64,000 nucleotides of DNA, from the IMG/VR virus record IMGVR_UViG_3300032243_001145, positions 1-64,000 of that record; one strand, 5' to 3'. The stretch comes from a virus. Lineage: Duplodnaviria; Caudoviricetes. Shown one piece after another: positions 1 to 64,000 of the stretch. Within the stretch, counting starts at the first letter, position 1, and the number at the start of each line of letters is the position of its first letter. Below the pieces are notes generated by a model. It was given only the letters and a program-made list of their open reading frames with translations, ran no database searches and was not told the origin of the DNA. A program made the position numbers and the translations under genes.

Positions 1-2
1 AG

Positions 3-38
3 AAAAACAAAATCAAGAAATTGGTTTCTGCTTTCTAA
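3..38 (+). CDS. 3' end of an upstream gene (partial, ...KNKIKKLVSAF*)
   Basis: Open frame from the window edge to TAA at 36-38. Confidence 0.35.
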   Translation, partial: KNKIKKLVSAF

Positions 39-43
39 ATAAA

Positions 44-72
44 TAAATCCTGAGCAAGATTTAAAACTGCTC
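44..72 (+). ncRNA. small H-type pseudoknot motif, copy 1
   Basis: TAAATC/GATTTA stem, 8-nt loop CTGAGCAA, loop GAGCA pairs with downstream TGCTC; second copy at 24318-24344. Confidence 0.6.
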
Positions 73-76
73 GCAA

Positions 77-153
77 GATTCCATAGATCAATTGGTTAGA
101 TCGCTACCCTGTCACGGTAGAGGCTACGGGTTCAAGTCCCGTTGGAATCGCCA
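77..153 (+). tRNA. tRNA-Asp(GTC)
   Basis: Acceptor GATTCCA/TGGAATC, anticodon arm CTACC-CTGTCAC-GGTAG, T-loop TTCAAGT, encoded CCA. Confidence 0.95.
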
Positions 154-194
154 GCGTGTTGACTTGACAAAGCTGGCTTTGCCCGCAGTATTGA

Positions 195-239
195 GGGTGT
201 GATATTTATCATACGAGAGGCCAAAGAATTCCCTGGAAT
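195..239 (+). repeat. tripartite GGG-N14-TACG-N16/17-CCT motif, copy 1 of 5
   Basis: GGG at 195, TACG at 212, CCTG at 232; same spacing at 1850, 4163, 4983 and 5039. Confidence 0.6.
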
Positions 240-250
240 ATATGGACAGA

Positions 251-272
251 TGTCAGTGGCCTAGTGTACAAT
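251..272 (+). promoter_or_regulatory. TGTCAGTGG-N7-TACAAT promoter, copy 1
   Basis: Same 9-mer and spacing at 1947 and 3377, each followed by an AACGAAAG RBS region. Confidence 0.75.
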
Positions 273-302
273 ACTCCTATAACCTAAACGAAAGAGGAAA
301 AA

Positions 303-761
303 ATGGAAGAAACAACACCTGCAGTAACAGTTCCCGATACATACAACTCTAATCTATTGGTTACCTACAAAGTAATCCGTGGATATTCAGATGCAGAATA
401 CGCAACTGACAAAGTCGCATCTCTTGAATGGGATTTGCATAATGGACGCCAATCACAGAAAAAAGTTAGCCTACTTCAAGATAAGATTAACACAGTAAAA
501 GATATTATCACTGAAGCATATGAAGATTCAGAAGATAAAGATACACTTCGTGCAATTGCTTCAGCGCTTGATATTGAATTAGTTCGTGAAGTTCTATTTA
601 CCGCAACTCTTGAGGTTAGTGGAACATACACATACAATATCTTAGATTCAGATTATGAATTAGACCTTGATTCAGAAGTCTACGATGCTCTTTATGCCGA
701 TTCAAATAACGGTAACATTGAAATTAATGAAACCGAAGTATGTAATGTGCGTGAGGCATAA
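303..761 (+). CDS. hypothetical early protein
   Basis: 152-aa ORF with RBS and upstream promoter. Confidence 0.85.
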   Translation: MEETTPAVTVPDTYNSNLLVTYKVIRGYSDAEYATDKVASLEWDLHNGRQSQKKVSLLQDKINTVKDIITEAYEDSEDKDTLRAIASALDIELVREVLFTATLEVSGTYTYNILDSDYELDLDSEVYDALYADSNNGNIEINETEVCNVREA

Positions 762-964
762 TGTACTTTGAGTTAACTGCTCCCGATAGGCTATCTCTTG
801 AGATGGCTTATTGGGATGCACAAATTATGGGACTTGACCCTGAGTTTATGCCACCGTTGACTTTCAATGTTGGAACTGGTAGTATTGAGAAAGTAAGTCG
901 CATTCGTGATAAGTATAATTTAAAAGAATCATACTGGTCAGACAAAGAAGCGACAGGATACTAG
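761..964 (+). CDS. hypothetical protein
   Basis: 67 aa, TAATG-coupled. Confidence 0.8.
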   Translation: MYFELTAPDRLSLEMAYWDAQIMGLDPEFMPPLTFNVGTGSIEKVSRIRDKYNLKESYWSDKEATGY

Positions 965-972
965 GAGATAAA

Positions 973-1119
973 ATGTCAGATTATAAAGATGGTTTTAATG
1001 ACGGGTATAAGTTTGCCCGTGAAGAAATTATGGAGAAGTTATCAGAGATCGACATTGCTGATATTGACTCCTGGATTCTTGACCGTCTTTCAGAAATGAT
1101 TGAGGGTGGCAACCTGTGA
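973..1119 (+). CDS. hypothetical 48-aa protein (MSDYKDGFNDGY...)
   Basis: AGGAG RBS; not in the ORF track; fills the operon gap. Confidence 0.75.
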   Translation: MSDYKDGFNDGYKFAREEIMEKLSEIDIADIDSWILDRLSEMIEGGNL

Positions 1120-1307
1120 TGGCTGAATGGCTTAAGTGTGATCAATGTGCAGCCCAAGCTATGTGGGAAGCAAAGAAAGATGAGATGTCTCTTTATTTTT
1201 GTGGACATCATAAAAATGAACAGGGCGAGCCACTTGTGGACTGGGCCCGAGAAATGGTACAATTGCTCAACTACGAGCAAGAACAACTACTAACAAAGGC
1301 GGAATAA
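1116..1307 (+). CDS. small Zn-finger-like protein
   Basis: CDQC...CGHH. Confidence 0.75.
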   Translation: MMAEWLKCDQCAAQAMWEAKKDEMSLYFCGHHKNEQGEPLVDWAREMVQLLNYEQEQLLTKAE

Positions 1308-1308
1308 A

Positions 1309-1677
1309 ATGGGCGACAGAGCAAACTTTGGATTTAAAGACCGTAACGGCGATACAGTATTTCTATATGGACACTGGGCGGGCTACCGCATGCTTGAGAA
1401 TTTAGCCAATGCGGTTGAGGCAGCACGTCCAAGGTGGTCGGATGAATCATATGCAACACGTATTTCTATCAGTCAAATGATTGGTGATGAGTGGGCTAGC
1501 GAAACAGGCTGGGGTATTAGTGTTAATCAATTGGCAGATAATGAACACAAGGTCCCAATTATTGATTGGAAAAATAAAACATTTACGTTAATGGAAGAAG
1601 ACCTGCAGACTGTAGTATTTAGTACAACCTTGGATGCATTTGTAGCCAAGTATTGTAGTCAACTAAGTATGGTATAA
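1309..1677 (+). CDS. hypothetical phage protein
   Basis: 122 aa in operon, LYGHWAG motif. Confidence 0.8.
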   Translation: MGDRANFGFKDRNGDTVFLYGHWAGYRMLENLANAVEAARPRWSDESYATRISISQMIGDEWASETGWGISVNQLADNEHKVPIIDWKNKTFTLMEEDLQTVVFSTTLDAFVAKYCSQLSMV

Positions 1678-1684
1678 TTAATCT

Positions 1685-1830
1685 AGGACCTTGGTCCTGG
1701 TTTTAATACAGAAATGAAATGGTGCGTCTAACTAGTCTGCGGGCCAGGCGCTAAGTAAAGCGGTTTATTTCTTTCGTTGGAAATCAGCAGCCATATTCAT
1801 AACCCCCCAGCTTAGACTGGGGGGTTTTAT
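1685..1830 (+). ncRNA. candidate ~145-nt structured small RNA with own promoter and terminator
   Basis: TGGTATAAT at 1670-1678, 5' hairpin, nested long-range stems, GC-rich terminator; no convincing ORF. Confidence 0.6.
1801..1830 (+). terminator. intrinsic terminator
   Basis: AACCCCCCAG/CTGGGGGGTT stem followed by a T-rich tail. Confidence 0.85.
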
Positions 1831-1849
1831 TTTGCCCGCAAAGACATGA

Positions 1850-1894
1850 GGGTAGCATATGTGTTTTACGGATGTCAAGTCAAAACCCTGAAAA
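1850..1894 (+). repeat. tripartite motif, copy 2
   Basis: GGG 1850, TACG 1867, CCTGAAA 1887; preceded by TTTGCCCGCA as in copy 1. Confidence 0.6.
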
Positions 1895-1946
1895 TTCCAA
1901 GCTTTGAGATCATGTGGCATAAATCACATGCATTTGCTCTTCCATT

Positions 1947-1968
1947 TGTCAGTGGTCTAGTTTATAAT
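1947..1968 (+). promoter_or_regulatory. TGTCAGTGG-N7-TATAAT promoter, copy 2
   Basis: Exact 9-mer and spacing. Confidence 0.75.
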
Positions 1969-1995
1969 TAGAACATATCAACGAAAGGATATAAA

Positions 1996-2769
1996 ATGCC
2001 AAACTGGGTATATAACACCTTGACAATTCAAGGTCCAAAAGATGAAGTAGATATGATTAAAGATAGATTGAATAAGCCATTTACATTAGCACAAGAGACA
2101 TTTGGTATGGGTGATATTAGTCTTTCAGGTTTCCCCACCAAAATTACACAGGTAAGTTATTCTAATCCTGTCTTTGCTTTCTTTAATATCCACTCATATA
2201 AAGATGACGGAATTACTGATGAAGAGTATGCTTGCCAACCTACACGTTTAGGTGCAGATATGAAAGACCCTAATTGGTTTGCACAAGAAGTTGCACATGC
2301 CAAAACTCAAAAGGATTGGTATTCTTGGAATAATTCTAATTGGGGAACTAAATGGGATGTTGCCGTCCGTGACGATGACGGATATCCTGAAACAGAATTA
2401 CTTGAATATAAATCAGAAGGCGAAGATAATTGGCTTGTCTACAAATATGAAACTGCATGGTCACCTGCTGTAACTATTCTAACTAAACTATCTAATCTTG
2501 TTCCTAACTGCCTGCTTACTTTAGAGTTTGAGGAAGAGACAGGTTGGGGTGGGGAATATGAGATTGTTCGTGGTGATGTAAAAGAAATCCTAGAATATGA
2601 AACACGTTGCTATGCCTGTCAGTCTTATGATTGTGTTGAGTATTGCGAGAATGACTGCGGTCAATTCTGCTCTGAATGCAATGAGGGTTCATGGAGAGAT
2701 GAAGAAGCCATGAAAGAATGTCAGACCCATAGTGTATTATTAGAGCCTAAAGAAAAGGTGAAAGCATAA
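1996..2769 (+). CDS. DUF1281/Api92(YubB)-like ferredoxin-fold protein with Cys-rich C-terminus
   Basis: MPNWxxNxL start, NWGTKW and YETAWSP motifs; C-terminal CxxC clusters. Confidence 0.75.
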   Translation: MPNWVYNTLTIQGPKDEVDMIKDRLNKPFTLAQETFGMGDISLSGFPTKITQVSYSNPVFAFFNIHSYKDDGITDEEYACQPTRLGADMKDPNWFAQEVAHAKTQKDWYSWNNSNWGTKWDVAVRDDDGYPETELLEYKSEGEDNWLVYKYETAWSPAVTILTKLSNLVPNCLLTLEFEEETGWGGEYEIVRGDVKEILEYETRCYACQSYDCVEYCENDCGQFCSECNEGSWRDEEAMKECQTHSVLLEPKEKVKA

Positions 2770-3002
2770 TGGCAAGTTTCTTAGAAAACGAAAACGAAAT
2801 GATAATTGACGCAATCTATTCTGAGATTGGAGAACAACTCGTTGAAGATTGGGTGAACTCTAATTTAGATGAGGGACAACTCTATGCAGATTGGTGTTTT
2901 GCAGATATGTCTAATAGCAATTACATCAAGGGCAGGTTCAATCAGTTTCATAATTTAAGTCCAACAGATAATTATTACCTACAATGGGATGAGGAAGCAT
3001 AA
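2769..3002 (+). CDS. hypothetical acidic protein
   Basis: 77 aa, TAATG-coupled. Confidence 0.8.
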   Translation: MASFLENENEMIIDAIYSEIGEQLVEDWVNSNLDEGQLYADWCFADMSNSNYIKGRFNQFHNLSPTDNYYLQWDEEA

Positions 3003-3163
3003 TGCTAGGCTATGAGATGACAGATATTAATGAGATGTGTAAATCAATTGAATTGGCACGTAGAGTTGTTACAAAAGAATCTGTAATTAAAGGTTTGGAC
3101 AAAGCTGAAAGTTTTTTGCAAGGACTATGGGCAGAAGGGTATTTCGATCATGCACAGTCATAA
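3002..3163 (+). CDS. hypothetical 53-aa protein (MLGYEMTD...LWAEGYF)
   Basis: TAATG-coupled; not in the ORF track. Confidence 0.7.
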   Translation: MLGYEMTDINEMCKSIELARRVVTKESVIKGLDKAESFLQGLWAEGYFDHAQS

Positions 3164-3260
3164 ATGGGAATGCACCGACACACCAGGATATTTTAATTGT
3201 GATTGCGGAGTATATGCAATTCATAATAGAGAAACTGGACAGAAAGATATCCATGACTAA
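3150..3260 (+). CDS. 36-aa His/Cys microprotein (MHSHKWEC...CDCG)
   Basis: Fills the gap and overlaps both neighbours. Confidence 0.55.
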   Translation: MHSHKWECTDTPGYFNCDCGVYAIHNRETGQKDIHD

Positions 3261-3432
3261 TTTAATCGAATATATGAAACTTCATTTAATTAGTCTTAAC
3301 CAGGATTTAGAAATGAATCCTGAATCTATCAATGTAATTGATATCCCAGGACAAATATATGCAACAGAACATTTGTTGTCAGTGGCAACTGATATAATGA
3401 ACTCTACTAACGAAAGGTATGATAATGAATAA
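3253..3432 (+). CDS. hypothetical protein
   Basis: Likely start MTNLIEY within track ORF 3127..3432. Confidence 0.65.
   Translation: MTNLIEYMKLHLISLNQDLEMNPESINVIDIPGQIYATEHLLSVATDIMNSTNERYDNE
3377..3398 (+). promoter_or_regulatory. TGTCAGTGG-N7-TATAAT promoter, copy 3
   Basis: Exact 9-mer and spacing, inside the upstream CDS. Confidence 0.75.
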
Positions 3433-3718
3433 TGAAGACATTGGGCTCCCGCCCCATTTGCAACGTTTGGTTAATGCTGGAGTATCGGGCCTTGACATTA
3501 TGCATGGTGAACTAAAGAATCTAATGCTAATGGCAGAACAGGAACTAGCAGAGGCTAGCGAAAGAGAACAAGAGACCGAAGAAGCAATGGACTCTATGGT
3601 TCGCACAGAGGCGGAAGGAAGATTAGACGCCTTAACTGCAGTATATCAACTAACATATGATTTATCATTTGCAATTGCAGAAGCATATAACAGAGAACTA
3701 AAAAGGAGCCAACGATGA
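3425..3718 (+). CDS. hypothetical coiled-coil protein
   Basis: GAAAGG RBS and promoter upstream. Confidence 0.8.
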   Translation: MNNEDIGLPPHLQRLVNAGVSGLDIMHGELKNLMLMAEQELAEASEREQETEEAMDSMVRTEAEGRLDALTAVYQLTYDLSFAIAEAYNRELKRSQR

Positions 3719-4029
3719 AGCCTGATGACAAAGATAAACTAAACAAATGTTTAGAGATTCTTGATACCACCGATCTTGGTCTATCCCTGGTTTGGTTGTG
3801 GACTTGGTCCACCATTAATAACATCTTTGAGGATGAGACCTACAGACAGAACTGCACCATAGACGACATGTGGGATCACCTCTGTGAGGCTGTGAAGGCT
3901 GGCCAGGGCTTCTCCTTGGAGTACGGGGCGGAACAACATCAGGAAGACGTCCTTGAATGGATGATGAATCGTGATTACATTGTGGACACAATGTTTGAAG
4001 AGGAAGAAGACGAAGATGAAGATGAATGA
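3715..4029 (+). CDS. hypothetical protein with acidic tail
   Basis: 104 aa, AGGAG RBS, ATGA overlap. Confidence 0.8.
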   Translation: MKPDDKDKLNKCLEILDTTDLGLSLVWLWTWSTINNIFEDETYRQNCTIDDMWDHLCEAVKAGQGFSLEYGAEQHQEDVLEWMMNRDYIVDTMFEEEEDEDEDE

Positions 4030-4162
4030 CACATATCTGAATGATCAATTAGATAAAGCCCAAAAGCTTTTGTGGGGTGGTTCGGAAACAGAAAATATTG
4101 AAGCTCATAACATCATTGCTAAATTAATCAGTGATCGTATTGAACAAATAGATCTTTCGTAG
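4022..4162 (+). CDS. hypothetical protein
   Basis: Likely start MNDTYL. Confidence 0.6.
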   Translation: MNDTYLNDQLDKAQKLLWGGSETENIEAHNIIAKLISDRIEQIDLS

Positions 4163-4207
4163 GGGCCAAATTCGGTTGTTACGACATAATTAAATAAACT
4201 CCTGAAA
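4163..4207 (+). repeat. tripartite motif, copy 3
   Basis: GGGCCAAATT 4163, TACGAC 4180, CCTGAAA 4201. Confidence 0.65.
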
Positions 4208-4210
4208 CTA

Positions 4211-4239
4211 TTTACAAAATTGCAAATAGTTGATATAAT
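4211..4239 (+). promoter_or_regulatory. housekeeping-sigma promoter for the Lsr2-like gene
   Basis: TTTACA-N17-TATAAT with TG extension. Confidence 0.7.
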
Positions 4240-4271
4240 AAATAAAACATCTCTTGAAAGGGGATAAACAA

Positions 4272-4418
4272 ATGGCAACAAAGCGTGAATATCTAAAGCA
4301 GCAAGGCATTACAGTAGGTGTACGTGGTCGTTTCTCAGGAGCAGCTAAGGTAGCTCTAGCGGAAGCTGAGAAGGCAGGCGTTGTCTTCACCAAGGAAGTA
4401 AAAAACAAGGCAAAGTAA
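4272..4418 (+). CDS. Lsr2-like DNA-binding-domain microprotein (48 aa)
   Basis: REYLKQQGITVGVRGRFSGAAKVAL matches the Lsr2 C-terminal pattern with the RGR AT-hook; own promoter, RBS and terminator; not in the ORF track. Confidence 0.75.
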   Translation: MATKREYLKQQGITVGVRGRFSGAAKVALAEAEKAGVVFTKEVKNKAK

Positions 4419-4423
4419 AACTT

Positions 4424-4470
4424 GGGACGGGGTTGGGGCTCGTTGGTCCTTGACCCCGTCTCTTATTTTT
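4424..4470 (+). terminator. intrinsic terminator
   Basis: GGGACGGGGTTGGGGC/GTCCTTGACCCCGTCTC stem plus T tract. Confidence 0.8.
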
Positions 4471-4500
4471 GGTACAATTGACAGTTAGGCGGAGGCGGAT

Positions 4501-4869
4501 ATGAAAACACAAGAAATGAAAGTAGCAGAGTCATTAGTTAATCTAATGGACGACCATTGGTTTAATGCAACCATATTTGGTCACTACTTGGCACATCAGC
4601 CATTGTATACAATTGACCGAATTATGGAAATGATTGTATCAGTTATATCAGAACAAGCAAAGATGATACATGTATATTCAAATCAAGGTTCATCCTCAGA
4701 AGGTTTGATGTTAGCCAATGAATTGAATGAATGTATCAAGGCTTATCAAGAGTCTAATCAGTTAAACAATCTAAAGTTACCGTCCCGTTCTTACAAAGTA
4801 AAACGGGAGGAACCAGTAAAGACTCATACATTTGGATGGCGGTCAGAAGAACTAGATCCATTCAATTAA
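4501..4869 (+). CDS. hypothetical protein
   Basis: 122 aa, GGAGG RBS. Confidence 0.8.
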   Translation: MKTQEMKVAESLVNLMDDHWFNATIFGHYLAHQPLYTIDRIMEMIVSVISEQAKMIHVYSNQGSSSEGLMLANELNECIKAYQESNQLNNLKLPSRSYKVKREEPVKTHTFGWRSEELDPFN

Positions 4870-4931
4870 GGCATACATACAATGAATAGAAGAATGCCTG
4901 GTTAGATAGATAAACATATCTAGCCCAAATT

Positions 4932-4965
4932 ATCCACAGGGTTATCCACATCCTGTGGATTTTTT
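4932..4965 (+). terminator. intrinsic terminator built from DnaA boxes
   Basis: ATCCACAGG/CCTGTGGAT stem plus TTTTT. Confidence 0.65.
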
Positions 4966-4982
4966 GTATGCTGTGAAAATGT

Positions 4983-5084
4983 GGGCCAAATTTCTCTTTT
5001 ACGACACATGATCTGAATCCCTGAAATTTCTAGCTCATGGGCCAAATTTTCTATTTACGAAGGCCTTGACAAAATCCCTCAAAT
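4983..5084 (+). repeat. tripartite motif, tandem copies 4 and 5
   Basis: TGGGCCAAATTT...TTTACGA...ATCCCT(G/C)AAATTT repeated at 56-bp offset. Confidence 0.7.
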
Positions 5085-5418
5085 TTGCTACACAATATGT
5101 CTAAATGTTCTATTATACATATAGAATGTCGACAAATGTGTAGAGAATATGGCAAAATAGATCAAAATTCCTCATGAAATCTATTGACAAATATGGATCA
5201 ATATGCTGCTATATATGTCCAAATTGTCCTATTGACATTACGATTAAGATGGGGTAACGTTCTATTACATATGTATGTTTAACTATATATAACTATAGTA
5301 TATGATATGCTATCTATAGTATAAATTCTCCACTATGCTCCACTTTACTCCACTATATAAGCCTCTAGGAGGCTATTTGAGACTGGAGAAAAGGGAGGGG
5401 GATATAGGAGTTAAGTGC

Positions 5419-5685
5419 TTAGCTTTGCCTAACATTGGCATTATAATAGCCACCTGTAGGGTTATCTAGCCATGAAGATAAGCTATCAATATCCATTATA
5501 TATTCAGCAGATCCACCTAATTTAAAATCAATTGTGACAACATAATTATCATTGTTCTCATCATATTCATGAGTAATTAATCCAATTGATCCATCTGCTG
5601 TACCATCTGGTATTATGTTTCTGATGTCTTCTGATACTTCAGCTTCCGCCTCTTTAATTAAATCAGCCATCATTATCTTTTTCAT
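5419..5685 (-). CDS. hypothetical protein
   Basis: 88 aa, TGGTATACT just upstream (leaderless). Confidence 0.7.
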   Translation of the reverse strand: MKKIMMADLIKEAEAEVSEDIRNIIPDGTADGSIGLITHEYDENNDNYVVTIDFKLGGSAEYIMDIDSLSSWLDNPTGGYYNANVRQS

Positions 5686-5700
5686 AGATTTAGTATACCA

Positions 5701-5928
5701 TTACAGATGTATCTTATTGATTGGCTCTTTATTCCAGTGTATATAAGATTTAATATATACAGTAATATAGGCTAGTGATCCAAATATGAATCCATATTGC
5801 TTTGTATGTATAGCATAGTAGAACCATAGACACTCATTGAAGAATAGTATTACCCAACCCCATATTGTCTTCCGCCCCACAAAAAATGTTCCCATTACGC
5901 CAATAACGGCTAATATCCATGAAAACAT
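5701..5928 (-). CDS. small 3-TM membrane protein, PnuC half-transporter-like
   Basis: Three hydrophobic segments, GRKTIWGW...LW pattern. Confidence 0.6.
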   Translation of the reverse strand: MFSWILAVIGVMGTFFVGRKTIWGWVILFFNECLWFYYAIHTKQYGFIFGSLAYITVYIKSYIHWNKEPINKIHL

Positions 5929-6110
5929 TATTTACAGCTAACGCAGTAGTATGGAACACGAAGCTGATCTTGAGCTACATATCCTGTTCTAGCACATTTA
6001 AAGCATGTAGCTTTAACTAGATCAGATTGCTCGATCTGAAAGCCAAACTCTCTTGTATAGTATAGTTTAGTAACGTACCACGTTATTAGTATTGCTAGTA
6101 TAGTTATCAT
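5928..6110 (-). CDS. membrane-anchored Zn-ribbon protein
   Basis: N-terminal TM, CFKC...CVSC. Confidence 0.7.
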   Translation of the reverse strand: MITILAILITWYVTKLYYTREFGFQIEQSDLVKATCFKCARTGYVAQDQLRVPYYCVSCK

Positions 6111-6262
6111 TCAAAATCTCTCTGTCTCTCAAAGTCCGAATTGTCTATATTTGTAGGATTAGGCATATCGTCACCCATCCCACCACAATTAGAGCATGTG
6201 ACTTGACCATCAAGGTCTAATTGATAGTCACATCCATATTTGGTACATAGGGCATCGCTCAT
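6107..6262 (-). CDS. 51-aa Cys-containing protein
   Basis: TTGACA-N17-TATACT promoter 6 nt upstream (leaderless); not in the ORF track. Confidence 0.7.
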   Translation of the reverse strand: MSDALCTKYGCDYQLDLDGQVTCSNCGGMGDDMPNPTNIDNSDFERQRDFE

Positions 6263-6300
6263 ATAATAAGTATACTATTTATGACAGGTACTGTCAACAT

Positions 6301-6336
6301 GTCTCTACCGCCGAACTTTTTCACTAATTGGGATCT
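6301..6336 (-). repeat. conserved ~36-bp upstream element, copy 1
   Basis: GTCTCTACCGCCG...TTTCACTAATTGGGATCT; near-identical copy at 6791-6825. Confidence 0.7.
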
Positions 6337-6339
6337 ATA

Positions 6340-6510
6340 TTATGAAGATAAACCTTTAAATGAATGACATTCGCATACACCTACTAATTTATATTTAGTT
6401 TGATTTACTTCTGCTACATCATTATATTTGGCTATATGATGACAGTAATGACACTTTTCAGTATCTTCCGCTTTTTCTAAATATGCCTCTAGATTATCTA
6501 GTATAGACAT
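6340..6510 (-). CDS. 56-aa Zn-finger-like protein
   Basis: CHYC...CECH, TAATG-coupled. Confidence 0.65.
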   Translation of the reverse strand: MSILDNLEAYLEKAEDTEKCHYCHHIAKYNDVAEVNQTKYKLVGVCECHSFKGLSS

Positions 6511-6746
6511 TATTTTACCCTTGGTTTAAATACGCCATTCCAAGAAGTTTCTGGCTCTTCTGGTAATCCCGTCGCTTTGCTGACAGGAACACAATTTGGT
6601 ACCCGCTTGCCACCTTTGTCCTTCATGCCTACTTGCTTATATCCCGCCCAACAAGCTTTCTCCATGTTATTCCATTTGTCGACATGCTCATCATCTGAGA
6701 TATATGTCTTTGAAATTTCTTCATCGTTCAATTCAATTTTATCCAT
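6510..6746 (-). CDS. small protein with CWxGYKQVGMK...VPNCVP motif
   Basis: Motif visible; leaderless TGATATAAT promoter. Confidence 0.75.
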   Translation of the reverse strand: MDKIELNDEEISKTYISDDEHVDKWNNMEKACWAGYKQVGMKDKGGKRVPNCVPVSKATGLPEEPETSWNGVFKPRVK

Positions 6747-6748
6747 GT

Positions 6749-6934
6749 CTATATTATATCATTAAATGTGTCAACATAGTTGACTGAATTGTCTCTATCG
6801 CCGCCGATTTCACTATTTGGGATCTGATTTTCATGATATTGTAAATGAAAGTCTAATAGATTATGAGTAACTGCACAAAAGCATGTAGGGCAATGTGTGA
6901 TCCATTGAGACTTATCTTCCCACCGTTTACTCAT
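6749..6934 (-). CDS. small C2H2 Zn-finger-like protein
   Basis: CPTC...HxxxH. Confidence 0.6.
   Translation of the reverse strand: MSKRWEDKSQWITHCPTCFCAVTHNLLDFHLQYHENQIPNSEIGGDRDNSVNYVDTFNDII
6791..6825 (-). repeat. conserved ~36-bp upstream element, copy 2
   Basis: GTCTCTATCGCCG...TTTCACTATTTGGGATCT. Confidence 0.7.
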
Positions 6935-7163
6935 AAGCTTCAGGTGAAGGAGTCGGACCTTCGTTATCAGGTTCGGAACCTGGAGTACTGCCGTTATACG
7001 AACCTGAAATATTCTTAGGAATAATTCTCTTAATCTCGTAGTAACAGACTGGGCACTCTCCGATGTGCAACCAATTACCTGAATCTAAGATAACCATTTC
7101 GGTTAACCTTCCTTCTACATTTTTATTACAAAAAACGCAGAAAGCACTCAACTTTACTGTCAA
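6927..7163 (-). CDS. Zn-ribbon protein; C-terminus reads through a tRNA-like sequence
   Basis: CVFC...GECPVC. Confidence 0.7.
   Translation of the reverse strand: MTVKLSAFCVFCNKNVEGRLTEMVILDSGNWLHIGECPVCYYEIKRIIPKNISGSYNGSTPGSEPDNEGPTPSPEAYE
6938..7008 (-). tRNA. tRNA-like gene with anticodon CCG (Arg) on a Gln-type body; possibly a pseudo-tRNA
   Basis: Acceptor TTCAGGT/ACCTGAA, D arm GTAT/GTAC, anticodon loop TTCCGAA, T arm GAAGG-TCCGACT-CCTTC. Confidence 0.65.
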
Positions 7164-7432
7164 TGGGTATCCGCTTCACGAAGCCACTGATCTTCCCATA
7201 AGCCCATTAAAGACTTATTTCCAATATCATCAAAGTAATATCGTTTCTTTACTGGGTTATATGTCCAACCATACCATGTATCGCCTTCTAACCAAATCAG
7301 GTTAGTTGGCTCTTCTAATTTAGATTTTTCAAGCAAACGGAAGAGTTCATCATTATCTCTTACAACCGCCTGAATTGCCTCTCTAAGGCGTTTAGGGCGC
7401 ATCAAGTATTTTTCTACAAGATCATAAATCAT
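7160..7432 (-). CDS. hypothetical protein
   Basis: Likely start MIYDL. Confidence 0.75.
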   Translation of the reverse strand: MIYDLVEKYLMRPKRLREAIQAVVRDNDELFRLLEKSKLEEPTNLIWLEGDTWYGWTYNPVKKRYYFDDIGNKSLMGLWEDQWLREADTH

Positions 7433-7871
7433 TATAATAGTTTTCCGTTTCTGAGTATTCTCCATTTTTATTTTGTCTCCAGTATGTTCTATTTTTGTGA
7501 CAATTTGAACATACTATGTCACATTTAGCTATCTCATCAATAAGTTGCTGAATGGTAAAATCTCTTGCACTTCTTCCTCCAATTGTAAATAGCTTTTTAT
7601 GCTCAGGCAAATGATCAAACTCTAACATCCAATACGGGTAATCTTCCCTGCAATCAGCACATAGTTTACCTTGTTTTTGTTCACGTATAAATGCAATGTT
7701 GCGATGCCTAGACTGTTTTTGCCTATTCATAGTTTTTTCTTTTTGACCTTTACCGCAATGATATGAAACAGTAGATTTAGCACAACCAAGGATATCTACA
7801 ATTTGACTATATGATTTACCTTCTTCATACAGCCTAAAAATTTTTGTTTTTAAAATTGTATCAGTTTGCAT
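7422..7871 (-). CDS. HTH plus HNH endonuclease (free-standing homing-endonuclease-like)
   Basis: N-terminal HTH (SYSQIVDILGCAKSTVSYH), CADC...EFDH...CSNCH. Confidence 0.85.
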   Translation of the reverse strand: MQTDTILKTKIFRLYEEGKSYSQIVDILGCAKSTVSYHCGKGQKEKTMNRQKQSRHRNIAFIREQKQGKLCADCREDYPYWMLEFDHLPEHKKLFTIGGRSARDFTIQQLIDEIAKCDIVCSNCHKNRTYWRQNKNGEYSETENYYNDL

Positions 7872-7965
7872 CTGATTCCTTTTCCCATGTAAGCTTACCG
7901 TCTTTATATACAGGCCAATAACCTAATGAACGCCAGTCCATCTTCATAATTTTAGGTTCTTTCAT
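7861..7965 (-). CDS. 34-aa microprotein (MKEPKIMKMDW...)
   Basis: GAGG RBS, overlaps both neighbours. Confidence 0.55.
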   Translation of the reverse strand: MKEPKIMKMDWRSLGYWPVYKDGKLTWEKESDAN

Positions 7966-8105
7966 AGTGCCTCTTGAATAGGAATCATTGCTGTACATCT
8001 TATGCAGTATTCATATGTTGAACCAGTAAAAGGACAAGATCCAGCATGATGCAGTTGATGTCCTTTAAAAAAACAAATAAATCTAAGAATAGTTTCTTTT
8101 ATCAT
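7962..8105 (-). CDS. 47-aa protein with CxxxGH...CxRC motif
   Basis: DUF1660-like pattern. Confidence 0.6.
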   Translation of the reverse strand: MIKETILRFICFFKGHQLHHAGSCPFTGSTYEYCIRCTAMIPIQEAL

Positions 8106-8137
8106 ATTACATACTATACTATATTTTTAAAATATAA

Positions 8138-8782
8138 TCAATAGCCTATTTCAATAACTTTTCCGTTAAAAGATTTATCTGCATTTAATATTATATTAGC
8201 TATCTGCTCTTTTGTAGCAAGAGATGAAATGTCTTCTTTATAATTTGAATCATAAAAAGCCCTAGTATCATATATAAGCCCTGGAGAAATAGAAAATGCT
8301 GACTGATCTTTATTTAAACTAACTGATAAAGACATTATAAATGCTTGAACTCCCGCTTTTACAGCAGAATAATTTGCATCACGAATTGGTTTATTTGCTG
8401 CCATAGAAGATATAGAAATTATCTGTCCTTCATTTGATAAAGATTTTAATAAATTAATTACAAGCCAATTATAATTAAATAAATAAGCATTATAAAAATT
8501 TCTAACAATATTTTCAGGTATATTTTTAAAATCAGGATAGTTTCCAAGAGTGTTTCCTGGCAATAATATTATTTTTGAATAATAATTTGTTTTTAATTGA
8601 TCAATAAATATTTTAATGCTTTCAAAATTTTCTAAATCAAGGTATATCCAATTATAAGATCCGTATGTTTTATTCTTATTTCTATATGTCATGGTGTCGA
8701 TTTGATATCCATTATTTTCTAAAGTTGAAACTATAATGTTAGACAATCCACTTGATCCACCAATAATTAATACATTTTTCAT
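8138..8782 (-). CDS. short-chain dehydrogenase/reductase (SDR)
   Basis: GGSSGLS dinucleotide fold, SISS, catalytic YSAVK. Confidence 0.85.
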   Translation of the reverse strand: MKNVLIIGGSSGLSNIIVSTLENNGYQIDTMTYRNKNKTYGSYNWIYLDLENFESIKIFIDQLKTNYYSKIILLPGNTLGNYPDFKNIPENIVRNFYNAYLFNYNWLVINLLKSLSNEGQIISISSMAANKPIRDANYSAVKAGVQAFIMSLSVSLNKDQSAFSISPGLIYDTRAFYDSNYKEDISSLATKEQIANIILNADKSFNGKVIEIGY

Positions 8783-8796
8783 AAAGCTCCTTAACT

Positions 8797-8830
8797 ATAA
8801 CTTTATTATATCATGATATAATAAAGTTAT
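8797..8830. promoter_or_regulatory. 34-bp perfect palindrome forming back-to-back extended -10 promoters
   Basis: ATAACTTTATTATATCA|TGATATAATAAAGTTAT between divergent genes. Confidence 0.8.
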
Positions 8831-9407
8831 GAATAAAATAAATTTAGACTCAAATATTTTTTATATAGAAAATTTTTTATCAAAAGAATCTCATTTACAG
8901 CTTTTAAATTTTTGTAATGAAGGAAACTTTATATTTGAAGATAAATACGTTAAGCAAAGAGGCATTAAATATATTGATAGACAAAATAATCAAGACTATA
9001 TAAATGCATATAAAGAGTTTGTATCTAGTATAGAAAAAATGTTTAATAATGATAAACATTCATTAGAATATCTATCTCATGTTCAAACATACAAAATGTA
9101 TAATAATGAACTAAATTATAATAAAAGATGGGCAATGGGCCCACATTTTGATGACGAAAGACCAGACATTTTTGATGGAGAACCAATAGTTTATTTTGGA
9201 TTAGTTTATTATATAAATGATAATTATGATGGCGGAGAAATAACTTATCCTAATCAAAATATAAAATTTAAACCAAAAGCAAATACATTAGTTGTGCACC
9301 CAGGATCAAATAATTACGTGCATCAAGTTGAACAAATATTTAATTGTGATAGGTTTCAAATATCAGCATTTATTAAAAATAATAAAATAAAATCTTTATT
9401 ATTTTAA
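8829..9407 (+). CDS. 2OG-Fe(II) oxygenase (prolyl-4-hydroxylase-like)
   Basis: HFD...YINDNYDGGE...H...R. Confidence 0.9.
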   Translation: MNKINLDSNIFYIENFLSKESHLQLLNFCNEGNFIFEDKYVKQRGIKYIDRQNNQDYINAYKEFVSSIEKMFNNDKHSLEYLSHVQTYKMYNNELNYNKRWAMGPHFDDERPDIFDGEPIVYFGLVYYINDNYDGGEITYPNQNIKFKPKANTLVVHPGSNNYVHQVEQIFNCDRFQISAFIKNNKIKSLLF

Positions 9408-9973
9408 GCAACACCTTGTTTTTTTAATAAAACTAAATTATATATTGCAAGAGCTTCCTCAATGTCTGGGTGATTTTTAACGGACCCCTTCACAGAATCA
9501 TAACTATCATCAATTATGCTGGTTGGTTCAAATATTTCAGTTGCTTCTGGAAAAACTATTTCAAAATCTTCTTCGAGAGGATTTAAATAAATTTTGTGAC
9601 AAAGCATTGATATTATTCTTTGTGGATGTAAAACCAAATCTTCAAAGTCAATTACAATAACATTTTTATGAGAATTAATTTTATCATAAAATAAAATATA
9701 GTCTTTAATACTTTTTGCTATTTTTTGATTTAAAATTTGATCTGGTTCACCAATCCATTGATCTTTGTCATAAATTCCATTTTTTGAATCAAATATCATT
9801 TTTGATGAAAGAGCATCAACTGGATGTCTTGCTATTGTTATCCATTTAAATCTTTCATCTAATACTTCATTTAAATCATGTGACTCAGCGACCTTATGCA
9901 GCTTAACTTTATTTGCTAAATTTTCTATTAAAAAATGATTTCCGTGTCTTGGGAATGTAACTATTTTATTCAT
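9404..9973 (-). CDS. sulfotransferase-family protein
   Basis: PRHGNHFL (5'-PSB loop), ARHPVDALSS (3'-PB), FEDLVLHP. Confidence 0.75.
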   Translation of the reverse strand: MNKIVTFPRHGNHFLIENLANKVKLHKVAESHDLNEVLDERFKWITIARHPVDALSSKMIFDSKNGIYDKDQWIGEPDQILNQKIAKSIKDYILFYDKINSHKNVIVIDFEDLVLHPQRIISMLCHKIYLNPLEEDFEIVFPEATEIFEPTSIIDDSYDSVKGSVKNHPDIEEALAIYNLVLLKKQGVA

Positions 9974-10040
9974 TATTGCCTCCTTAATTTCAAGGATACA
10001 ATTTATACATTAAAAAGTCAATAATGATACAATATTCTAT

Positions 10041-10724
10041 ATGGATTCAGTTTATTTTTTACATATAAATAAAACAGCTGGCAGGTTTTTCTATGACTAT
10101 GTCATTAAGCCTTCTAGGTTTGCAATTGACTTTGATTATAAATTTATAATACCAAACAAAAGTAACTCTTGGACACATTGGGGATGGACGGATTTAATTC
10201 AAGACTCAACATATGTTATGTCATCGTTAAGAGATCCTGTTGAAGTTGCAATTAGCTATTATTTACATAGTTTTACAGAAGATCATGATGAGGAGCTAGA
10301 TAGTCTAAGGACTGTTTTGAAATCAAAACATACATTTTTTTATGCAATGGAACGAATAACTAACATACAATCAAAAAATTTTATGACTTGGAAAGATGAT
10401 AAAGTTTCTGTCGGCACTTCAATGCCAATAAATAAAAATTTAGTATTTGAAAGACTTGACAGAGTAAATTTATTATTAAATTCAAAAGATATAAATATAA
10501 AAACTGCAAAAAACATACAAGAAAAAATATTTACAGATTTAAATATTAAATCTGATGCAACAGTTCCAGAAAAAGATACTAATTCATTTAGAACAAAAGG
10601 TTTTAATGAGTTTTACAATTCATTTACTCAAGGACAGCTTGACAGAATAGCTGATTTAAATTCTATTGATATGGAGCTTTATGAAAAAGCAAAAACATTA
10701 TTTTGGAAACCAAAACAAAATTAA
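10041..10724 (+). CDS. sulfotransferase (Sulfotransfer_2-like)
   Basis: FLHINKTAG, LRDPVEVAISYY, NSIDMELYE. Confidence 0.8.
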   Translation: MDSVYFLHINKTAGRFFYDYVIKPSRFAIDFDYKFIIPNKSNSWTHWGWTDLIQDSTYVMSSLRDPVEVAISYYLHSFTEDHDEELDSLRTVLKSKHTFFYAMERITNIQSKNFMTWKDDKVSVGTSMPINKNLVFERLDRVNLLLNSKDINIKTAKNIQEKIFTDLNIKSDATVPEKDTNSFRTKGFNEFYNSFTQGQLDRIADLNSIDMELYEKAKTLFWKPKQN

Positions 10725-10939
10725 TTTTTTTCTTTAATTCTTTTCCACATTCCATATTGATCAGGATCATTTAAACCAATATACTCTTGTCCAGTTTCTA
10801 AATCTATTAGTAACCATTTGCCTGGAGCTTTTGTATGTATGACTAGATCTACTGCAACATCTAACTGTTTTACTTCTGACCCTTGATACATTCTAGGAAG
10901 AAATGAATAAACATTATTTAATAATTTTCTTGTTTTCAT
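10721..10939 (-). CDS. hypothetical protein
   Basis: 72 aa, TKAPGKWLLIDLETGQEY. Confidence 0.75.
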   Translation of the reverse strand: MKTRKLLNNVYSFLPRMYQGSEVKQLDVAVDLVIHTKAPGKWLLIDLETGQEYIGLNDPDQYGMWKRIKEKN

Positions 10940-11025
10940 AATACAGGTGAATCTAAAACTGCATCTATTGCGTCATCAATATTACTTTGATGTTCTTTTG
11001 AGCAATTTCCGCAGTTTAAACACAT
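10936..11025 (-). CDS. 29-aa MCLNCGNC microprotein
   Basis: ATGA-coupled to the downstream gene; not in the ORF track. Confidence 0.6.
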   Translation of the reverse strand: MCLNCGNCSKEHQSNIDDAIDAVLDSPVL

Positions 11026-11026
11026 T

Positions 11027-11230
11027 TTATTTTCTTCCCCATTTAACTTTATTCCAACCACGCTCATGGAAATAATAAAGGATTGTCTTTGTTAGTACTT
11101 CAAACCCTGCAATTGATGCAGCAGTTATTGCTTTATGTGTTATAAAATATGACAAAACAAAAGTGTCTGCCGTTCCAATGATACGCCAAGTGATTGCTTT
11201 TAGTGCTGATCTTTGTTTAGTTACATTCAT
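11027..11230 (-). CDS. DUF2061 small membrane protein
   Basis: RSALKAITWR...YYFHERGW. Confidence 0.85.
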   Translation of the reverse strand: MNVTKQRSALKAITWRIIGTADTFVLSYFITHKAITAASIAGFEVLTKTILYYFHERGWNKVKWGRK

Positions 11231-11298
11231 CTTTATCCTTAAAATCAAACATTAATGCTACAAACCTATCTTCTGCATCTGCAATACCCTGAGAACTT

Positions 11299-12060
11299 TT
11301 ATATACCCAATTCTTTACGCTTTTCAGTAGCTGAAATAGCATGAATGGTTGCCCCCAAATCTACTTGTTCAATTTTATATCCTACGTCACGACCATATAC
11401 AATGTTGGTAATATTAGGCAATCTTAATACCAATGCTCCATCCATAAATTCATCTTTAGCAATATATTCTTTTACCTGATCAAAGGTCAACGGATCTTTT
11501 TCGCTAGTCTTATATGTATTTCTTACGCCAAGTAAAACTTGCTTTGTTCTTTTTCCCGCCTCTTCATATAGTGCGTGATGTCCTTCATGCCAAGGTTGGT
11601 ATCTACCAAGCATTAATGTTGTTGGAGCCGACCAATCATGAAGTTTGAAGTGCTGAATAATTACAGTAGCTTTTTGATCTTGATCTAGTTTATGATCTTC
11701 AAAAGTTGCATCATACTGTGTTGGGCGTTCAAACATTTTATTTGTATCTTCAAAACGACCCTCTTCAATTGTATCCATAAATATAAAAATATCTGGCTTA
11801 CCAAATGCTGAACGTGTAGCTTCTGTTGGGCAAACAAAATCTACAATAACTGGTGCCACACCTTGCTTAGAAATAAGACGTGCCATCTCGCCCATACGAC
11901 GTGCCTGTTCTAGTCTATCTTCTGGTGTGAATCCAAGATCAGAGTTTACTGTTGCACGTACCTCATCAGCATTTAAATGAATTGCATTAATTCTTTCTTT
12001 TAAAGCTTTTGCTAACTGAGTTTTGCCTGAACCTGGGAGTCCAATTATTTGAATAATCAT
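11299..12060 (-). CDS. cysC: adenylyl-sulfate (APS) kinase fused to a HxGH nucleotidyltransferase domain
   Basis: GLPGSGKT, LNADEVR, DLGFTPEDRLEQARR; C-domain GRYQPWHEGH...YGRD...ISATEKR. Confidence 0.85.
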   Translation of the reverse strand: MIIQIIGLPGSGKTQLAKALKERINAIHLNADEVRATVNSDLGFTPEDRLEQARRMGEMARLISKQGVAPVIVDFVCPTEATRSAFGKPDIFIFMDTIEEGRFEDTNKMFERPTQYDATFEDHKLDQDQKATVIIQHFKLHDWSAPTTLMLGRYQPWHEGHHALYEEAGKRTKQVLLGVRNTYKTSEKDPLTFDQVKEYIAKDEFMDGALVLRLPNITNIVYGRDVGYKIEQVDLGATIHAISATEKRKELGI

Positions 12061-12803
12061 TTAGAAATCTCTCTTACTAGTTGATGAATAGCGTTATCGC
12101 TATCATCGTTATATGTTGATGAAAACATAAGTTCAAATTCTTTAAACTTATTTAATTCTTTTAGCACTGTTTCCTGTGTGCCATAAATACAATTATTAAT
12201 TTGTCTTTCATTTTTTAGATCATTAAATATTTTTTCGGCTTCTGCGTAGCTGTCTTTAATAATTAAAAATATTTTTAATATTTTTTTACTATTAATTATA
12301 TCAAATCTATTTGAATTATTCAAGTGATCTTCTAATAAATAAATAATACCATCTCCATAATTTAATGAATTTATTATTGTTTCGTCAGATCCTCCGCTAA
12401 AAAATATTTCAGGTAAATCTTTATTAATTTCTTTTAATTTAGCTACAAACTGTCCAGATTTTTGTTTTCTTTCTTGTATAGAAGTTATATTTTCAAATAA
12501 ATCTTGATCTTCATCGCTAGTCCCAGATACAATATTAATTAAAAGTTTATCTTTTACTATTTGATTAAATGCTTTTATCATCATTGATAAATAAGCTGGT
12601 GTCAATGCATATGGCCTTATTGCAACCATATATTTTGTTTTTTGTCCTTCAAACAAAGCATTTGCTGCTTTTATAAAATAATCTTCTTCGTCTGAATGAA
12701 ATGTTAGTAAAACTGATTCGTATCCAACATCATCTATAGATTTAATAAAAGAATGAAGTTCCATTGGAGTGAAATTATACTTCAACATCCAATGAAACTT
12801 CAT
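12057..12803 (-). CDS. luciferase-like flavin monooxygenase (SsuD-like), paralog 2
   Basis: GYESVLL...KYMVAIRPYALTP...LLINIVSG. Confidence 0.8.
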   Translation of the reverse strand: MKFHWMLKYNFTPMELHSFIKSIDDVGYESVLLTFHSDEEDYFIKAANALFEGQKTKYMVAIRPYALTPAYLSMMIKAFNQIVKDKLLINIVSGTSDEDQDLFENITSIQERKQKSGQFVAKLKEINKDLPEIFFSGGSDETIINSLNYGDGIIYLLEDHLNNSNRFDIINSKKILKIFLIIKDSYAEAEKIFNDLKNERQINNCIYGTQETVLKELNKFKEFELMFSSTYNDDSDNAIHQLVREISK

Positions 12804-12808
12804 TTAGA

Positions 12809-13015
12809 CTAAACCTTTTTTCTGCCTGTTTTTTTGGTAGGCTTAGGTATTAAGCTTGTCTCTCTTCTAATTCCGTGCTTGTTAGTATCTATTTTTACAC
12901 CCTGTCTTGGATACTTCTTGGGCGTTTCTCTACTTGTAACGGCTCCTGCTGCTGCGCCTGCATTTGGTGCTGGCGTCGTGCTTGTTCCGTCTTCTTTTTT
13001 AATACTATTGTTCAT
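12809..13015 (-). CDS. basic low-complexity small protein
   Basis: 68 aa, Lys/Arg-rich C-terminus. Confidence 0.65.
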   Translation of the reverse strand: MNNSIKKEDGTSTTPAPNAGAAAGAVTSRETPKKYPRQGVKIDTNKHGIRRETSLIPKPTKKTGRKKV

Positions 13016-13163
13016 TTATAAACTGTCTTGTCTCTTCTGGTGTTGATACCATTCCTAGTGTTGTACCAGATTCACCATCTCTTGAAACATCTTCAATATT
13101 AACTGGTGTCATTCCTAACCCCATGCCAACTGAATTAATACCGCATCCGCAATCCATACACAT
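13005..13163 (-). CDS. 52-aa MCMDCGCG microprotein
   Basis: TAATG-coupled; N-terminal CxxCGC. Confidence 0.7.
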   Translation of the reverse strand: MCMDCGCGINSVGMGLGMTPVNIEDVSRDGESGTTLGMVSTPEETRQFINEQ

Positions 13164-13339
13164 TAGCTACAGTTCTCGCAATCTTTAACTGCACAATCGG
13201 CTTCGCCTCTTGTGTCTCTTGTGCACTCCACATTAGCCTTTACTGGCGCTGCAGGTGCTACTACAGGCTTAACAGCCTCAGCAATTGCTGCTTCCATTGA
13301 TGGAGCAGTTACTTCTTCTGTTTTTAAAATGTCTTCCAT
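13163..13339 (-). CDS. 58-aa protein with C-terminal 4-Cys cluster
   Basis: ...ECTRDTRGEADCAVKDCENCS*. Confidence 0.7.
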   Translation of the reverse strand: MEDILKTEEVTAPSMEAAIAEAVKPVVAPAAPVKANVECTRDTRGEADCAVKDCENCS

Positions 13340-13341
13340 GA

Positions 13342-13548
13342 TTAGCTGTACATTCCTTCACTGACTCCTGGTGCATCTGTACCAGTATCTGAAGAACCTT
13401 CTCCATTTAATCCTGCATTACCCTGTGAAGACATGTCTTTTGCTGGAAACGCTCCTGCTAATGCTTCTGTGTAGCTTTCTGTTGCCCATGGTGATGGCTC
13501 GTAGCCTTTTGTCTCACCAAATCCTGTTAAGTTAATTCCATCTGTCAT
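13342..13548 (-). CDS. acidic Gly/Ser-rich small protein
   Basis: AGGAG RBS, TGCTAATAAT-like -10 and leader hairpin upstream. Confidence 0.75.
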   Translation of the reverse strand: MTDGINLTGFGETKGYEPSPWATESYTEALAGAFPAKDMSSQGNAGLNGEGSSDTGTDAPGVSEGMYS

Positions 13549-13623
13549 TTTATTGCTCCTATAGGTTATTTATTTAAGCGGGACTAGTATTCCGCTTATA
13601 GGTCTATTATAGCATCTAGTTGA

Positions 13624-13743
13624 TTAAGATTTGTATTTATCATAATAACAATCAGAGCATACCCGTATAAGTCGGCTTTCAGTGCTTGTTATTTTAGTTG
13701 CTGGTTTTTGACAATTTTTTACTTCACAAAATTCACTACTCAT
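13624..13743 (-). CDS. 39-aa Zn-finger-like microprotein
   Basis: CxxxxC...CSDC. Confidence 0.6.
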   Translation of the reverse strand: MSSEFCEVKNCQKPATKITSTESRLIRVCSDCYYDKYKS

Positions 13744-13746
13744 ATA

Positions 13747-13890
13747 TTATTTTGAGCCTTTTGCAGTTTGGCCCCTATAGCCCGTCTTTTTTTTATTCAT
13801 CGATCCAGGTTTCTTGTATCCAGAGCCGTTTGGAGTTGCTGCAATTCTTTGCTCTAAAGCCTTTTTAATCTTATCATGGTGCTTTCCCAT
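13747..13890 (-). CDS. 47-aa basic microprotein (MGKHHDKIKK...)
   Basis: TAATG-coupled. Confidence 0.65.
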   Translation of the reverse strand: MGKHHDKIKKALEQRIAATPNGSGYKKPGSMNKKKTGYRGQTAKGSK

Positions 13891-14108
13891 TATTTAACCT
13901 TATTTCCAAACTTTGCCCATACTCTTTCGTGTAAAAAGTATCCTATCATTTCGCATAAAGTATAAATTATTGCAAATGATCCAGCATATTCCCAATGTGC
14001 TTCTCCAGTAATGGCTTTTTCAAAAAAATATACCATTGTTCCAACAAAGCTAATATGTACTGCTGGCCATGTTAATGATTTATATAAACTTTTTCTATTT
14101 GATTCCAT
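13890..14108 (-). CDS. DUF2061-like membrane protein
   Basis: KSLYKSLTW...YFLHERVW. Confidence 0.75.
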   Translation of the reverse strand: MESNRKSLYKSLTWPAVHISFVGTMVYFFEKAITGEAHWEYAGSFAIIYTLCEMIGYFLHERVWAKFGNKVK

Positions 14109-14892
14109 TTTGTTCCCCCATTATTTCTTTAATTAAATAGTGTATAGATGATACGTTATTATCTTCTGGGTGAGGGCTGATTAATAAATCAGTAGCACCT
14201 AAATCCTTTAGATTTTTTATTTGATCCTTTACACTATTTTTATTACCATATATTGTCCATCTGTCGGACCCTAAACTTTTAGATAACATGTTTTTTATAT
14301 CTGATTCTGAATCATTTATTATTATACTAAATGATAACATTTGTTTGGTATTTTTTATAAAATTAGGATCTTCATACGACTGCTTATGCATGTTTAGCAT
14401 AGCAAGGTGTGTGGCATTATATTTCTCAGCCATAAGTCTTGTTTCATTGGAATGACCACCCATAACTATTTCTGAAACTGTATCACCCGCAAGAGAATTG
14501 AACTTTAAAATCCAATTATCCGTGTAACTTAATCTTTTTTCTGGGGTATCTAGATCTTTTCCAAACCAGATTATGTCTTGTACCGACGTCTCTTCTTCAT
14601 GCAAGTCGCCAGATACAATATTAAGCATAAGTCTATTTGGGCATATGTTATAAAAAGCCTTAGATATCATTGCACAATATTCTGGGCTTATTGCATATGT
14701 CCTGATTGCTGGCATGTATTTAAATTTATGATTTGTATCTAGAACTCTGGCAGCCTTAATCCAATTATCTTCTATTTTTGAATGATATACAAGCAATATT
14801 GATTCATATCCAAATTTATCTGCTATTTCTGAAATATACTTAAGGCGATCAAGACTTGTGTCTCCGCCTCTTTCCATCCAATGAAACTTCAT
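14095..14892 (-). CDS. luciferase-like flavin monooxygenase (SsuD-like), paralog 1
   Basis: MKFHWM, GYESILL, KYMPAIRTYAISP, NRLMLNIVSGD. Confidence 0.8.
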   Translation of the reverse strand: MKFHWMERGGDTSLDRLKYISEIADKFGYESILLVYHSKIEDNWIKAARVLDTNHKFKYMPAIRTYAISPEYCAMISKAFYNICPNRLMLNIVSGDLHEEETSVQDIIWFGKDLDTPEKRLSYTDNWILKFNSLAGDTVSEIVMGGHSNETRLMAEKYNATHLAMLNMHKQSYEDPNFIKNTKQMLSFSIIINDSESDIKNMLSKSLGSDRWTIYGNKNSVKDQIKNLKDLGATDLLISPHPEDNNVSSIHYLIKEIMGEQNGIK

Positions 14893-14915
14893 ATTTCCAT
14901 TCTATCATTTAAATA

Positions 14916-14948
14916 TTAAAGGGGCAAGACCAAGTCCTGCCCCTTTAA
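14916..14948 (-). terminator. terminator hairpin
   Basis: TTAAAGGGGCA/TGCCCCTTTAA. Confidence 0.75.
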
Positions 14949-14958
14949 TTGAAGTTAT

Positions 14959-15975
14959 TTACTTCTTAAGTGCAACCTTAGCTTTTGGATTCTTTGCGTT
15001 CCACTTCTTTGCAAGAGCGTTATACTCTGCGATGTAAGTGGCCTTATCAAGATCTGCTGCTGCTGTTGCGGTTATTGTTGCTGCTTTTGCATCGGCAAGA
15101 GCTTTATCTGCTGCAACCTTGTCTGCTGCACGTCCAGCTTTTTCTGCTGCAAGTGCTGCATTAGCAACTGCTAGTTCTGAATTCTTTGCTGCAAGTTCGC
15201 CTGCAAGATCACGAACTGCTACTGTTGCAACTACAGAACCTACTGGTGCTGCAAGTCCTGTTACGGCTGTTGCTACTGTTGCGTATGCTGTAACTACAAC
15301 TGAACCTGAAGCAGGAAGTGTAACTGTCTGCTCCTTAGTTCCAAGTGTTGCTACTGCTGTATCTGTTGTAAGCGCTGTTGCAGTTGCTGCACCATTTGAG
15401 CTTACTAAAGTATTAATTGTTGCTCCACCCTTTAAGTTTCCAAATACATCGTATCCTGATACCTTAAGTGTTGCAATTGTTCCTGCTGCTCCAGATGCTG
15501 GTGCGGTTAGGGTAATTGAGTTCAAAGCACCTGCGGTACCTTGTACGTAGTATGTAGTTGTGTTTCCACCAACAGTAACTAATACTGTTCCTACTGTAGT
15601 AGTTTTAGTATATACATAAAACTCTGCTGTTGTTCCTGTTCCAACATTAATTGTTAGAGCAGATGATCCGCTTGAAGCGGTTACTGGTGCACTTGCTGTT
15701 GCAAGCGCTGGAACAATAGTTGCATTTGTTGCAACTGCTGATACTGCTGTTCCTGTATCTACAGAAGTAATAGCAATCTTTAATGCATCTGCTGCATCTA
15801 TGCTATTGTCTGCTGGTACTGGAAGTGCTACAGGAGCTGTTGCTACTGTGCCACCCGTTGCTGCAGAACCCGCAACTGTTAGAGTTGTGGTTGCCGCATT
15901 TGCTGCTGGCGATACTAGCATTGTGCTAGTCAGGGCTGCAGCGATGATTAGCGATACTTTCTTAAATGAGTTCAT
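14959..15975 (-). CDS. exported Ala/Thr-rich surface (S-layer/Ig-like) protein
   Basis: Signal peptide ending ANA, beta-rich core with DVFGN, Ala/Lys helical tail. Confidence 0.75.
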   Translation of the reverse strand: MNSFKKVSLIIAAALTSTMLVSPAANAATTTLTVAGSAATGGTVATAPVALPVPADNSIDAADALKIAITSVDTGTAVSAVATNATIVPALATASAPVTASSGSSALTINVGTGTTAEFYVYTKTTTVGTVLVTVGGNTTTYYVQGTAGALNSITLTAPASGAAGTIATLKVSGYDVFGNLKGGATINTLVSSNGAATATALTTDTAVATLGTKEQTVTLPASGSVVVTAYATVATAVTGLAAPVGSVVATVAVRDLAGELAAKNSELAVANAALAAEKAGRAADKVAADKALADAKAATITATAAADLDKATYIAEYNALAKKWNAKNPKAKVALKK

Positions 15976-16022
15976 TTAATTTATTCTCCTTATTTCTTCT
16001 ATTTCTTATATGAAACAGAAAG

Positions 16023-16223
16023 TTAGTGTAATTCATGTATCTTTACATGAAACGAACAGGGATCTCCGCCTTCTTCCCATTCTTGCATTTCTTCATCTGA
16101 CATTGGTGGACCATCATGTGTATCACAAAATACATCTGATACCCACCCACGATCATAACCATTTTTAAGCCATATTTCAAACTCTAAATGATTATTATCT
16201 TTTGAATCAAATTCTATATCCAT
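16023..16223 (-). CDS. hypothetical protein
   Basis: CDTHDG...GGDPC. Confidence 0.75.
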   Translation of the reverse strand: MDIEFDSKDNNHLEFEIWLKNGYDRGWVSDVFCDTHDGPPMSDEEMQEWEEGGDPCSFHVKIHELH

Positions 16224-16516
16224 TCGGACATCTCTTCTAGAATTAAGTGCTTAGGCTTTGCCCCAATAATAGTTTTAACTGGTTTGCCTGACTTAAATAG
16301 TACCATATAAGGTATAGAGGTTACAGAGTATTCTGCTGGTTTAATGGGGTTGTCATCAATATTAATTTTACCAACCCACAGCCCACGTTCATTTGATATC
16401 TCATCTAATATTGGAGATACTCTTTTGCATGGTCCGCACCAGGGTGCCCAAAAGTCGATAAGAACTAAATCATGAGAATCTAGGACTCTATCAAAACTTT
16501 CATCTGTAACTATCAA
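16214..16516 (-). CDS. trxA: thioredoxin
   Basis: DFWAPWCGPCK, SIP. Confidence 0.95.
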   Translation of the reverse strand: MIVTDESFDRVLDSHDLVLIDFWAPWCGPCKRVSPILDEISNERGLWVGKINIDDNPIKPAEYSVTSIPYMVLFKSGKPVKTIIGAKPKHLILEEMSEWI

Positions 16517-16517
16517 C

Positions 16518-16727
16518 TTACTCTCCTTTTAATTCATCCGCAGCTTTATTAAATTTATTCATAAATGTTTGGATCACCCAAACTGCGGTTTCCCCTGCAT
16601 TGACAGACATTGCTTTTGAAGCTTCTTCAGTTCTGTCCTCCATAGCAAGGGCGTTGTACCATTTCTGGTACAACTCCTCACCAATCTCTTTAATAATTTC
16701 TTCAAGTACAGTTAACTTGTTATTCAT
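16518..16727 (-). CDS. hypothetical protein
   Basis: 69 aa in operon. Confidence 0.75.
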   Translation of the reverse strand: MNNKLTVLEEIIKEIGEELYQKWYNALAMEDRTEEASKAMSVNAGETAVWVIQTFMNKFNKAADELKGE

Positions 16728-17826
16728 TAAGTCTTGCTAACTGTGTTGCTTTAAGCGTAGCAAGTTTATCTGCTGCTATTTTAACTGCTGCATCATATTC
16801 TGCTTGTGCTTTTGCAATTTGTGCATTAACATCTGCTTGAAGCGCTGCTTTTGCAGCAGCCAATTCAGCAGGTGTAGGGCCAGCAGGTGTTACATTGTAT
16901 GCAAGCGCTGCATTGATGTTAATAAGCTTTGTAAATGTTCCCTGTCTTCCAATTGTAGAAGATGCTGTTGAACGCAAGGCTGTAAGCAATTGATCATATG
17001 TGTATGCAGGTTTTGCTGACTTTAGTTTAATCCACTGTGCTCCTGCAACTTGAATTGCAGCAGATGAACCTGAAATATTTTTTGAAATATTACCTGGACC
17101 AGCAATTGTAAAAAATCCTGGCGCAAAAAAATCAAGTTTTGCAGTGTCGTTGTTACTTGATGTTGAAATTTCATTTTGTTGATCTACGTAACCAACTGAA
17201 ATTGATTCGTCTAAACATGCTGGCCAATCAATACGTGCATAGTCACGTCCATTTCCTGAAGGAAAAAATGTTGGAATTCCAATAGCAATCAAATCTTTAA
17301 TAGACTGTTGTGTTGTTGGTGTTTTTGGACAATAATCAGTTCCTGCTACAAGATTATGCATTCCCTGAGACATGGTAACCGCTTGAATATTATACTTTAA
17401 AGCATTAGATTTGACCCAATTTAAAGCATTGTAAACAGATGCTTCTCCTGCATTTTGACGCAATCCAGTAGACGTATTTCCAATAATTTTAATAAATACA
17501 ACATTAACATTTGGATTGGTTGCTAAAAATACTGAGGTCATAAATGTTCCGTGATCAAAACCATTTTGTGTAATAAGGTTGCTTGGCATTGATGCCGCAC
17601 CCTTACCTTCCATAAATGACTGACCATTGGGGCATGTTGTCCATTCTAGAATACAAACTTCTTGAACAATTTTACCCTGAAATGCTGGAAGAGATGTGTC
17701 AATTGCTGTATCTAAAATAGCAATTGCTGGTGTAGAATCTGTACGGTTTTTTAATCCCGCTGCATGAGCGGTTGTAGGTACTGCTAGTGTGATTGCGATT
17801 AACGCAGCTATTAGTTTTTTATTCAT
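16720..17826 (-). CDS. secreted S8 (subtilisin-like) serine protease
   Basis: Signal peptide; AILDTAID, HGT, SGN, SGSSAA triad motifs. Confidence 0.85.
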   Translation of the reverse strand: MNKKLIAALIAITLAVPTTAHAAGLKNRTDSTPAIAILDTAIDTSLPAFQGKIVQEVCILEWTTCPNGQSFMEGKGAASMPSNLITQNGFDHGTFMTSVFLATNPNVNVVFIKIIGNTSTGLRQNAGEASVYNALNWVKSNALKYNIQAVTMSQGMHNLVAGTDYCPKTPTTQQSIKDLIAIGIPTFFPSGNGRDYARIDWPACLDESISVGYVDQQNEISTSSNNDTAKLDFFAPGFFTIAGPGNISKNISGSSAAIQVAGAQWIKLKSAKPAYTYDQLLTALRSTASSTIGRQGTFTKLININAALAYNVTPAGPTPAELAAAKAALQADVNAQIAKAQAEYDAAVKIAADKLATLKATQLARLNE

Positions 17827-17832
17827 ATCTTA

Positions 17833-17860
17833 ATTCTACTAAATAATAGCAGGATGTCAA
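17833..17860 (-). promoter_or_regulatory. promoter TTGACA-N16-TAGAAT (leaderless S8 gene)
   Basis: Shares TATTATTTAGTAGAAT with the promoter at 40853-40881. Confidence 0.7.
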
Positions 17861-18036
17861 GGGGTTTCTGTAGGCTTCTTGTACCATTTCCCGCTATCTA
17901 ACGATTCAGTATGGTTCATTGGTGTCATGCCTTGAGTCTCTAATAAATTAGATATACTTAAAGTAAGCAACTCAATATGCATTTCCATTCTAACAACAGC
18001 CAATTCAAGCTGTCTTAATCTTTCTGACCTTCTCAT
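17857..18036 (-). CDS. 59-aa hypothetical protein
   Basis: ATGA-coupled; not in the ORF track. Confidence 0.6.
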   Translation of the reverse strand: MRRSERLRQLELAVVRMEMHIELLTLSISNLLETQGMTPMNHTESLDSGKWYKKPTETP

Positions 18037-18389
18037 TCTTGTATCTCTCTATCTAGTAGTGTCGGTGCTGTTGCCATACTTCCGCAGTTGGCACATTCCA
18101 TATCAAGAAAATATGTAGCTATTTCAAACTCTTCAAATATAACTTTTACGTTCCATATGTTGCAACCACAGGGGCATAAATGTGTTGGTGAGCCTCTTAA
18201 ATCCATTGCGTGATCATAGTTTTCTGGCTTTAAATCGCTTATGCTCAAGGGGTACTCTCTCTTTTGTGACTGCTCTTGCAATTCTTCTAGTTTATTTATA
18301 TAGTAAATTCCAAGAGTATATCTAGCCCTCAACCACTTAAATGATGATATGATAAAAAAAGCTAACATTATGTAGGCAACAGTCTTCAT
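18033..18389 (-). CDS. membrane-anchored Zn-binding protein
   Basis: N-terminal TM, CPCGC...CANCG. Confidence 0.75.
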   Translation of the reverse strand: MKTVAYIMLAFFIISSFKWLRARYTLGIYYINKLEELQEQSQKREYPLSISDLKPENYDHAMDLRGSPTHLCPCGCNIWNVKVIFEEFEIATYFLDMECANCGSMATAPTLLDREIQE

Positions 18390-18403
18390 GATTCAATTAT
18401 ACA

Positions 18404-18961
18404 CTAAACTTGAATATATGTATAGGGTGCTGCTACGCTCATATTAAACTCAGTTGCCGCTTCTAATGCTGCCTTTAAGCGTAATTTAGGGTTCTGTTGT
18501 TTCTTTGTTGCATGTAATGCGCCTAGAGCTATCTGTCCACCACTGCCTTCCGCCATATAGTTAACTATGTTTTCGCCAATATGAAAGTCTTCATCTACTG
18601 TAAATAGTCTACCGCAAACTCCAACTATAAAGATTCCACCTGTATCTTCTTCTGATGCAGATCCAACGCTTCCATATCCGTGATCTTTGAATGCTTGCTT
18701 AACAGAATCAATAAACTTAGTTCTCATAAATTTATCTAATCCTGAATTTGTTTTAGTCTCTGTATATTTTGGAGGAGTCCACATGTATTGTAGGATCTGT
18801 CCCATACGAAATGAGTCTGTAAATGCAATTCCGTATTGACCATTTTTAAATACTTTAGGCTCTTTGCGAGAAAGTATCCATCCAGTTTTATCATCTGATG
18901 CTGCATGATCTGATCCCATGTAAACAACACCATTTTGAGCAATAGCAACAATACAAGTCAT
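18404..18961 (-). CDS. Ntn-hydrolase, HslV/proteasome-beta-like protease
   Basis: N-terminal (M)TCIVAI nucleophilic Thr, KVF, GSGG...ALGAL. Confidence 0.8.
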   Translation of the reverse strand: MTCIVAIAQNGVVYMGSDHAASDDKTGWILSRKEPKVFKNGQYGIAFTDSFRMGQILQYMWTPPKYTETKTNSGLDKFMRTKFIDSVKQAFKDHGYGSVGSASEEDTGGIFIVGVCGRLFTVDEDFHIGENIVNYMAEGSGGQIALGALHATKKQQNPKLRLKAALEAATEFNMSVAAPYTYIQV

Positions 18962-18993
18962 ATTACTAGTATACTATTTTTATATTTGTAGTG

Positions 18994-19302
18994 CTAGTCC
19001 TCATTGGAATGCATTTCTATATGTGTTAATTTAAGCAAAGTTCCTTCTAATTCTGCTTTGACACGAATTAATTCCTGCAAAGCTTCAAAATACTTGTCTT
19101 TCCATTCATTTAAATCTTTTTCTAATTGATATAATTTAATTTGAAGATCTTTAATTTCTAAAAGAAGTTGATCGTGAGCTTTATCTGCTGCCTGGATAAT
19201 CCTTTCTTTTTTTGATCGCCTAGAATTAATCTGCGCTGTAAGAAGACCGCTAATGGCGGCAGCAAAGAGAGTTATTATTATCTCAGTTAGGGGAATATTC
19301 AT
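18994..19302 (-). CDS. TM plus coiled-coil protein
   Basis: N-terminal hydrophobic helix, heptad repeats. Confidence 0.75.
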   Translation of the reverse strand: MNIPLTEIIITLFAAAISGLLTAQINSRRSKKERIIQAADKAHDQLLLEIKDLQIKLYQLEKDLNEWKDKYFEALQELIRVKAELEGTLLKLTHIEMHSNED

Positions 19303-19331
19303 TATATGAATATTATACCGTATTATCTATG

Positions 19332-19568
19332 TTAAATTAATAACTCAGAAGCCGTTATATCTACCCCTACATATTTCTTTTTTGCAATATGCTCTTTTAC
19401 ATGATCAGAACCATATTGTCTTCCTGCTAAAATAACTATCCATCTTGGCTCTAATTTGTTTTCTGTACATGATTTACATAGTAATAAATTTATTGGTAAT
19501 AAAACAGATTTTTTTGCTGCAAGTTCGTTTTTGCTTTTGCTGCAAGAATAACACAATACTTTATCCAT
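19332..19568 (-). CDS. Zn-finger hypothetical protein
   Basis: CYSC...CKSC; likely start MDKVL. Confidence 0.75.
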   Translation of the reverse strand: MDKVLCYSCSKSKNELAAKKSVLLPINLLLCKSCTENKLEPRWIVILAGRQYGSDHVKEHIAKKKYVGVDITASELLI

Positions 19569-19881
19569 GATTTTTGCCTCCTGGCTTTCCTTCAAGCTCT
19601 ACTCTGACTCCGTATGATTCCAAGATATTTTTTACCATTTCTATATATTCTATAACTCTGACTCTCATTGAGCCGTCGTATTGTGCAAAATTATTTTCAT
19701 ACAATCTGATTGCTAAAAACTCTGGGTACTTTACTATGTCCATCTGAAGTGTGTGAATAGGTTTTTTTAACTCTCTTATTTTAAGCGCCATTTCTTTGGT
19801 GTAGAACGTAGGTTTATTTGGTTCACCAGTCCATTCATTTATACCGTACTTAAAATGATCTTTATTTTTATCAATAAACAT
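19561..19881 (-). CDS. hypothetical protein
   Basis: 106 aa in operon. Confidence 0.8.
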   Translation of the reverse strand: MFIDKNKDHFKYGINEWTGEPNKPTFYTKEMALKIRELKKPIHTLQMDIVKYPEFLAIRLYENNFAQYDGSMRVRVIEYIEMVKNILESYGVRVELEGKPGGKNHG

Positions 19882-20182
19882 GTTTTTCCTTTATTCTTTT
19901 CCAGACATCTTTTGTCTTGTGAGCATTTCTTACTTTATCATGAGATCCAGAGTTTAAGTAAACCCCTCCCCAAATTCCGTAATCGCTGTTGGCAACACCA
20001 GCATCGTAGCATAGCTTAATAACTGGGCATGAAAGGCATGCCTCATCAATGCTTTTTGCTATGTTTACATCAGCCTCATACTTATCAAAGAATAGATTTG
20101 TATCCATACCAAGGCACAAGGCTAGCTTGTACCAATCTAAATTATCTTCATCTACATTTAAACTATTTAAAATATTTGACAT
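19871..20182 (-). CDS. whiB: WhiB-family transcription factor
   Basis: WxxxALC...LFF...CLSCPVIKLC...GIWGG; likely start MSNIL. Confidence 0.9.
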   Translation of the reverse strand: MSNILNSLNVDEDNLDWYKLALCLGMDTNLFFDKYEADVNIAKSIDEACLSCPVIKLCYDAGVANSDYGIWGGVYLNSGSHDKVRNAHKTKDVWKRIKEKHVY

Positions 20183-20396
20183 ATTGTTTTGGCAGTTTCC
20201 AGATTCCTTCACGGTTGACAGAAATTTTTTCTGCCTTACCCCAAGCATCTTTTCTATACATACCTTTTGTATCCGTATAGCCGCCACTATCTTTTTTCCA
20301 TATTATAAGTTCATAATTATTCCAAAATGATTCCTGTAACTTTGTTTGAGATCTTTTAATAAAAATCTCAACACCTTTTTCCGTTAAATGTAACAC
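20163..20396 (-). CDS. hypothetical protein
   Basis: GTG start after AAGG; the track extension overlaps tRNA-Leu. Confidence 0.7.
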   Translation of the reverse strand: MLHLTEKGVEIFIKRSQTKLQESFWNNYELIIWKKDSGGYTDTKGMYRKDAWGKAEKISVNREGIWKLPKQYVKYFK

Positions 20397-20411
20397 TTTT
20401 ACCTTTTCTAG

Positions 20412-20493
20412 TACCCGAAGTCGGACTTGAACCGACATGCGATGAAGCAACAAATTTTAAGTCTGTCGTGTATACCGATTCCACCATTCGGGC
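20412..20493 (-). tRNA. tRNA-Leu(TAA)
   Basis: GCCCGAA/TTCGGGT, loop CTTAAAA, long variable arm, TTCAAGT. Confidence 0.93.
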
Positions 20494-20498
20494 ATATG

Positions 20499-20571
20499 CT
20501 GGTCCACCAGGGCTCGATCCTGGGACATCCAAATTAACAGTTTGGCGCTCTACCAACTGAGCTATGGACCA
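20499..20571 (-). tRNA. tRNA-Asn(GTT)
   Basis: TGGTCCA/TGGACCA, loop CTGTTAA, T-loop ATCGAGC (A54). Confidence 0.9.
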
Positions 20572-20598
20572 ATATGCACAAAACCACTGTACTATGTA

Positions 20599-20628
20599 AT
20601 TATACACGGAAAACAGCGGCCTTGTCAA
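20599..20628 (-). promoter_or_regulatory. consensus promoter for the tRNA pair
   Basis: TTGACA-N18-TATAAT. Confidence 0.8.
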
Positions 20629-20631
20629 CGA

Positions 20632-20775
20632 CTATTTAGTTGTTATTTTAACTATATTAACTTTTTTAATTTCGTCATCTATATTAAAAATATCATGAAT
20701 ATATTCACTTGCATCTTCTGGATTAAAGGCTTCTACTTCAACCTCTACATCTAATTTAATGCGGTATTTATTCAT
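20632..20775 (-). CDS. 47-aa hypothetical protein
   Basis: Leaderless, TGCTATAAT 6 nt upstream. Confidence 0.65.
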   Translation of the reverse strand: MNKYRIKLDVEVEVEAFNPEDASEYIHDIFNIDDEIKKVNIVKITTK

Positions 20776-20790
20776 AATCTAATTATAGCA

Positions 20791-21081
20791 TTATTTAGAA
20801 GCTTTTTTATCTACTGCTGTAAATGCTGCATTGATTTCTGATACAGTTAATTTACCATCATCTAGGAATCCACGAGCAAGTTTTTCAACTACTGTAGCAA
20901 CTCCTAATGTTCCAGCTAATATAACTGCTTTATAAGTTTCAATTCCTACAATTGCTCCTGCTCCAATTACAGATAATCCTGATGCTGCAAATACAGCAAT
21001 AATTCTAGCTAGAATATTATTGATGTTTGCAATTGCCCCTGAACCTACCTGCTTTGGATTTTCTATGTATGCTTTAGCCAT
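20791..21081 (-). CDS. 2-TM membrane protein (holin-like) with DDGKLTVSE motif
   Basis: Two hydrophobic helices, TAATG-coupled. Confidence 0.7.
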   Translation of the reverse strand: MAKAYIENPKQVGSGAIANINNILARIIAVFAASGLSVIGAGAIVGIETYKAVILAGTLGVATVVEKLARGFLDDGKLTVSEINAAFTAVDKKASK

Positions 21082-21260
21082 TATTCTTCATCCCATTCTT
21101 TATTTCTAATTGGATATGTTACTGCCCATGCAATTAATGTACAAACAATTGCATATCCTACTACTGTTTTTGCAGAACCATCAAGGACTACCCAGGCAAT
21201 AAACATACCTAGAAGTGTCCAAAGTTGATCTATCATATCTTTGATTATTTTCTTTATCAT
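21081..21260 (-). CDS. 59-aa 2-TM membrane protein
   Basis: WTLLGMFIAWVVLDGSAKTVVGYAIV; ATGA-coupled to the 927-aa gene; not in the ORF track. Confidence 0.75.
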   Translation of the reverse strand: MIKKIIKDMIDQLWTLLGMFIAWVVLDGSAKTVVGYAIVCTLIAWAVTYPIRNKEWDEE

Positions 21261-24040
21261 GGTCTTCTTCTCCTTATTCCCTTGGAATCGCCAGAGGCTC
21301 CTCCTCCACCTGACCCGCCAGAATTGCCTCCGCTTGAACGTGAGCCTCCTGTAGATCCTCCAGTGGAACCTGTTACAGCACCAACAGCATTCAATGCTGC
21401 CCCTGCTGCTACAACTGTTGCAACAACCATTTCAGTTGCTTCTTTTCTTTCTCCTGGAGTCATGTCTGCTCCAATGCTTCCCAATGCTGCTATAGCTGCA
21501 CCTGGGTTATTAAATAATTCTGCTGCAAATGCTGCTGGATCAGATACTAATTCAACTTGTACGGCAACCTCTGCTGTAATAACAACTGCTTCACCATTTT
21601 CAGATGTACGAACATCTACTGGTGTATCTGGTGGCAAGTCTGCTAATCTAATTCCAGCATCTGCAACCTGTTCCTTAGTAAGATTTTCACCTGGTGCAAC
21701 TGATTGAATTAGTGCATCAGCAACAATTTCTTTTTCTGCCTGAGATAATTTGCCGTCTGAACTTGCCAATGCAACAATTGCTGCGACGTCTTCTTTTGAA
21801 ACATTACCATCTGAAGCAAGGGCATCTAGAACAGATTTTTGATCTGCTATTGAAATTTTTCCATCTGCTGCCAATGCATTAATTAATTGATTAGTTTCTT
21901 TTTCATCAACCTTACCATCTGCTGCCATAACATCTGCAATATGTGCTACCTCTGTTGAATCTAATTTTCCGTCCGCCAAAGCATCTTTTACGGTATTGTT
22001 TACTGCTTCTGGTGTGCCCTGTTCTAATGCTGCTTGTTCTGCTTCTGCTGCCGATTGTTCTGCATCCGCTTGCGCCTGTGCATCTGCTTCTGCTTGGGCC
22101 TGTGCTTCTGCCTGAGCAGCCTCTGCATCCGCTTGTGCTTGTGCATCCTGTTGAGCTTGTGCTTCAGCAGCTTCTTGTGCTGCTTGTGCATCTGCTTGCG
22201 CCTGTGCATCTATAGCGGCTTGCGCCTCTGCTGCAGCTTGTGCATCTGATGCATCTTGTGCTGCTTGTGCATCTGCAGCGGCTTGAGCTTCTGCTGCAGC
22301 CTGGGCTGCTTGAGCTTCTGCTGCTGCCTGTGATGCAGCCTCCGCTGCTGCTTGAGCTGCTATTGCTGCCTCCTGTGCTGCTTGTGCTGCTGCTGCGTTT
22401 GCAGCATCTTGCACTGATGTATCTGGTGCAGGTTCAGGTGCTGGAGCGGGTGGTGGAGGTGGTGCGGGAATTGCACTAATTACTGTTTGTGCTTCTGCAA
22501 TTATTGTAGGTGCAGTAGTTACTTTTTCTATTGCTGTGGAAACAATTGCAAGATCTGCTACTTTTGCAGTTAATGTTGTGTTTGCTGTTGCTAATGCAGT
22601 CACAGTATTTTGTGAAACTGTTGCAATCGGAGCAATTACTGTATTTGTATTTGCTGTATTTGCTGCAACAACTGTTGTAATTGTTGAGTTTAATGTAGCA
22701 ATTTGTGCATTAGCTGTATCAATTGCTGATTGTATTGCTGCTGTTGAAGGATCTGGTGTAGGTGTAAATACTGTACCTTGACTAATAGTTCCATTAAATC
22801 CAGGACCAGAATTTGTATCAGCAATAGGAATAATTGTTCCGTTAGTAGTTGGACGTATGTTAAAACGAGCACCATTAGGAATAGGTCCCGTAACACTTAC
22901 ATCGGCCATCCAAGCGCCGTCTGCTGGATTTACATCAGCATTAAATCTAATTTGCGTCATCTGTGTATCAGCTGTTCTTAAAGGATAAACACGAACATCC
23001 CAAGCCACAGAAAGGGTGTTAGTAGTTGTTGAGTAAGTTACGCCAGAGCCATTGCTCCAGGTAGTCCAATCGTATCCTGCTACAGAAACTGATGGGGCAC
23101 TGGGAGTTGAATAATAATTTTGTCCTTCATTTACTCCAAACATAATTGTTCCATTAGATCCTACATAAACATTATTATAAACAGTGTTACCCATTCGTAA
23201 ATTAAATGGAAGGTTCATGCGAACACCAGCATCGTCTGTGTTTGCCAAAACGTTAGTTGATGCTCCGATTGTTGCTGCTAATGCATTTACCGCATCTTGA
23301 GCATTATTAATTGCTATATTTGCTTGAGTTAATTGTGTTTGAGCTTCTGTCCGTGCAGGTGTTACTGCTGCTACCGCCGTGGTTGCAGTTGCAACTGTAG
23401 CTGTGGCTGTATCTATTGCTGTTTGTGCTGCTTGAACTAAAACTGTTGCTGTTTCTGATTGAGCAACTTCTGTTGCAATTGCTGTAGAAACTTGTGCAAC
23501 TGTAGTTGGTGTTGTTGTCATTAATGGAGTTGCTGTGGCTATAACCGTGGCTGTTGCTGATTCAATTACAGGGACTGCTGCTGATACTACTGCTTGAGCT
23601 GCCACAACTTCTGGTGTTTGAGTTGTAGCGCTTACTGGGATTGCTGCTACTGCCTGAGTTACGCTAGTCACGGTTTGAGTAACTGTCTGAGTAACTGCTG
23701 TTGCTGTGTTTACCGCTGTGGACACATTTGATACTTCTGCAACCGCAATGGTTGCTGCTGCAACTGCTGTATTTGCTGCTACTACAGCAGTATTAGATGC
23801 TGATACAGCCTGAACCGCTGTTGCTATTGTTACAGTTGCTGTATCTGATGCCGCTACAGCTTGTGCAACTTCTGTCGTTGCTGTAGCAAGTGCTGTGTTA
23901 ACCGCTTGTTGTGCAGGACTTACTACTACTTGTTCGGCTGGTGCTGGGACTTCATCTGCGTATGCATTGTTTGGGCCAAAAAGGAAAAGCCAGCCGATTA
24001 TAAAAAAGCTGGTTAAAAAATACTTAATCTTTCTAGTCAA
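21257..24040 (-). CDS. 927-aa exported Ala/Thr/Gln-rich surface protein
   Basis: Signal peptide ending AYA, Ala/Thr stalk, globular beta domain, poly-Pro linker, AQA repeats, five DG(K/N) repeats, C-terminal hydrophobic segment plus RRRR. Confidence 0.85.
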   Translation of the reverse strand: MTRKIKYFLTSFFIIGWLFLFGPNNAYADEVPAPAEQVVVSPAQQAVNTALATATTEVAQAVAASDTATVTIATAVQAVSASNTAVVAANTAVAAATIAVAEVSNVSTAVNTATAVTQTVTQTVTSVTQAVAAIPVSATTQTPEVVAAQAVVSAAVPVIESATATVIATATPLMTTTPTTVAQVSTAIATEVAQSETATVLVQAAQTAIDTATATVATATTAVAAVTPARTEAQTQLTQANIAINNAQDAVNALAATIGASTNVLANTDDAGVRMNLPFNLRMGNTVYNNVYVGSNGTIMFGVNEGQNYYSTPSAPSVSVAGYDWTTWSNGSGVTYSTTTNTLSVAWDVRVYPLRTADTQMTQIRFNADVNPADGAWMADVSVTGPIPNGARFNIRPTTNGTIIPIADTNSGPGFNGTISQGTVFTPTPDPSTAAIQSAIDTANAQIATLNSTITTVVAANTANTNTVIAPIATVSQNTVTALATANTTLTAKVADLAIVSTAIEKVTTAPTIIAEAQTVISAIPAPPPPPAPAPEPAPDTSVQDAANAAAAQAAQEAAIAAQAAAEAASQAAAEAQAAQAAAEAQAAADAQAAQDASDAQAAAEAQAAIDAQAQADAQAAQEAAEAQAQQDAQAQADAEAAQAEAQAQAEADAQAQADAEQSAAEAEQAALEQGTPEAVNNTVKDALADGKLDSTEVAHIADVMAADGKVDEKETNQLINALAADGKISIADQKSVLDALASDGNVSKEDVAAIVALASSDGKLSQAEKEIVADALIQSVAPGENLTKEQVADAGIRLADLPPDTPVDVRTSENGEAVVITAEVAVQVELVSDPAAFAAELFNNPGAAIAALGSIGADMTPGERKEATEMVVATVVAAGAALNAVGAVTGSTGGSTGGSRSSGGNSGGSGGGGASGDSKGIRRRRP

Positions 24041-24107
24041 CTAAGGCTCTCCAAAGTAAAACAATATTTTTGCTTACTTAGTAATTATAGCAGAGTGTTA
24101 GTTTAAA

Positions 24108-24296
24108 TTACTTAACATTATCTGTTTTGTAAAAACCATTACCTTTAAATTGTATACCAAATGGAGTAAAGTGTCTTGTCATTACCGACTCACATTCAAC
24201 GCATGTGTATCCTGGATCTTTATCCATAATTGATCTATGAGTTGACATTGTTGGATGTGCATCATCATATGAGCACTTGTATTCGTATACTGGCAT
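24108..24296 (-). CDS. FmdB-family Zn-ribbon protein
   Basis: MPVYEYKC...CVEC...FKGNGFYKTD. Confidence 0.9.
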   Translation of the reverse strand: MPVYEYKCSYDDAHPTMSTHRSIMDKDPGYTCVECESVMTRHFTPFGIQFKGNGFYKTDNVK

Positions 24297-24317
24297 TACC
24301 TATCCTTTAATTTTAGT

Positions 24318-24344
24318 AGGCAGTTTTTAGACGTACCCAGGTCT
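24318..24344 (-). ncRNA. small H-type pseudoknot motif, copy 2
   Basis: AGAC/GTCT stem, loop CTGGGTAC, GGGTA pairs with TGCCT. Confidence 0.6.
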
Positions 24345-24349
24345 CAATG

Positions 24350-24766
24350 TTATTTGATCTTTAGAATTTTAGGTTGTTTTTCTTTAGGTAGATTTCTAAC
24401 TACACGAATGTGAAGCATGCCGTCTTTTAGTTCTACATTTGAAACTTCCATGTATTCACTTAATTCAAAAATTCTTGTAAACTTACGTGCAGCAATGCCC
24501 TTATGAACAACTTCGGCATCTACTACCTCTTTAATTTCACCTGTAATCCATAGACTTCCGTCCTCAATTGATACAGTTAAATCTTCTCTTGTGAATCCAG
24601 CAACAGCCAGCGATAGCTGGTAGTTGTCTTCATCTAATTTTAATAAATCATACGGCGGAAATGCTGTATTATTTACTTTACTTAAACTATTAAATCGCTC
24701 CAACTCTCGGTTGAAACCAATAAAAAATGGATCTTTAAAAAGATCCATAGCGAAATTTGTTACCAT
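24350..24766 (-). CDS. small heat-shock protein (Hsp20/IbpA-like)
   Basis: FPPYDL, AVAGF, HKGIAARKFTRIFEL, LKDGML. Confidence 0.95.
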   Translation of the reverse strand: MVTNFAMDLFKDPFFIGFNRELERFNSLSKVNNTAFPPYDLLKLDEDNYQLSLAVAGFTREDLTVSIEDGSLWITGEIKEVVDAEVVHKGIAARKFTRIFELSEYMEVSNVELKDGMLHIRVVRNLPKEKQPKILKIK

Positions 24767-24769
24767 TTT

Positions 24770-24830
24770 TGCTCCTTTTAAGCGAGTTATATTAGTACCC
24801 CCATAAGGCAGGTACTAATATATTATATCA
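24770..24830 (-). promoter_or_regulatory. hsp20 leader: extended -10, CIRCE-like inverted repeat and ROSE-like SD hairpin
   Basis: TGATATAAT; TTAGTACCT-N9-GGGTACTAA; CTCGCTT-AA-AAGGAG. Confidence 0.65.
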
Positions 24831-24837
24831 TTTATTT

Positions 24838-25362
24838 TTAGTTATCGGAAGTGTCTGGTTTATCTGTTGAAGTTACATATTTTTTATATGCCACAGGCCA
24901 ATTTAAAATAGCTTTTTGAGCATCTTTTAACTTAATTGTACCTGAGCAAACTAAACGTTTAAGGGCTGTTTCTACTACATCTTTCTTACGTGCATTGTTT
25001 CCTGCATATGGTTGTGGAAATAAATTTTTAGGATCTTTTGGGTCTCCACCCAATTGAAGAGAAATTAAATGATCTTCCTCATAAGCTGACATCTCTGTGC
25101 CCCATATTTTAGTATAAGATAAATATGTAGTTTTTAATTGTTCTTCTTTTAATTTATTTGTATATGTAACTGTTGGACGAATTGTTGCAGTCCACCCAGA
25201 TTTACATACAGTTGTAGAAATATTTTCTTGAGTTACATTTTTATTTAATACACCTGGGGTTATTTTTTTATTTTGTAAAACCCAATCTGGTGTTGATGCA
25301 TTTGCTTGAAAAGTTGATAGGACTAGTATCAATCCCAAGACTACTAGCCCTACCTTCTTCAT
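24838..25362 (-). CDS. secreted HNH-like protein
   Basis: Signal peptide; EEDHLISLQLGG...NL. Confidence 0.7.
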   Translation of the reverse strand: MKKVGLVVLGLILVLSTFQANASTPDWVLQNKKITPGVLNKNVTQENISTTVCKSGWTATIRPTVTYTNKLKEEQLKTTYLSYTKIWGTEMSAYEEDHLISLQLGGDPKDPKNLFPQPYAGNNARKKDVVETALKRLVCSGTIKLKDAQKAILNWPVAYKKYVTSTDKPDTSDN

Positions 25363-25364
25363 AA

Positions 25365-25925
25365 TTACTTTGCCTTCTTTGCTGGTGCCTTAACTGCTGC
25401 TTTTTTTACAGGTGCTGCAGCCTTTGGAGCAGCATCCCAATCTGGGCGAGCTACTGACATAACTAAGCTATAAGGACGCTTCTTCTTAAATACGCCATCT
25501 CCATTTGCTTGTGATCCCTTTGTATCTCCAGATGTGTTGCCCTCATATGTTATAAGATTTTTTCCATCGTTTGAAATAACAATTCCAACATGCTCTGTAT
25601 CTGTTGGGTTCTTATCAAAGTTAAAAAATACTATATCTCCTGCTTGTGCTTGTCCAATTGGAACAATTCTTTTATTCTTTGCAAACCATTGTGCTCCTGC
25701 ATCACATGATGCAAAGCCTTTCTTTGTTGAAGCAGCAACCAAATGAACTACTCCAGCATCATCAAAACATCCTGAAACGAACATAGCACACCATGGCTGA
25801 TTGTTCATGCCATAGCGCTTTCCAAAAATTGTATCGTTATTAGTTCCTTCTGTGTACTTCTCATCAGCATATTTCTTAGCTGCTGCTAATACTTTTGCTG
25901 CATTTGGGTGAATTATTTCTGCCAT
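25365..25925 (-). CDS. CHAP-domain endolysin/amidase
   Basis: PWCAMFVS, GDIVFF, HVGIV, EGNT; Lys/Ala tail. Confidence 0.9.
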   Translation of the reverse strand: MAEIIHPNAAKVLAAAKKYADEKYTEGTNNDTIFGKRYGMNNQPWCAMFVSGCFDDAGVVHLVAASTKKGFASCDAGAQWFAKNKRIVPIGQAQAGDIVFFNFDKNPTDTEHVGIVISNDGKNLITYEGNTSGDTKGSQANGDGVFKKKRPYSLVMSVARPDWDAAPKAAAPVKKAAVKAPAKKAK

Positions 25926-25935
25926 TTTATTTCTC

Positions 25936-26385
25936 CTAGTTTATTGTAGACTTAAGGCTAGATCTTAGCCACCAGCCCCAAAATTCATGTTTGTCTTGTC
26001 TGTCTGCCAAAAAGTTTGCCAGACCTTGTTCTTTTTGTAATGTTGCTTCATCAAACATTGCCTTTATATCAGAAATCATTTTATCATTCATTTCTAAGAG
26101 TTGTTTAGACATCGCTATTGGTGAATTTGAATCAAGCTCAACATTGCCATAATTATTATTTAATGTAAAATCTTGAAGAGTATACGGAGCTTTTACATCA
26201 AATTTTCTTAACCATTCTGCAATTGTATCTATTGTTGCATAAACATCGGTATATATTTCTTCAAAAAATGCGTGGTACTGAGTAAACAATGGGCCTTCAA
26301 CATTCCAATGAAAACCATGAGTTGTACTGTAGAAAACTACAGAGTTTGCTTGCCAGGTTTTTAACTGATTAATTATTGTATCCAT
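25936..26385 (-). CDS. dps: Dps (DNA-protecting ferritin)
   Basis: HWNVEGPLFTQYH...EE...DTIAE; start MDTII (leaderless). Confidence 0.92.
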   Translation of the reverse strand: MDTIINQLKTWQANSVVFYSTTHGFHWNVEGPLFTQYHAFFEEIYTDVYATIDTIAEWLRKFDVKAPYTLQDFTLNNNYGNVELDSNSPIAMSKQLLEMNDKMISDIKAMFDEATLQKEQGLANFLADRQDKHEFWGWWLRSSLKSTIN

Positions 26386-26414
26386 AAATCCTAGTATACC
26401 ATTTCTTAATTTAG

Positions 26415-26486
26415 AACCCCCTATCCGATTTGAACGAATGACCTGCTCATTACAAATGAGCTGCTCTAACACTGAGCTAAGGAGGC
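26415..26486 (-). tRNA. tRNA-Thr(TGT)
   Basis: GCCTCCT/AGGGGGT, loop TTTGTAA, TTCAAAT; D-loop lacks GG. Confidence 0.85.
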
Positions 26487-26491
26487 GTCTA

Positions 26492-27004
26492 TTATGCCGA
26501 AAGCACCTTAGACAAAGCATTAATTGTTGCTGCAATTCTTCCGATATCACGCAACTGCTCAATATTGTATCCTTCTTGCTTAAGAGTTTCATAATGCGCT
26601 TTTACGCAAAAATGACACTTTCCTATAATAGATGATGCTAATGAATATGCTTCAAATTTGGCTTTAGTAGTTCCGCCATGTGATGATATTGCATTCATTC
26701 GCAATTGTGCTGGTAAACCTTTTAAATTGACATCATCTGCCATTTCAATAAATGGATACCATACGTTATTTTGTGCCATAATTGCTCCAGCAGTCAATGC
26801 TGCATTTTTTTCAACTTCATCGGTTGCACTTGCAACTAAAAAGGCCAAAAGTTTTGAATTACTTGTTGCAAATGCAGCAGCAATTGAAAGATACAGGGCA
26901 TGTTCTGGATCAAGAGTAGACCTATTAATTACAGCATCAAGGTTTAATCTAATGTCCTTAGCATATTCTGGAAGATTTTCATTTAATTGGCCAACCCAAG
27001 TCAT
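26492..27004 (-). CDS. ahpD: alkyl hydroperoxide reductase AhpD
   Basis: LPEYAKDIRLNL, MAQNNVWY, CHFCVKAH. Confidence 0.92.
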   Translation of the reverse strand: MTWVGQLNENLPEYAKDIRLNLDAVINRSTLDPEHALYLSIAAAFATSNSKLLAFLVASATDEVEKNAALTAGAIMAQNNVWYPFIEMADDVNLKGLPAQLRMNAISSHGGTTKAKFEAYSLASSIIGKCHFCVKAHYETLKQEGYNIEQLRDIGRIAATINALSKVLSA

Positions 27005-27540
27005 TATAGAGTTTCCCCACCTAGAGATCTATTGCATGCACAAAGTTCCCCAGTTTGAAGTGCATCTAACACACGAAGAGTTTCATCTGGATTTCTACCA
27101 ACATCTAAATTATTGCATGTTACATGCTGAATAATGTTATCTGGATCCACAATAAATGTTGCACGATACGTAACACCAGAGGGGTGATGTACGCCTAAAT
27201 CATTAGCAAGCGCATGAGATGTATCAGCAAATGACCAAGAATTTGTTTTCTTTAAATCATCATGTGCATTGCGCCATGCAATTTTGCAAAATTCATTATC
27301 AACAGAACCAGTCATAAGAACTGCATCACGATCATTAAAATCATTTACAAGAGCATCATAAGCAACAATTTCTGTTGGGCATACAAATGTAAAATCTTTT
27401 GGATAAAACGCAATTATTTTCCATTTGCCTGGAAAAGATTCTTGCGTCAGTACTTCAAATGAGCTTTCATCATATGATAAAGCTCCAGGTTTAACTCCAG
27501 TAACGGCAAAATTACCAAGTTTATCTCCTACAGTTTTCAT
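27004..27540 (-). CDS. ahpC: 2-Cys peroxiredoxin AhpC
   Basis: FYPKDFTFVCPTE, GRN, ELCACN; start MKTVGD. Confidence 0.95.
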   Translation of the reverse strand: MKTVGDKLGNFAVTGVKPGALSYDESSFEVLTQESFPGKWKIIAFYPKDFTFVCPTEIVAYDALVNDFNDRDAVLMTGSVDNEFCKIAWRNAHDDLKKTNSWSFADTSHALANDLGVHHPSGVTYRATFIVDPDNIIQHVTCNNLDVGRNPDETLRVLDALQTGELCACNRSLGGETL

Positions 27541-27572
27541 TTTTCTCCTTATATATAAGTGGGAATTTCCCG

Positions 27573-27645
27573 TGTCCCCAGATGGTCTCGAACCATCGAC
27601 CCGCAGATTAAAAGTCTGCTGCTCTACCAACTGAGCTATAGGAAC
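27573..27645 (-). tRNA. tRNA-Lys(TTT)
   Basis: Cloverleaf with loop CTTTTAA. Confidence 0.93.
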
Positions 27646-27646
27646 G

Positions 27647-27718
27647 CACCCCTGGCTGGAATCGAACCAGCGACAAACAGATTAGAAGTCTGTTGCTCTT
27701 CCTCTGAGCTACAGAGGT
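27647..27718 (-). tRNA. tRNA-Arg(TCT)
   Basis: Cloverleaf with loop CTTCTAA and A20. Confidence 0.93.
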
Positions 27719-27719
27719 G

Positions 27720-27793
27720 TGTGCTATGTAGGACTCGAACCTACGACGACCAAATTATGAGTTTGGGGCTCTAACCAACTGAGCTAATAGCAC
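27720..27793 (-). tRNA. tRNA-CAT (probably Ile2, otherwise elongator Met)
   Basis: GTGCTAT/ATAGCAC, loop CTCATAA; paired 1:72, so not an initiator. Confidence 0.88.
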
Positions 27794-27814
27794 CTAATTT
27801 ATATTATATATATA

Positions 27815-28051
27815 TTACTCTGGTGTGTCAATAGTATTTTCTACTATACACTGAACATACTCAGAGAAATGTTTTCTAATGCTGCCCATAGGTCTTTGTC
27901 CATATGAATCCCAAAGTCTTTTATATTCTAATATATTTGCAAATGTTGTTGGGCATACCACTGTTCCAGAATATTCTCTCAAAACTGTAGGTAGTGGCAC
28001 ATGCTTACTACAACATTTACACTGTTTTGCTTTTTCTTGATATTCACTCAT
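27815..28051 (-). CDS. hypothetical protein
   Basis: CKCC...CPT; ATGA-coupled to TerL. Confidence 0.75.
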   Translation of the reverse strand: MSEYQEKAKQCKCCSKHVPLPTVLREYSGTVVCPTTFANILEYKRLWDSYGQRPMGSIRKHFSEYVQCIVENTIDTPE

Positions 28052-29850
28052 ATTATTTGCATCCTGTCCATTGCTTCTCTCAGATCTTCTGGCATTCTTG
28101 GTGCCCTAATCATATTATAAGATGTTGTATCTGGGTCATCTTTAGACCCAAAATCATTATCATAATTCATTGATTCATATGTATGTATATTAATTTCCTG
28201 ATTGCCGTCAAATCTTGTTCTGCTTATAGAATTAAATATGGCACCACAAGTAGCATCTGCCAAGTCTTTAGAGCCTTTTCTGGGGTGGTCAACCTTATCT
28301 CTCATAATTCTGAGCTGACACAATTCATCTATAAGTAATGGTATATGCGGTCCTATTAATCTTTCTTCCGCCACAACCATTGCCATGTCGTCATAATGTT
28401 TTTTAGCAACAGATAAAATCTCTGTATTAATTCCGTATTGTTTTAGCTGCTGCATCATATCATGAGAGTTCCATCTATCAAAAGTGCATATTGAAATATT
28501 AAATCCCCTTGTTTTAAGAGAAAGAATATAATCTTTTACTTCAGTAAAGTCAACAGATTTATTTGGCGTTGGTGTCCAATATCTTACCGCATCTACTTCT
28601 ACAATAGGAGCAGGCTGTGAGTATGTGTCTGTAACTTTTACATTAACCCATTTATTAACATGTGCCATTGTTACTGCACAATGATCATGTTTTTGTGCTA
28701 AGTCTACATGTATATAATATTTTTTATCTGGGTCAGGTAAAAACCACTCTTCAAGTCTGCCAAAGTTGTCTACAGCAATTGATCCCACATTAAATGCTTT
28801 TTCTACTTTTTCTCTTGATTTAAAGAATGCGTCGACAGCATCTGGTGGCATGCAAGCAAATCTTGAAAGAGCATCTGTTGGATTTGTATAGAAGGCTGTT
28901 TTAAAATCGTCAATTTTTCTAACTGGGTTAACTTCCCAAGTTGGTCTTTTAAGAGCATAAACTTTAGGTATTTTATAAGATACAATGTGATCTTCTTCCC
29001 ATTGAATTTCAAACTCATTGCCTTCTGTTCCATCTGCCAACTCCTCGTACATTTTAAATTTATGATCCCTTACTATAGTCTCTTTTTCTCCTACAACCGC
29101 ATCATATCTTTGCTGTATGTAATCATTTTTAAATCTGGGAAATGATAGGAGAATAACTTTACCAAAATCTGGAAAACGGGAATCTACTGATGCTCTATAC
29201 ATATCATAAACTGCACTACCTGTTTTTGCTTGATCGTGACCCGTTGTATTGTCAATAGCAAAACCAGAAATTTCATCAAGAATAACAACTATAACGTTAT
29301 ATCCTTCCCAAGCTTCTCTTTCTGAGTGGCCCGAGTGAACCGTTATAGCCTTGTTAAACTGGATTTCAGATGCTTTGGAATAGTACTTGCCAACAAACCA
29401 TGGCGACTTGTCTATGCGGCTCCTGAAGCCCTTAAAAAATACGTTGGTTGCCTGCTGTGAGTTAATAGCAATATTAATAATATCAATAGAATCACCTGGA
29501 GGTTTGCCGTAATAAGTTGCTGGATCTTTTAAACAAAGTAAAAGATAAACTATATACGCCACTGCAATTGTTGAACAATAGTCTTTTCCTGAACCTTTTC
29601 CCAGCTGAGCAACTACTTCATTTGCAGTTTGCTTAAACCTAACTACACCTTCTTCTTCTCCAAATAATTTTTTTAATGTGGACTCTTTATATATTTGAGA
29701 ACTTTTTTCTATTAATATATACTGATACTCAGATAGTGGAGGAAGACCTAAATAATTTGGGTCATTAACAAATGTTCTTAGATCTACTGGTTTTTCTTCA
29801 AACTCTTCACCATCTAATATGTCAATTATATCGGAAAAATTAAATGTCAT
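28048..29850 (-). CDS. terL: terminase large subunit
   Basis: GKGSGKD Walker A, ILDE Walker B, HVDLA, DHP...SKDLADA; likely start MTFNF. Confidence 0.92.
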   Translation of the reverse strand: MTFNFSDIIDILDGEEFEEKPVDLRTFVNDPNYLGLPPLSEYQYILIEKSSQIYKESTLKKLFGEEEGVVRFKQTANEVVAQLGKGSGKDYCSTIAVAYIVYLLLCLKDPATYYGKPPGDSIDIINIAINSQQATNVFFKGFRSRIDKSPWFVGKYYSKASEIQFNKAITVHSGHSEREAWEGYNVIVVILDEISGFAIDNTTGHDQAKTGSAVYDMYRASVDSRFPDFGKVILLSFPRFKNDYIQQRYDAVVGEKETIVRDHKFKMYEELADGTEGNEFEIQWEEDHIVSYKIPKVYALKRPTWEVNPVRKIDDFKTAFYTNPTDALSRFACMPPDAVDAFFKSREKVEKAFNVGSIAVDNFGRLEEWFLPDPDKKYYIHVDLAQKHDHCAVTMAHVNKWVNVKVTDTYSQPAPIVEVDAVRYWTPTPNKSVDFTEVKDYILSLKTRGFNISICTFDRWNSHDMMQQLKQYGINTEILSVAKKHYDDMAMVVAEERLIGPHIPLLIDELCQLRIMRDKVDHPRKGSKDLADATCGAIFNSISRTRFDGNQEINIHTYESMNYDNDFGSKDDPDTTSYNMIRAPRMPEDLREAMDRMQII

Positions 29851-30457
29851 TTTTTTTAATAGATTGAGAATCAAGAAAATTATACCCTTTTGGTACTTTA
29901 ACCTGATTAAATATGTGATTTGAATAAGAATATCTTATTTCGCTGGTTACTGGTTTTACTCCGTGTGTACAATGTTCAAATGCACTATGTATTAAAAGAT
30001 CTCCTTTTTTTGGAGCATATTCTATATTTTGATTTGGATAGTAAACTTCTCCACCTTTAAAATCATTAAAATAAACAATAAATCCCATCTGAGTGTTGTC
30101 AGCTAGATCAAAATCTTCTCCGCTTTTATATTTTTTTGATGCCTCAACAATATCCTTAAAATCAGTATCATCAGAATGCTCACCCCACTTGGCACCAATT
30201 TTCATTCTTACTGGGTTTGTATTGAATCCAACAAAATAATCTTTTTCTAAAATTGATTCTATTTTTTCTCTAATTAATTTTATTTTTTCTACTTTTTGTT
30301 TAGAAACAGAATGAAGCTCAGAAGACAAATTAAACCATTCATCTTCTTTAATTTTTTTTATTTCTTCTAATATATCTTCGCAGTCAGATTTAGAAACAAA
30401 ATTTTCATAAACATAAATATCTTCACCTATTTTTTTAAAACCATCTTTATTAAACAT
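29840..30457 (-). CDS. 2OG-Fe(II) oxygenase inserted between terminase genes
   Basis: HSD...YFNDFKGGE...HGV...R. Confidence 0.88.
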   Translation of the reverse strand: MFNKDGFKKIGEDIYVYENFVSKSDCEDILEEIKKIKEDEWFNLSSELHSVSKQKVEKIKLIREKIESILEKDYFVGFNTNPVRMKIGAKWGEHSDDTDFKDIVEASKKYKSGEDFDLADNTQMGFIVYFNDFKGGEVYYPNQNIEYAPKKGDLLIHSAFEHCTHGVKPVTSEIRYSYSNHIFNQVKVPKGYNFLDSQSIKKNDI

Positions 30458-30995
30458 TTTCTATTACCTCTGTTTCTTGAATTTTTATAGGCTCCACTAT
30501 CCCAGTTATTTGAGATAATTTTTTTGCAACATCCATTTTACATTTAGGACAAGATGCGGTTGTTTCTTTTAATATTCCGACTAATATTTCTTGCTTGCGT
30601 TCTGTTTCTGCAATTTGAGATGCTATCTGTGTGTTTTCTAAAACACCCACAGACTGAAGCATTGCTATTCTTTTAGTTTCTATATCTGCAATTAACTTTA
30701 AAGCCCCTGATTTTACGTTAAGCTGTCCTTGCGTGTCTGCATCTTCTACAGTTTTCCAAGCTTCTTTAATTAGCATTGCGTAGTGTTGATCTGCTCCAGA
30801 GATTGCTTCTCTGGCTCGATCACGAATGTTGCTATCATTGTGTACTACAGACTTCCACTCATCAACGTACTCTAAAACTTCTTTACGGGAGAATCCAGTA
30901 ATTGTGGCTATTTGGGTTGCTGAGTTGCCCTTTAAAAGCTCTTCTACTACTTTATTCATGCGGTCAAAATGCATTGCTGGCTCTAATTCGCTCAT
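30450..30995 (-). CDS. putative terminase small subunit
   Basis: N-terminal HTH, helical, upstream of TerL. Confidence 0.6.
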   Translation of the reverse strand: MSELEPAMHFDRMNKVVEELLKGNSATQIATITGFSRKEVLEYVDEWKSVVHNDSNIRDRAREAISGADQHYAMLIKEAWKTVEDADTQGQLNVKSGALKLIADIETKRIAMLQSVGVLENTQIASQIAETERKQEILVGILKETTASCPKCKMDVAKKLSQITGIVEPIKIQETEVIENV

Positions 30996-31022
30996 GTTTA
31001 AATTATACCATATTTTAGTTGA

Positions 31023-31349
31023 CTAAGACTTATTGGCAATTTTAAGAAGAATTAAATACCCTATTAAATCATCAATATCGTTGTCACCAGGAAAAGCTTT
31101 ATCGTTTTGAATTCTATTTAATTTATCATCAATTCGAACACGAATTTGTTCTGTTGAGTCCGCTTTTGAAAATATTCGAATTGGATCAAGTGCAGAATTT
31201 CCATACGATATATTTTTCTTTATAAGCATTTCTGCTGTTTCCAGGCACTCCACTATAATTTTAGAGCCCGCTGGTGCGCCAGTTGCAATTAATTGCAGGT
31301 CTGTTATCCACGCTTGGTATCCGCTATCTTTATTTGGGTATTCACTCAT
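31023..31349 (-). CDS. DUF1599 / nucleotide-modification-associated domain protein
   Basis: KKNISYGNS...RIDDKLNRI...DLIGY. Confidence 0.75.
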   Translation of the reverse strand: MSEYPNKDSGYQAWITDLQLIATGAPAGSKIIVECLETAEMLIKKNISYGNSALDPIRIFSKADSTEQIRVRIDDKLNRIQNDKAFPGDNDIDDLIGYLILLKIANKS

Positions 31350-31492
31350 TTTTTTCTTAACAATCCAAACTCTTGTAAATATCTCTGTATGGTCATAGCA
31401 GAGACTCCGCACTCTTTACCTATTTCTGTAACTGTTTTTTTCTGAACTACATACTTTCTGTAAAGCCATTCTTTGCTTTGATATAATTTCAT
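31346..31492 (-). CDS. 48-aa HTH DNA-binding protein
   Basis: KEWL...TVTEIGKECGVSAMTIQRYL; not in the ORF track. Confidence 0.75.
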   Translation of the reverse strand: MKLYQSKEWLYRKYVVQKKTVTEIGKECGVSAMTIQRYLQEFGLLRKK

Positions 31493-32055
31493 CGTTTAGT
31501 TAGAACCTGATTACTATAGTGTGCAATACCAAAGCTATCTGCAACATCAAAATCTACAATCTGTAAACCATATTTTTTATTAAAATAATCGGCAGTTCTT
31601 TGCTTCCTCATATTTCTTAATTGATTTTTATACCAAGATTCCGCATAGCCTGGATTCAATAATCTTATTGCAGACTTTTCATCTTTTGTTGGATTTTTAT
31701 TGCCAATGTACGCCTGCCACGAGGATGGGCTAATAGTGATAACTTTAGCACCAGTAGACATAAGCTCAGCAATAACAACTCCATATACATAAGACAATTT
31801 TATCACAGCATCTGGTGATCTGACAAGTATCGCTCCTTCAACAGCAATATAATCACTTTTAAGTTCATCTAACATAATAGCCATTTTATTTTTTGCATCA
31901 TAAATTTTTTCATATATATCTTCACCAACAAGATTTATTTTTCCCCATTTTAGAGGAATGTCATCCTCCATTAAACAAAAAGCTATAGAGTTTGTAGAAG
32001 CATCTATGCCCAAAACTCTATTTGCTTTTGTTTTAATTAAACTAGCTAATTTCAT
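31489..32055 (-). CDS. ruvC: RuvC-like Holliday junction resolvase
   Basis: LGIDAS...AVE...W...DVADSFGIA. Confidence 0.85.
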   Translation of the reverse strand: MKLASLIKTKANRVLGIDASTNSIAFCLMEDDIPLKWGKINLVGEDIYEKIYDAKNKMAIMLDELKSDYIAVEGAILVRSPDAVIKLSYVYGVVIAELMSTGAKVITISPSSWQAYIGNKNPTKDEKSAIRLLNPGYAESWYKNQLRNMRKQRTADYFNKKYGLQIVDFDVADSFGIAHYSNQVLTKR

Positions 32056-32320
32056 CTATAATTTCCTGTAACAAATTTTTTGACTTTGCATTTGTTTTTT
32101 TAATGCAGGATGAACAAATATCTTCTATGTTATACCTGCTAAGTTGAGACTTGCATTTTTTACAAAGTCTAGTAGCTCCGTTTTTAATTGCTTTTTTTTC
32201 ATAATATTTTTCCATGATTCTTTTGTTAGTAGCTATTCGGCAGCATTCATCAGAACAATATTTTTGATTATGAGTTTTTGAATTAAATTGTTTTGCACAC
32301 TCAGCATTAGCGCAAATCAT
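32042..32320 (-). CDS. Zn-finger protein
   Basis: CxxxxC...YCSDEC...CKKC...CSSC. Confidence 0.75.
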   Translation of the reverse strand: MICANAECAKQFNSKTHNQKYCSDECCRIATNKRIMEKYYEKKAIKNGATRLCKKCKSQLSRYNIEDICSSCIKKTNAKSKNLLQEIIDEIS

Positions 32321-33108
32321 AAAATTGGCACCTTGTATAAACTTATCTCGACTGTACCAACTGGACCCGATTTATCGTAACATGCTTTTTTAACGGGGCA
32401 ATAAGTGCATGGCATTTTAGATTTTGTTGCTCCAGCAGGCCTTACAGGAAGATCTCCGTTCTGGAAATTGTCCCAAACCTGCTCCATCCACGCAAAAGCC
32501 TCTTCAATAATTGCTTTATTTTTATCGTTCATAGAAATAGGTATAATCAAAATCTCTTGAGTATTTTTGTTTTCATACAAGAAAAAGCCTTCTTTAGCAT
32601 TTTTTAACTTCATGTATGTAAGTAGCTGTAACATGTGGTTAGCTGATGATTTCATCTCTGATTGACGAGTATCCCAAACCTCTTGCTTTGCCGTTTTGAT
32701 TTCGCCAATAACTGTTTCGCCATCATACTCCATGATAAGGTCTATAAAACCTCTAATTGGCGGATACTCATTAATAATTTCTTCTTCTTCTGCTCTCCAC
32801 TCTGGCATAGTAGAAATAAGTTTTTGCAGTCTTTCATGCGCTTGGGTTCCTTGTGCCATATTAGCAACTGCAACTGCGTCATTATCGTCAATAAACACTG
32901 CACCAGAAAATGCCATGTACCAATATCTAGGACAGTTACCATGCCCATAACCCAATGAACTTGGGCTAAAAGACTTCTTAGTCATTTGTCCATCTGCTCT
33001 TTTAGTATTCCTATATGACTCATCAAGCAATGATGCAAACTTTTCTGGGTCAAAAAATTTTCCAGTATGTTTTTTAAACTTAAGGTTCTTTACAATATCT
33101 CTAGCCAT
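32317..33108 (-). CDS. Cas4-like / PD-(D/E)xK exonuclease
   Basis: CPR, GTQAH, GFID, EIKT, QLLTY, CxYCPVKKAC. Confidence 0.88.
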   Translation of the reverse strand: MARDIVKNLKFKKHTGKFFDPEKFASLLDESYRNTKRADGQMTKKSFSPSSLGYGHGNCPRYWYMAFSGAVFIDDNDAVAVANMAQGTQAHERLQKLISTMPEWRAEEEEIINEYPPIRGFIDLIMEYDGETVIGEIKTAKQEVWDTRQSEMKSSANHMLQLLTYMKLKNAKEGFFLYENKNTQEILIIPISMNDKNKAIIEEAFAWMEQVWDNFQNGDLPVRPAGATKSKMPCTYCPVKKACYDKSGPVGTVEISLYKVPIL

Positions 33109-33265
33109 TAATAAACCTAAACACAATATCTGCGCCTAACCAAATGCCTACGATGCCCATTACTGCTGGAAAATATGGTGGTGCTGGTACTGGTAGTTTA
33201 AATGCAGCAAAAATTCCTCCAAGGACTGCGCCAGTAAATGTACAGAGTAATATGTCTTTAATCAT
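33101..33265 (-). CDS. XapX/DUF1427 small membrane protein
   Basis: GAVLGGIFAAFKLPVPAPP...GIVGIWLG; not in the ORF track. Confidence 0.8.
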   Translation of the reverse strand: MIKDILLCTFTGAVLGGIFAAFKLPVPAPPYFPAVMGIVGIWLGADIVFRFING

Positions 33266-33603
33266 TATGAGTTGTACCTAACTACATATTTAAGTGCATC
33301 TACAAGTTTGTCTATGGACTCTTTAAGTGAATAATATACGTTCTTTTTATTATTGTTTATTGTTCCCGCTTTATCTTTTGCAATAGTAGAATAAACTGAA
33401 GACATGACAGCAAACTTAGTAGACATTGCTTGAAGTTCCATAATGAGCATTGGCGCTTTAGCAGAAGGCACATCTGGATTCATTAAAAGCTTTACAACAA
33501 TAGAAAGCGCCCTATCTAAATGTTCATCATTCATGAACTCATGTAAATCATTAAACTCTGTTATATCACTAATTAGTTCAAGCGTATTTTTATCTTCTGT
33601 CAT
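33265..33603 (-). CDS. hypothetical conserved phage protein
   Basis: 112 aa in operon. Confidence 0.8.
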   Translation of the reverse strand: MTEDKNTLELISDITEFNDLHEFMNDEHLDRALSIVVKLLMNPDVPSAKAPMLIMELQAMSTKFAVMSSVYSTIAKDKAGTINNNKKNVYYSLKESIDKLVDALKYVVRYNS

Positions 33604-33694
33604 TTTTAATCCTTTTGTCTAGTCGATCTATAAATATACCAAAAAAATATCCTACTGAAAAGCCAATAATTAAACCAAAAAAAAATTTAATCAT
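33590..33694 (-). CDS. 34-aa single-TM microprotein
   Basis: MIKFFFGLIIGFSVGYFFG..., coupled to neighbours. Confidence 0.55.
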   Translation of the reverse strand: MIKFFFGLIIGFSVGYFFGIFIDRLDKRIKNDRR

Positions 33695-34376
33695 TTTTAT
33701 ATGTCACATTCATGTTTAAATAATCAACTTCATGTTTACCAATTGATTCATTATTTTCATTAATTGCTTTTTTATACATTTTTGCAAACTTTCCTCTATC
33801 GGTAAATTCTTTCATTTTTTTTAAATAATTTTTTGTGTCATGAATTTTTTTAAATGGAATTGTTTTATTATGAAATATTAAATTTGAATTATCAAACTGT
33901 TTAATTGATATTGGTAATACACATGCTATATTTGTAAATGCTGGTATAAATATTTCTTTATTTGGTTCATGTATTTTCCACACAATAGGCAAAAGCCCTG
34001 TAAAAAATGAAGTTGATAAAACTGTTGAAATGCAAGAAGCTTCTTTTTTAAACTGATTTGGCACTGGCATTGTTAAAAGGCTTGTGTTGTCTTTAGTTTT
34101 AAAAATTAAATTTGTGTGAAAGCTTACTGTACCTTGTCCTCTACCAATCCATATATGCTCTTTTCCTAATATGCCAGAGACACCACCTTCTGATGATCCG
34201 TCCCAAATAAAAGAGATATCTTCTTCAAAATAAATTCCATACCCTATTTGATTAGCTGTTGTAAGGGGGTAGCAATTGTAAGTTCGTGGATCAATCCAGT
34301 CTCTTTTTATATCAAGCGACCTTACTTTAGCAGATTTTCTTTTTGCATCTTCTAAATAAACATCAAATTCATACAT
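33687..34376 (-). CDS. DUF6065-like protein
   Basis: RDW...YNCYPLTTANQIG...WDG...PVPN; start MYEFD. Confidence 0.65.
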   Translation of the reverse strand: MYEFDVYLEDAKRKSAKVRSLDIKRDWIDPRTYNCYPLTTANQIGYGIYFEEDISFIWDGSSEGGVSGILGKEHIWIGRGQGTVSFHTNLIFKTKDNTSLLTMPVPNQFKKEASCISTVLSTSFFTGLLPIVWKIHEPNKEIFIPAFTNIACVLPISIKQFDNSNLIFHNKTIPFKKIHDTKNYLKKMKEFTDRGKFAKMYKKAINENNESIGKHEVDYLNMNVTYKND

Positions 34377-34674
34377 TATTGTCTTCCCAACACTGTATAA
34401 GCTCTTCCAAAATAGACCATTCAATTATTCCAAGTCTTACTTTAGAGTTTTCTCCTATAATTATTTTAAGCGCTGGGTGCATATCTCTATTTACTTTAAA
34501 TGTGTCTGTACATATTTTAGACCAAACATCTTTATTTAATGTAAAAGATTTTGAAGCTTCTTTGTAATCTACTAAAAAATTATTCCATTGAGCATCGCCT
34601 TTTTGATAATTTCCTCTTCCGCTGTTTTTTTGAGCTTTAGCTCCATCTCTTTTTACCTCTGATCTTTCAGACAA
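34369..34674 (-). CDS. small PD-(D/E)xK nuclease/resolvase-like protein
   Basis: NSGRG...KGD...VDYKE; TTG start. Confidence 0.65.
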   Translation of the reverse strand: MSERSEVKRDGAKAQKNSGRGNYQKGDAQWNNFLVDYKEASKSFTLNKDVWSKICTDTFKVNRDMHPALKIIIGENSKVRLGIIEWSILEELIQCWEDNNV

Positions 34675-34675
34675 A

Positions 34676-35566
34676 CTATTCACCAACTTTAATTTCAAAT
34701 TTTGGAAAAACTGTTTTAAATTTAGGATGCTTTTTTCCATCATATGAAACATGAATAAGATTAGATCCATCTTCCCAACTTTTTTTTCTTCTTTCATTAT
34801 CAATTTCAGCAATTTTTTCTTCCCCTAATATTTCTTTTTGAGCTATCCATTCTTCTGTTCCGTGAAATTTATAAGCTAAAAACATTCTAATTAAATATCT
34901 ATCTTCTTCAAAAAATGGAAAAACGCCATGATAAAATGGTCTTGCGCTTGGAAATACTGTTATATCTCCTGCTTTTGGTTTATAGTTATGAATTGTATTT
35001 GTTTTTTCATCATAAAAAGAAACTTCTCCTCCACTATAATTATCATTTAAATACATTGTAACGGTTATGGTTAACTTTAATCCAGCCGATTCTGCATCAT
35101 CATCATTAAAGTCTGTGTGATAATTCATTGCAATAGAAGAATAATCGTAACTAGATTTTAAATTTGGCTTATTATATTTTAATATGGTCCCCCCAGGTAT
35201 TTTCCAAACATCTTTTATAAATAAATTCCATGTTGGAAAATCATATTGCCAAATTTTTTCATCTTTATTTTCAAATACATAATCTTTAATAACATCATTA
35301 AAAACATCATATAAATTTTTAATAATTACTTCTTCTTCATAAAAATTGCTATCTAAAACATTATCTGCAATTTTATCTTTATTAAATTGAGAAGATCTGC
35401 CTGGCCAATTTGCATTCCAATCCTGCCAAGGATTAATTGCATATTTTTTATCGGTATAAGATTCTGTTTTTTTAATATAATTTAAAATATCTTTATGATT
35501 TGGTAAAGCATTTTCATATACATAAAGGTTGTTAAAAATAATATTTTTTTGAAATTTTTTATTCAT
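34676..35566 (-). CDS. 2OG-Fe(II) oxygenase
   Basis: YHTD...YLNDNYSGGE...FPS...HGV...RY. Confidence 0.88.
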   Translation of the reverse strand: MNKKFQKNIIFNNLYVYENALPNHKDILNYIKKTESYTDKKYAINPWQDWNANWPGRSSQFNKDKIADNVLDSNFYEEEVIIKNLYDVFNDVIKDYVFENKDEKIWQYDFPTWNLFIKDVWKIPGGTILKYNKPNLKSSYDYSSIAMNYHTDFNDDDAESAGLKLTITVTMYLNDNYSGGEVSFYDEKTNTIHNYKPKAGDITVFPSARPFYHGVFPFFEEDRYLIRMFLAYKFHGTEEWIAQKEILGEEKIAEIDNERRKKSWEDGSNLIHVSYDGKKHPKFKTVFPKFEIKVGE

Positions 35567-35758
35567 TTATCCAACCTTATGTATTGTTTCATGGCCATTT
35601 GAGCATGTCCACTTCATTATTAAATTTTTAAAATCCCACAACCCACCATCTACATCAATATCACATTTGGAACAAGGTTTTTTTCCTGGAAGCTCTTCGA
35701 ATGTAGAATCGTTTGCTACCAGTGTTTCTTTATTAAAAAATTCATCAAGCTTTGGCAT
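35567..35758 (-). CDS. small Zn-binding protein
   Basis: CSKC...CSNGH. Confidence 0.7.
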   Translation of the reverse strand: MPKLDEFFNKETLVANDSTFEELPGKKPCSKCDIDVDGGLWDFKNLIMKWTCSNGHETIHKVG

Positions 35759-36749
35759 TTATTTCTCCTACTAAGTTGTCTACAACATCGGGATTTTCCC
35801 TCAAATATGATACAGCTTTTGCACGTCCTTGAATACGTTCTCCATTTATTGTATACCACGCCCCACCTTTTTCAATTGCTCCAATCATTTCTGCAACGTC
35901 AAGAGTTTCTCCCACTCCATCTACTCCAAGAGACTCTCCTTGGTAGTAGAAATCGTATTGTCCTGAAAGATTAGGGGGGCCGAGCTTGTTGTAATCAATA
36001 ATCCAATTGACTGGTCTGCCAACTCTTTGTTCAATAATTTTGTCACCAACTTTAATGCCAGCTTTGATAGCATTAGCTTCAGCCTCAGAAGACCAAAGCT
36101 TAATGACGGTGGAAGAGAAGAACTTGACTGCCATTCCTCCTGTCGGTATGTGGGAGGCATGCATAGATCCAAACTGATTTCTCTGTTGTGAGATGAGTAC
36201 CAATAGTGTGTTCTTATTTGCATAGTTTAACATCTTGACTGCGTGAGTCATATCCTTTGCTTCAGCGCCGATTTGCTTTGTGTCTTGCAAATCTTTCATT
36301 TCATTTCCATCTTTTTCAAAATAAATAGCTGGTAGTAGCGCCGATATAGAATCTACTACGATAATATCAACACCAGCGTCCATTAGCTTTGTAGCAACAT
36401 CGACCATATCATTAACTGTTTTGGCTGAAGAATAGATAAGGGAAGACGAATCTACTCCAAGCATCTCTGCCCAAGCCTGATCGTAAGAGGCTTCAGCATC
36501 AATCCACGCACAAGTCTTGCGTTCTTTTTGTGCAAGCGCAATCATTTGCAAACAGAATGAAGACTTTCCTGCTGACTTATTTCCCCAAACAAGAACCTGT
36601 CTTCCATATCCAAGCCCACCCTTTAAAGCCATGTTTAGGCCAATGCTTGGTGTCTTTTGCTTTTCTACTTTTACATCTTGTGCTGCTTTAACTCTTGCTC
36701 TTGTTTTTGGATCTAGTGCTGCTAGGATATCGTCTATAGCTATAGTCAT
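35745..36749 (-). CDS. recA: RecA/UvsX-like recombinase
   Basis: GGLGYGR...GNKSAGKS, WIDAE, VVDS, TGG, KGGAWY. Confidence 0.93.
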   Translation of the reverse strand: MTIAIDDILAALDPKTRARVKAAQDVKVEKQKTPSIGLNMALKGGLGYGRQVLVWGNKSAGKSSFCLQMIALAQKERKTCAWIDAEASYDQAWAEMLGVDSSSLIYSSAKTVNDMVDVATKLMDAGVDIIVVDSISALLPAIYFEKDGNEMKDLQDTKQIGAEAKDMTHAVKMLNYANKNTLLVLISQQRNQFGSMHASHIPTGGMAVKFFSSTVIKLWSSEAEANAIKAGIKVGDKIIEQRVGRPVNWIIDYNKLGPPNLSGQYDFYYQGESLGVDGVGETLDVAEMIGAIEKGGAWYTINGERIQGRAKAVSYLRENPDVVDNLVGEINAKA

Positions 36750-36779
36750 TTATTCTCTTTCTTTTATACAATTATATCA

Positions 36780-37169
36780 TTAAAATAAATTGCCGTGAAG
36801 CCTTGGTCTATCTTTATTTTTTTCCATTTTTTTAAATAAAACTTCATCTAGGCTGTGATCTACAAATCCTCCATTACGCATTGATGCATATAGATCAAGA
36901 GTTCTAATTAATATATCAACCATTTCTTCTACAATTTCTTCTGAGCCTTTGTTTTTTCTCATTGCTTCAAGAACTTCAGTTACTTCAGAATGCACTAATG
37001 CTAATTTGTTTCCAAATACATCAAAGTTTTTTGGTTTATCCCAAAATCCTTTTTCAATAGCAATTTCATGCAGCAATGCAGCTAAAACATCTAGCCCATA
37101 ATCTGTTGCCAACTCTACATCTTTATTCGAAGCTCTCAATGAGCTGGTCGTTATTGAACCCTGATTCAT
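36780..37169 (-). CDS. MazG-like NTP pyrophosphohydrolase
   Basis: SEVTEVLEA...EEMVDILIR. Confidence 0.85.
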   Translation of the reverse strand: MNQGSITTSSLRASNKDVELATDYGLDVLAALLHEIAIEKGFWDKPKNFDVFGNKLALVHSEVTEVLEAMRKNKGSEEIVEEMVDILIRTLDLYASMRNGGFVDHSLDEVLFKKMEKNKDRPRLHGNLF

Positions 37170-37374
37170 TTTTTCCTTTTAATGTAAATGTAAATGTCTG
37201 ATCATCTGAATTGTAATCAACCTTAAGCTCTTGATCTTCTGTAGCAGCATTCATAAACAAGTCCGTTGGTACGGTTATTGTTCCAAGTGTCTGAAGAGAA
37301 GCAATTAAAATTTTTGGTACGCTTAAAGCACCAAAAACTTCTTCTGCTGTACTAACCTTAATTTCTTCTGTCAT
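37123..37374 (-). CDS. hypothetical protein
   Basis: 83 aa, ATGA-coupled. Confidence 0.75.
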   Translation of the reverse strand: MTEEIKVSTAEEVFGALSVPKILIASLQTLGTITVPTDLFMNAATEDQELKVDYNSDDQTFTFTLKGKNESGFNNDQLIESFE

Positions 37375-40300
37375 TTTATCTCCTTGATATTTAATGTTCC
37401 ATCATCTAATTTTGACAATGTAACTTTGCATTTCATACCTTCACGCATTTTTGCTAAAGTCATTTTATACATCGCTGGGAAAGCAATTGCTCTTGTTAGG
37501 TTCTTATCTTTATCTGATAGTACTATGTGACTCATTTGTTTTCCAGCCTTTGTTGTATAAGGGGTAAAGTTTACCACAATATACTCGTCCTCTTCAAGGT
37601 CATACTTCTTTCTATATAAATAGTCCACAAATAGATCATTTGAATCTGGATTGATGTCTGATACCTTGATGTATCTTGCTATTCTATTATCTCCAACAAG
37701 AATAAAATACATTTGTCCTGTTTCAATTTGTGTTTGCTCTGTATGAAACAAACCAATAGATCCAGTTTCATCTACAAGTTCTACCCTTGCCCAGCCATTT
37801 CCACGCTTAATAGATTTAACCATTCCAAACATAACAAAAGAACCTAAGTCATCAAACTCTTCAATTGGTCTTGCTTGTGCTTTAATTCTTGGTGGAATTC
37901 CTTCAAGATTAAATGTTGGAATGTTTAAATATTCGTAGTAATTGTCTTTTTCATTTCCTTGCCTTTTATTATCAGCAAACGCAGCACCGCCGATGGCGTT
38001 AAGAGCAGCAATAGCACGGCTATTAATGCCAGAACCCTTTTTCGATGCTTTATCAATAAAGTCAGCATAGTCACTGAACGGTCTTCTTTCTATTATTTTA
38101 TTAGCAATACTGTCTGAAATAAACTTTACTTCAGCTAAACCAAAACGAATTGCGTTATCTTGTAAAGAAAAATATACTTGGGATTCATTTATATGTGGCA
38201 AAAGCACTTTTAGTCCAAGACGCTTTGCTTCAATTAAATATTCTGTTCTCGCATCTTTATCATTTTCGTTTTTAAGAATTGAAAACATGAACTCAAGTGG
38301 ATAATAAAACTTAAGCCAAGCAGCATAATAACTAAGCATAGAGTAAGCAACAGCATGGGAGCGGTTAAAAGAATAACCAGCATGCGCTTCAAAATCATGC
38401 CATAGCGCTTCGGCTTTTTTCTTAGAAATGTGCTTTGAAGCCCCAGTAACAAACTTATCCTTAAACTGGTCAAATTCTTTTGCATCTTTTTTCTTTCCAA
38501 TAATCTTGCGGACCTTATCAGCCTCTGCCCAAGTCATACCACCCAAGTGTACGCATGCTTGCATAACCTGCTCTTGATATATGATAACACCATATGTATT
38601 CTCGGTAAAAGGCTTCATGATTGTGTGCATATAATCTACAGCTTCATTGCCATTTTTGCGGTTAATGTATGCAGCTCCCACTGTATTCATTGCACCAGGA
38701 CGAACAAGAGCATTGGAAGCAGCAAGGTCTTCAAATTTATCTATGCCCATTTTAATCAAAAGGTTTGTATATGGCGTTGCTTCTGCCTGGAACACACCCT
38801 TTGTATACCCATCGTTTAACATCTTGTAAACATTAGCATCGTCCATAGTCATTTTAGAAAGATTAATTGTTTTGCCGTATCGATCTTTAATTGATTTGAG
38901 GGTATCGGAGATTACAGATAAAGTCTTAAGACCTAGTGCATCTAGCTTAATAAGACCTATATCTGCAACTGTATCCATATCGTATGCAACGACTGGAATT
39001 CTTCCTGATACTTTATCTTGAGAGTCTTCACGAGATTCAACTGGTGCAAACTTTCTTAAATCATCCTTTGCAACAACTACGCCAGCGGCGTGTACACCAA
39101 CTGATCTAATTCTTCCACGAAGTCTATCAGCAAGCCAAACAACTTCTGGGTAACGCATTCTAAATTCTTTTGTATTAGGGGAATCAATAAAGTCTTCAAA
39201 AGTATCCACTGACTTTAGTGCACGGTTAACTTCTTGAAGTGGAACCATAAAAACACGAGAGGCATCTCTAACTACACCTTTATCTTTAAAGTATGTATAG
39301 GTAGAGATAGAGGCAACATGCTTAAATTTTTTCTTTAAATAATCTTTAACTTCTTTTCTTCTACGATCTTCAAAATCCGTATCAATATCTGGAAAGTCAT
39401 TTCTTTCTTCATTAATAAATCTAAAAAACAAAAGATCATATTTAATTGGATCTACATCTGTAATTCCTAACGTATAACAAACTAAAGATCCAGCTGCAGA
39501 GCCACGTCCTGGGCCAACCCTTATATCATTTTCTTTAGCCCAATTAATCATATCTCCAACAACAAGGAAGTATGAGGCAAAATTCTTTTTAGCAATAATG
39601 CCAAGCTCTTCGTTAAGCCTGTCAATATAAATGGGGTTTGAAGCCTTCTGAAGGCTCTCTAAGCCTTTTTCAGCCAACTCCCTTAGTCTTTCATCGGCGT
39701 CTGTCTTTGGGACTGGCAGAAGGTCTAGGCCCTGATAAAAATTATATTCTCCTACTTTTTTTGCAATTTCCATTGTATTCTCATATATGTCTGTTCGATT
39801 AATTCCAGCTTTGTTAAAGTCTGCTTCTATCTCAGAACGGCTTTGAATAAATAAATTCATATCTTGGAATGATATTCTACGGTCAGGATAAAGATAATTA
39901 AATCTATCTAACATGTCCTTGATATTTCTAGACATATCAAAGTCTGCATCCTTATCTATCTTAGGAGATGTAGATAAAATTAGTAGTGCTTCTTCTAATA
40001 TTCTATCTTCTTCTTTAGCAAAGTGAGCATCTCCTGTTGCCACCGCTTTAATTTTTAATTTATCGGCTAGTTCTAATAGTTTTCCGTTTATATCTGCAGG
40101 ATTATGTGACTGAACCTCAACATAAAAATCTGCACCAAAAGTGTTTTGAAAATCTTTTAAAATATCTTCTGCTTCTTGAAAGTTTTCTTTTTCAATACAC
40201 TTGCTTACAAGACCATTAAGGCATCCAGAAAGCACAATAATTCCTTCTGCGTATTGCTTTAATACTTCTCTATCAATACGTGGCTTGTGATAAAAACCTT

Positions 40301-40640
40301 CATTCCATGCAAGCTCTTGAAGAATATTTATATTTTCTAATCCTTTTTTATTTTTTGCTAGCAAAATAATATGATTATAAGCTTGAATAGATTTGTCTGT
40401 TTTAGAAGATCTATCAAATCTATCTGTTGGAGAAATATAAGCCTCAACACCAAGAATTGGTTTAATGCCAGTTTCTTTTGCGGCAATTTGCATATCTCTA
40501 TGTGACGAGAGAGTTCCATGATCTGTAATTGCAATCGCAGTTTGCCCAGCATCTAATGCTGCTTGACATAATTCTTTAGGTGAATTTAATCCATCCATTA
40601 ATGAATAGTATGAATGAACATGTAGGTGTGTAAAACTCAT
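37371..40640 (-). CDS. dnaE: DNA polymerase III alpha subunit
   Basis: HLHVHSYYS PHP domain, GRGSAAGS, PDIDTDF, YSFNRSH, OB fold; no intein. Confidence 0.97.
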   Translation of the reverse strand: MSFTHLHVHSYYSLMDGLNSPKELCQAALDAGQTAIAITDHGTLSSHRDMQIAAKETGIKPILGVEAYISPTDRFDRSSKTDKSIQAYNHIILLAKNKKGLENINILQELAWNEGFYHKPRIDREVLKQYAEGIIVLSGCLNGLVSKCIEKENFQEAEDILKDFQNTFGADFYVEVQSHNPADINGKLLELADKLKIKAVATGDAHFAKEEDRILEEALLILSTSPKIDKDADFDMSRNIKDMLDRFNYLYPDRRISFQDMNLFIQSRSEIEADFNKAGINRTDIYENTMEIAKKVGEYNFYQGLDLLPVPKTDADERLRELAEKGLESLQKASNPIYIDRLNEELGIIAKKNFASYFLVVGDMINWAKENDIRVGPGRGSAAGSLVCYTLGITDVDPIKYDLLFFRFINEERNDFPDIDTDFEDRRRKEVKDYLKKKFKHVASISTYTYFKDKGVVRDASRVFMVPLQEVNRALKSVDTFEDFIDSPNTKEFRMRYPEVVWLADRLRGRIRSVGVHAAGVVVAKDDLRKFAPVESREDSQDKVSGRIPVVAYDMDTVADIGLIKLDALGLKTLSVISDTLKSIKDRYGKTINLSKMTMDDANVYKMLNDGYTKGVFQAEATPYTNLLIKMGIDKFEDLAASNALVRPGAMNTVGAAYINRKNGNEAVDYMHTIMKPFTENTYGVIIYQEQVMQACVHLGGMTWAEADKVRKIIGKKKDAKEFDQFKDKFVTGASKHISKKKAEALWHDFEAHAGYSFNRSHAVAYSMLSYYAAWLKFYYPLEFMFSILKNENDKDARTEYLIEAKRLGLKVLLPHINESQVYFSLQDNAIRFGLAEVKFISDSIANKIIERRPFSDYADFIDKASKKGSGINSRAIAALNAIGGAAFADNKRQGNEKDNYYEYLNIPTFNLEGIPPRIKAQARPIEEFDDLGSFVMFGMVKSIKRGNGWARVELVDETGSIGLFHTEQTQIETGQMYFILVGDNRIARYIKVSDINPDSNDLFVDYLYRKKYDLEEDEYIVVNFTPYTTKAGKQMSHIVLSDKDKNLTRAIAFPAMYKMTLAKMREGMKCKVTLSKLDDGTLNIKEIK

Positions 40641-40846
40641 TAATATCCACCTAAACATTCATTTCTTGTATGATAAAGTCTAATCTTTGTCATAGTTTTT
40701 TTATTTGGAGCATCTAAATCTTCATTGCATGTGCTACAACTAAACGTCCATTCTTTAGTAAAAAAGTTATAGCCATAACCAAAACGATCTTTGTATTTAT
40801 TTGCCACAAATGTATCAAATGGATCTGGTATTTCATATGAAATCAT
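40640..40846 (-). CDS. small Zn-finger protein
   Basis: CSTC...HxxxxC; leaderless promoter upstream. Confidence 0.7.
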   Translation of the reverse strand: MISYEIPDPFDTFVANKYKDRFGYGYNFFTKEWTFSCSTCNEDLDAPNKKTMTKIRLYHTRNECLGGY

Positions 40847-40852
40847 GTTGAT

Positions 40853-40894
40853 ATTCTACTAAATAATACAGGGGCGGTCAATAGACCGCCCCTG
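40853..40894 (-). terminator. terminator hairpin overlapping a TTGACC-N17-TAGAAT promoter
   Basis: CAGGGGCGGTC/GACCGCCCCTG stem. Confidence 0.75.
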
Positions 40895-40906
40895 ATATTT
40901 AACTTT

Positions 40907-41578
40907 TTACCAGTCTAAGTTGCTGCTTGTGGCTGAAGGCTCATCTGCATGAGTACTTTCACCAGCAAAAAAAGCTTCTTGTTCTGTATACGGCATATCA
41001 CGAACTGCTGATGTTTCAAGATCAAACAACTCTAGCGTTGAGGCATCAAAAGGAGTTTCATCTTTTGCTAACGGGATGATTGTGTAGCTTGTGTCTGTCT
41101 TTGTTCCAGAACGCTTAACACGCCACATCAGATTAGTGATGCTTCCCATTTCGCCAGCATATTCAATTAATGTTGGAGTAATTGTTTTACCGCTTGATCC
41201 CTGAGAAAGAATAGCCACGTATGGGTCTTCCTTGCCATCGTCAACAAGAACGTTAATGTAAAGTCGTGAACGACCCTTCCATCCTGCCTTGTAATCTTTA
41301 CGGTGTTGCTCACATCCGTAGCATTTGCCTTGGTCTTCCATTGTACAAAGCCCCTTGCGGCGATAATCCTTTGGATTTGTATGCTCTACAGCAATAAATC
41401 CTAAACCAGCTTTTTCATTGTAAGTTGGTGAATCTGGATCTAGTTCCTGCAAGAAACGAATCTTTACGCTTTCTGCATCCTCTAGCTTTACCCAACGACC
41501 TTTTGTACCTTCGCCACCACTTGACTGCGGCTTGTCCATAACTTTATTAAGATCTTTCAGACCTTTTACTATTCCCAT
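40907..41578 (-). CDS. single-stranded DNA-binding protein (gp32-like)
   Basis: KIRFL, Zn ligands H/C/C/C, acidic tail ending in W; replication context. Confidence 0.7.
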   Translation of the reverse strand: MGIVKGLKDLNKVMDKPQSSGGEGTKGRWVKLEDAESVKIRFLQELDPDSPTYNEKAGLGFIAVEHTNPKDYRRKGLCTMEDQGKCYGCEQHRKDYKAGWKGRSRLYINVLVDDGKEDPYVAILSQGSSGKTITPTLIEYAGEMGSITNLMWRVKRSGTKTDTSYTIIPLAKDETPFDASTLELFDLETSAVRDMPYTEQEAFFAGESTHADEPSATSSNLDW

Positions 41579-41626
41579 ATTTTTCTCCTTTATAGTTGAT
41601 GGTATAAATCCATTTGTTTATTATTT

Positions 41627-42625
41627 TTAATGGGTCCAAGATTGATATTCAATATTGGAAACTGCGTTTTTAATACAGGCTTTAATTTCCTCTTCGGTCA
41701 AATCGCCAGCATCTTTTGCATCATGTGGATATATCTTACCATATTCATACGAAGCCCACAAGAGGTCTTTGTTTTTTAATCTAGAGGCTATACTATTAGC
41801 AAGCTCACGCCCAGCGTGGTCCGCATCTGTCATTAAAGTAACCTTATTAAAATATCTATTTATTAATGCCAAGTTTTCTGTGGATATATGTCCACCAAGT
41901 GTTGCAATAACATTGGGGAACCCAGCCTGGTGCACACGGATTGCATCGAAGCTAGATTCTACAATAATAACATTGTCACCTATTTTTTTAGCACGGTGAA
42001 TGTTAAACATAGTTTTGCTTCTTGGTAAATTAGTGCTGTTCTTAAATTTCTTTTCTGAAATAGAACGACCAACAATTCCAACTGCCATCCCATCTGGACT
42101 ATGCACTGGAACTGTAACCATGTCTTGCTTTGGAGAATAGCCTAAAGAAAAATGAGCCATTGAAGACATATCAATACCTCTAGATTTAAAATAGTTTTGT
42201 GCCTCTGTACTTGCAACTAGGTCGTTGTACAAATTCTTTAATATTTCTTCTGGAAACTCTACAAAGTCTGGCTTGTCTTCAAGCATATCCGTCAAAAGTT
42301 CATCAAAGTTTTCTAGTGTTTCGGTTTCTTTTGAATAGACATATCTCATTGCTTCAAAATCGTTCTTATGCAAAACTCTTTTAACTAATTCTATTAGTGA
42401 TCCAGTTTCACCACACGCTGGATTAAAACACAGCCATGCTCCAGTTGTTTTGCTTATGCTACAGCTTGCGCTATGTCTATTGGAATGAAATGGGCAGTAG
42501 AAAGAGATCTCTATATCTGTTTCACCCGCTATCTGTAAGCCAAGGCTTTTTACAATTGCCTTTATATGTTGCTTAGAGTATTGCGTGGTATCAGCTTTCC
42601 TTGCGTAATTGCTTCGTGCCGCCAT
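41627..42625 (-). CDS. dnaG: DNA primase
   Basis: CPFH...CFNPAC Zn finger, TOPRIM VESSFD...DAD...KD. Confidence 0.92.
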   Translation of the reverse strand: MAARSNYARKADTTQYSKQHIKAIVKSLGLQIAGETDIEISFYCPFHSNRHSASCSISKTTGAWLCFNPACGETGSLIELVKRVLHKNDFEAMRYVYSKETETLENFDELLTDMLEDKPDFVEFPEEILKNLYNDLVASTEAQNYFKSRGIDMSSMAHFSLGYSPKQDMVTVPVHSPDGMAVGIVGRSISEKKFKNSTNLPRSKTMFNIHRAKKIGDNVIIVESSFDAIRVHQAGFPNVIATLGGHISTENLALINRYFNKVTLMTDADHAGRELANSIASRLKNKDLLWASYEYGKIYPHDAKDAGDLTEEEIKACIKNAVSNIEYQSWTH

Positions 42626-42852
42626 GCTGTCTTCTTTCCTACATAAGTGCCATAGAGTGTCATTAAGAACATCCATGTTGTGCCATCAAATTCTACCGAA
42701 AAATTGGTGTCTATGTCAAGTACCCTAAGATACCCTTTGTCCCTCATTTGGTGCGTAAGCATACTTTCATATTGATGCTTAATGCGAACCATATCAGAGT
42801 CATCTAAAAATTCAACTCTAACCTGGAATCTTTTTATCGGTTTGTGATTCAT
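42562..42852 (-). CDS. hypothetical protein
   Basis: Likely start MNHKP. Confidence 0.75.
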   Translation of the reverse strand: MNHKPIKRFQVRVEFLDDSDMVRIKHQYESMLTHQMRDKGYLRVLDIDTNFSVEFDGTTWMFLMTLYGTYVGKKTAWRHEAITQGKLIPRNTLSNI

Positions 42853-44080
42853 TATTTTGGAACGGATTCTCATAAATCTCTTTGACGATACCTCTGTTGA
42901 TATCCCAATCTAAGTATAAACCAAATTCATGTCCATGTCGATTCTTGCGTGAGACAATCTCAATCATGTTAGTTCCTGGATATCTGTGTACAGCCATAGC
43001 CATATCAGCATCGTACTCAATAGCCTTTGACCATGCTACCTGAGACATCATTGGTGGATTATCTTGGTCTGAAACATCATCTGCAGTCGCTGCGGTAATG
43101 TCAATAATAGGAATATTGTTTGAAACTGCAAGCATCTTAAATTCACGAGAAACATTTCGGTTTCTTTCAACTTCAGAATTACTTCGCTTGTTATCATTAA
43201 ATAGCTGATGATAGTCAAGAATAACTAGGTCTGGTTTATGCTGGTCAATCTTACCTTGAATAGTTGCTGGTGTTACTTCTGTATTTCCTTCATTTGAAAT
43301 AAGAATAAAGCTATTCTTGTCTGCAAATTTCTTTGAGGACCATGATCGAAAATTATCAATATTAATATCACCCTTTGAAAAATCAGATGCCTTAAATAAC
43401 CCAGAGCCAAGCATGGTATAAATACGATCACGCATATTTTCTGGTGACATTTCTAGTGAAACAATCATTGGTTTAAATCCCTGCTCCCATGCTTTACATG
43501 CAAGATAAGAAGTAAACCATGTCTTACCACGCCCTGGCCAGCCGATAGCGACGATAAGGTGTCCTGGAGCCATACCTGTTGGGTATGCTAAATCTATAGC
43601 TTCAAAACCAGTCTTGATTCCTGGAGAACCGCCCATTTCTGCAGAGCGTACCTTTAACAACTCCATATATCTAATTGCTGCATCTGCATCTGTAATATCT
43701 AAATCTCGAACATTGTTTGTAAACCTACTAAGCCCAGCCAATTGTGACTGCATGTTTTCAAGAACTCTTGAAGCAGCGTCTTCTTTAAGAGATGATCCTG
43801 CACGAAGAATAATAGTCTTAAGTTTATTAGAAATAAATTCATTCTTAAGAGTATCTAAATAATATCCCGTTTGACCCTTTACGTCTACTGGCTCAAAGTC
43901 TTTAAACTTTTCTTGAAGGATTCCAACCTCTGGGACTGCTTTAAATTTATAGTAATATGACTTAAGGCCATCCCAAATATCTTTGTGTGAGGTGAATAGA
44001 TCATCAACATTGTCTGCAAGTAATGTACTGATGTCTTTATTCTTGCATACCGCTGAGATTAGCTCTGCTTCTGTATTCAC
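42818..44080 (-). CDS. dnaB: replicative DNA helicase
   Basis: GWPGRGKT, SLEM, LDY, IEYDAD, KNRHG. Confidence 0.93.
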   Translation of the reverse strand: MNTEAELISAVCKNKDISTLLADNVDDLFTSHKDIWDGLKSYYYKFKAVPEVGILQEKFKDFEPVDVKGQTGYYLDTLKNEFISNKLKTIILRAGSSLKEDAASRVLENMQSQLAGLSRFTNNVRDLDITDADAAIRYMELLKVRSAEMGGSPGIKTGFEAIDLAYPTGMAPGHLIVAIGWPGRGKTWFTSYLACKAWEQGFKPMIVSLEMSPENMRDRIYTMLGSGLFKASDFSKGDINIDNFRSWSSKKFADKNSFILISNEGNTEVTPATIQGKIDQHKPDLVILDYHQLFNDNKRSNSEVERNRNVSREFKMLAVSNNIPIIDITAATADDVSDQDNPPMMSQVAWSKAIEYDADMAMAVHRYPGTNMIEIVSRKNRHGHEFGLYLDWDINRGIVKEIYENPFQNNESQTDKKIPG

Positions 44081-44400
44081 TCTGGCCCGCCTTGCTCTAC
44101 CATCTTCTTCGTTTCTTGTAGTAACAAACGACGCTTTTCTTTATCTTTTTCAATTTCAGTTCTTGCAATGTCCATCTTATCAAAATTGTATAGAAAAAAT
44201 TGTATTGTGTGCCCATTCTTTGTTAGATGAAAATAATATTCCAACAACTCTTTTGCACGGCTAAATCCTACACTATCAATTACATCTTGCATAGCCCATT
44301 TTTCACGAAACTTATTAATTGATGCTTCTTTGCCATACTTCTTTTTATATAAATTTTGAAAAAGTGTAAGTAAGATATATGGCTCTTTATTATTTGCCAC
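44077..44400 (-). CDS. hypothetical protein (possible helicase loader)
   Basis: Directly upstream of dnaB. Confidence 0.65.
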   Translation of the reverse strand: MANNKEPYILLTLFQNLYKKKYGKEASINKFREKWAMQDVIDSVGFSRAKELLEYYFHLTKNGHTIQFFLYNFDKMDIARTEIEKDKEKRRLLLQETKKMVEQGGPE

Positions 44401-44593
44401 GTTTTAACTCTTCCTCAACCTCTTCTGTTTTTTGAATTAATTTATTTTCAACAAAATTATATACTCGTTCAGTTGCAGCATCTACTGTCTCTCCCTGCCT
44501 AACATCATCTTCAACACCTACACCAATTTTAATACTTTCATAGTTACCAAGATTTCTAGTAAATGAAAGGTCTACTTTTACTCTCGTTGTCAT
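44390..44593 (-). CDS. hypothetical phage protein
   Basis: TRNLGNYESIK motif. Confidence 0.8.
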   Translation of the reverse strand: MTTRVKVDLSFTRNLGNYESIKIGVGVEDDVRQGETVDAATERVYNFVENKLIQKTEEVEEELKRGK

Positions 44594-44703
44594 TTATGTT
44601 CTGCCTTCTTGTGTCTGTTAAGTGTGTCGCTGGCAAATATGCCCCAGCGAACTTCTATGTCCCGTTTACAAATATCGCAAGTAACTACTCTGCTTTTTTC
44701 CAT
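44590..44703 (-). CDS. 37-aa C2H2 Zn-finger microprotein
   Basis: CDIC...HKKAEH; coupled at both ends. Confidence 0.7.
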   Translation of the reverse strand: MEKSRVVTCDICKRDIEVRWGIFASDTLNRHKKAEHK

Positions 44704-45188
44704 TACTCTGCCTTCCATACTGGAACAAACTTTCCTTCTTCTGTTTTAGTATACAATATTAAGTTATTTTTGAGAAGGGCTTGTATTTCTGCCTTTGAAG
44801 GAATTTCTTTTGAGTGTCCTGAATCTAATATGTGTTGGTGTATATCTAATATGTTCTTTTGATTAAACATATACTGTGACCAATTTTTGCTGTCTGGTTG
44901 TCCGATTGGATATATTTTTTGAGGGGTAGAAACCTTATCTCCTAATATATATTCTTGTATAGTTACCCTATGCTTGTTAAGCATAAAGGCAACTTCTACA
45001 ACGGTGTATGCAGTTTCCATATTTTTTTTAACTTGAGAATATGAATACATTACTCTTTTTTTATCTGGGTAGCACCAAGCAATCATTTCATCTTTTGATC
45101 TAGATGCTTTTAAAACTTTATGTATTTTGTCGTTTAAAAAGAAATACCGTAAGCTTTTTGATTTGCCGTCTCTTTTAATTCCAGCCAT
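44703..45188 (-). CDS. putative DNA-binding protein
   Basis: HTH-like YTVVEVAFMLNKHRVTIQEY. Confidence 0.7.
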   Translation of the reverse strand: MAGIKRDGKSKSLRYFFLNDKIHKVLKASRSKDEMIAWCYPDKKRVMYSYSQVKKNMETAYTVVEVAFMLNKHRVTIQEYILGDKVSTPQKIYPIGQPDSKNWSQYMFNQKNILDIHQHILDSGHSKEIPSKAEIQALLKNNLILYTKTEEGKFVPVWKAE

Positions 45189-45319
45189 TTTCCGAAAGCA
45201 CTCGTTTCTTTATTACACATCCAGCGTTTGCCGCACATGATACAAAATAATTCCATATGTAATTTTTGTGAAAATACTCTATCTACAAAAACTCTTCCTC
45301 CACATTTACCGCACCACAT
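45134..45319 (-). CDS. Zn-ribbon protein
   Basis: CGKC...CIMC. Confidence 0.75.
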   Translation of the reverse strand: MWCGKCGGRVFVDRVFSQKLHMELFCIMCGKRWMCNKETSAFGKWLELKETANQKAYGISF

Positions 45320-46119
45320 TATAATGTAAAAAACTTTCCATCCACTACACAGCTATAGTCTGGCGACACATGGATCATTTGAATATGAGGATAATCATTT
45401 ACAATATGCGCTACTGCAAATCCTTTTTGCCAATCATGATGTTGTGTGTACTTCATTCCTGGACCCTTTTCGTCACACATGTGACCAATCTCATAACCAC
45501 GAAGTGTTTCTCCTTGACCATTGTTTCTAAGCTCATATGTTACCATATGCGATGCAATTCTGTGAGAGTGTCCTCTAATTAAAGATATCTGCATGTCTTC
45601 CATATCTTTTCTTGCAGATCCAGTTGCTGCAATTGAAAGTCCATGGTGTACATGTATATCTCCAAAACGACGTTTAGGAAGTTCATCGTAATATATGTAA
45701 TTGTATCCCAATGAGTCCAAAGACCAGAGTGCTTCTGGTGTTACTTCATTAATATAATCTGGAAGTTTTGCATCAATATAATTAAAAATTCTTATGTCGT
45801 GATTTCCAAGCGCTGAAAATAGCTGTGCATCTGGAAGCATCTCTCGTGTTTTGGCGTAGAAATCTCTAGCACCTTTTGCTTCATGTCTCATCATTGGAAC
45901 AATTAAATCACGGCTGTCATCTTTGTGAAGTTGCATAAACTCTGCAGAACGACCTTCTGTGTACTTACTATAGCATGCTTGATCGTCAGTGTCTCCCAAA
46001 TAATCAACAACATCTGGCTTAAACCATTTCATTACTTTAAACCATAAGGCAATCATCTTATCGTCTTGATATGGAAACTGCTGATCGGATGAAAGCATCC
46101 ATTTTAAATCGTTACTCAT
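45319..46119 (-). CDS. calcineurin-like metallophosphoesterase
   Basis: SDxQ, GDxxD, GNHD, HG, GHSH. Confidence 0.88.
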   Translation of the reverse strand: MSNDLKWMLSSDQQFPYQDDKMIALWFKVMKWFKPDVVDYLGDTDDQACYSKYTEGRSAEFMQLHKDDSRDLIVPMMRHEAKGARDFYAKTREMLPDAQLFSALGNHDIRIFNYIDAKLPDYINEVTPEALWSLDSLGYNYIYYDELPKRRFGDIHVHHGLSIAATGSARKDMEDMQISLIRGHSHRIASHMVTYELRNNGQGETLRGYEIGHMCDEKGPGMKYTQHHDWQKGFAVAHIVNDYPHIQMIHVSPDYSCVVDGKFFTL

Positions 46120-46135
46120 TGTTTACCTTTATACG

Positions 46136-46200
46136 AAAAAAGTCACGGGTACGTGACTTAGATGTTACATTTATTGTAACATATTGGTGCAGCTTGTAAA
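46136..46200 (-). promoter_or_regulatory. replication-operon promoter with palindromic operator and hairpin/U-tract
   Basis: TTTACA-N16-TACAAT; ATGTTACA-N5-TGTAACAT; AAGTCACG/CGTGACTT. Confidence 0.6.
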
Positions 46201-46204
46201 TAGG

Positions 46205-46657
46205 TTATGCTTCTACAGCAAATAAATCAAAATTCATTTTTCCGCTTGCAGCGCCTGCGCCGCTTCTAACTTCAAATGTCATCTTTGTGCTAGTAATTGA
46301 TGTTATTATTACGTGAATTCTTGTTTGAGCCTCAGTTAATTTTGCCCCACCAGAATTTACTTGTATCCAGCAGCGTGGTGGCTTTGTAAATGTTTTATCT
46401 GGAAATGTCCAAGAGTTACCGTAAGAAGGGGTATTTGATGGATTAACTTGAGCTCCAGAGATAGTCGTGCTATATACTTTTGATGAAACTGCTACAACCT
46501 TATTGTCGCCACCAGTGGCTGTGGCGTTTTGCAATATAATACTTTGAGATGCGCTCTCTTTATTTATTGCACGTAAGTCTGCAATAATATTATTGATCAG
46601 ATCCGATGTTACTGGGTCTCCTGCGCTAATGGTTTTTGTTACTATATCAGCCATCAT
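46205..46657 (-). CDS. tail-associated protein (H-type-lectin-like C-terminus)
   Basis: TFP..FTKPP pattern, tail context. Confidence 0.6.
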   Translation of the reverse strand: MMADIVTKTISAGDPVTSDLINNIIADLRAINKESASQSIILQNATATGGDNKVVAVSSKVYSTTISGAQVNPSNTPSYGNSWTFPDKTFTKPPRCWIQVNSGGAKLTEAQTRIHVIITSITSTKMTFEVRSGAGAASGKMNFDLFAVEA

Positions 46658-46816
46658 TTACTCCTTTGGTTGTTCCGCTGGAACTTCCTGTGATTTATTT
46701 GCCTCAGCAAGCTGTGTTATTTCTGCTCTAAGGATTGCTACATGCGTCTCATATTGTGAGACAATCTCACCGATACGCTGTTGCAAAGCCTGTACTACTA
46801 GTTCTAATTTTTCCAT
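46658..46816 (-). CDS. 52-aa coiled-coil protein
   Basis: AAGGGG RBS; not in the ORF track. Confidence 0.7.
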   Translation of the reverse strand: MEKLELVVQALQQRIGEIVSQYETHVAILRAEITQLAEANKSQEVPAEQPKE

Positions 46817-46847
46817 TATATCCCCTTGATAGATTTACAGTATATCA

Positions 46848-49800
46848 TTATGCCTCTAGGGCGTCAAGCCTATTTAAAATTCTTTTAACTACGCTTATTA
46901 ATATTGGAGCAAGGCTATTATAATTAATATTTTCTGGAAGCCCTTCGCTATTATATTCAACAATATCTTCAAGACCTTCAATTGCTGCAACTTCTTCTGC
47001 AATTAATCCTACTCTATATGCAGTATCTCCTTTTTTGGCATCTGCTATTCCTTGGAATTTAACTGGTCTTAATGCAAGAAGCTGTTGGTCAGTAAATTCT
47101 ACACTTTCAATATTAGTTTTATATCTTCTAGAGGAAGTAGATCTTGCAATTAGTCCAGTAGAGGAGCTCAGATATGCGTTAGCACCAGATGTTGTTGTGT
47201 CTGGTAAATAAGCTGTAGCTCTTGTTTTATCAAAATAAACAGAGCCAGTATCTGTGTTACTACTATTTGTAAAATGTGTTTGACCAGTTCCAGATGTAAT
47301 ATATACTGAAGTACCGCTAACTGTAGTATAGTTTGATAAACCATTTGTTAAAACATAATTTGTAGAATCTCCAGCCATTGTGGCGGAAGAAGAAGTTGCT
47401 AAAAACAAGCCGTAGGTTGTTCCAGCTGCATTTGCAGTTACTCCATAATGCATTAATATTCCAGCAGAGGAAGCAGCTAAAACGTGGCCTCTTACTGTAC
47501 TTCCATATACAACTTGTAATGAATCTGTGTTTGCATCTATAATTTGAACTCTATTTGCAGATGTACTTGTTTGAATTTTAGCACCAGTAATCGTTCCACC
47601 TGTAATAGTATTACCAACAATAGCTGATCCTGTAATTTTTCCACCAGTTATCGTTCCATTATTTGCATCAAGTATTAGTTGTGCTCCTCCGCTTGGAGAG
47701 TTGCCCAATAATTGATTACCACTAATTCCCCAACCTGCGGAAAAACTATCTCCAAAATATCCGCTTGCAGCTCTAACTTCGCCAGCAAATATTGCATCTC
47801 CAGCACTTGTTAAAGTAAATGTTGCATTTCCATTTTTATATCCTAATATTCCAGCTGAGGTTATTTTAACTCCGCTTCCATATGTGGAATCAGAAGATCC
47901 TGCATATACTTCAAAACCAGAAGCATTTGCTGAAATTTTATTATCTACTGCACTTTGTACAACATATGCAGTTGCATTTAATTTACCATTTAAAGATGTT
48001 TTTGATGCATACTTTGCATTTGGCTTTTCTGTCCAATTATATCCAGCTGCGGTTGCTGTATATATAGAATTATCATCTCCGCCATTTATCCATAAATCGC
48101 CTGCTCTATTTGCATATGGCTGAGTGTTATCTGATGTAACAAATACTGTATTTTTTGTGGCAAGTCCACTACTTAATGTAGATGCTGCTACATAATCTCC
48201 TTCAACAGTTTGAAGCCTACTATTAATTCCAGAAGTTACTGTATTTAAAGTATAAAGATTTAAGCTTCCAGTTGTTGCATAACCTTCAATTGTTGATCCA
48301 GCACCAAGACCCAAAACTGCTCCAGTTGCGTATAGTGTTCCGTCCACTCCAACTTTAAACTTAGCATTTGAACCAGTCTGACTTCCAACCCATAATCTGT
48401 AATTTGGATCTGTTGCACTCATTCTAACAATTGAACCTAATGTGCCTGTTGTATCTCCAAGTGTTATGGTTCCATTACTTTCAATACTTGTTCCAGTTGC
48501 AGATAAACCTGTTGTTGCTAAAGTCCATCCTCCAACAGTTCCAAGCGTAGCATCTAGCCTACCAGTAGATTGCACTAAAGAAAATGTTTGTCCAGTTTCA
48601 TTACTTGTGCTTGTAGAGTCATATGCAAATATACCTTCACTACTAAACCTTACTCTTGCTCCTGATGTTGGATTTGCGCCTGCGTAAAGTGTACCGCTTG
48701 TAGTTGCTCGCTCTGGAATTGAAAGCTGAACATTGCCTGTAAACTTTCCTCCTGTAGCATTAATACTTCCAGTTAGGTATAAATTTGTCCCATTCCAATA
48801 CATAAATTCTGTTGGATTTCCAACTCTAAATTGTCCTGTAGTAAGCCAAAAGTTATTGCCGACATTTGTTGTAGATTTATTTAATACAATTCCATGGTAA
48901 GTTCCTTGAGTTAGTGTTGGACTTACAATTGGATCCACACTTAAATTAATCCCCTGTGTAATTCCTGTTCCTATTTTAAATAAATCTTGAGTTGCTCCGC
49001 CTATAGCTATGTAAGATTTTAATCTTGCTAATGCTCCAGCTGCTGTTCCATCTGCATCAGAAGCAATAAATGTTCCACTTGCTGCACCCGTCCAATTGAC
49101 AACATCGTAAGGTGTTGTTGATGCAACCTGATAATAATATGTTGTATTTGGGATAAGACCTGTTGCAGTAAAAGAAGTTGTAGCTATTCCGCTTACAGAT
49201 GCATATTCCCAAAGTGGTGTAGTTACAGTTGAGGGATTATCTGTTGACCATCTTATTGCATATCCTGCTGTTTTAACATTTGTAGATTGTGCCCAACTAA
49301 TTGTTGAAACAAGACTAAATCCACTTAAATCTTTTGGATCAATAGAGGCAGTTGCAGATGAGCTACTTGGATTTTCAACAGTGTATGTTGTATCTGGATC
49401 TGAAGTAAAAGGTTTTACAGGACCCTCTGTAGCCTCCGATATATTTAAATCGTTCCATCTATCTCTAGATCTAACCTTCACCCATCGATTAGCAAAAGCA
49501 TTAGGGCCAGTAGTTAAAACTGTAACACTAGTAGATGTTCCAGTATAAACAATAGTTTGTGTAGCAAAATCTTTTGTAAGGCTTTCAAATATAATAACAT
49601 CTTCTTGTACACTAAGTGGATCAAGATCAAACTTAATTCCGTATGATTGAGAACCTGGAGTTAATGTTAAATTTTTAACTGGTTTAGTTAAGTTTTCTAT
49701 TACATGATTTACTAAATATGCAGGCGATCTTTTACTTTCAGTTATTAAACTTGTTTCGGAATCTTCATGTAAATATGTAAAAAAAAATTTATAGGTTTTG

Positions 49801-49940
49801 TCTTTAAACGGCAACATTCTTATTGTTTTTGTATATGAATTTGCGGAGGTTGAGGCAGCAGAAGCTGCTGAAGCAGTATTTGTTTTTTCTAAATCAGCAG
49901 GAAAATTTGCGTCAACTTCATCTCTATCGTATCTGGCCAT
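46848..49940 (-). CDS. tail fiber/receptor-binding protein with FN3 domain and C-terminal S74 chaperone
   Basis: TGLIPNTTYYYQV; SSRRYKTNI...LRPV...GLIAEEV. Confidence 0.88.
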   Translation of the reverse strand: MARYDRDEVDANFPADLEKTNTASAASAASTSANSYTKTIRMLPFKDKTYKFFFTYLHEDSETSLITESKRSPAYLVNHVIENLTKPVKNLTLTPGSQSYGIKFDLDPLSVQEDVIIFESLTKDFATQTIVYTGTSTSVTVLTTGPNAFANRWVKVRSRDRWNDLNISEATEGPVKPFTSDPDTTYTVENPSSSSATASIDPKDLSGFSLVSTISWAQSTNVKTAGYAIRWSTDNPSTVTTPLWEYASVSGIATTSFTATGLIPNTTYYYQVASTTPYDVVNWTGAASGTFIASDADGTAAGALARLKSYIAIGGATQDLFKIGTGITQGINLSVDPIVSPTLTQGTYHGIVLNKSTTNVGNNFWLTTGQFRVGNPTEFMYWNGTNLYLTGSINATGGKFTGNVQLSIPERATTSGTLYAGANPTSGARVRFSSEGIFAYDSTSTSNETGQTFSLVQSTGRLDATLGTVGGWTLATTGLSATGTSIESNGTITLGDTTGTLGSIVRMSATDPNYRLWVGSQTGSNAKFKVGVDGTLYATGAVLGLGAGSTIEGYATTGSLNLYTLNTVTSGINSRLQTVEGDYVAASTLSSGLATKNTVFVTSDNTQPYANRAGDLWINGGDDNSIYTATAAGYNWTEKPNAKYASKTSLNGKLNATAYVVQSAVDNKISANASGFEVYAGSSDSTYGSGVKITSAGILGYKNGNATFTLTSAGDAIFAGEVRAASGYFGDSFSAGWGISGNQLLGNSPSGGAQLILDANNGTITGGKITGSAIVGNTITGGTITGAKIQTSTSANRVQIIDANTDSLQVVYGSTVRGHVLAASSAGILMHYGVTANAAGTTYGLFLATSSSATMAGDSTNYVLTNGLSNYTTVSGTSVYITSGTGQTHFTNSSNTDTGSVYFDKTRATAYLPDTTTSGANAYLSSSTGLIARSTSSRRYKTNIESVEFTDQQLLALRPVKFQGIADAKKGDTAYRVGLIAEEVAAIEGLEDIVEYNSEGLPENINYNSLAPILISVVKRILNRLDALEA

Positions 49941-50920
49941 TAGAAACTTAATCCAATTCTATACTCTATGTCCATTTGCTTGCCTAAAGTTTTTGTAATA
50001 ACATCACTTAGCACAGATCTACTTATCATTCCATAGTCTGATCTGAAAGAGTCCTCATCATTTATTCTAAGACCATCAAGTAAAACATTTGTTGCTCCTG
50101 AGCTTTTTGCTTTAACTCCAATTGATATTTTTACAATAGAAGTTTGATCTGGTGTTCCAGATGTAAATCCGCTACTATACAGATTGCTTAGATTTAATTC
50201 TTTTACCTTGTAGCCAATTGGTGATAATCCAGTAAACTGTAGTGATGTTTCTCCAGGATACCTAATCTCATAGTAATTATTATTTGAATCATATGCTCTA
50301 AAATATATATAGTCTAAATTTAAATCACTTTGATAATATGCAAGTGTCATGCTGTCTTTGGCGCTGTATCCTGAAATATCTAGGCTAAGATCATAGAAAT
50401 AATTTTTTGATTGTGAGGCTGCCGCATCTACAGATAAATAATATGCTCCTATTTTAGGAGATGATGTCATAACTAAGCTTGGGCTAGCACCAGTGCTGTC
50501 TGTCCAAAATTGATTATCTTCAAATGATGATATTGATTTGCTTGCATAGTCAGTTGTTCCAAAAGTTATGCTTGGGAATAGGCCTACCTCATTTATAATT
50601 CCAGAAACATCTACTGGGATTGTTGTCTTATAAACAACTCCGTATGTGCTTACTCCTGTTAGAGGGCTTGTCTGTATATCTACGCTTGATAGATTTACTG
50701 CCGACCTGTAAAATTCAAAATCTAATTGTGTATCATTTACGGTTGCTGTTGAAGACCCTACACCTATAGCAATATCTTTATCTGGGGATACTTGCTGACC
50801 AGCCAAATATTGAGTGATATACCTCTTACCAAATTTTGTTAAAATGTTTTTGCTTCTATGGATTTCTTTTTCGTCTTCATAAAAAACGTATTCTCCAAAA
50901 ATTTTATTGTCCATATACAT
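49940..50920 (-). CDS. minor tail/baseplate protein
   Basis: IAIGVG...DTQL..E..R...INEVGLF. Confidence 0.75.
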   Translation of the reverse strand: MYMDNKIFGEYVFYEDEKEIHRSKNILTKFGKRYITQYLAGQQVSPDKDIAIGVGSSTATVNDTQLDFEFYRSAVNLSSVDIQTSPLTGVSTYGVVYKTTIPVDVSGIINEVGLFPSITFGTTDYASKSISSFEDNQFWTDSTGASPSLVMTSSPKIGAYYLSVDAAASQSKNYFYDLSLDISGYSAKDSMTLAYYQSDLNLDYIYFRAYDSNNNYYEIRYPGETSLQFTGLSPIGYKVKELNLSNLYSSGFTSGTPDQTSIVKISIGVKAKSSGATNVLLDGLRINDEDSFRSDYGMISRSVLSDVITKTLGKQMDIEYRIGLSF

Positions 50921-51248
50921 TTACCCCCACAACACTATCCCCTACGTGATTTTTAACATTAAAAACAAACTCAATATACTGATTTTTATTTTTATCTGTT
51001 ACAAGCTTTTTGCTAACCAAAGTAATGTCTTCTAGATTTGGCGCATCTAATTCTCCTCCTGGTGGTGGAGGGGGAGGATTAGGTGGCTCTTCAGACCCCT
51101 CTACAAAAATTTGCTCAGGCTCAAATGATCCTGGATCAACAATAACATAGTGGTCTGGTTTTAATACTTGAATTAAAGGGTCTTTAGGAAATAGCAGAAG
51201 CTTTTTTTCTTTTGCTGTTTCCGATGCGGGTCTTCTTATATTAGCCAT
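50904..51248 (-). CDS. Pro-rich minor tail protein
   Basis: EPPNPPPPPPGG. Confidence 0.65.
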   Translation of the reverse strand: MANIRRPASETAKEKKLLLFPKDPLIQVLKPDHYVIVDPGSFEPEQIFVEGSEEPPNPPPPPPGGELDAPNLEDITLVSKKLVTDKNKNQYIEFVFNVKNHVGDSVVGVNVYGQ

Positions 51249-51265
51249 ATTAACATTCTACCATT

Positions 51266-54200
51266 TCACGAAACATAAATCGACCTACAAACTACTGTTG
51301 TTGTGGGCGAGGAAGCATTGTCATATGTGCTATCTAATGAAAGAATTACAAACCTGCTTCTGTTGTATCCCGCTGGTATGGTTAAGTCTTCAGAGGAATA
51401 TATGTGTTTTGACGGATAGGATACCTCTATGATATCTCCAACCTGTAGTATCGGGTTAACAAATATTTGCATAGTCAAAACTTTTTGCTGCATGGACCAT
51501 TGGTTTGTCATCCATTCGGCTAGCTCTTTAGCCTCATCTTCTTTTTGTATCCACGTTGATTCAAATCCAACCTGGTCCTGTTTTTCTTCATCGGTTAATC
51601 CTGGCTTCATGTATTCAAACTGATTTGAATTGTCTATAAAATCTCCGACTACAATAAAGTCTTTAGTCTTTCCGTCCGATAGGCTGGTAAATGCGCCAGT
51701 ATTATTCAGTACAAAAGTATCTATAGTAAATGTGTCAAATGCTGATCCTACGACTGTTACTGTGTCATTATTTATTAGTTGCGTGTATTGAGGAAATCCT
51801 GGGTTAGCAAATCTTCCTTTAATTCTTCTAAGCTCCCTAGCTACTGGACCAAATTCTTTTAGCCACGAAATGCTATCTGTTGGTGTGACTCCTTCTCCAA
51901 AAACAAAATCTCCAAAAGTTTTTATTACAGAGGATCCAGCTCCAAGAAGTCCTTTGTATAAATCATAATCTTGTCCTGATAAAAATTCTTCTTTGGTTAT
52001 TGACGTTGTGTATATATAATCAAATACGGAAATTCCTTGCAAGGAAAGAAGTCCGACTTTTTCTGGTACGCTGGTTGCGTCTGTATCTATCACACCTATA
52101 ACTTTATTGTTGATTGATATTTTAAGAGCAAGTGCTTTTTTTGTTCCGTTTTCTGGGATAGACCAGTTTGCCTTTATATCAATTTTATAAAGTTGGCCTC
52201 CATTTATATTTGTTATTATTGTTCCATCTGCTTCTTTTTGTGATGTTATTAACTTTTCTGGTATTCCGTTTTTTATTTTATAAAAATTAACGTCTCTGTA
52301 TCCCTTTTCTACATTTGCATTTTGCGAGGTTCCGATTGTTAAAAGGTATCCGCTTTTGTTATCAGCGCTTAAACCAAATGCAAGTCCAGCTATTGTTGGT
52401 TGATTCCCTGTTGGTAGCTTGGATATGGGATCTACTCTATATGGAAAATACATATTAGTTCCAATTGCAAAGCTGTCGTTGCTTGTTGGTGTGACTGTTC
52501 CTAAAAACTCTGCTTGAGCTTTTGGTGTGACAAGTCTGTATGATGTGTTTTTAACTGGTATCGTTGGGTTTGTGATTTTAGTTGCTGGGTCTTCATTTGT
52601 TTTTAATTGAACCTCTGGGGCAAAGATTGTCATCATCGATAAAGGAATAGAAGCAAAAAGATTATTGGGGTTATTTATATATTTACCGCTGGCGTCTTTT
52701 TCAACTTTAATCTTTTTTAATGTAAAGACTGCATCTGAGCTATCTGAAACAAAATTTCCAGTAACCGAGTCCCATTTAAATCCATCCCATTCTGCTTTAA
52801 GAGCATCAGTATCAACATTGTGCACCAATGCTCCCTCTTCGCCAAGCTTAATAACATCAAAAGCATTTCTGGTCTTTATTCTATATTCTCCAGTAGGCTT
52901 AAATGTATTTGGTTTTCCTAAACCTTGATATTTTTGAACATCAGATTCAGATGTTATCCATATCGGTACCGAGCCCACATCTGAGTTAATGCTTTGATAT
53001 TCATACCTGATTGCATCGTATTCAATAATTTCTTTTTCTACAACAAGGTATCCAGAGTATGAATAAAATTGCTGCTCTACTCCAGATATTACAATTGGCT
53101 CTAAAAACAAAGATCCCTTTGGCGCATCTGCTTCTAACCCAACTATTTTGTTGTCAGCTTTAACGTTTTCTGTAAGTGCTGCTGCTCCTAAAGTAACTAC
53201 TGGTGATTTGTATAACGGTTCAGAATTTATTACATATGATGAGCTTAGCTGTGGGCTGTATAGAACTTTTATACTTTTTACAGATGGCACATTATCAATA
53301 GAAATAGAAGATATGTTTGGTAGTTTAGTTAATTTTGTATCATATCTAAATGAAGCTTGAGGCAACTTTGTTGAAGAAAATAGATAGCTTCTTGGATAGA
53401 ATTGAAGCTTATCATTTTCATCAAATATTGCTACGGTTTGAGTATCTTTACACAAATCCTGAATCAATTGCCAAACCGTTTTTTCTTTATCTGTGTACCA
53501 GTAGTATGGCGTCACAGTATCTTTACTGTTTTCTGGTATATTAAAATTATAATTTGTAAATCCAATTGAATCTAGCAGTCTTCTAATGATTGCAACTGAG
53601 GACATGTCCTTTGTTACAATGTCTGGTGGCTTAATATACTGCAGCTCTCTTGCTCCGTCTAATCCAGAAATATTTATCTCTCCAAATTCATCAACAGAAT
53701 AAGAGTCTAAGTAAAATACACCTAGATTAATTATTTCCATATCTATTCTGACATATGGTTTTATTATAATGTTTTTGTATAAACTTATTTTATTTTTGTC
53801 AAAAGCATTAACCTTATCATAGTGGTCATAGTTTTTATCATAAGCATTTAAAGATAGATTTATTGAGTTTGCTGTAACATCTCCTACTGGGACTAGCCCA
53901 TCAACCTTGTCAGATGAGTTTGCAGATATGTTAAATGACTCAGTTCTTTCCGTTACATCAATAACATACCTAGCTGATAGTTCTATCACTCCAACAAATG
54001 CCCCAGCAATACTATTCTTTTTAATCTCTAATTCTAATTTATTTATGTCAATAGATTTAGTTGTGTCTAAGTCTAGGGCTACTGCTGTCCATGTTGGAAG
54101 CCCATTGTAATATAAATTAACAACTCCATCTGTTGGACATGTTGTTCCGCTATATATTGTTGATTTAACTCCTTCTGCATTTGTTACCTTTAAATTCCAT

Positions 54201-54745
54201 TCGGTTGGAATGGAGTGAGCTGTTTCAAACTTAACTACAATTTTATTGCAGGCAGCTTTTTTATCTATTGGATATGTTGCGGTTATTATGCAATCAGATA
54301 ATTCTTTTGATGAGTTTGATGCACGAGATACCCAATATTTATATGGGGCTTGAGCGCTAGAAAAATATAATCTGGTCGGAAAAGTTTTTTCTGATGAGTA
54401 GGTTTTATAGTCTCCGACATTAGACTTTAATGTACCAGCACGTTTAACTGTACCGTCTGCATTAAGCTCTGTCTGCAGGCTTGGATCTCCATCTACCATA
54501 TACTGAATTCCAGAAACTTTTGGTCTTCTTGGATCAATTATACTACTCAGTGGAAATATTTTTTCAAATGGCTTATAGGTATATCCATTAATAGTTTTTG
54601 ATGCATAGTCTGCACCTGCAGATGCAGCTATTGATTTTGTTGCAATTAAATCATTCATATTATATTCAAGTGTACATCCATTTGTCATTTTAATAGATGC
54701 GTTTGTATCTAAATAGGTAGATAGCCCAGCTGATGCAGTAATCAT
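51266..54745 (-). CDS. large minor tail protein (Tal/hub-like)
   Basis: Second gene after TMP; NPILQVGDIIEV C-terminal motif; start MITAS. Confidence 0.8.
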   Translation of the reverse strand: MITASAGLSTYLDTNASIKMTNGCTLEYNMNDLIATKSIAASAGADYASKTINGYTYKPFEKIFPLSSIIDPRRPKVSGIQYMVDGDPSLQTELNADGTVKRAGTLKSNVGDYKTYSSEKTFPTRLYFSSAQAPYKYWVSRASNSSKELSDCIITATYPIDKKAACNKIVVKFETAHSIPTEWNLKVTNAEGVKSTIYSGTTCPTDGVVNLYYNGLPTWTAVALDLDTTKSIDINKLELEIKKNSIAGAFVGVIELSARYVIDVTERTESFNISANSSDKVDGLVPVGDVTANSINLSLNAYDKNYDHYDKVNAFDKNKISLYKNIIIKPYVRIDMEIINLGVFYLDSYSVDEFGEINISGLDGARELQYIKPPDIVTKDMSSVAIIRRLLDSIGFTNYNFNIPENSKDTVTPYYWYTDKEKTVWQLIQDLCKDTQTVAIFDENDKLQFYPRSYLFSSTKLPQASFRYDTKLTKLPNISSISIDNVPSVKSIKVLYSPQLSSSYVINSEPLYKSPVVTLGAAALTENVKADNKIVGLEADAPKGSLFLEPIVISGVEQQFYSYSGYLVVEKEIIEYDAIRYEYQSINSDVGSVPIWITSESDVQKYQGLGKPNTFKPTGEYRIKTRNAFDVIKLGEEGALVHNVDTDALKAEWDGFKWDSVTGNFVSDSSDAVFTLKKIKVEKDASGKYINNPNNLFASIPLSMMTIFAPEVQLKTNEDPATKITNPTIPVKNTSYRLVTPKAQAEFLGTVTPTSNDSFAIGTNMYFPYRVDPISKLPTGNQPTIAGLAFGLSADNKSGYLLTIGTSQNANVEKGYRDVNFYKIKNGIPEKLITSQKEADGTIITNINGGQLYKIDIKANWSIPENGTKKALALKISINNKVIGVIDTDATSVPEKVGLLSLQGISVFDYIYTTSITKEEFLSGQDYDLYKGLLGAGSSVIKTFGDFVFGEGVTPTDSISWLKEFGPVARELRRIKGRFANPGFPQYTQLINNDTVTVVGSAFDTFTIDTFVLNNTGAFTSLSDGKTKDFIVVGDFIDNSNQFEYMKPGLTDEEKQDQVGFESTWIQKEDEAKELAEWMTNQWSMQQKVLTMQIFVNPILQVGDIIEVSYPSKHIYSSEDLTIPAGYNRSRFVILSLDSTYDNASSPTTTVVCRSIYVS

Positions 54746-55206
54746 TAAACTTCTTCCAGTGTTATAGAAACATCCCAAAATTCTTGAGGTATTATTTGAT
54801 CATTCATCTTTACATTTCTTTTTTTCATAGTAAAGGTAGCAGAATTAAATGACATTAACATTATTTTTTCTCTTTCAGAAACACCGTTTGGTGAAAACTT
54901 TACTTTAACAACGCCTTGGCCAACCGTTTCATAAAAATTTTTAATATCCATTGCTCCCCATTGAAGATCTACCGTCATTAATGAATTACTTGGTAAATCT
55001 GTCCAGCTAACAGCTAAAGTACTTTTGTCAGCAATAAATACTTTTCTAAGTGTTCCATTAGACATTCTTTGAGATTTTTCAATTCTTGTTGTATCTAGGG
55101 TTGCACTTGATCTATTGTGCTCGCTAAGTGCCTGCCAAGATGTAACAACTCCCACAGTTTTTTCAAAAAATATAAGTGACCCTACTGGTAAAATTATGGC
55201 TGCCAT
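54745..55206 (-). CDS. distal tail protein (Dit-like)
   Basis: Directly after TMP; RMSNGTLR, WDVSITLEEV. Confidence 0.7.
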   Translation of the reverse strand: MAAIILPVGSLIFFEKTVGVVTSWQALSEHNRSSATLDTTRIEKSQRMSNGTLRKVFIADKSTLAVSWTDLPSNSLMTVDLQWGAMDIKNFYETVGQGVVKVKFSPNGVSEREKIMLMSFNSATFTMKKRNVKMNDQIIPQEFWDVSITLEEV

Positions 55207-58200
55207 TATTTAATACCTACCGTCATTGTTGGCCCAGTCATTTTAGCGGTACGAGCATCAAGAGTTTTTATTGCTGTAATTGTTTTTTGTGTAACCATGC
55301 TAGACAATTGCTCCAAATCTCCATCATATCCATTAATATTATTTGTAATATTATACACGCCTCCACTCATTGTAGCATTGTTAGCGTTTGGATTAAAAGG
55401 ATTCATGTTGGCTGGGATTACAGCTTCATTTTTATGAAGCATAGCAAGCATGTTAGCTGGAACGTTATTTATTCCAGTTTGAAATTTAGGTATTGCAAGA
55501 CCGCCATTTGAAAACTTTTGAAGAATAGAATCTGGGTAGGCATTATAATTAAATGTCATAAAGTCTTTTGTATCTCTTCTGTTCATTTTGCCATTTTTAA
55601 ATCCCGTATCTCCATTACGAGTCAAAAAGAATTTTTCTATTGTATTTTGCAACATCTCAAATACAGTTGGAATATTAGTTCCAGGCAAGTCTAGTTTTTG
55701 AGCAGTGGTGCCAATTCCACCATTTGGATAATAATAAAAGGGTTCTCCGTATGGTCTATCAATTACATTCTTAACGGTTGCATCTGCCACTTTGTTTCCT
55801 GCAACGCTAGTTACTGGAAAATCTTCTAATTCAAATATCTCATCGCCAGATGACATTGCTTTTGCCCAAGTCTTACCGCCCCATTTAAACATATTATATA
55901 CTCCATTAGAGGCGGCAATAGAAATTCCACTTCTTGTTCTTTGCTTGGGTATTTGGTTTGTAGCAGTTTGCAATGTTCCAGAGTTAAATTCTTTAAATGG
56001 AATAAGAGGGTATGCATACTCAATATGATCTATTACTGTTTGTTTAGGATTATAAAATTTTTCTCCTTCTGGCCAGTAATTTGGAATTGTTGGCTTGTCC
56101 CATGGGTCTTCTTGCGTGTCGTAGTTATTCCCGCCAGGCTGATCTGTGTTTTTATCTGTGTTTTTGTCGGGATTAAATGGAAGAATAATCATTCCATCAT
56201 CTTGCCCTGGTAACTTGGAGTAGTACTCGTTTGTATTATTTGGATCTGTGCCAAATGGTTTATCTGGATTATATTTTGTCATTCTTTGATGTAATTTATT
56301 ATTTATATCAAAGGTATATTTTGGGTGACCCCAATCAGATTTATTTATTGCGGAGTAAAATTCTTTAAGATCTGTTGATTTACTATTTGTAAGTGCTGAG
56401 ATTATGTCTTCGTATCCGTGATTAGGAAATTTTAATGTTTGAAGAACTGCATCTAGTCCTTGATCCCATGATGTATATGCTTGAACTCCAGTTCCAGTTT
56501 GTGCGTTGACTGTATTTACTTTTGTAGATCCTGGCATTTCTAATGTTGTATTTAATGGATTATACAAAGCTCTATTTTGCCAATGTCCACCCTCTTGCAT
56601 TGCCCATGCCTGAATTCCACCCAATAGGTTTTCGGTTGGTGTTCCACCTAAAGCTGTAATTAATGCAACTCCAAAATCATGCGGGGTTCTGATTTCAAGT
56701 GCTTTATTTTTTACTGATGGCTTACCAGATATCTTGAGGCCTAAAATTTTTGCATAATCTGTATTTAAAAGATCTGGCATTGCTGTTTGAGCATTTTCAT
56801 CAAATTTATTTGACTTTAATTGAAAGTTGGACAAATCTGCAACCATTGCTTTTGCTTTTGCTGTATCGCCAAAAAGATCTCCTGGTGTAACTCCAAAATA
56901 ATCAGCTAGTCCTATGTCAGTATTTTTATTTTTAAATCCTTGAAGATAAGCTGCAAATCTAATATTGCTATCTTGAGGATGACTATCATCAGTATGTGGA
57001 TCAATGTCAGTATTTGTTTTAGAAAGATCTGGCGCAGCTTTTGTGTAATGTGCTTTTAAATATTTTGTAACTGATTCTGATTTTACAATATTGTTCATGT
57101 AGCCAGCATTAAACATTTCTGACATTATCTGCCCAGATAGGAGATCGGCATTTATCTCGTTTAACATATCGTAATACTGTTTTCCATCTCCTTCGTTTTT
57201 TAAAGGTTTACCAAATTTATCTTTAAACAACTTAGAACTAATTCGATCATTTCCAAAAATGCCACTTTCTTTTAATCTTGTCACCATTGAATGTCCAAAT
57301 TCGTGATTAAGTATGCTAAGCAAACTCATCTTAGATTCGTCATTAGTTAAAATTTGTTTATTTATATACTCAGAATATGTTTTAAAATCAAAATTTTTTT
57401 TAGCTCCTGGAATAGGTTGATATTTTAAATGTTGATTGTTTTTATCTGGAAGTATGATATTCGGTAAATTTGCTTGTGTGCTAGTAGGCTGCACGTAAAG
57501 CATTGTTCCAACTGGGTCGTTAATATCACGCCACGAAAATCCAGGCTCTCCGCCCATCATAGATAGCCAGTTTCTTGGATCTGTAACTTCTAAATCTGTA
57601 ACTATAGGAGTTTCAAGCAAACTTGGCTTACCATTCATTTTAAATAAATTTTGATATTTAGCGCCATAATAAGTATTAAGGAGCCCAACCCATGAGTGCA
57701 TAAATTCAGAAACTTTTTTTTCGCTATCCGTAAATTTTCCAGATAGAACATCTTTGGTTTGGTCTATCGTGTCATTGCCACCAACATTTTTATATACACT
57801 TTCATGATATGGATTATATATATCTAATCTATTTATATTAGGTACTAGTCCGCCTTCAGCATACTTACGTTTTTTCTTACCAAAATAATGACTATAGATG
57901 TCTGGTATAGACGATGGAATATTAGCAAGTAGTGCTTCTGTCATTCCAGGCAAATCTTTCATTCCAGCTTGAGCCCATATTTTATTCCATGGAAGAATTT
58001 TAGGATAAAGATTTAGAGCAGACATTGCTGCTCTTCCCATTATTTTTCCGTATGCGCCAGCTTTATTTCCTTTTTGATATTCAAGTATTGCTTTTTGATA
58101 CATGTCTTCATCTTCTGCACTCATCCAATTAGTTTTGCCAAATGCTGAGCCTGCTAAATACTTACCGCTATTTATTGTAGATTGAAGCATTTCGTAACCT

Positions 58201-61200
58201 AATGATCCTAGGTCTTGCATTCCTCTGCCAAGCAATCCAAATGGTCCGCCCATTGATTCACCTGTAGATGTTGCTGTTGTATCTACTTGATTTGATAAAA
58301 AGTTATTTACTATTCCGCCATCTGCAAATTTTTGTGCGTTAAGATTGTCAAAATGCTGTATTCCATATTTTCTTACAGCTTTTTCTTTAATTACATATTC
58401 ACCATTTGAAAGTAATGCTGGAATAGAATCAGATGTTCCTGTTCCTGGGCCAACTACCTTGCCTCCAGTTTCATATGATTTAACCTTTTCTCCTCCGCCA
58501 GGAAGTGGACTAAACCATCTTCCAACTACTGCTTTGTCTCTTGTTACACTTCCATTATGATGAAAAATAAGATCTCCAACTACATAAGAAGGCTTATTAT
58601 TATTTTTTTGAAGAAAAAGCATTTGTGCTTGTAAAAGATTTATAAATTCTCTATTTGACATTCCGCTTAATGGAAGTATGAACTCAGCTAATGACCCAGG
58701 CTGTTCATATGGCATTGACATAAATTGTTTTTCGGTTATTTTTGCGCCTGCTGCATTAGAATATTCATAAGGATTATTTTTTGTTCCTGCGCCAGTTCTT
58801 TTTCCTGCAAGGTTTGAAGGATCTGCAACTGCGCCTGCTGTAGCAACTTGAGCACCACCTACTTTTTTACTATTAATATATAAATCACCATTTACAACTA
58901 ATCCAGCTTTAATGAGAGAAGTTTCAAGTGCACTCATTAGCCCTGTTGCTGCATCTACTCCAGGTTTTCCAGTGGCAGGATCTACTGGGTAAGGAGTTAA
59001 ATTTACTTTTATTGCAGTTGCTGCTTCGGTAATTGCTGCAAGCATTGAGGTTGCTTCAGGTGATGTTTTCCATTTTGCTAAATCATCTTTATGAGCATCA
59101 ATAGCAGTTCTGTAATTGGCCATTGCTGTAATTAATTTTGTTATTGCACTTTCTTCATCATCAATCTTTTTTGATACGTCTCCAAATTTTTCAGAAGCAT
59201 AGGCAGCTGCATCTGCTACATCTTGTTGCTTCTTTTGTATTAATTCAATTTGTTTTAAAAGAGGTGCATTTTTTAAAGTAGTTGCATCTTCAATTGCTTT
59301 AACTTGTGCATTGTACTGTAAATCACTTTGTAATCCTTGCATGTCCAAGCTTGCTTGTTGTGCATCTGCTGTATTACCTGTAGCAAGTGCGGCTTGATAT
59401 CTTGCTTGAGCTTTTGCAATCTCTCTTCCAATATCTCCTTCTTTTTTAGCAGCATCTAAAGCTTTTATTCTTGCGTCTGCTAATTTATTATTAGCATCAA
59501 TTTGTTTTTGTAGAGCAGATAATTTATCTCTATCTGATATTTGTTGAGCTACAGATTGGCCTTTCATTGCTTTTGTATATTTTTCTTGAAGCTGCTTTAA
59601 TCCATCTAAATGCTTATATTGTTTTTGTAAGAATCCATTTTTTGCAACGCTTTCAATAGATTTAGTTATTGCAATATTAAAACGATATACCTGATCTGTT
59701 TGAGCTGCCGATAATCCACGCATATCTAAAGTAAATCCTTTTGCAATTAATCTTTGTTTTTGCATAAGAGATATATTTGTATCATGCAAATCAGCAATTT
59801 CACGCAATACTGGATTTGTTTTTTCCATTTCCTTGAGTGTAGCTTGACTTACAGTTTTTTGATAACGTTGTGCTTTTGATATTTTTTCTATAGCAGCAAC
59901 TTCTGCATCTAACATAATTACATTTTTATCTGCAGTGCTGATGAATGTAGGCTTTGTTTTATCTTTTTTTCTCTTTTTAAGTGCTTCTGCTTGCTGTTCC
60001 TCAATTGCAGTTAATATAGCAGAGTTAGCTGTAATAAAAGCATTTGCTTGTTCTGTTCCATCTCTACCCTCATGAACTGTTTTGTTATAAAGTTTTATGG
60101 CTGCAGCTGCTGCATCTACAGATGTTTTAATCTTATTAAATCCTTCTGATGAAACTGTGTATAAGCTAGCTGATGATGAAAAATTCTTTGAAACAGTATA
60201 CATTGCATAAATCTTTTTTGTTGCTTCTTCCGAACTCATTCCCATGCCAATAAACATTGTCTTTAATCTTTCGGCTAATGCAATTTGATCATCTGCGCTT
60301 GTTTTATCAATTAATTTTATTTGATCTGCAAAATCAGTTTTTACGGTTTTCTTTAATTTTTTAAATTCTGCAATTGTTATTTTTAAAGGGGTGCCTGATC
60401 CAGTCATACTCTGATAGAGTAATTGATTTTGTTGTCTTACGGCTTTTGCTGTTTCTACAGATTCTTTTAATGATTTATTAAAGTCTCTAAATCTTAAGCC
60501 TGCTTTTTTTGCAGCCTCTTCTGTCATTCCGTAGCCTAATGCATTTAGGCGCATGCTTTCTGTATTTGCATCCCACCTATTTTTAGCAAATAATAATCCG
60601 CCTATAACAACTGCAGATATTAAATTAAATCTTGTTAAACCTAAGCCTACCTTAGATATCATTGAACCAAATTTAGTTCCACTTGATTCTGCTTTTGCTA
60701 AAGCAGTACCAAATTTTGTCATTTCTCCTGGATTTTTATTTGAGAATGCTAATGGCGTTGTTGTTTTTCCCAAGCCAACTTTTGTTAACCCTCTGCCAAT
60801 TATGCCCTTTGTGCTCCCACCTAATGATGGACTTAGCATCATTGGCAACATATACCCAGCTTGTTGAACTATCATTGATAATAATGGGTTTGTAATTTTT
60901 GAAGCTATCATATTTGCAATTGCTGAAATGCCAAGGCCTGCAACTATTTGTCCACCAATACCGTAGTTATTAGGAACTATTCCTCCTGCGTTTCTTGGAA
61001 CAAATAGTTCTGGTCCTTTTTCTCCAACAATGTAAGGTTGACCAGCATTAACTGGTCCGCCTGCAGCTCTTCCTTCAAGACTAAATATAAGCTTTTTTAA
61101 AGTTTCTGTTAATGGAGTATCTTTTCTGGATTCCCAATTTAAATATTTTGTTTTTAATATTTCTTTATCTATTGGAGAAAGCTGTTTTAATACAAATTTG

Positions 61201-64000
61201 TCTCCAATCATATCTGATGCGGCAGATCTTATAACGGCATCTAATGCATCTGGTTCAATACCACGCTTTAAAGTTCCATCTGCCATGTGCACGTAGCCAT
61301 AAGGTTTTTCTTTTGCTAATGCTGCTGCAAATTTATCATAAAATAATTTTTGAGTATATTTTCTTAAACCTGTGCTTGCAAATAAAGTTTCGGCCATTTT
61401 AATAGATAATGAATTTACACCCCATGGAGCTGACTCAAAAGTGCTTGGCTTGGGTTCCCCTGTTGGTCCATATCCAGCACCAATTCTTTTCATTGCTTTT
61501 CCTTTAAGAACATTTCCAAGCAATCCTCCAATTCCAAATTGATTTGTGGGTGATCCATTAAATAATCTTTGAGCAAATTTTCCTGAAATTTCTCCGCCAG
61601 AATTTCTTCTAATAATTTTAAGTGCGTGACTTACTCCGCTAGAAGTAGTAAGTAATGTGGCAAGATTTGTGCCTCTAGCCCAAGCAGGAACTCTAGAACC
61701 TATTGTTCTATTTTCACTAACCCAAGTTAATCTTCCATCTCTTCTTTTAACTATTTGACCTTTTTGAGATGATCCTGATATTGACCCTGATATTAATCCA
61801 CGTCGTATTGCATCGTCTTTAGTTAAAACTTCTTTTGCTCTAGTAGTAAATATTTGAGAAATTGCAGAATATAGATTTCTTCTTCCGCCTGCTTTTGATG
61901 AATCAATTTTTATTCCACGCAGGGCTGGTGCAAATATTTCTTTAGCTAATTGCTCAAAACCAAATGGATTTCCTTTTCCACCAATCATCTTGCCTGCATA
62001 TTCTGGACTTTCTAATTTAGCAATTAATTCTTGAAGTGCAACTGAATTTCTTCTTTGTGCTTGCTCAAAATCGCCGCCTAATGTTACTGCAGCTTCGTTC
62101 ATTAAACTACTTGGATCTATTCCAGCGTCTAGGGTTTTTCTTATTAAATTTGCTATCTGACTTCCATAAAGACCGCTACCATTAGAATTTACTCCAAGAT
62201 TTAATTCTCTTGGTAATAATAATGCCATGCCACTAAGATCTTCTGTAATATGTGTTCTTTGTAATGCTAATTTTTTATTTTCTAATAATCCACCACGTAT
62301 ATGCATTCCACTGCCTGAAGTATTTCCTACTCCGCCATTTAATTGGTACATTAAAGGCATATTTTTTTGAGCAAAGCTTGCTGGGATTACGGCTTCTCCA
62401 GGGGTTAATACTACTGGTACCTGACCGCCTTCTTGTGCATAATAAGATTTGCTTCCAAGTATATTAGTTATAAGAGGCAAATGCTTTTGAGTAGCAGCTT
62501 TATTAATTACAAATGATCCAGGCTCGGCTGTTGTGTGATAGGTATCTGTGTTTCCAGTCCCTGGAACAATTCCACCTTTGTTAAGTCTAGGTTTTGTTGT
62601 TTCTATATTATATCCAGCTCCAGAAGTTCTTACTCCTGCAAGAGCTCTTGCAATTCTATCCACCATTTCTCTTGTAGGGCCTTTATGAAACATTTCTTTC
62701 ATATTTGCTTTTCCAGTTACTGGATCAACTACTGGCTGTGAAGTTAAAGGAACAGTTGTTAAATTAGCTGTTCTTCCCATACTTGTTGCTGTCATTGCCG
62801 CTGTTTCTGCAAGCATTGCTTCTACTGTTGCATTTAATGAAATAATTTTTGCTCTTGCTGCTTCAACAGTTATTTTATTTGCTTGAACTTCAGCTACAAT
62901 TGCTTGTACTTCTTGTGCTGCCAATTCTGTTATTTGACTAAACTCTGGCAGCAATGCTTGATATGAATCAGATAAACTTGCTGTAATAGTTCCTGTTGCC
63001 ATAACTTCTTTTTTAAGTATTGCAAGTTCTTCTTCAGACTGCATTGAAATTGCAGCTGTCATTGAATGCCATTTAGCAGCTTCAGATGCAACAATTCCTG
63101 TTGATACTCCACCTATTGATGTAAGCCCTGGAATCTTTGGAAGATCTTGATTCATATAAGCTTGTGGATTTCTACCAACTCTTATATTTACTGGCTTTGC
63201 TCCTGGCACTGTTCCAAATATTGTTCCTGCTTGTGGATTTCCTGATGGAATTAGATGAGACATATCTCTAGAATATGGAGATCCAACTAGTGGGTGATCT
63301 TTATCTACAACTCTTCCGCTTCCAGGTGTCCCTGCCATAATGACTCCACCTGCAACTGTTGAAACTGCTGGCTGAACTGAAACTTTTGCTGCATTTGCTT
63401 TTGTTTCTAAATTTATAAAAGATTCAGCTAATGTGTTTACTGCATTTGATAAAACAATTGTTGCTTCTGAATCTGAATAAAAAGATGTTGCTAAACCTTT
63501 TGCAGCTGCATCAGCAGCCATAATTTCAGGAGTTAATAGTTTAAACCCTTGTCCGCCTTTTGCAAGTTGTCTTAAATGAAATATTCCTTTTACAACATAA
63601 CCAATAAAGTTACCCATAACACCAGCCATCATAATAAGTGGCCCAGCAATTGCTGTTAATCCACCCAGAACATTAAGGAATGTTTTAACTGGTCCTGGAA
63701 GATGTTGAAAAAATTTAACAATTGCGTCTACAACTTTTAATACCTTTGTACTTATTTTTAAGAACTGCTCGCCAGTTGAAGCTAGGTCTGCTTGAACTGA
63801 AGCTAAAGCTCTTTTAAATTGACCAGACGCAGACTCTGTCATTAATTTTAATTCTCGTTCTGATATGCTTGCAAGGTCTGAAGCACTTGCTTTCATAAGG
63901 TCCATTACTTGAAGTGTTTGAGAGCCTTGCTTGCCTAAGTTTTCAAACAATGCAGACATTCTTGCAAACTGGAATTTTCCAAATAGCTGTTCAATTGCTC
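55206..64000 (-). CDS. tape measure protein, 5'-truncated by the window, with peptidase and muramidase-like cargo
   Basis: Frame open to the window edge; TM cluster, GPGTGTSDSIPALLSNGEYV and GEKGPELFVP repeats, HEFGH, NPLNTT. Confidence 0.92.
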   Translation of the reverse strand, partial: AIEQLFGKFQFARMSALFENLGKQGSQTLQVMDLMKASASDLASISERELKLMTESASGQFKRALASVQADLASTGEQFLKISTKVLKVVDAIVKFFQHLPGPVKTFLNVLGGLTAIAGPLIMMAGVMGNFIGYVVKGIFHLRQLAKGGQGFKLLTPEIMAADAAAKGLATSFYSDSEATIVLSNAVNTLAESFINLETKANAAKVSVQPAVSTVAGGVIMAGTPGSGRVVDKDHPLVGSPYSRDMSHLIPSGNPQAGTIFGTVPGAKPVNIRVGRNPQAYMNQDLPKIPGLTSIGGVSTGIVASEAAKWHSMTAAISMQSEEELAILKKEVMATGTITASLSDSYQALLPEFSQITELAAQEVQAIVAEVQANKITVEAARAKIISLNATVEAMLAETAAMTATSMGRTANLTTVPLTSQPVVDPVTGKANMKEMFHKGPTREMVDRIARALAGVRTSGAGYNIETTKPRLNKGGIVPGTGNTDTYHTTAEPGSFVINKAATQKHLPLITNILGSKSYYAQEGGQVPVVLTPGEAVIPASFAQKNMPLMYQLNGGVGNTSGSGMHIRGGLLENKKLALQRTHITEDLSGMALLLPRELNLGVNSNGSGLYGSQIANLIRKTLDAGIDPSSLMNEAAVTLGGDFEQAQRRNSVALQELIAKLESPEYAGKMIGGKGNPFGFEQLAKEIFAPALRGIKIDSSKAGGRRNLYSAISQIFTTRAKEVLTKDDAIRRGLISGSISGSSQKGQIVKRRDGRLTWVSENRTIGSRVPAWARGTNLATLLTTSSGVSHALKIIRRNSGGEISGKFAQRLFNGSPTNQFGIGGLLGNVLKGKAMKRIGAGYGPTGEPKPSTFESAPWGVNSLSIKMAETLFASTGLRKYTQKLFYDKFAAALAKEKPYGYVHMADGTLKRGIEPDALDAVIRSAASDMIGDKFVLKQLSPIDKEILKTKYLNWESRKDTPLTETLKKLIFSLEGRAAGGPVNAGQPYIVGEKGPELFVPRNAGGIVPNNYGIGGQIVAGLGISAIANMIASKITNPLLSMIVQQAGYMLPMMLSPSLGGSTKGIIGRGLTKVGLGKTTTPLAFSNKNPGEMTKFGTALAKAESSGTKFGSMISKVGLGLTRFNLISAVVIGGLLFAKNRWDANTESMRLNALGYGMTEEAAKKAGLRFRDFNKSLKESVETAKAVRQQNQLLYQSMTGSGTPLKITIAEFKKLKKTVKTDFADQIKLIDKTSADDQIALAERLKTMFIGMGMSSEEATKKIYAMYTVSKNFSSSASLYTVSSEGFNKIKTSVDAAAAAIKLYNKTVHEGRDGTEQANAFITANSAILTAIEEQQAEALKKRKKDKTKPTFISTADKNVIMLDAEVAAIEKISKAQRYQKTVSQATLKEMEKTNPVLREIADLHDTNISLMQKQRLIAKGFTLDMRGLSAAQTDQVYRFNIAITKSIESVAKNGFLQKQYKHLDGLKQLQEKYTKAMKGQSVAQQISDRDKLSALQKQIDANNKLADARIKALDAAKKEGDIGREIAKAQARYQAALATGNTADAQQASLDMQGLQSDLQYNAQVKAIEDATTLKNAPLLKQIELIQKKQQDVADAAAYASEKFGDVSKKIDDEESAITKLITAMANYRTAIDAHKDDLAKWKTSPEATSMLAAITEAATAIKVNLTPYPVDPATGKPGVDAATGLMSALETSLIKAGLVVNGDLYINSKKVGGAQVATAGAVADPSNLAGKRTGAGTKNNPYEYSNAAGAKITEKQFMSMPYEQPGSLAEFILPLSGMSNREFINLLQAQMLFLQKNNNKPSYVVGDLIFHHNGSVTRDKAVVGRWFSPLPGGGEKVKSYETGGKVVGPGTGTSDSIPALLSNGEYVIKEKAVRKYGIQHFDNLNAQKFADGGIVNNFLSNQVDTTATSTGESMGGPFGLLGRGMQDLGSLGYEMLQSTINSGKYLAGSAFGKTNWMSAEDEDMYQKAILEYQKGNKAGAYGKIMGRAAMSALNLYPKILPWNKIWAQAGMKDLPGMTEALLANIPSSIPDIYSHYFGKKKRKYAEGGLVPNINRLDIYNPYHESVYKNVGGNDTIDQTKDVLSGKFTDSEKKVSEFMHSWVGLLNTYYGAKYQNLFKMNGKPSLLETPIVTDLEVTDPRNWLSMMGGEPGFSWRDINDPVGTMLYVQPTSTQANLPNIILPDKNNQHLKYQPIPGAKKNFDFKTYSEYINKQILTNDESKMSLLSILNHEFGHSMVTRLKESGIFGNDRISSKLFKDKFGKPLKNEGDGKQYYDMLNEINADLLSGQIMSEMFNAGYMNNIVKSESVTKYLKAHYTKAAPDLSKTNTDIDPHTDDSHPQDSNIRFAAYLQGFKNKNTDIGLADYFGVTPGDLFGDTAKAKAMVADLSNFQLKSNKFDENAQTAMPDLLNTDYAKILGLKISGKPSVKNKALEIRTPHDFGVALITALGGTPTENLLGGIQAWAMQEGGHWQNRALYNPLNTTLEMPGSTKVNTVNAQTGTGVQAYTSWDQGLDAVLQTLKFPNHGYEDIISALTNSKSTDLKEFYSAINKSDWGHPKYTFDINNKLHQRMTKYNPDKPFGTDPNNTNEYYSKLPGQDDGMIILPFNPDKNTDKNTDQPGGNNYDTQEDPWDKPTIPNYWPEGEKFYNPKQTVIDHIEYAYPLIPFKEFNSGTLQTATNQIPKQRTRSGISIAASNGVYNMFKWGGKTWAKAMSSGDEIFELEDFPVTSVAGNKVADATVKNVIDRPYGEPFYYYPNGGIGTTAQKLDLPGTNIPTVFEMLQNTIEKFFLTRNGDTGFKNGKMNRRDTKDFMTFNYNAYPDSILQKFSNGGLAIPKFQTGINNVPANMLAMLHKNEAVIPANMNPFNPNANNATMSGGVYNITNNINGYDGDLEQLSSMVTQKTITAIKTLDARTAKMTGPTMTVGIK

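Follow-up and report, generated by a model that had tools for sequence, protein, structure and literature searches.

A small RNA pseudoknot placed just past stop codons in diverse tailed phages, with a possible role at message ends

What do two short, similar elements do that lie immediately past stop codons in the genome of a tailed phage? The window analysed here is the first 64 kb (64,000 nucleotides) of an AT-rich tailed phage (IMG/VR record IMGVR_UViG_3300032243_001145; 115,319 bp for the whole virus record). The phage encodes a DnaE-type polymerase, a DnaB helicase, a primase, a terminase-like large subunit, hsp20, eight tRNAs and a 2917-aa protein resembling tape measure protein. The initial annotation, made from the sequence alone, had pointed to a recurrent small pseudoknot after two of its genes and had proposed a conserved cis RNA element acting as a nuclease block, processing signal, ribosome-recycling signal or tiny aptamer. 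The 2917-aa open reading frame (ORF; window positions 55206–63959, minus strand) showed only weak matches to tape measure families and would be unusually long for a tape measure protein. Beside it lie genes for a minor tail protein (1170 aa) and for a protein of 1030 aa that contains an endosialidase-chaperone domain.

Both sites (44–72 on the plus strand and 24318–24344 on the minus strand) had exactly the sequence and structure first described for them, including a start 5 nt past a TAA codon and the pairing between the loop and the 3′ strand. Copy 1 follows the stop (36–38, plus strand) of a 352-aa DUF932-family gene, the body of which maps to the opposite end of the record (genome positions 114176–115234). 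Its first stem (S1) is formed by TAAATC (44–49) and GATTTA (58–63), the inner four bases being the ones paired in the covariance-model alignment. The 8-nt loop CTGAGCAA (50–57) consists of the first pseudoknot loop (L1; CU, 50–51), the 5′ strand of the second stem (S2; GAGCA, 52–56) and a junction A (57). An A-rich linker (L3; AAAC, 64–67), invariant in the alignment, leads to the 3′ strand of S2, TGCTC (68–72), whose partner is 52–56. A tRNA-Asp gene (GTC; 77–153, plus strand) starts 4 nt past the motif.

Copy 1 lies inside a terminal direct repeat of 123 bp (1–123, identical to genome positions 115197–115319), and it therefore occurs twice in the assembly. The octamer GCAAGATT was found twice in this region, at window positions 54–61 (loop and S1 3′ strand) and at 73–80 (running into the 5′ end of tRNA-Asp). 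This repeat, with its units 19 nt apart, may be due to chance or to a small duplication, and relatives have a different spacer here. Directly past tRNA-Asp, window positions 154–240 contain a promoter-like element consisting of TTGACT/TTGACA, a spacer and TATTGA. In relatives that lack the tRNA (loci L033 and L044), the same promoter-like element was located directly 3′ of the pseudoknot.

Copy 2 lies on the minus strand behind the hsp20 gene (138 aa; 24350–24766, TAA stop at 24352–24350). Its S1 5′ strand AGAC (24341–24344) starts 5 nt past the stop and pairs with GTCT (24329–24332) around the 8-nt loop CTGGGTAC (24333–24340), which comprises L1 (CU), the S2 5′ strand GGGTA and a junction C. 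The A-rich linker L3 is AAAAAC (24323–24328), and the S2 3′ strand TGCCT (24318–24322) pairs with GGGTA through a helix that includes two G-U pairs. The next gene is a 62-aa zinc-ribbon-like ORF (24108–24296, minus strand), whose ATG is 21 nt past the motif.

Searching the whole record with AAAACTGC revealed a third copy outside the window, at genome positions 113723–113755 on the plus strand. It reads GGTG / CTGGGTAT / CACC / TAAGAGTAAAA / CTGCCC, so that S1 has a third unrelated sequence that still pairs, and the loop GGGTA pairs with TGCCC. A 172-aa ORF ends upstream of copy 3, which starts 10 nt past its stop; a UUCG hairpin and then an 86-aa ORF come next. The UUCG-tetraloop hairpin (genome positions 113756–113772; L287:1537–1553) adjoins the 3′ edge of copy 3, also outside the window. 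It covaries among relatives (ACCC/GGGT, TCC/GGA, TCCC/GGGA, ACACC/GGTGT), and a conserved ribosome-binding region, ACTACTAACAAAGG, is found on its 3′ side. At this site in the relatives the upstream sequence varied, while the motif stayed in one block with the UUCG hairpin, the ribosome-binding site and the gene downstream.

A covariance model was built on 142 copies, with both window copies among its training rows and copy 3 not among them. Copies 1 and 2 scored 43.6 bits (E = 7e-12) and 36.9 bits (E = 9e-10), respectively, and copy 3 scored 23.2 bits (E = 4e-5) at genome positions 113720–113758. Nothing else in the window scored above 9.6 bits, and a model scan of the genome gave these three sites and no others. 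Five complete relatives had three or four copies each at the same relative positions. With 3 copies among more than 100 genes in this genome, the pseudoknot is not a general gene-end device.

A megablast search with the flanks identified no near relatives among deposited phages. The relatives came from IMG/VR, in which 160 related loci were collected around DUF932 and hsp20 genes. The motif was kept at orthologous sites in all 160 loci, and 225 of 225 motif matches were on the gene strand, with none opposite. Compensatory changes were observed in both stems among the relatives, with S1 as CGAC/GTCG, CAAC/GTTG, AAATC/GATTT, ATTC/GAAT, TGTC/GACA, AGTC/GACT or ACAC/GTGT, and S2 as GAGCA/TGCTC, GGGTA/TGCCC, GGGTA/TACCC, AGGCA/TGCCT or GAGTA/TGCTC. 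Across 142 distinct copies, 95% of the paired cells could pair, compared with 79% in shuffles and 26–40% when the partners were slid. Changes on both sides were observed for all four S1 pairs and for three of the five S2 pairs, the S1 figures being partly built in because only copies with 3 or more S1 base pairs were chosen for the set. At loop position 4, the base and its partner were A-U in 113 copies, G-C in 28 and G-U in 1, and never A-C, while one S2 pair was U-G 48 times and never C-A. The occurrence of U-G without C-A points to a structure of the sense-strand RNA, rather than of DNA or of an antisense transcript.

A sub-variant was found after hsp20 in six loci (L089, L105, L120, L121, L138 and L150, at about positions 2915–3010). 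It has an extra hairpin of ~50 nt between the stop and the knot and a 3′ strand of AAAAGGCYC instead of AAACTGCYC, which still covaries with the loop (GAGCA/GGCTC, GGGCA/GGCCC).

The wider viral collection was scanned with a pattern that fixed only the loop and the 3′ strand and did not require S1. At least 3 paired S1 bases around the 8-nt loop were found in 128 of 148 viral matches, where ~5% would be expected by chance. In bacterial genomes the same pattern gave a paired S1 in only 24 of 122 matches, mostly from metagenome bins. This difference indicates that the pseudoknot is real and that most of the bacterial matches look like chance. The structural claim of the initial annotation, a conserved cis RNA pseudoknot just past stop codons with a preserved pairing between loop and 3′ strand, stands. 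The energies of nested folds (z-scores of −0.4 to −1.9) were uninformative, because the program cannot score a pseudoknot and returns the S2 hairpin only.

The motif is a classical H-type pseudoknot of 27–33 nt. S1 has 3–7 bp, usually 4, and a variable sequence. It is followed by an invariant CU (L1), the S2 5′ strand GRGYA, one junction base of any kind, the 3′ half of S1, an A-rich L3 of 3–10 nt (usually 6) with an invariant AAAC end, and the S2 3′ strand UGCYC. The stems would form a coaxial stack of ~9–10 bp. By analogy with known pseudoknots of this type, we infer that L1 crosses the deep groove of the 5-bp S2 and that the A-rich L3 lies across the shallow groove of S1. The base 3′ of the motif was A in 70% of copies, followed by about nine G-poor bases.

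The placement relative to the upstream gene was sharply defined. In a diverse set of 128 viral copies, the loop began less than 9 nt past the stop codon of the nearest long ORF upstream in 3 copies, at 9 nt in 19 and at 10 nt in 10, with a tail thereafter. At the 9-nt floor, a 4-bp S1 has its first pair 5 nt past the stop. Five nucleotides is the closest position at which a structure can stand to the A-site codon without being unwound, as known from frameshift spacers and the footprints of ribosomes. S1 started at a median of 10 nt past the stop, and about one fifth of copies stood at least 40 nt away from the stop of the nearest long ORF. The next start codon was at widely varying distances from the motif end (median 67 nt), with ~34% of copies ending 20–39 nt before it. 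Independent annotation gave the same picture: S1 started 6–10 nt past the annotated end of a coding sequence, in an unannotated gap, in the cultured phages S-RIM4 (a cyanophage), Labelle (Mycobacterium), ParMal1 (Paracoccus) and Molivia (Arthrobacter). In Molivia the knot stands between a single-strand-binding protein gene and a tRNA-Gly gene.

The upstream ORFs of the diverse set (n = 69) included 15 DUF932 proteins (25–92% identical to that of this phage) and 5 HSP20 proteins (33–94%). Since the motif follows these genes across such ranges of identity, the DUF932 and hsp20 placements are old and specifically conserved. Other upstream ORFs belonged to diverse or unknown families; single-strand-binding, capsid, tail chaperone and ribonucleotide reductase proteins were among them. 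Cultured carriers include T4-like (S-RIM4), T7-like (ParMal1), actinobacterial (Labelle, Molivia) and crAss-like phages. Their modes of transcription range from host RNA polymerase throughout, to the T4-like mode, to T7-like phages with their own polymerase.

A tRNA started 4–13 nt past the motif in 14 of the 128 viral copies, and none of the 128 had a tRNA ending within 40 nt upstream. Given that the loci hold only 68 tRNAs in 1 Mb, this enrichment is large and one-sided. T-runs of at least 5 within 12 nt 3′ of the motif were present in 16% of copies compared with 1.4% of control windows, and runs of at least 4 in 23% compared with 4%. Two type III hammerhead candidates adjoin the 3′ edge of the motif (L188:955–1012, plus strand, and L172:2549–2605, minus strand) and have intact CUGAUGAG and CGAAAC cores; they remain candidates because their scores of 33 and 31 bits are below the Rfam gathering score of 48.5. 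A third, similar candidate was recognised by eye in L169 (about 13773–13845, plus strand). Promoter-like sites were not clearly enriched (5 downstream, 3 upstream and 1 in shuffles), and two of the sites 3′ of motif copies were perfect sigma-70 promoters. ACCA, the 3′ end of tRNAs, was the commonest 4-mer directly 3′ of the motif (12 of 127, ~2 times the per-position expectation). In the genome studied here, copy 1 is followed by a tRNA and copy 3 by the covarying UUCG hairpin, while past copy 2 there is just the ribosome-binding region of the zinc-ribbon-like ORF. A tRNA, a hammerhead, a U-run or a promoter 3′ of the knot would each set, or make room for, a 3′ terminus of the RNA a few bases past it. 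In three loci (L170, L175 and L189), repeated TTATCCACA-like words resembling DnaA boxes were observed 3′ of motif copies, and these may mark a replication origin region.

Several known classes of element were considered and rejected. An N4-like hairpin promoter for a giant virion RNA polymerase does not fit a 2917-aa ORF that resembles tape measure protein, a covarying S2 that requires a pseudoknot, and a linker of varying length. For a sigma-70 or phage-polymerase promoter, the difficulties are that in 128 of 148 matches the variable block can pair with the 5′ flank, that the linker varies from 3 to 10 nt and that G-U is tolerated and A-C is not; for a sigma-54 promoter (TGG/TGC blocks), the spacing is wrong as read from the sequence. 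Recoding by frameshift or readthrough is contradicted by further stops and a tRNA downstream. The motif does share the compact H-type fold, short L1 and A-rich L3 of −1 frameshift pseudoknots. However, a stop codon stands where the slippery heptamer belongs, there is no overlapping −1 frame, and copy 1 is followed by a tRNA. Intrinsic (Rho-independent) terminators were rejected since a U-run is absent at the three copies and a scan returned no terminator at copy 2. Type III antitoxin RNAs (ToxI-like) do not agree with single copies 1.5 to about 25 kb apart next to DUF932, hsp20 and tRNA genes. The preQ1-I riboswitch (RF00522) gave no match, and its expected place before queuosine-related genes is taken here by a tRNA, a zinc-ribbon ORF and an 86-aa ORF, and by diverse genes in other phages.

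Each site is co-transcribed with its flanking genes and folds as a compact H-type RNA pseudoknot. What the knot does is less certain, and as a serious though still tentative possibility we favour, from sequence comparisons, a role in which the knot caps or bounds the upstream message at its 3′ end and resists nucleases. The knot would mark and protect the 3′ end of the upstream cistron, parked as near to the stop codon as the terminating ribosome permits. The message would be cut or ended a few bases 3′ of the knot, whether by RNase P where a tRNA adjoins (the arrangement of copy 1), by a hammerhead, by an endonuclease acting in the G-poor tail or by termination at a U-run. The knot, then at the 3′ terminus, would stall 3′-to-5′ exonucleases, and the upstream message (DUF932, hsp20) would be kept stable and separate from what follows. 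This function best fits the anchoring to stops, the tRNAs and hammerhead candidates directly 3′, the enrichment of U-runs, and the occurrence in phages with very different transcription systems. Promoter recognition, riboswitching and translation initiation are unlikely, given the varied polymerases and the presence of the knot before tRNAs as well as protein genes. Several observations weigh against a cap. About one third of copies lie 20–39 nt ahead of the following start codon and may serve the downstream gene instead, and at copy 3 the motif, UUCG hairpin and downstream gene stay linked while the upstream sequence varies. Only 3 copies occur among more than 100 genes in this genome, and copy 2 has no obvious end-making feature downstream. 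Furthermore, 9–11 bp is small for an exonuclease barrier unless the inferred tertiary contacts add unusual stability.

Among the other functions that the placement could suggest, a processing signal is rather unlikely. According to this explanation, a conserved endonuclease (for example RNase P, acting on a mimic of the tRNA acceptor arm) cuts between the cistrons, with no block to decay. The A that follows 70% of copies and the pyrimidines after it are consistent with such a site, as are ACCA as the commonest following 4-mer (12 of 127) and the tRNAs and hammerhead candidates that take the adjoining position; the near-invariant loop and linker bases across many host phyla also suggest a universal host factor. 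However, ACCA is found in fewer than 10% of copies, the coaxial stack of ~9–10 bp is shorter than the 12-bp acceptor/T arm, and copies followed by a tRNA or ribozyme would have no need of another signal for cutting. We give a similarly low probability to a boundary for translation, in which the knot, at the mRNA entry of the terminating ribosome, affects termination or recycling, or stops the sliding of post-termination ribosomes. The pile-up of copies exactly at a sharp 9-nt floor between stop and loop argues for it, and the architecture is compact as in luteovirus frameshift knots. Pseudoknots that stimulate frameshifting usually stand at the same spacing from the A-site codon as the first pair does here from the stop, 5 nt with a 4-bp S1. 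In a variant of this explanation, a block to sliding would uncouple the cistrons and shield a downstream tRNA or ribozyme from the ribosomal helicase. Nevertheless, the floor may reflect mere ribosome clearance, which any functional structure past an ORF would need, and about one fifth of copies stand 40 nt or more from the nearest long-ORF stop. Neither a slippery site nor an extended frame is present here, and TAA CAT TGA precedes copy 2.

A role in the 5′ leader of the downstream gene or RNA, as a 5′ stabiliser, ribosome standby site or folding insulator, is improbable. Some copies precede a complete promoter and so lie outside the downstream transcript made from it, and a translational role is inapplicable to copies before tRNAs or ribozymes. 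The broad next-start distances (median 67 nt) also disagree with a leader, although the ~34% of copies that end 20–39 nt before the next start leave room only for a ribosome-binding site, and at copy 3 the downstream elements (UUCG hairpin, ribosome-binding site and gene) accompany the motif in relatives whose upstream sequences differ. Still more improbable is a transcription element, acting in the nascent RNA as a pause, terminator or antiterminator. T-runs of at least 4 follow 23% of copies compared with 4% of controls, and the S2 3′ strand stands directly before the run in the manner of a terminator stem; but all three copies of this genome and most other family members lack a U-run, the terminator scan was empty at copy 2, and the motif occurs both in T7-like phages with their own RNA polymerase and in phages that use the host enzyme. 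The tiny aptamer named in the initial annotation, which would be a small ligand-binding riboswitch of preQ1-I-type architecture, fared worst and is hardly credible. A ~30-nt H-type pseudoknot with an A-rich tail and highly conserved loop bases is indeed preQ1-I-like. But the preQ1-I model was unmatched and no Rfam family matched at E values up to 10, the motif stands past stop codons, its downstream features (tRNAs, ribozyme candidates and diverse small genes) are unrelated, and there are several copies per genome.

A broader form of the cap proposal, which is more doubtful, would make the knot a universal 27–33 nt “message end cap” in tailed phages of many host phyla. Here a triplex-type pseudoknot at the mRNA entry of the terminating ribosome would become, after a downstream cut (tRNA/RNase P, hammerhead or endonuclease), a 3′ terminus that blocks bacterial 3′ exonucleases. 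It would be the equivalent, in viruses of prokaryotes, of the triple helix of MALAT1 with mascRNA, or of viral xrRNAs. If fold and placement reflect a function, few structured RNA elements of tailed phages would be smaller or more widely shared than this knot, whose loops are conserved nearly base for base across T4-like, T7-like, actinobacterial and crAss-like phages. It would provide a handle on how phages punctuate and stabilise polycistronic messages, and could explain the positions of tRNAs and hammerhead candidates in phage genomes. As a very short, portable module it could also serve to stabilise or insulate messages in engineered bacteria.

The initial annotation could not assign the element to a named family, and no family matched it here. 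In a scan of the window with Rfam 15 only tRNAs passed the gathering score, and at E values up to 10 no relevant match was found for copy 2 or for a stretch containing copy 1 and part of copy 3. A full-text literature search returned no description of the pseudoknot; the 10,006 candidate viral RNAs of PMC10690425 (2023) lay outside this comparison and may include it. We regard it as a structured cis element at message ends that is built as a pseudoknot. A covariance model of it merits a place in public catalogues, and annotators now leave such gaps blank.

The nearest likeness in shape is to the luteovirus-type −1 frameshift knots (BWYV, PEMV-1 and ScYLV; ~28 nt). They have the same size and H-type architecture, the same 2-nt L1 starting with C, a junction of 0–1 nt and an A-rich L3, and they likewise stand ~5–9 nt past the codon in the ribosomal A site. 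Unlike them, the phage element has no slippery heptamer or overlapping frame, stands past a stop codon, may be followed by a tRNA, and occurs in DNA phages as several dispersed copies per genome. The preQ1-I riboswitch (RF00522) is also a ~30-nt H-type pseudoknot with an A-rich 3′ linker, whereas the phage S2 is longer, its location is past stops, and it has neither a link to queuosine genes nor a match to the Rfam model. The xrRNA and coremin elements of RNA viruses are small pseudoknotted folds too, and a stop to a processive nuclease or ribosome is proposed in both cases. However, those elements block the 5′-to-3′ nuclease Xrn1 with larger ring-like folds, there is no sequence or model match, and the resistance of the phage knot is putative.

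In position and proposed role, the closest parallels lie elsewhere. MALAT1/MEN-beta with mascRNA likewise has an A-rich structure directly upstream of a tRNA-type RNase P site, so that after a cut the structure would form the new 3′ terminus; 14 of the 128 phage copies precede a tRNA. The analogy would be functional only, as MALAT1/MEN-beta are eukaryotic nuclear lncRNAs with a U-A-U triple helix, whereas the phage element is a pseudoknot mostly without a tRNA after it. REP hairpins, terminator hairpins and the 3′ hairpins that RNase III leaves on T7 early mRNAs have the same post-stop or intercistronic, sense-strand and repeated placement. Those hairpins block 3′ exonucleases and define the ends of cistrons, which is the same job proposed here for the pseudoknot. 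Compared to them, the phage element, with its putative function, is a sequence-conserved pseudoknot rather than a plain hairpin, and it is spread over phages of many host phyla instead of a single host genome.

Follow-up and report, generated by a model that had tools for sequence, protein, structure and literature searches.

A putative PAPS-producing kinase/nucleotidyltransferase-DUF2061 gene pair in a mosaic accessory region of a lake actinophage genome

The window analysed here, 64,000 nucleotides of a Caudoviricetes genome (IMG/VR record IMGVR_UViG_3300032243_001145, positions 1 to 64,000), contains a block of about 7 kb for which an original prediction, made from the sequence alone, proposed a self-contained island of sulfur activation and sulfation. 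HMM and profile searches recovered all the gene families named in that prediction, ST2 through profile and motif evidence only. The block consists of the following genes:

8138..8782, minus strand: SDR-family oxidoreductase, 214 aa (adh_short, 52 bits); accessory
8829..9407, plus strand: 2OG-Fe(II) oxygenase, 192 aa (PF13640, 2OG-FeII_Oxy_3, 29.5 bits); convergent with ST1, 4-nt overlap
9404..9973, minus strand: ST1, sulfotransferase-like protein, 189 aa (Sulfotransfer_1, 22.6 bits; Sulfotransfer_3, 21.7 bits); accessory
10041..10724, plus strand: ST2, Sulfotransferase-2-type sulfotransferase-like protein, 227 aa (motif and profile evidence); accessory
10721..10939, minus strand: unannotated protein, 72 aa (phrog_4098, 1.7e-7); present in 9 loci
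11027..11248, minus strand: DUF2061a, small hydrophobic protein, 73 aa (PF09834, 74 bits)
11299..12060, minus strand: KinNT, fusion protein, 253 aa (PF01583 and a CTP_transf_like/NMNAT-like C-terminal part)
12057..12803, minus strand: LLMa, luciferase-like protein of the sulfonate-monooxygenase branch, 248 aa; 4-nt overlap of its stop with the start of KinNT; accessory
12809..13548, minus strand: four small ORFs (68, 52, 58 and 68 aa; GC 38-45%) between the LLM/DUF2061 units
13890..14108, minus strand: DUF2061b, 72 aa (PF09834, 36 bits); 14-nt overlap with LLMb
14095..14892, minus strand: LLMb, luciferase-like paralogue of LLMa, 265 aa; accessory

A conserved gene pair in a mosaic region

In a gene-order map of 80 related phage loci, KinNT is directly followed by a DUF2061 gene in nearly all cases, and the remaining genes vary. 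KinNT is present in 79 of the 80 loci, with 84-93% identity, and 74 of 81 loci contain a DUF2061 gene, whereas the SDR, both sulfotransferases, the 2OG oxygenase and both short SsuD-like proteins are variably present. The oxygenase family was found in 38 and the LLM family in 16 of the 81 loci; the only other locus with the SDR (L005) likewise has it next to a 2OG oxygenase. With ST1 represented in none of the other loci, the SDR in one, ST2 in seven and the LLM family in 15, the flanking genes thus largely assort independently, an outcome that the original prediction had itself named as counting against it. Co-inheritance is confined to KinNT and DUF2061 (74-79 of the 80 related loci), and the block is a mosaic accessory region around this core rather than a self-contained island or a single inherited pathway.

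Between 8.1 and 10.9 kb, GC content in the flank drops to 22-28%, compared to ~35% for the genome, and coding strands alternate. Several accessory genes of the block are compositional outliers (22-28% GC), with 25% GC in both the SDR and LLMa. The equivalent region in the relatives carries genes for a nuclease, CHAP, Hsp20, peroxiredoxin, IMPDH and halogenase. The four small ORFs, for which a Pfam search returned no family, are mostly limited to the closest relatives among the 80 loci (L028 and L080).

The block had also been described as containing a duplicated LLM-DUF2061 unit. The paralogy holds, and a recent duplication does not: LLMa and LLMb are 33% identical and DUF2061a and DUF2061b 35% identical, so that the two units are old paralogues. 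Relatives, too, commonly carry a second copy of DUF2061.

LLMa and LLMb individually fall below the Pfam cut-off and far below those of NCBIfam (for LLMa, TIGR03565 gives 49.7 bits where 518 are required), and their family profile matches SsuD (7jv3, 4.9e-18). In the PDB, both proteins find their best matches exclusively in the branch of FMNH2-dependent sulfonate and sulfone monooxygenases (SsuD, MsuD, SfnG), that of LLMb being SsuD. In contrast to SsuD (~380 aa), the LLM proteins are only 248-265 aa long, with two large deletions in the alignment, and the cysteine of the SsuD 'RSCED' motif is replaced by Ile or Glu at the aligned position. In a search of the 145-464 aa range, all LLMb homologues among the matches listed are short, most of them 249-273 aa, and come from contigs of at most 136 kb, which is consistent with a phage origin. 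No flavin reductase was identified. A role of the SsuD-like proteins in sulfate supply finds no support in these data, large segments of SsuD being missing, and both these proteins and the SDR lie outside the pathway steps proposed below.

The KinNT fusion and its DUF2061 partner

Residues 1 to ~140 of KinNT comprise a lid-less APS-kinase-like P-loop kinase and residues ~145-253 a minimal HxGH nucleotidyltransferase (NT); phrog_10255 matches the protein over its full length (1e-62), and the AF2 model has a pLDDT of 95.9. The PF01583 (APS_kinase) profile aligns with residues 2-85 (58 bits), and APS kinases are the top matches of the kinase domain by sequence (2yvu, 7.4e-10) as well as by structure (Foldseek 7.5e-9; VIA Z of 18.1 versus 14.8 for the next family). 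The substrate-side motifs DxxR, LGF..DR..RR and FxxP are retained. The ~19-residue lid of known APS kinases is deleted and NAD replaces DGD, so that the activity could differ from that of known APS kinases.

The same combination of an APS-kinase fold and a HIGH-type nucleotidyltransferase in one polypeptide is found in bifunctional PAPS synthases and Sat-CysC pairs (human PAPSS1, 1x6v; Aquifex Sat/APS kinase, 2gks; CysN/CysC). PAPSS shares the kinase-then-transferase order of KinNT, and structures from this group are the best matches of the kinase domain. KinNT differs from the group in length (253 versus ~550-630 aa), in a kinase that has neither the lid nor the initial Asp of DGD, in a transferase of ~110 aa that by sequence is closest to NMNAT in place of Sat, and in the DUF2061 gene that accompanies it in nearly all 80 loci.

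The NT domain contains the motifs GRYQPWHEGH, YGRDVGY and ISATEKR. By sequence, it is nearest to the archaeal/NadM NMN adenylyltransferases (1f9a, 1ej2, 2qjt; profile matches from 2.4e-11, for 1f9a, to 3e-10; fold Z 8.4), with which it shares GRFQPxHxGH and ISxTxxR. In the fold comparison, NMNAT, PPAT and ATP sulfurylase are tied (Z 8.4-8.0), Sat being inseparable from NMNAT or PPAT. The Pfam ATP-sulfurylase model does not match the NT domain, and the Sat motifs QxRN and GxxKxxD (PMC3779200) are absent from it. Unlike in NMNAT, to which only its first ~75 residues align, the NT is ~55 residues shorter, has the conserved YGRDVGY loop, and is accompanied by genes for APS kinase and DUF2061, cysH and cysI rather than by NAD genes. 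In one protein (P0175), the same small NT is joined, in the reverse domain order, to a canonical CysC with a lid, and a cellular locus (L099) has the order CbiX-CobA-CysI-CysH-DUF2061-kinase-miniNT, in a possibly incomplete genome where neither Sat nor CysD was found. We infer that the NT domain could perform the ATP-sulfurylase step.

In bacteria of several phyla, DUF2061 genes lie within ~1 kb of cysD-cysN in 57 of 80 loci, with cysH in between, and in Salegentibacter, a cysQ-DUF2061-cysC-cysD-cysN array adjoins a sulfotransferase gene. In cells, DUF2061 thus marks sulfate activation, in cysH-cysD-cysN or cysQ-cysC operons. By eye, one DUF2061 protein has a CysQ-like C-terminal stretch. Phages such as Xylella phage Sano, by contrast, encode the fusion followed by a gene without a DUF2061 match, and have only a weak sulfotransferase-like neighbour near it. 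Considering the APS-kinase homology, the cys operons of DUF2061, P0175 and L099, PAPS production by the fusion, as originally predicted, appears to be the best reading, and the conserved two-gene unit probably makes this sulfate donor.

Sulfotransferases and their hydroxylase neighbours

The Sulfotransfer_1 score of ST1 is marginal (22.6 bits, cut-off 22), and an iterated HMM search places the protein in the family of phage sulfotransferases; among the loci compared, ST1 occurs in this phage only. ST2 has no Pfam match, aligns with Sulfotransfer_2-positive phage proteins, and retains the PSB and PB motifs, HxxKTxG and RDPxxxxxS; the profile of its phage family (A6) matches, in the PDB, PAPS-dependent sulfotransferases only (SULT1C3, 6.7e-9). 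In the seven other loci with ST2, the gene is nearly always located 2-4 genes after KinNT.

The genome encodes five sulfotransferase-like proteins, three of them far outside the block, and such genes were detected in five of the seven complete relatives, with none detected to three per relative; G006 and G007 have KinNT-DUF2061 and no detected sulfotransferase. Across the related loci, which are not independent, 15 of 27 sulfotransferase genes are no more than three genes away from KinNT (baseline, 24%) and 15 of 27 directly adjoin a 2OG or AspH oxygenase gene (7.7% for a random gene). The latter enrichment fits the predicted sulfation after hydroxylation. The 2OG-Fe(II) oxygenase at 8829..9407 is a probable partner hydroxylase. 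In the structural region, a cassette of a sulfotransferase, AspH, five 2OG oxygenases and an fn3 protein adjoins the Mtd_N tail fibre gene.

The mosaic gene order, the unique ST1 and nearly unique SDR, the low GC content and alternating strands at 8.1-10.9 kb, and the assorted genes in the relatives' region would all be compatible with a hot spot of unrelated single-gene cassettes, in which KinNT-DUF2061 has some sulfur-nucleotide function and the SDR, oxygenase, LLM proteins and sulfotransferases act on unrelated substrates, perhaps with host PAPS. We consider such an absence of a block-level pathway unlikely, given that four distinct sulfotransferase clusters occur 1-3 genes from KinNT in differing gene contexts, that pairing with an oxygenase recurs across five sulfotransferase clusters, and that sulfotransferase-like genes are found in most of the complete relatives. 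Most likely, KinNT makes PAPS, which variable hydroxylase/sulfotransferase pairs would consume.

Sulfation versus assimilation

Lake phages of high abundance, among them actinophages with whiB, have been reported to carry CysC-family genes, which were interpreted as contributing to assimilatory sulfate reduction (10.1101/655167; PMC10914622); phage cysC is reported to be highly transcribed in situ (PMC10914622). Accordingly, KinNT might boost PAPS for the host CysH and sulfite reductase, increasing cysteine production, with the sulfotransferases as passengers, and the occurrence of bacterial DUF2061, and of the split kinase and NT of L099, beside cysH and cysI in operons for assimilation would fit, as would the two complete relatives without a detectable sulfotransferase. 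This appears quite improbable: unlike in the published cysC/cysH cases, the present lineage lacks cysH, searches having found no PAPS reductase, Sat or CysQ gene in the phage genome and no cysH in 12 relatives, so that the originally noted absence of PAPS reductase extends beyond the window; WhiB marks the phage as an actinophage, and the lake lineages in 10.1101/655167 are said to lack a complete pathway; and sulfotransferase-like genes, five in this genome, recur beside KinNT. A NadR-like enzyme, with the NT as NMN adenylyltransferase and the kinase acting on a riboside or on the adenosine ribose of the product, in NAD salvage or counter-defence with no tie to sulfur, has in its favour the NMNAT-like sequence and motifs of the NT and the position of the Sano fusion directly after a NADAR-domain gene, but is very improbable because the kinase is specifically APS-kinase-like and not RNK-like, the middle third of NMNAT is missing from the NT (114 versus 168 aa; ~75 residues match), DUF2061 is a cys-operon gene, P0175 joins the NT to a canonical CysC, and in the cysI-cysH operon of L099 the NT takes the place of the sulfurylase.

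We therefore lean, with modest confidence, towards KinNT-DUF2061 as a functional unit that would make PAPS for the hydroxylase-paired sulfotransferases of the phage. The C-terminal mini nucleotidyltransferase would adenylylate sulfate (ATP + sulfate -> APS + PPi), and the N-terminal lid-less domain, judging by homology, would phosphorylate the 3'-OH of APS to yield PAPS. DUF2061 could be a small membrane-associated partner that may anchor the enzyme at the membrane or link it to the entry of sulfate. The phage's own sulfotransferases, five in this genome, would then spend PAPS on hydroxyl acceptors that the Fe(II)/2OG or AspH-type hydroxylases often paired with them would create. One of these sulfotransferase/hydroxylase pairs neighbours the tail fibre gene and a gene for an fn3 repeat protein, which points to structural proteins of the phage or the envelope of the host as likely targets.

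The terms 'DUF2061' and 'sulfotransferase' both gave no match in PMC10914622, and a literature search for DUF2061 returned neither that paper nor 10.1101/655167. Since the conserved PAPS-type gene pair sits amid shuffling sulfotransferases and hydroxylases, the phage probably sulfates something of its own rather than aiding host sulfur assimilation. Phage 'cysC', already published as an assimilation gene, is read here as a gene that would supply the donor for sulfation.

Gene content and conservation of the block

The full phage record is 115,319 bp long, with direct terminal repeats; the window represents its first 64 kb and carries eight tRNA genes as well as the following gene:

19961-20134, minus strand: WhiB-family gene (41.8 bits)

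WhiB genes are a mark of actinophages and, on this basis, the phage appears to be an actinophage. In a DNA search against deposited phages, no match to the block at 8138-14892 was found, and elsewhere only a DnaE fragment was matched. All gene families named in the original prediction (SDR, 2OG-Fe(II) oxygenase, two DUF2061 proteins, an APS-kinase/cytidylyltransferase-like fusion and two luciferase-like proteins) were found in the block, which comprises:

8138-8782, minus strand: SDR
8829-9407, plus strand: 2OG oxygenase
9404-9973, minus strand: ST1, sulfotransferase-like
10041-10724, plus strand: ST2, sulfotransferase-like
10721-10939, minus strand: p72, a 72-aa protein
11027-11248, minus strand: DUF2061a, the downstream partner of KinNT
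11299-12060, minus strand: KinNT, a 253-aa fusion of an APS-kinase-like and a nucleotidyltransferase (NT) domain
12057-12803, minus strand: LLMa, a short luciferase-like, SsuD-related protein
13890-14108, minus strand: DUF2061b
14095-14892, minus strand: LLMb, a second short luciferase-like, SsuD-related protein

The block is preceded by:

14959-17826, minus strand: three genes just upstream of the block, for a 338-aa protein, a thioredoxin (87 bits) and an S8 subtilase (52 bits)

The 338-aa protein is Ala/Thr-rich, has a hydrophobic, signal-peptide-like N-terminus and belongs to no Pfam family.

KinNT represents a large family, with 7,149 clusters at 90% identity (E <= 0.001) and at least 594 relatives confirmed among the ~600 viral-contig stretches examined; the best 80 relatives on viral contigs are 84-93% identical. 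When all ORFs from 80 related loci were clustered, the sole constant feature was KinNT followed by a DUF2061 gene. The flanking genes of the block are far less regular in the other loci, where ST1 does not occur at all, SDR occurs once, ST2 in 7 loci and the LLM family in 15, and the same neighborhood in the relatives contains nuclease, CHAP, Hsp20, peroxiredoxin, IMPDH and tryptophan-halogenase genes. Both the 8.1-10.9 kb part of the block and LLMa have a GC content of 22-28%, compared to 36.6% for KinNT and ~35% for the genome. The five genes at 8138-10939 are located on alternating strands, with convergent 4-nt overlaps at 2OG/ST1 and ST2/p72, whereas nearly all remaining genes of the window are on the minus strand. 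When the block was scanned for promoters and terminators, the number of promoter-like sites (47) was close to that expected by chance (44.6). Given the constancy of KinNT-DUF2061 alone, the variable flanks, the low GC content and the alternating strands, the block is a mosaic of accessory genes that surround a conserved core pair, rather than the self-contained island that was originally envisaged.

The kinase and nucleotidyltransferase domains of KinNT

The kinase domain of KinNT contains a Walker A P-loop of the form GxxGxGK[ST] (GLPGSGKT, residues 6-13) that is near-invariant over 52 homologs. The LDGDNxR, LGFS..DR..N.RR and FISP motifs of APS kinases read LNADEVR, DLGFTPEDRLEQARRM and FVCP, respectively, in KinNT; the substrate-side motifs are largely kept, with the second Asp, the Arg, the Phe and one Arg retained and the first Asp replaced by Asn (DGD reads NAD). 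The mobile lid (..RD.KGLYKKAR.G.I..) is deleted, with ~19 residues missing compared to three bacterial CysC proteins, and the deletion is common to the whole phage family. The scores of KinNT are 58 bits against PF01583 (above the cut-off of 21.1) and 60 bits against TIGR00455 (below the cut-off of 138.7). For the structural model of KinNT (pLDDT 95.9), APS kinases are the best fold matches (Foldseek 7.5e-9); in the VIA comparison, five APS kinases yielded Z values of 18.1-16.3, followed by gluconate kinase at 14.8, and the match of the kinase domain to Mycobacterium tuberculosis CysC (Z 18.1) had an rmsd of 1.6 over 126 residues. Judging by these sequence and model comparisons, the kinase domain appears to be an atypical member of the APS-kinase family that would be active as a kinase despite the missing lid.

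Lid-less kinase homologs are often fused, on either side, to a DUF4118 membrane domain (P0144, P0273, P0213, P0232, P0275 and P0277), with the domain order DUF4118, kinase, NT in P0144. These fusions suggest that the lid-less enzyme operates at the membrane, or in a membrane-bound form.

By sequence, the NT domain is nearest to the archaeal/NadM NMN adenylyltransferases (NMNAT), with which it shares the motifs GRFQPxHxGH and ISxTxxR; the match to 1f9a in the profile search (2.4e-11) is partial, with only ~75 residues covered, and the NT score against NF002243, 23.9 bits, is below the cut-off of 127. The Sat-type ATP sulfurylases are defined by the QxRN (RNP) loop, HxxH, the GxxKxxD loop and the GRD loop (PMC3779200). 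Common to these enzymes and NT are HxxH (HEGH) and the conserved GRD tripeptide (YGRDVGY), whereas the other two loops are found in Sat only: the QxRN position reads GRYQ in NT, and there is no GxxKxxD. The search of the phage genome with PF01747 (ATP sulfurylase) yielded nothing at E <= 0.1, and the family profile A2 meets Sat entries via their kinase-like domains only. Without QxRN, GxxKxxD and a PF01747 match, NT cannot be filed as a Sat-type ATP sulfurylase. The fold does not decide the identity of NT: with the NT-alone model (pLDDT 89), Thermus thermophilus ATP sulfurylase (1v47; Z 8.0, rmsd 3.2 over 109 residues) is tied with NMNAT and PPAT (Z 8.4), and Foldseek produced no match at E <= 0.001.

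DUF2061 and sulfate activation in cells

DUF2061a and DUF2061b score 74.3 and 36.0 bits, respectively, against PF09834 (cut-off 23.1). The YxHERxW motif is invariant in DUF2061, and the 15-residue hydropathy maxima of 1.4-1.7 are compatible with the presence or the absence of true membrane spans. A literature search on DUF2061 retrieved no paper on its function. In bacteria, DUF2061 is associated with cys operons: cysD-cysN is located within ~1 kb after DUF2061, with cysH in between, in 57 of the 80 bacterial loci, which come from Bacteroidota, Campylobacterota, Alphaproteobacteria and others, and Salegentibacter has the gene order cysQ-DUF2061-cysC-cysD-cysN, with a sulfotransferase gene adjoining. 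DUF2061 marks sulfate activation in cells, and we infer a role for it in the KinNT-DUF2061 pair. Apart from tandem duplicates, the search for fused forms of DUF2061 detected a single protein, P0007, in which a pair of DUF2061 repeats precedes a C-terminal segment; in an alignment inspected by eye, this segment resembles the N-terminus of CysQ/inositol phosphatases.

In P0175, the same type of small transferase as NT is fused, in the reverse order, to a canonical CysC with LDGDN, FISP and KGLYKKAR motifs; the gene contexts of this permuted fusion and of another one, P0283, were uninformative. A stand-alone form of NT was identified in a bacterial operon:

L099:856-5994, alphaproteobacterial MAG: operon for CbiX, a CobA-type methylase, sulfite reductase, CysH, DUF2061, a lid-less kinase and a 117-aa mini NT

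This locus is cellular, with flanking genes for RNase E, PBP1A and PrfB; the 117-aa transferase matches the NT profile at 1e-54, and the mini NT is placed in the sulfurylase slot of the operon. Sat and CysD were not found in this genome, which, as a single MAG of uncertain completeness, is one supportive case, not a survey. Given the presence of DUF2061 in cys operons, the NT-CysC fusion and the L099 operon, sulfate activation still appears to be the best reading of the core, and KinNT would then possess sulfurylase activity.

Two contigs labelled as Bacteroidia (L093) and Bifidobacterium breve (L094) MAGs probably represent phage DNA that was assigned to bacterial bins: L093 encodes a phage-like KinNT and both LLM proteins (50-65% identity), and L094 contains a DUF2061 gene 70% identical to that of the phage. 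In the cultured Xylella phage Sano (L001:4957-6726), the KinNT homolog is preceded by a NADAR-domain gene and by one that matches Sulfotransfer_4 only weakly (20.7 bits, below the cut-off). The next gene downstream matches no Pfam family, and hence not DUF2061.

Putative sulfation genes and the reading of phage cysC

The best NCBIfam and PDB matches of both LLM proteins are to SsuD, with ~50 bits against TIGR03565 (cut-off 518). The LLM family profile matches SsuD (7jv3) over nearly the whole length (4.9e-18); compared to the SsuD-type monooxygenases, with their full TIM barrel, insertion segments and mobile loop, the LLM proteins have two large deletions (~23 and ~50 residues). The listed LLM homologs are all similarly short and come from contigs of <=136 kb, consistent with phages, and, in ~10 of 16 loci, an LLM gene has KinNT, DUF2061 or a sulfotransferase gene in its vicinity. 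SsuD chemistry yields sulfite. This product, the missing SsuD segments and the lack of LLM genes in bacterial DUF2061 loci, with the sole exception of L093, which looks like a phage, argue against a role of these proteins in sulfate supply. The apparent duplicated LLM-DUF2061 unit consists of old paralogs: identities of 33% (LLM) and 35% (DUF2061), and separate occurrence in relatives, rule out a recent tandem duplication.

ST1 scores 22.6 bits against Sulfotransfer_1, 0.6 above the cut-off of 22; ST2 alone has no Pfam hit but aligns with phage proteins that do match Sulfotransfer_2, and both of its PAPS-binding motifs are intact. As the Pfam sulfotransferase models lacked the sensitivity needed for the relatives, these were searched with profiles built from phage sequences. 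Across 26 phage sulfotransferase sequences, the two PAPS motifs, namely the 5'-phosphosulfate-binding loop and the 3'-phosphate-binding motif (R..P.....S), show the consensus H..KTGG, invariant R64 and S72, and P66 in at least 90%. All 41 PDB matches of the family profile A6 at E <= 0.1 are named sulfotransferases, bar one unnamed, the best being SULT1C3 (6.7e-9). This family can be predicted to consist of PAPS-dependent sulfotransferases, capable of PAPS binding and sulfate transfer. An iterated local HMM search united ST1 and ST2 with three more genes of the same genome, five in total; the additional genes, outside the window, are:

83149-83856: sulfotransferase-like
104723-105355: sulfotransferase-like
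105576-106184: sulfotransferase-like

Sulfotransferase-like genes are present in 25 of the 79 relatives' loci. Of 27 such genes, 15 are within three genes of KinNT (baseline 24%) and 15 directly adjoin a 2OG or AspH oxygenase gene (baseline 7.7%), counts that include related loci and so overstate independence. Four different sulfotransferase clusters occur within three genes of KinNT, in differing gene contexts. Among seven near-complete relatives, five encode sulfotransferase-like proteins and in two none was found; hence the link between KinNT and sulfotransferases is frequent, not obligatory. In the phage genome itself, one of the three sulfotransferase-like genes outside the window belongs to the first of the following regions, and the other two are near the second:

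77582-87859 (L174:1585-11859), minus strand: tail-fiber-region cassette for an fn3 protein (444 aa), a Sulfotransfer_2-like protein, an AspH-type hydroxylase, five 2OG-FeII_Oxy_3 and two DUF6065 proteins
102541-104046 (L175:1544-3046): gene of the tryptophan-halogenase family (330 bits), with a JmjC-like and two sulfotransferase-like genes nearby

The first run adjoins a tail fiber gene, whose 880-aa product contains an Mtd_N domain, and looks like a substrate-plus-tailoring cassette. A tryptophan-halogenase family gene is also found at L051:9024-10574, and in 12 related loci a halogenase (352 bits) is encoded directly after KinNT-DUF2061. Sulfation could plausibly be directed at molecules of the virion or the surface.

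The absence of PAPS reductase, originally noted for the window, extends to the whole phage genome, in which Sat and CysQ were not found either, and cysH is absent from all 12 relatives examined. What stands of the original sulfur reading is a sulfate-activation core and its link to sulfation; self-containment, the duplicated unit and the SsuD-like role fall away.

CysC-family genes of lake phages have been read as components of assimilatory sulfate reduction (10.1101/655167; PMC10914622), and high in situ transcription of phage cysC has been reported (PMC10914622). In a term search, both 'DUF2061' and 'sulfotransferase' were absent from PMC10914622, and neither 10.1101/655167 nor PMC10914622 was among the matches to the DUF2061 literature search. 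For this lineage, our observations suggest a self-sufficient PAPS synthase that feeds phage sulfotransferases, unlike the published assimilation role.

To our knowledge, only the Sat and CysDN types of ATP sulfurylation are known. We put forward, as a tentative possibility somewhat short of probable, that the HxGH domain, ~110 residues long, represents a third and minimal class of ATP sulfurylase derived from an NMNAT-like ancestor; that, with the lid-less APS kinase and DUF2061, it forms a compact PAPS synthase of very abundant lake actinophages, split in some bacteria without Sat and CysDN; that phages use it for hydroxylation followed by sulfation of virion or host-surface molecules; and that the published phage 'cysC' is a sulfation, not an assimilation, gene. 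If this is the case, sulfated phage or host-surface molecules, none of which is described in the literature searched, would be indicated, the NT domain of KinNT would be a very small candidate ATP sulfurylase, and viral 'sulfur cycling' genes would have to be read differently.

Follow-up and report, generated by a model that had tools for sequence, protein, structure and literature searches.

A compact phage fusion protein that probably makes PAPS, with a candidate third kind of ATP sulfurylase as its small domain

We describe a gene for a 253-residue protein (P0001) in a 64,000-nucleotide stretch of viral DNA (the window), which joins an APS-kinase-like domain to a minimal nucleotidyltransferase domain and which probably encodes a compact bifunctional PAPS synthase. 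The proposal that the fusion protein makes PAPS follows from gene-neighbourhood and gene-replacement patterns, which suggest that the smaller domain is an ATP sulfurylase of a type not recognised before. With somewhat less confidence, we also consider it reasonably likely that this C-terminal domain of about 115 residues represents an unrecognised third class of ATP sulfurylase, derived from NMN adenylyltransferases (NMNATs) rather than from Sat or CysD, and that together with a short APS kinase it supplies PAPS in many phages, SAR11, SAR86, Saccharibacteria and numerous Alphaproteobacteria. A preliminary description had already proposed one small sulfate-to-PAPS protein. This remains the best-supported reading on account of domain fusions, operon position and gene displacement, but the reasoning from Sat by which it had been reached did not hold.

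The fusion gene occupies positions 11299–12060 on the minus strand (the strand was missing from the preliminary description), with its ATG at 12060 and its end at 11299; its start shares 4 bases with the stop of the gene upstream. The open reading frame call and the translation confirm that the frame is real; the source of the protein is a lake phage. The motifs previously named in it are all present and far exceed what chance would produce, namely the P-loop GLPGSGKT (residues 7–14) and DLGFTPEDR (41–49) in the N-terminal half and GRYQPWHEGH (152–161), YGRD (222–225) and ISATEKR (242–248) in the C-terminal half, and the QxRN motif is, as described, absent from the 253 residues. The motif residues are near-invariant across the family alignment, in which K13, D32, R35, F44 and R49 of the N-terminal half and G152, R153, Q155, P156, H158, G160, H161, R180, G223, R224, G227, S243 and R248 of the C-terminal half are invariant or nearly so. 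The Asp of GRD varies (YGRGVGY in SAR11, YGRTVGY in Saccharibacteria), so the true family signature is YGRxVGY. The PHROG family phrog_10255 covers the fusion over its full length (1.3e-62), and its homologues in public data form over 7,000 clusters when grouped at 90% identity; the scan of genome collections for homologues was built on 12 sequences. The island gave no megablast match to cultured phages.

Residues 1–140 (11641–12060, minus strand) form a trimmed P-loop kinase of the APS-kinase family, in agreement with the earlier assignment. The Pfam APS_kinase model PF01583 matches above its gathering score (1.4e-15, 58.1 bits against a cut-off of 21.1) over residues 2–85 only, and the NCBIfam equivalog TIGR00455 reaches 60.2 bits, under its cut-off of 138.7, over residues 2–84 only. 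The structural comparison that had been proposed as a check was informative for this half alone: an AlphaFold2 model of the fusion (mean pLDDT 95.8, pTM 0.87), searched whole with Foldseek, was matched in its kinase half only, with APS kinases as best matches (2ofw and 4fxp, E about 3e-9), and the C-domain searched by itself gave no match at E ≤ 0.001. The P-loop and the LGF...DR..N.RR motif residues of canonical CysC are present, and K13, D32, R35, F44, R49, R55, P78 and R83 are invariant in the fusion family and canonical CysC alike, while about 18 residues of the lid are deleted relative to canonical CysC. By its sequence, the fusion kinase has one degenerate catalytic motif: DGDN reads N-A-D-E, with Asn30 at the first Asp, the position of D87 in human PAPSS1, where the substitution D87A abolishes APS-kinase activity (PMC8528679).

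The C-domain (residues 141–253; 11302–11640, minus strand; about 113–115 aa), hereafter the mini-transferase, is a minimal nucleotidyltransferase of the HIGH type and a candidate ATP sulfurylase, with the motifs GRxQPxHxGH, VR, NP, PN, YGRxVGY and ISATxxR. Enzymes of the HIGH family cannot be told apart by their fold. The closest relatives of the domain at the sequence level are the archaeal/NadM NMN adenylyltransferases and not Sat. A profile of the C-domain alone matched 2qjt (4.8e-11) and 1f9a (3.4e-10), both NadM/archaeal NMNATs, over profile positions 7–75, and no Sat catalytic domain was among its PDB matches at E ≤ 10. The Sat model PF01747 matched neither the whole protein at E ≤ 0.1 nor the C-domain at E ≤ 10, and when the C-domain profile was compared with 10 genuine Sat domains by hhalign, the alignment was limited to 16 columns around HxGH, with a probability of 5%. 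The idea that the C-domain is a trimmed Sat, to which the motif comparison of the preliminary description pointed, is contradicted by these results. Sat domains have an invariant F-(H/Q)-T-R-N-x-x-H-x-x-H where the mini-transferase family has G-R-x-Q-P-x-H-x-G-H, the two His alone corresponding, and the invariant V-G-R-D-H-x-G loop of Sat faces a Y-G-R-x-V-G-Y that has invariant Gly and Arg, a varying Asp and no His. Because no similarity to Sat extends beyond HxGH, the equations of YGRD with VGRD and of ISAT with ISGT describe a shared order and fold-level features, with homology undemonstrated.

The kinship with NMNATs is likewise partial. The GRxQPFHxGH motif and the profile similarity of archaeal/NadM NMNATs are both found in the C-domain, whose best NCBIfam matches are NMNAT models, namely PRK01153 (23.9 bits against a cut-off of 127) and TIGR01527 (17.4 against 181), restricted to residues 149–192 of the fusion, with no full-length match above the cut-offs. 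Family positions 75–88 correspond to residues 72–110 of 1f9a, so that the segment leading from beta3 to ISxTxxR has lost about 25 residues, and with them what we take to be the nicotinamide-binding part. The NMNAT motif IGSAQ is replaced by VRDT, and NMNATs lack two Arg that are invariant in the mini-transferase, R180 of VRxT and R224 of YGRxVGY. An NMN or cytidylyl transferase had been offered earlier as the alternative identity of the domain, and this is correct as to ancestry (NMNAT-like) but probably not as to function.

Domain fusions and gene order in cells connect the mini-transferase with sulfate activation. It is fused to a complete canonical APS kinase in P0159 (PF01583 5.7e-63, profile positions 2–151 of 152) and again in P0258 (PF01583 7.2e-45), both domain orders occur among its fusions to APS kinases, and in SAR11 the mini-transferase and the kinase are separate overlapping genes; the contigs of P0159, P0258, P0128 and P0127 (1.3–5.6 kb) provide almost no informative context. 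Two Saccharibacteria genomes (G184 and G247) carry, in this order, a CysQ-like phosphatase (8.5e-53), a canonical CysC (208–210 bits), a standalone mini-transferase and glycosyltransferases. In a third genome (G137) the fusion lies directly beside a sulfotransferase gene (9.7e-14), and in a fourth (G160) it lies between genes for a TauE/SafE transporter and a sulfotransferase-like protein. Judged from gene order and sequence, the mini-transferase holds in these operons the place expected for an ATP sulfurylase. Among the 16 Saccharibacteria with a gene of the APS-kinase family, Sat is fused or adjacent to it in 6, the mini-transferase in 5 and both in none, an exclusivity that rests on small numbers (one-sided p about 0.06, calculated by hand); CysD is absent from all 5 genomes with the mini-transferase.

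In the Pelagibacterales (121 genomes), the mini-transferase is found in 88, Sat in 4 and sulfotransferases in 82. Mini-transferase and sulfotransferase are only weakly associated there (64/24/18/15 genomes with both, the former only, the latter only and neither; odds ratio about 2.2). A canonical APS kinase in an open reading frame of CysN-CysC size is present in 8 of the 18 genomes that have a sulfotransferase without the mini-transferase; ten SAR11 genomes have a sulfotransferase without detectable APS kinase, and Sat and the mini-transferase occur together in 3. Sulfotransferases were found in all five carrier genomes tested as compared with 2 of 14 controls, and Sat in none of the five; a clear CysD/CysH pair was seen in Inquilinus only, the SAR11 genome having one weak PF01507 match. 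The genes that adjoin the mini-transferase in Alphaproteobacteria and SAR11 are unrelated to sulfur, and in SAR11 they belong to C1 and organic-acid metabolism. When the surroundings of 80 cellular copies were searched with tblastn for cys genes, DUF2061 and sulfotransferases, adjacent ones turned up at 3 loci only, and 2 of these loci appear to be phage contigs that were binned with MAGs; unbiased clustering of the genes near cellular copies recovered only SAR11 housekeeping genes.

The constant neighbour of the fusion in phages is a small membrane protein. Directly downstream of the fusion lies a gene for a two-helix DUF2061 protein (11027–11248, minus strand; PF09834 1e-20) with a likely start at ATG 11230, giving 67 aa, and a DUF2061 gene is found in this place in 75 of 80 related viral loci. 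A second DUF2061 gene (13890–14108, minus strand; PF09834 9.5e-9) recurs in 31 of the 80. Upstream, the stop of a gene for a short luciferase-like/SsuD-like protein of 248 aa (12057–12803, minus strand) overlaps the start of the fusion; its match to the alkanesulfonate monooxygenase model TIGR03565 (2.6e-13) covers the N-terminal third only and is far below the cut-off, and the gene is present in 13/80 related loci. Another short SsuD-like gene (14095–14892, minus strand; 265 aa; TIGR03565 4.4e-14, below cut-off) overlaps the second DUF2061 gene and is present in 15/80. Outside phages, DUF2061 is found in the Salegentibacter operon cysQ-DUF2061-cysC-cysD-cysN, in a rhizobial nodH-nodPQ locus and, at 12 of the 30 DUF2061 loci from Bacteroidia, no more than 1.5 kb from cysC/D/N/Q.

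Potential users of PAPS are also encoded nearby. A small sulfotransferase-like protein of 189 aa (9404–9973, minus strand), which a whole-genome search recovered again, matches PF00685 (8e-5, 22.6 bits against a cut-off of 22) and PF13469 (2.7e-4) and is likely a PAPS user. A tentative second sulfotransferase of 227 aa (10041–10724, plus strand) has motif-level support only: it has no Pfam match, its best PDB match is a heparan-sulfate 6-O-sulfotransferase (E = 0.37), it weakly matches a sulfotransferase-like open reading frame of Saccharibacteria (E = 0.028), and statistical confirmation as a sulfotransferase failed. Neither Sat nor CysD was found in the fusion-bearing phage, where these sulfotransferase-like genes are present. 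Among 19 related phage records, sulfotransferase matches, weak at best, occur in 7 and CysH in none, so that a PAPS sink is often not found in phages. In the cultured phages Sano and DLP_6, the homologue adjoins NADAR or 2OG-oxygenase genes (NADAR lies upstream of it in Sano), and neither DUF2061 nor a sulfotransferase was annotated or detected among the genes examined beside it.

If the fusion is a PAPS synthase, MgATP would be held by HxGH (H158 and H161), R153 and ISATxxR (S243, T245 and R248) of the C-domain, which would transfer AMP onto sulfate to give APS and pyrophosphate, with R180 and R224 as candidate sulfate binders. By homology, the N-domain would then phosphorylate the 3'-OH of APS to PAPS by means of K13, D32, R35, F44 and R49. 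As in other fusions of ATP sulfurylase with APS kinase, joining the two domains would drive the unfavourable first step towards its products, and the PAPS could pass to sulfotransferases encoded by the host or by the phage (9404–9973 and possibly others). The downstream DUF2061 protein would be part of the same module, with sulfate supply or membrane localisation as guesses at its role.

The same pair of domains could instead make a different PAPS-like donor, the transferase nucleotidylating another small anion or phospho-compound (e.g., selenate, or a phosphoramidate or phosphonate precursor) and the kinase adding the 3'-phosphate. Such an activity would fit a C-domain that lacks the sulfate-binding motifs of Sat, a kinase that is divergent in its trimmed lid, its Asn30 and its score under the equivalog cut-off, and distant phage homologues in contexts not related to sulfur. 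There may also be a precedent, since the APS-kinase homolog Cj1415 of Campylobacter jejuni, reportedly studied by Taylor and Raushel in 2018, is said to phosphorylate cytidine diphosphoramidate. We nevertheless regard another donor as unlikely, because the same mini-transferase pairs with fully canonical CysC, alternates across genomes with Sat and with kinases of CysNC size, and has CysQ-like phosphatases and sulfotransferases in its operons, while its DUF2061 partner is found in cysDN-cysC operons. Quite improbable, in our judgement, is a NadR-like enzyme of NAD salvage that combines a nucleoside kinase with an NMN/NaMN adenylyltransferase, perhaps restoring NAD in infection. The GRxQPxHxGH signature shared with NadM/archaeal NMNATs, the profile matches to 2qjt and 1f9a (5e-11 to 3e-10), the NMNAT models as best NCBIfam matches and the NADAR gene in Sano all speak for it, but the alignment covers only the first 70 or so residues, the NMNAT cut-off is far off, about 25 residues are deleted before ISxTxxR and GSAQ has become VRDT. 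Moreover, the partner kinase is of the APS-kinase family, is sometimes a canonical CysC and keeps the residues invariant in CysC, and CysQ, sulfotransferases and TauE accompany the mini-transferase in operons.

The direction of the first reaction raises a further alternative, in which the C-domain works mainly in reverse (APS + PPi to ATP + sulfate, as in sulfite oxidation) or as a nucleotide-binding regulator of the kinase, with APS coming from elsewhere. ATP sulfurylase chemistry is reversible, dissimilatory Sat runs in reverse according to PMC3779200, and the SAR11 carriers offer three genomes with both Sat and the mini-transferase and a setting of C1 and organic-acid metabolism. However, searches found no other source of APS in carriers such as Saccharibacteria and SAR86, the forward direction suits fusion to an APS-consuming kinase, and the catalytic HIGH-family residues are all invariant, which leaves this reading with only a slim chance. 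An analogue of CoA synthase, with a phosphopantetheine adenylyltransferase and the 3'-OH kinase acting as dephospho-CoA kinase, has practically none: the match to PPAT sequences is weak (E = 0.005 or worse), the kinase half is of the APS-kinase family and not CoaE, and we rejected it because canonical CoaD (171–194 bits) and CoaE are already encoded by the carriers from SAR11, SAR86 and Inquilinus.

To our knowledge, only two kinds of ATP sulfurylase exist, Sat and CysDN, and descent of the C-domain from NMNAT-like enzymes rather than from Sat would make the mini-transferase a third. The searchable literature yielded no described enzyme of this type and no third ATP sulfurylase; such proteins at present carry no annotation other than "adenylyl-sulfate kinase" or "cytidyltransferase". 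If the PAPS synthase reading is true, sulfur-pathway reconstructions would change for SAR11, SAR86, Saccharibacteria and many phages, and a PAPS source would be explained for organisms that have sulfotransferases but no known sulfate-activating enzyme. Freshwater LD12, relatives of SAR11, have been described as lacking a complete assimilatory sulfate-reduction pathway; if the reading holds, the most abundant heterotrophs of the ocean would nonetheless be able to activate sulfate for use in sulfation. The "cysC" auxiliary gene common in freshwater viruses would be redefined as a self-contained PAPS module, and a PAPS synthase of 253 residues could serve as a biocatalyst for enzymatic sulfation.

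Among known systems, human PAPSS1 (1x6v, 630 aa) and the Sat/APS kinase of Aquifex aeolicus (2gks, 546 aa) likewise combine an APS-kinase-family domain and a HIGH-type (HxGH) adenylyltransferase in one polypeptide; both domain orders occur in nature among PAPS synthases and Sat-CysC fusions, and PAPS is the proposed common product. The phage fusion has about 40–46% of the size of these two enzymes, and differs in its transferase of about 113 aa without the PUA-like N-domain or any Sat-family sequence signal and in the shortened kinase lid. Compared with Sat (PF01747; Thermus thermophilus 1v47), the C-domain is about half the size of the catalytic domain, shows profile similarity limited to HxGH, and lacks Q/HxRN, PxxGxxKxGD, YAGPREA and the His of GRDH. 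Compared with the NMNATs of M. jannaschii (1f9a), Francisella (NadM, 2qjt) and M. thermautotrophicus (1ej2), it is about 50 residues shorter, lacking the stretch before ISxTxxR and the C-terminal helical part, has VRDT for GSAQ and adds the invariant YGRxVGY, and its partners and context are APS kinase, CysQ and sulfotransferases. CysD has a PP-loop ATP pyrophosphatase fold driven by the GTPase CysN, whereas in the phage module a single small HIGH-fold domain takes this place, with no GTPase. The Salegentibacter operon nevertheless follows the same logic as the phage locus, with DUF2061, an APS kinase and a sulfate-activating enzyme together and sulfotransferases nearby.

The fusion is encoded on the minus strand from 12060 to 11299 (253 aa), its ATG sharing four bases with the stop codon of the gene upstream, and belongs to a complete phage genome of 115,319 bp with direct terminal repeats; the window also encodes a DnaE-type polymerase, DnaB, DnaG, a RecA/UvsX-like recombinase, terminase, tail proteins and eight tRNAs. 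The fusion noted in the preliminary description is confirmed, and all of the motifs it listed are present, namely GLPGSGKT (residues 7–14), DLGFTPEDR (41–49), GRYQPWHEGH (152–161), YGRD (222–225) and ISATEKR (242–248). Pfam assigns APS_kinase to residues 2–85 (1.4e-15) and only a sub-threshold CTP_transf_like match to residues 150–188. NCBIfam gives an apsK match of 60 bits, below the cut-off of 138.7, and weak NMNAT model matches in the C-terminal half, and PHROGs a full-length match to phrog_10255, annotated "kinase" (1.3e-62). AlphaFold2 yields a confident two-domain model from a 54-sequence alignment (pLDDT 95.8, pTM 0.87).

The N-domain (residues 1–140) has the APS kinases 2ofw and 4fxp as its top structural matches (E about 3e-9). 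In alignment with canonical CysC proteins it retains K13, D32, R35, F44, R49, R55, P78 and R83, lacks about 18 lid residues, and carries Asn30 at the position of the first Asp of DGDN, which speaks against kinase activity because D87A or D89A abolishes the APS-kinase activity of human PAPSS1 (PMC8528679). Judged by this alignment, the kinase is degenerate in its lid and in one of its catalytic motifs.

Clustered at 90% identity, the family comprises more than 7,000 groups; at E ≤ 0.001 it has 4,491 representatives. Pfam scans of variant architectures reveal both domain orders (P0163, P0267), the mini-transferase fused to a complete canonical APS kinase in the variants P0159 (PF01583 5.7e-63 over 2–151 of 152) and P0258 (7.2e-45), and the kinase domain joined to the DUF4118 membrane domain. 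Four metagenomic proteins (P0128, P0257, P0216, P0197) carry DUF4118, at either end, joined to a short APS-kinase-like domain that may or may not be accompanied by the mini-transferase. Homologs of 37–43% identity, annotated "kinase", occur in cultured phages of Xylella, Xanthomonas and Stenotrophomonas, and the family is widespread in cells, including many Alphaproteobacteria, Pelagibacteraceae, SAR86, Saccharibacteria and Melainabacteria. The SAR11 form consists of two overlapping genes (135 and 124 aa; 90%-identity clusters of 12,599 and 11,617 members), named in databases "adenylyl-sulfate kinase" and "cytidyltransferase" or "phosphopantetheine adenylyltransferase". The "cellular" matches closest to the window protein lie in an Acidimicrobiaceae MAG (L094, 73% identity) and a Bacteroidia MAG (L095, 66%); both show the phage-like order of fusion then DUF2061, the latter also with SsuD-like genes, and probably represent phage sequence that ended up in the MAG bins.

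In 75 of 80 related viral loci (60–94% identity) the gene immediately downstream of the fusion encodes DUF2061. The SsuD-like genes recur in 13–15 of these loci, the 2OG oxygenase in 10, and the sulfotransferases of the window in 1–5. The conserved core is therefore the fusion plus DUF2061, and the remaining "sulfation island" of the window is accessory. In cells, DUF2061 is linked to sulfate activation: in a Salegentibacter operon cysQ, DUF2061, cysC, cysD, cysN it overlaps its neighbours, with a sulfotransferase nearby; 12 of 30 DUF2061 loci in a sample of 251 Bacteroidia genomes have cysC/D/N/Q within 1.5 kb; and in a Mesorhizobium nod locus it occurs together with nodH, nodP and nodQ (bioRxiv 10.1101/2022.04.26.489235). 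The DUF4118 fusions echo this association and suggest that the enzyme works at the membrane.

Two short luciferase-like, SsuD-like proteins are encoded on the minus strand, at 12057–12803 (248 aa, overlapping the fusion start codon) and 14095–14892 (265 aa, overlapping a second DUF2061 gene); both match only the N-terminal third of the alkanesulfonate monooxygenase SsuD, and such proteins are found in only about 15 of the 80 loci. Just upstream of the island, on the same strand, are genes for a 338-aa Ala/Thr/Val-rich protein (14959–15975) and a subtilase (16720–17826; PF00082 7.9e-14), both recurring in some related phages. Whole-genome search of the phage found no Sat or CysD/CysH, and four weak Sulfotransfer_1-like matches; three of these lie outside the window (83158–83682, 104906–105241 and 105672–106061) at E 1e-4 to 4e-4, below the cut-off. 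Weak sulfotransferase matches occur in 7 of 19 related phage records, and a PAPS_reduct-family gene in none of the 19.

The decisive comparative evidence is the gene context in carrier cells. Sulfotransferases are present in all five carrier genomes (SAR11, two Saccharibacteria, SAR86, Inquilinus) versus 2 of 14 controls; Sat is found in none of the five, and a clear CysD/CysH pair in Inquilinus only, the SAR11 genome giving one weak PF01507 match (4e-8). In a class sample of 301 Saccharibacteria genomes, 5 have the mini-transferase and 16 an APS-kinase-family gene (15 by PF01583, plus G002, whose trimmed kinase scores below the search threshold). Among these 16, Sat is fused or adjacent to the kinase in 6, the mini-transferase in 5 and both in none (chance of zero overlap about 0.06, calculated by hand on small numbers); CysD is absent from all five mini-transferase genomes. 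The positional equivalence of the mini-transferase and Sat in Saccharibacteria is exact. Two genomes (G184, G247) have the order CysQ-like phosphatase, canonical CysC (208–210 bits), standalone mini-transferase, glycosyltransferases; the fusion of G137 is immediately adjoined by a sulfotransferase, and that of G160 has as neighbours a TauE/SafE transporter, a pyruvate-kinase barrel and a sulfotransferase-like gene. Of the PAPS-pathway enzymes, the carrier operons lack only ATP sulfurylase, and the mini-transferase occupies the place held elsewhere by Sat or CysDN, fused to an APS-consuming enzyme.

Three of the five Saccharibacteria carriers have a pyruvate kinase or pyruvate-kinase-barrel gene beside or close to the kinase/mini-transferase gene (L178:4932–6332, L177:3986–5065, L176:7617–8156); this neighbour might serve in ATP regeneration or be functionally unconnected. 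Four other Saccharibacteria (G110, G113, G135, G245) encode Sat and canonical APS kinase in single frames of 908–959 aa; these far exceed known Sat-CysC fusions in length and must carry further domains.

In the order sample of Pelagibacterales, the mini-transferase, adjoined by the short kinase, occurs in 88 of 121 genomes (87 of 120 without G687, flagged unpublished), Sat in 4 and sulfotransferases in 82; the association of mini-transferase and sulfotransferase is weak (64/24/18/15 genomes with both, the former only, the latter only and neither). Among the 18 genomes that have a sulfotransferase and lack the mini-transferase, 8 encode a canonical APS kinase within a 613–639-aa ORF, a length that would fit a CysN-CysC fusion.

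Taken together, the comparative genomics makes it probable that the protein is, as proposed, a small PAPS synthase. In the most economical mechanism, the C-domain would convert ATP and sulfate to APS, with R180 and R224 as putative sulfate ligands, the N-domain, by homology, would convert APS to PAPS, and PAPS would serve sulfotransferases. Against sulfation we count the settings of two distant phage homologs: in Xylella phage Sano (L001:6553–6996) a NADAR-domain gene (6e-26) lies directly upstream of the fusion homolog, and in Ralstonia phage phiRSL1 (L003:5647–6585) the genes after a kinase-only homolog encode a TET-associated glycosyltransferase and a pair of sugar nucleotidyltransferases. 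The neighbourhoods of family genes in Alphaproteobacteria and SAR11 are likewise unrelated to sulfur. Around the pair in one SAR11 single cell (L166:7808–12979), the setting is conserved and non-sulfur, with dimethylglycine-dehydrogenase-like, MTHFR-like, enoyl-CoA hydratase, CoA-binding and flavodoxin-like genes.

It is unlikely that the fusion makes another PAPS-like donor, and improbable that it serves as an NMNAT in NAD salvage; a reverse or regulatory role seems slightly less probable still. An analogue of CoA synthase was removed, with hardly any likelihood left to it, because the SAR11, SAR86 and Inquilinus carriers possess canonical CoaD and CoaE.

Freshwater viromics has counted "CysC-family" genes of viruses among the auxiliary genes for sulfate assimilation and has noted that LD12, acI and CL500-11 hosts are without the complete pathway (bioRxiv 10.1101/655167; PMC8066274); these papers overlook the fused domain. 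The literature searched held no description of an NMNAT-like or cytidylyltransferase-like ATP sulfurylase.

The kinship of the C-domain (residues 141–253) with Sat, the other part of the proposal, is unsupported. The Sat motifs given there are correct, as (Q/H)TRNxxHxxH, VGRDHxG and ISG(T/S)xxR are seen in genuine Sat domains; the sulfate-binding motifs of Sat are absent from the C-domain, its profile brought up no Sat catalytic domain at a threshold as loose as E ≤ 10, and hhalign against ten genuine Sat domains, drawn from the genomes searched here, aligned 16 columns only, round HxGH (probability 5%). Modelled alone, it folds confidently as a minimal HIGH-type nucleotidyltransferase (pLDDT 93.6), with invariant G152, R153, Q155, P156, H158, G160, H161, R180, P190, P215, G223, R224, S243, T245 and R248; its nearest ESM Atlas neighbours are viral "cytidyltransferase" clusters of 116–131 aa. 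The domain-only profile matches NadM 2qjt (4.8e-11) and archaeal NMNAT 1f9a (3.4e-10) over the first ~70 residues, and the C-domain is therefore NMNAT-derived rather than a trimmed Sat. If the function holds, it would represent a new class of ATP sulfurylase within a very small PAPS synthase. Compared with NMNAT, the domain is short of about 25 residues ahead of the ISxTxxR segment, has VRDT with an invariant Arg in place of IGSAQ, and has a new invariant YGRxVGY, so that, measured against the NMNAT scaffold, a large internal piece has been lost and two invariant arginines have been added.
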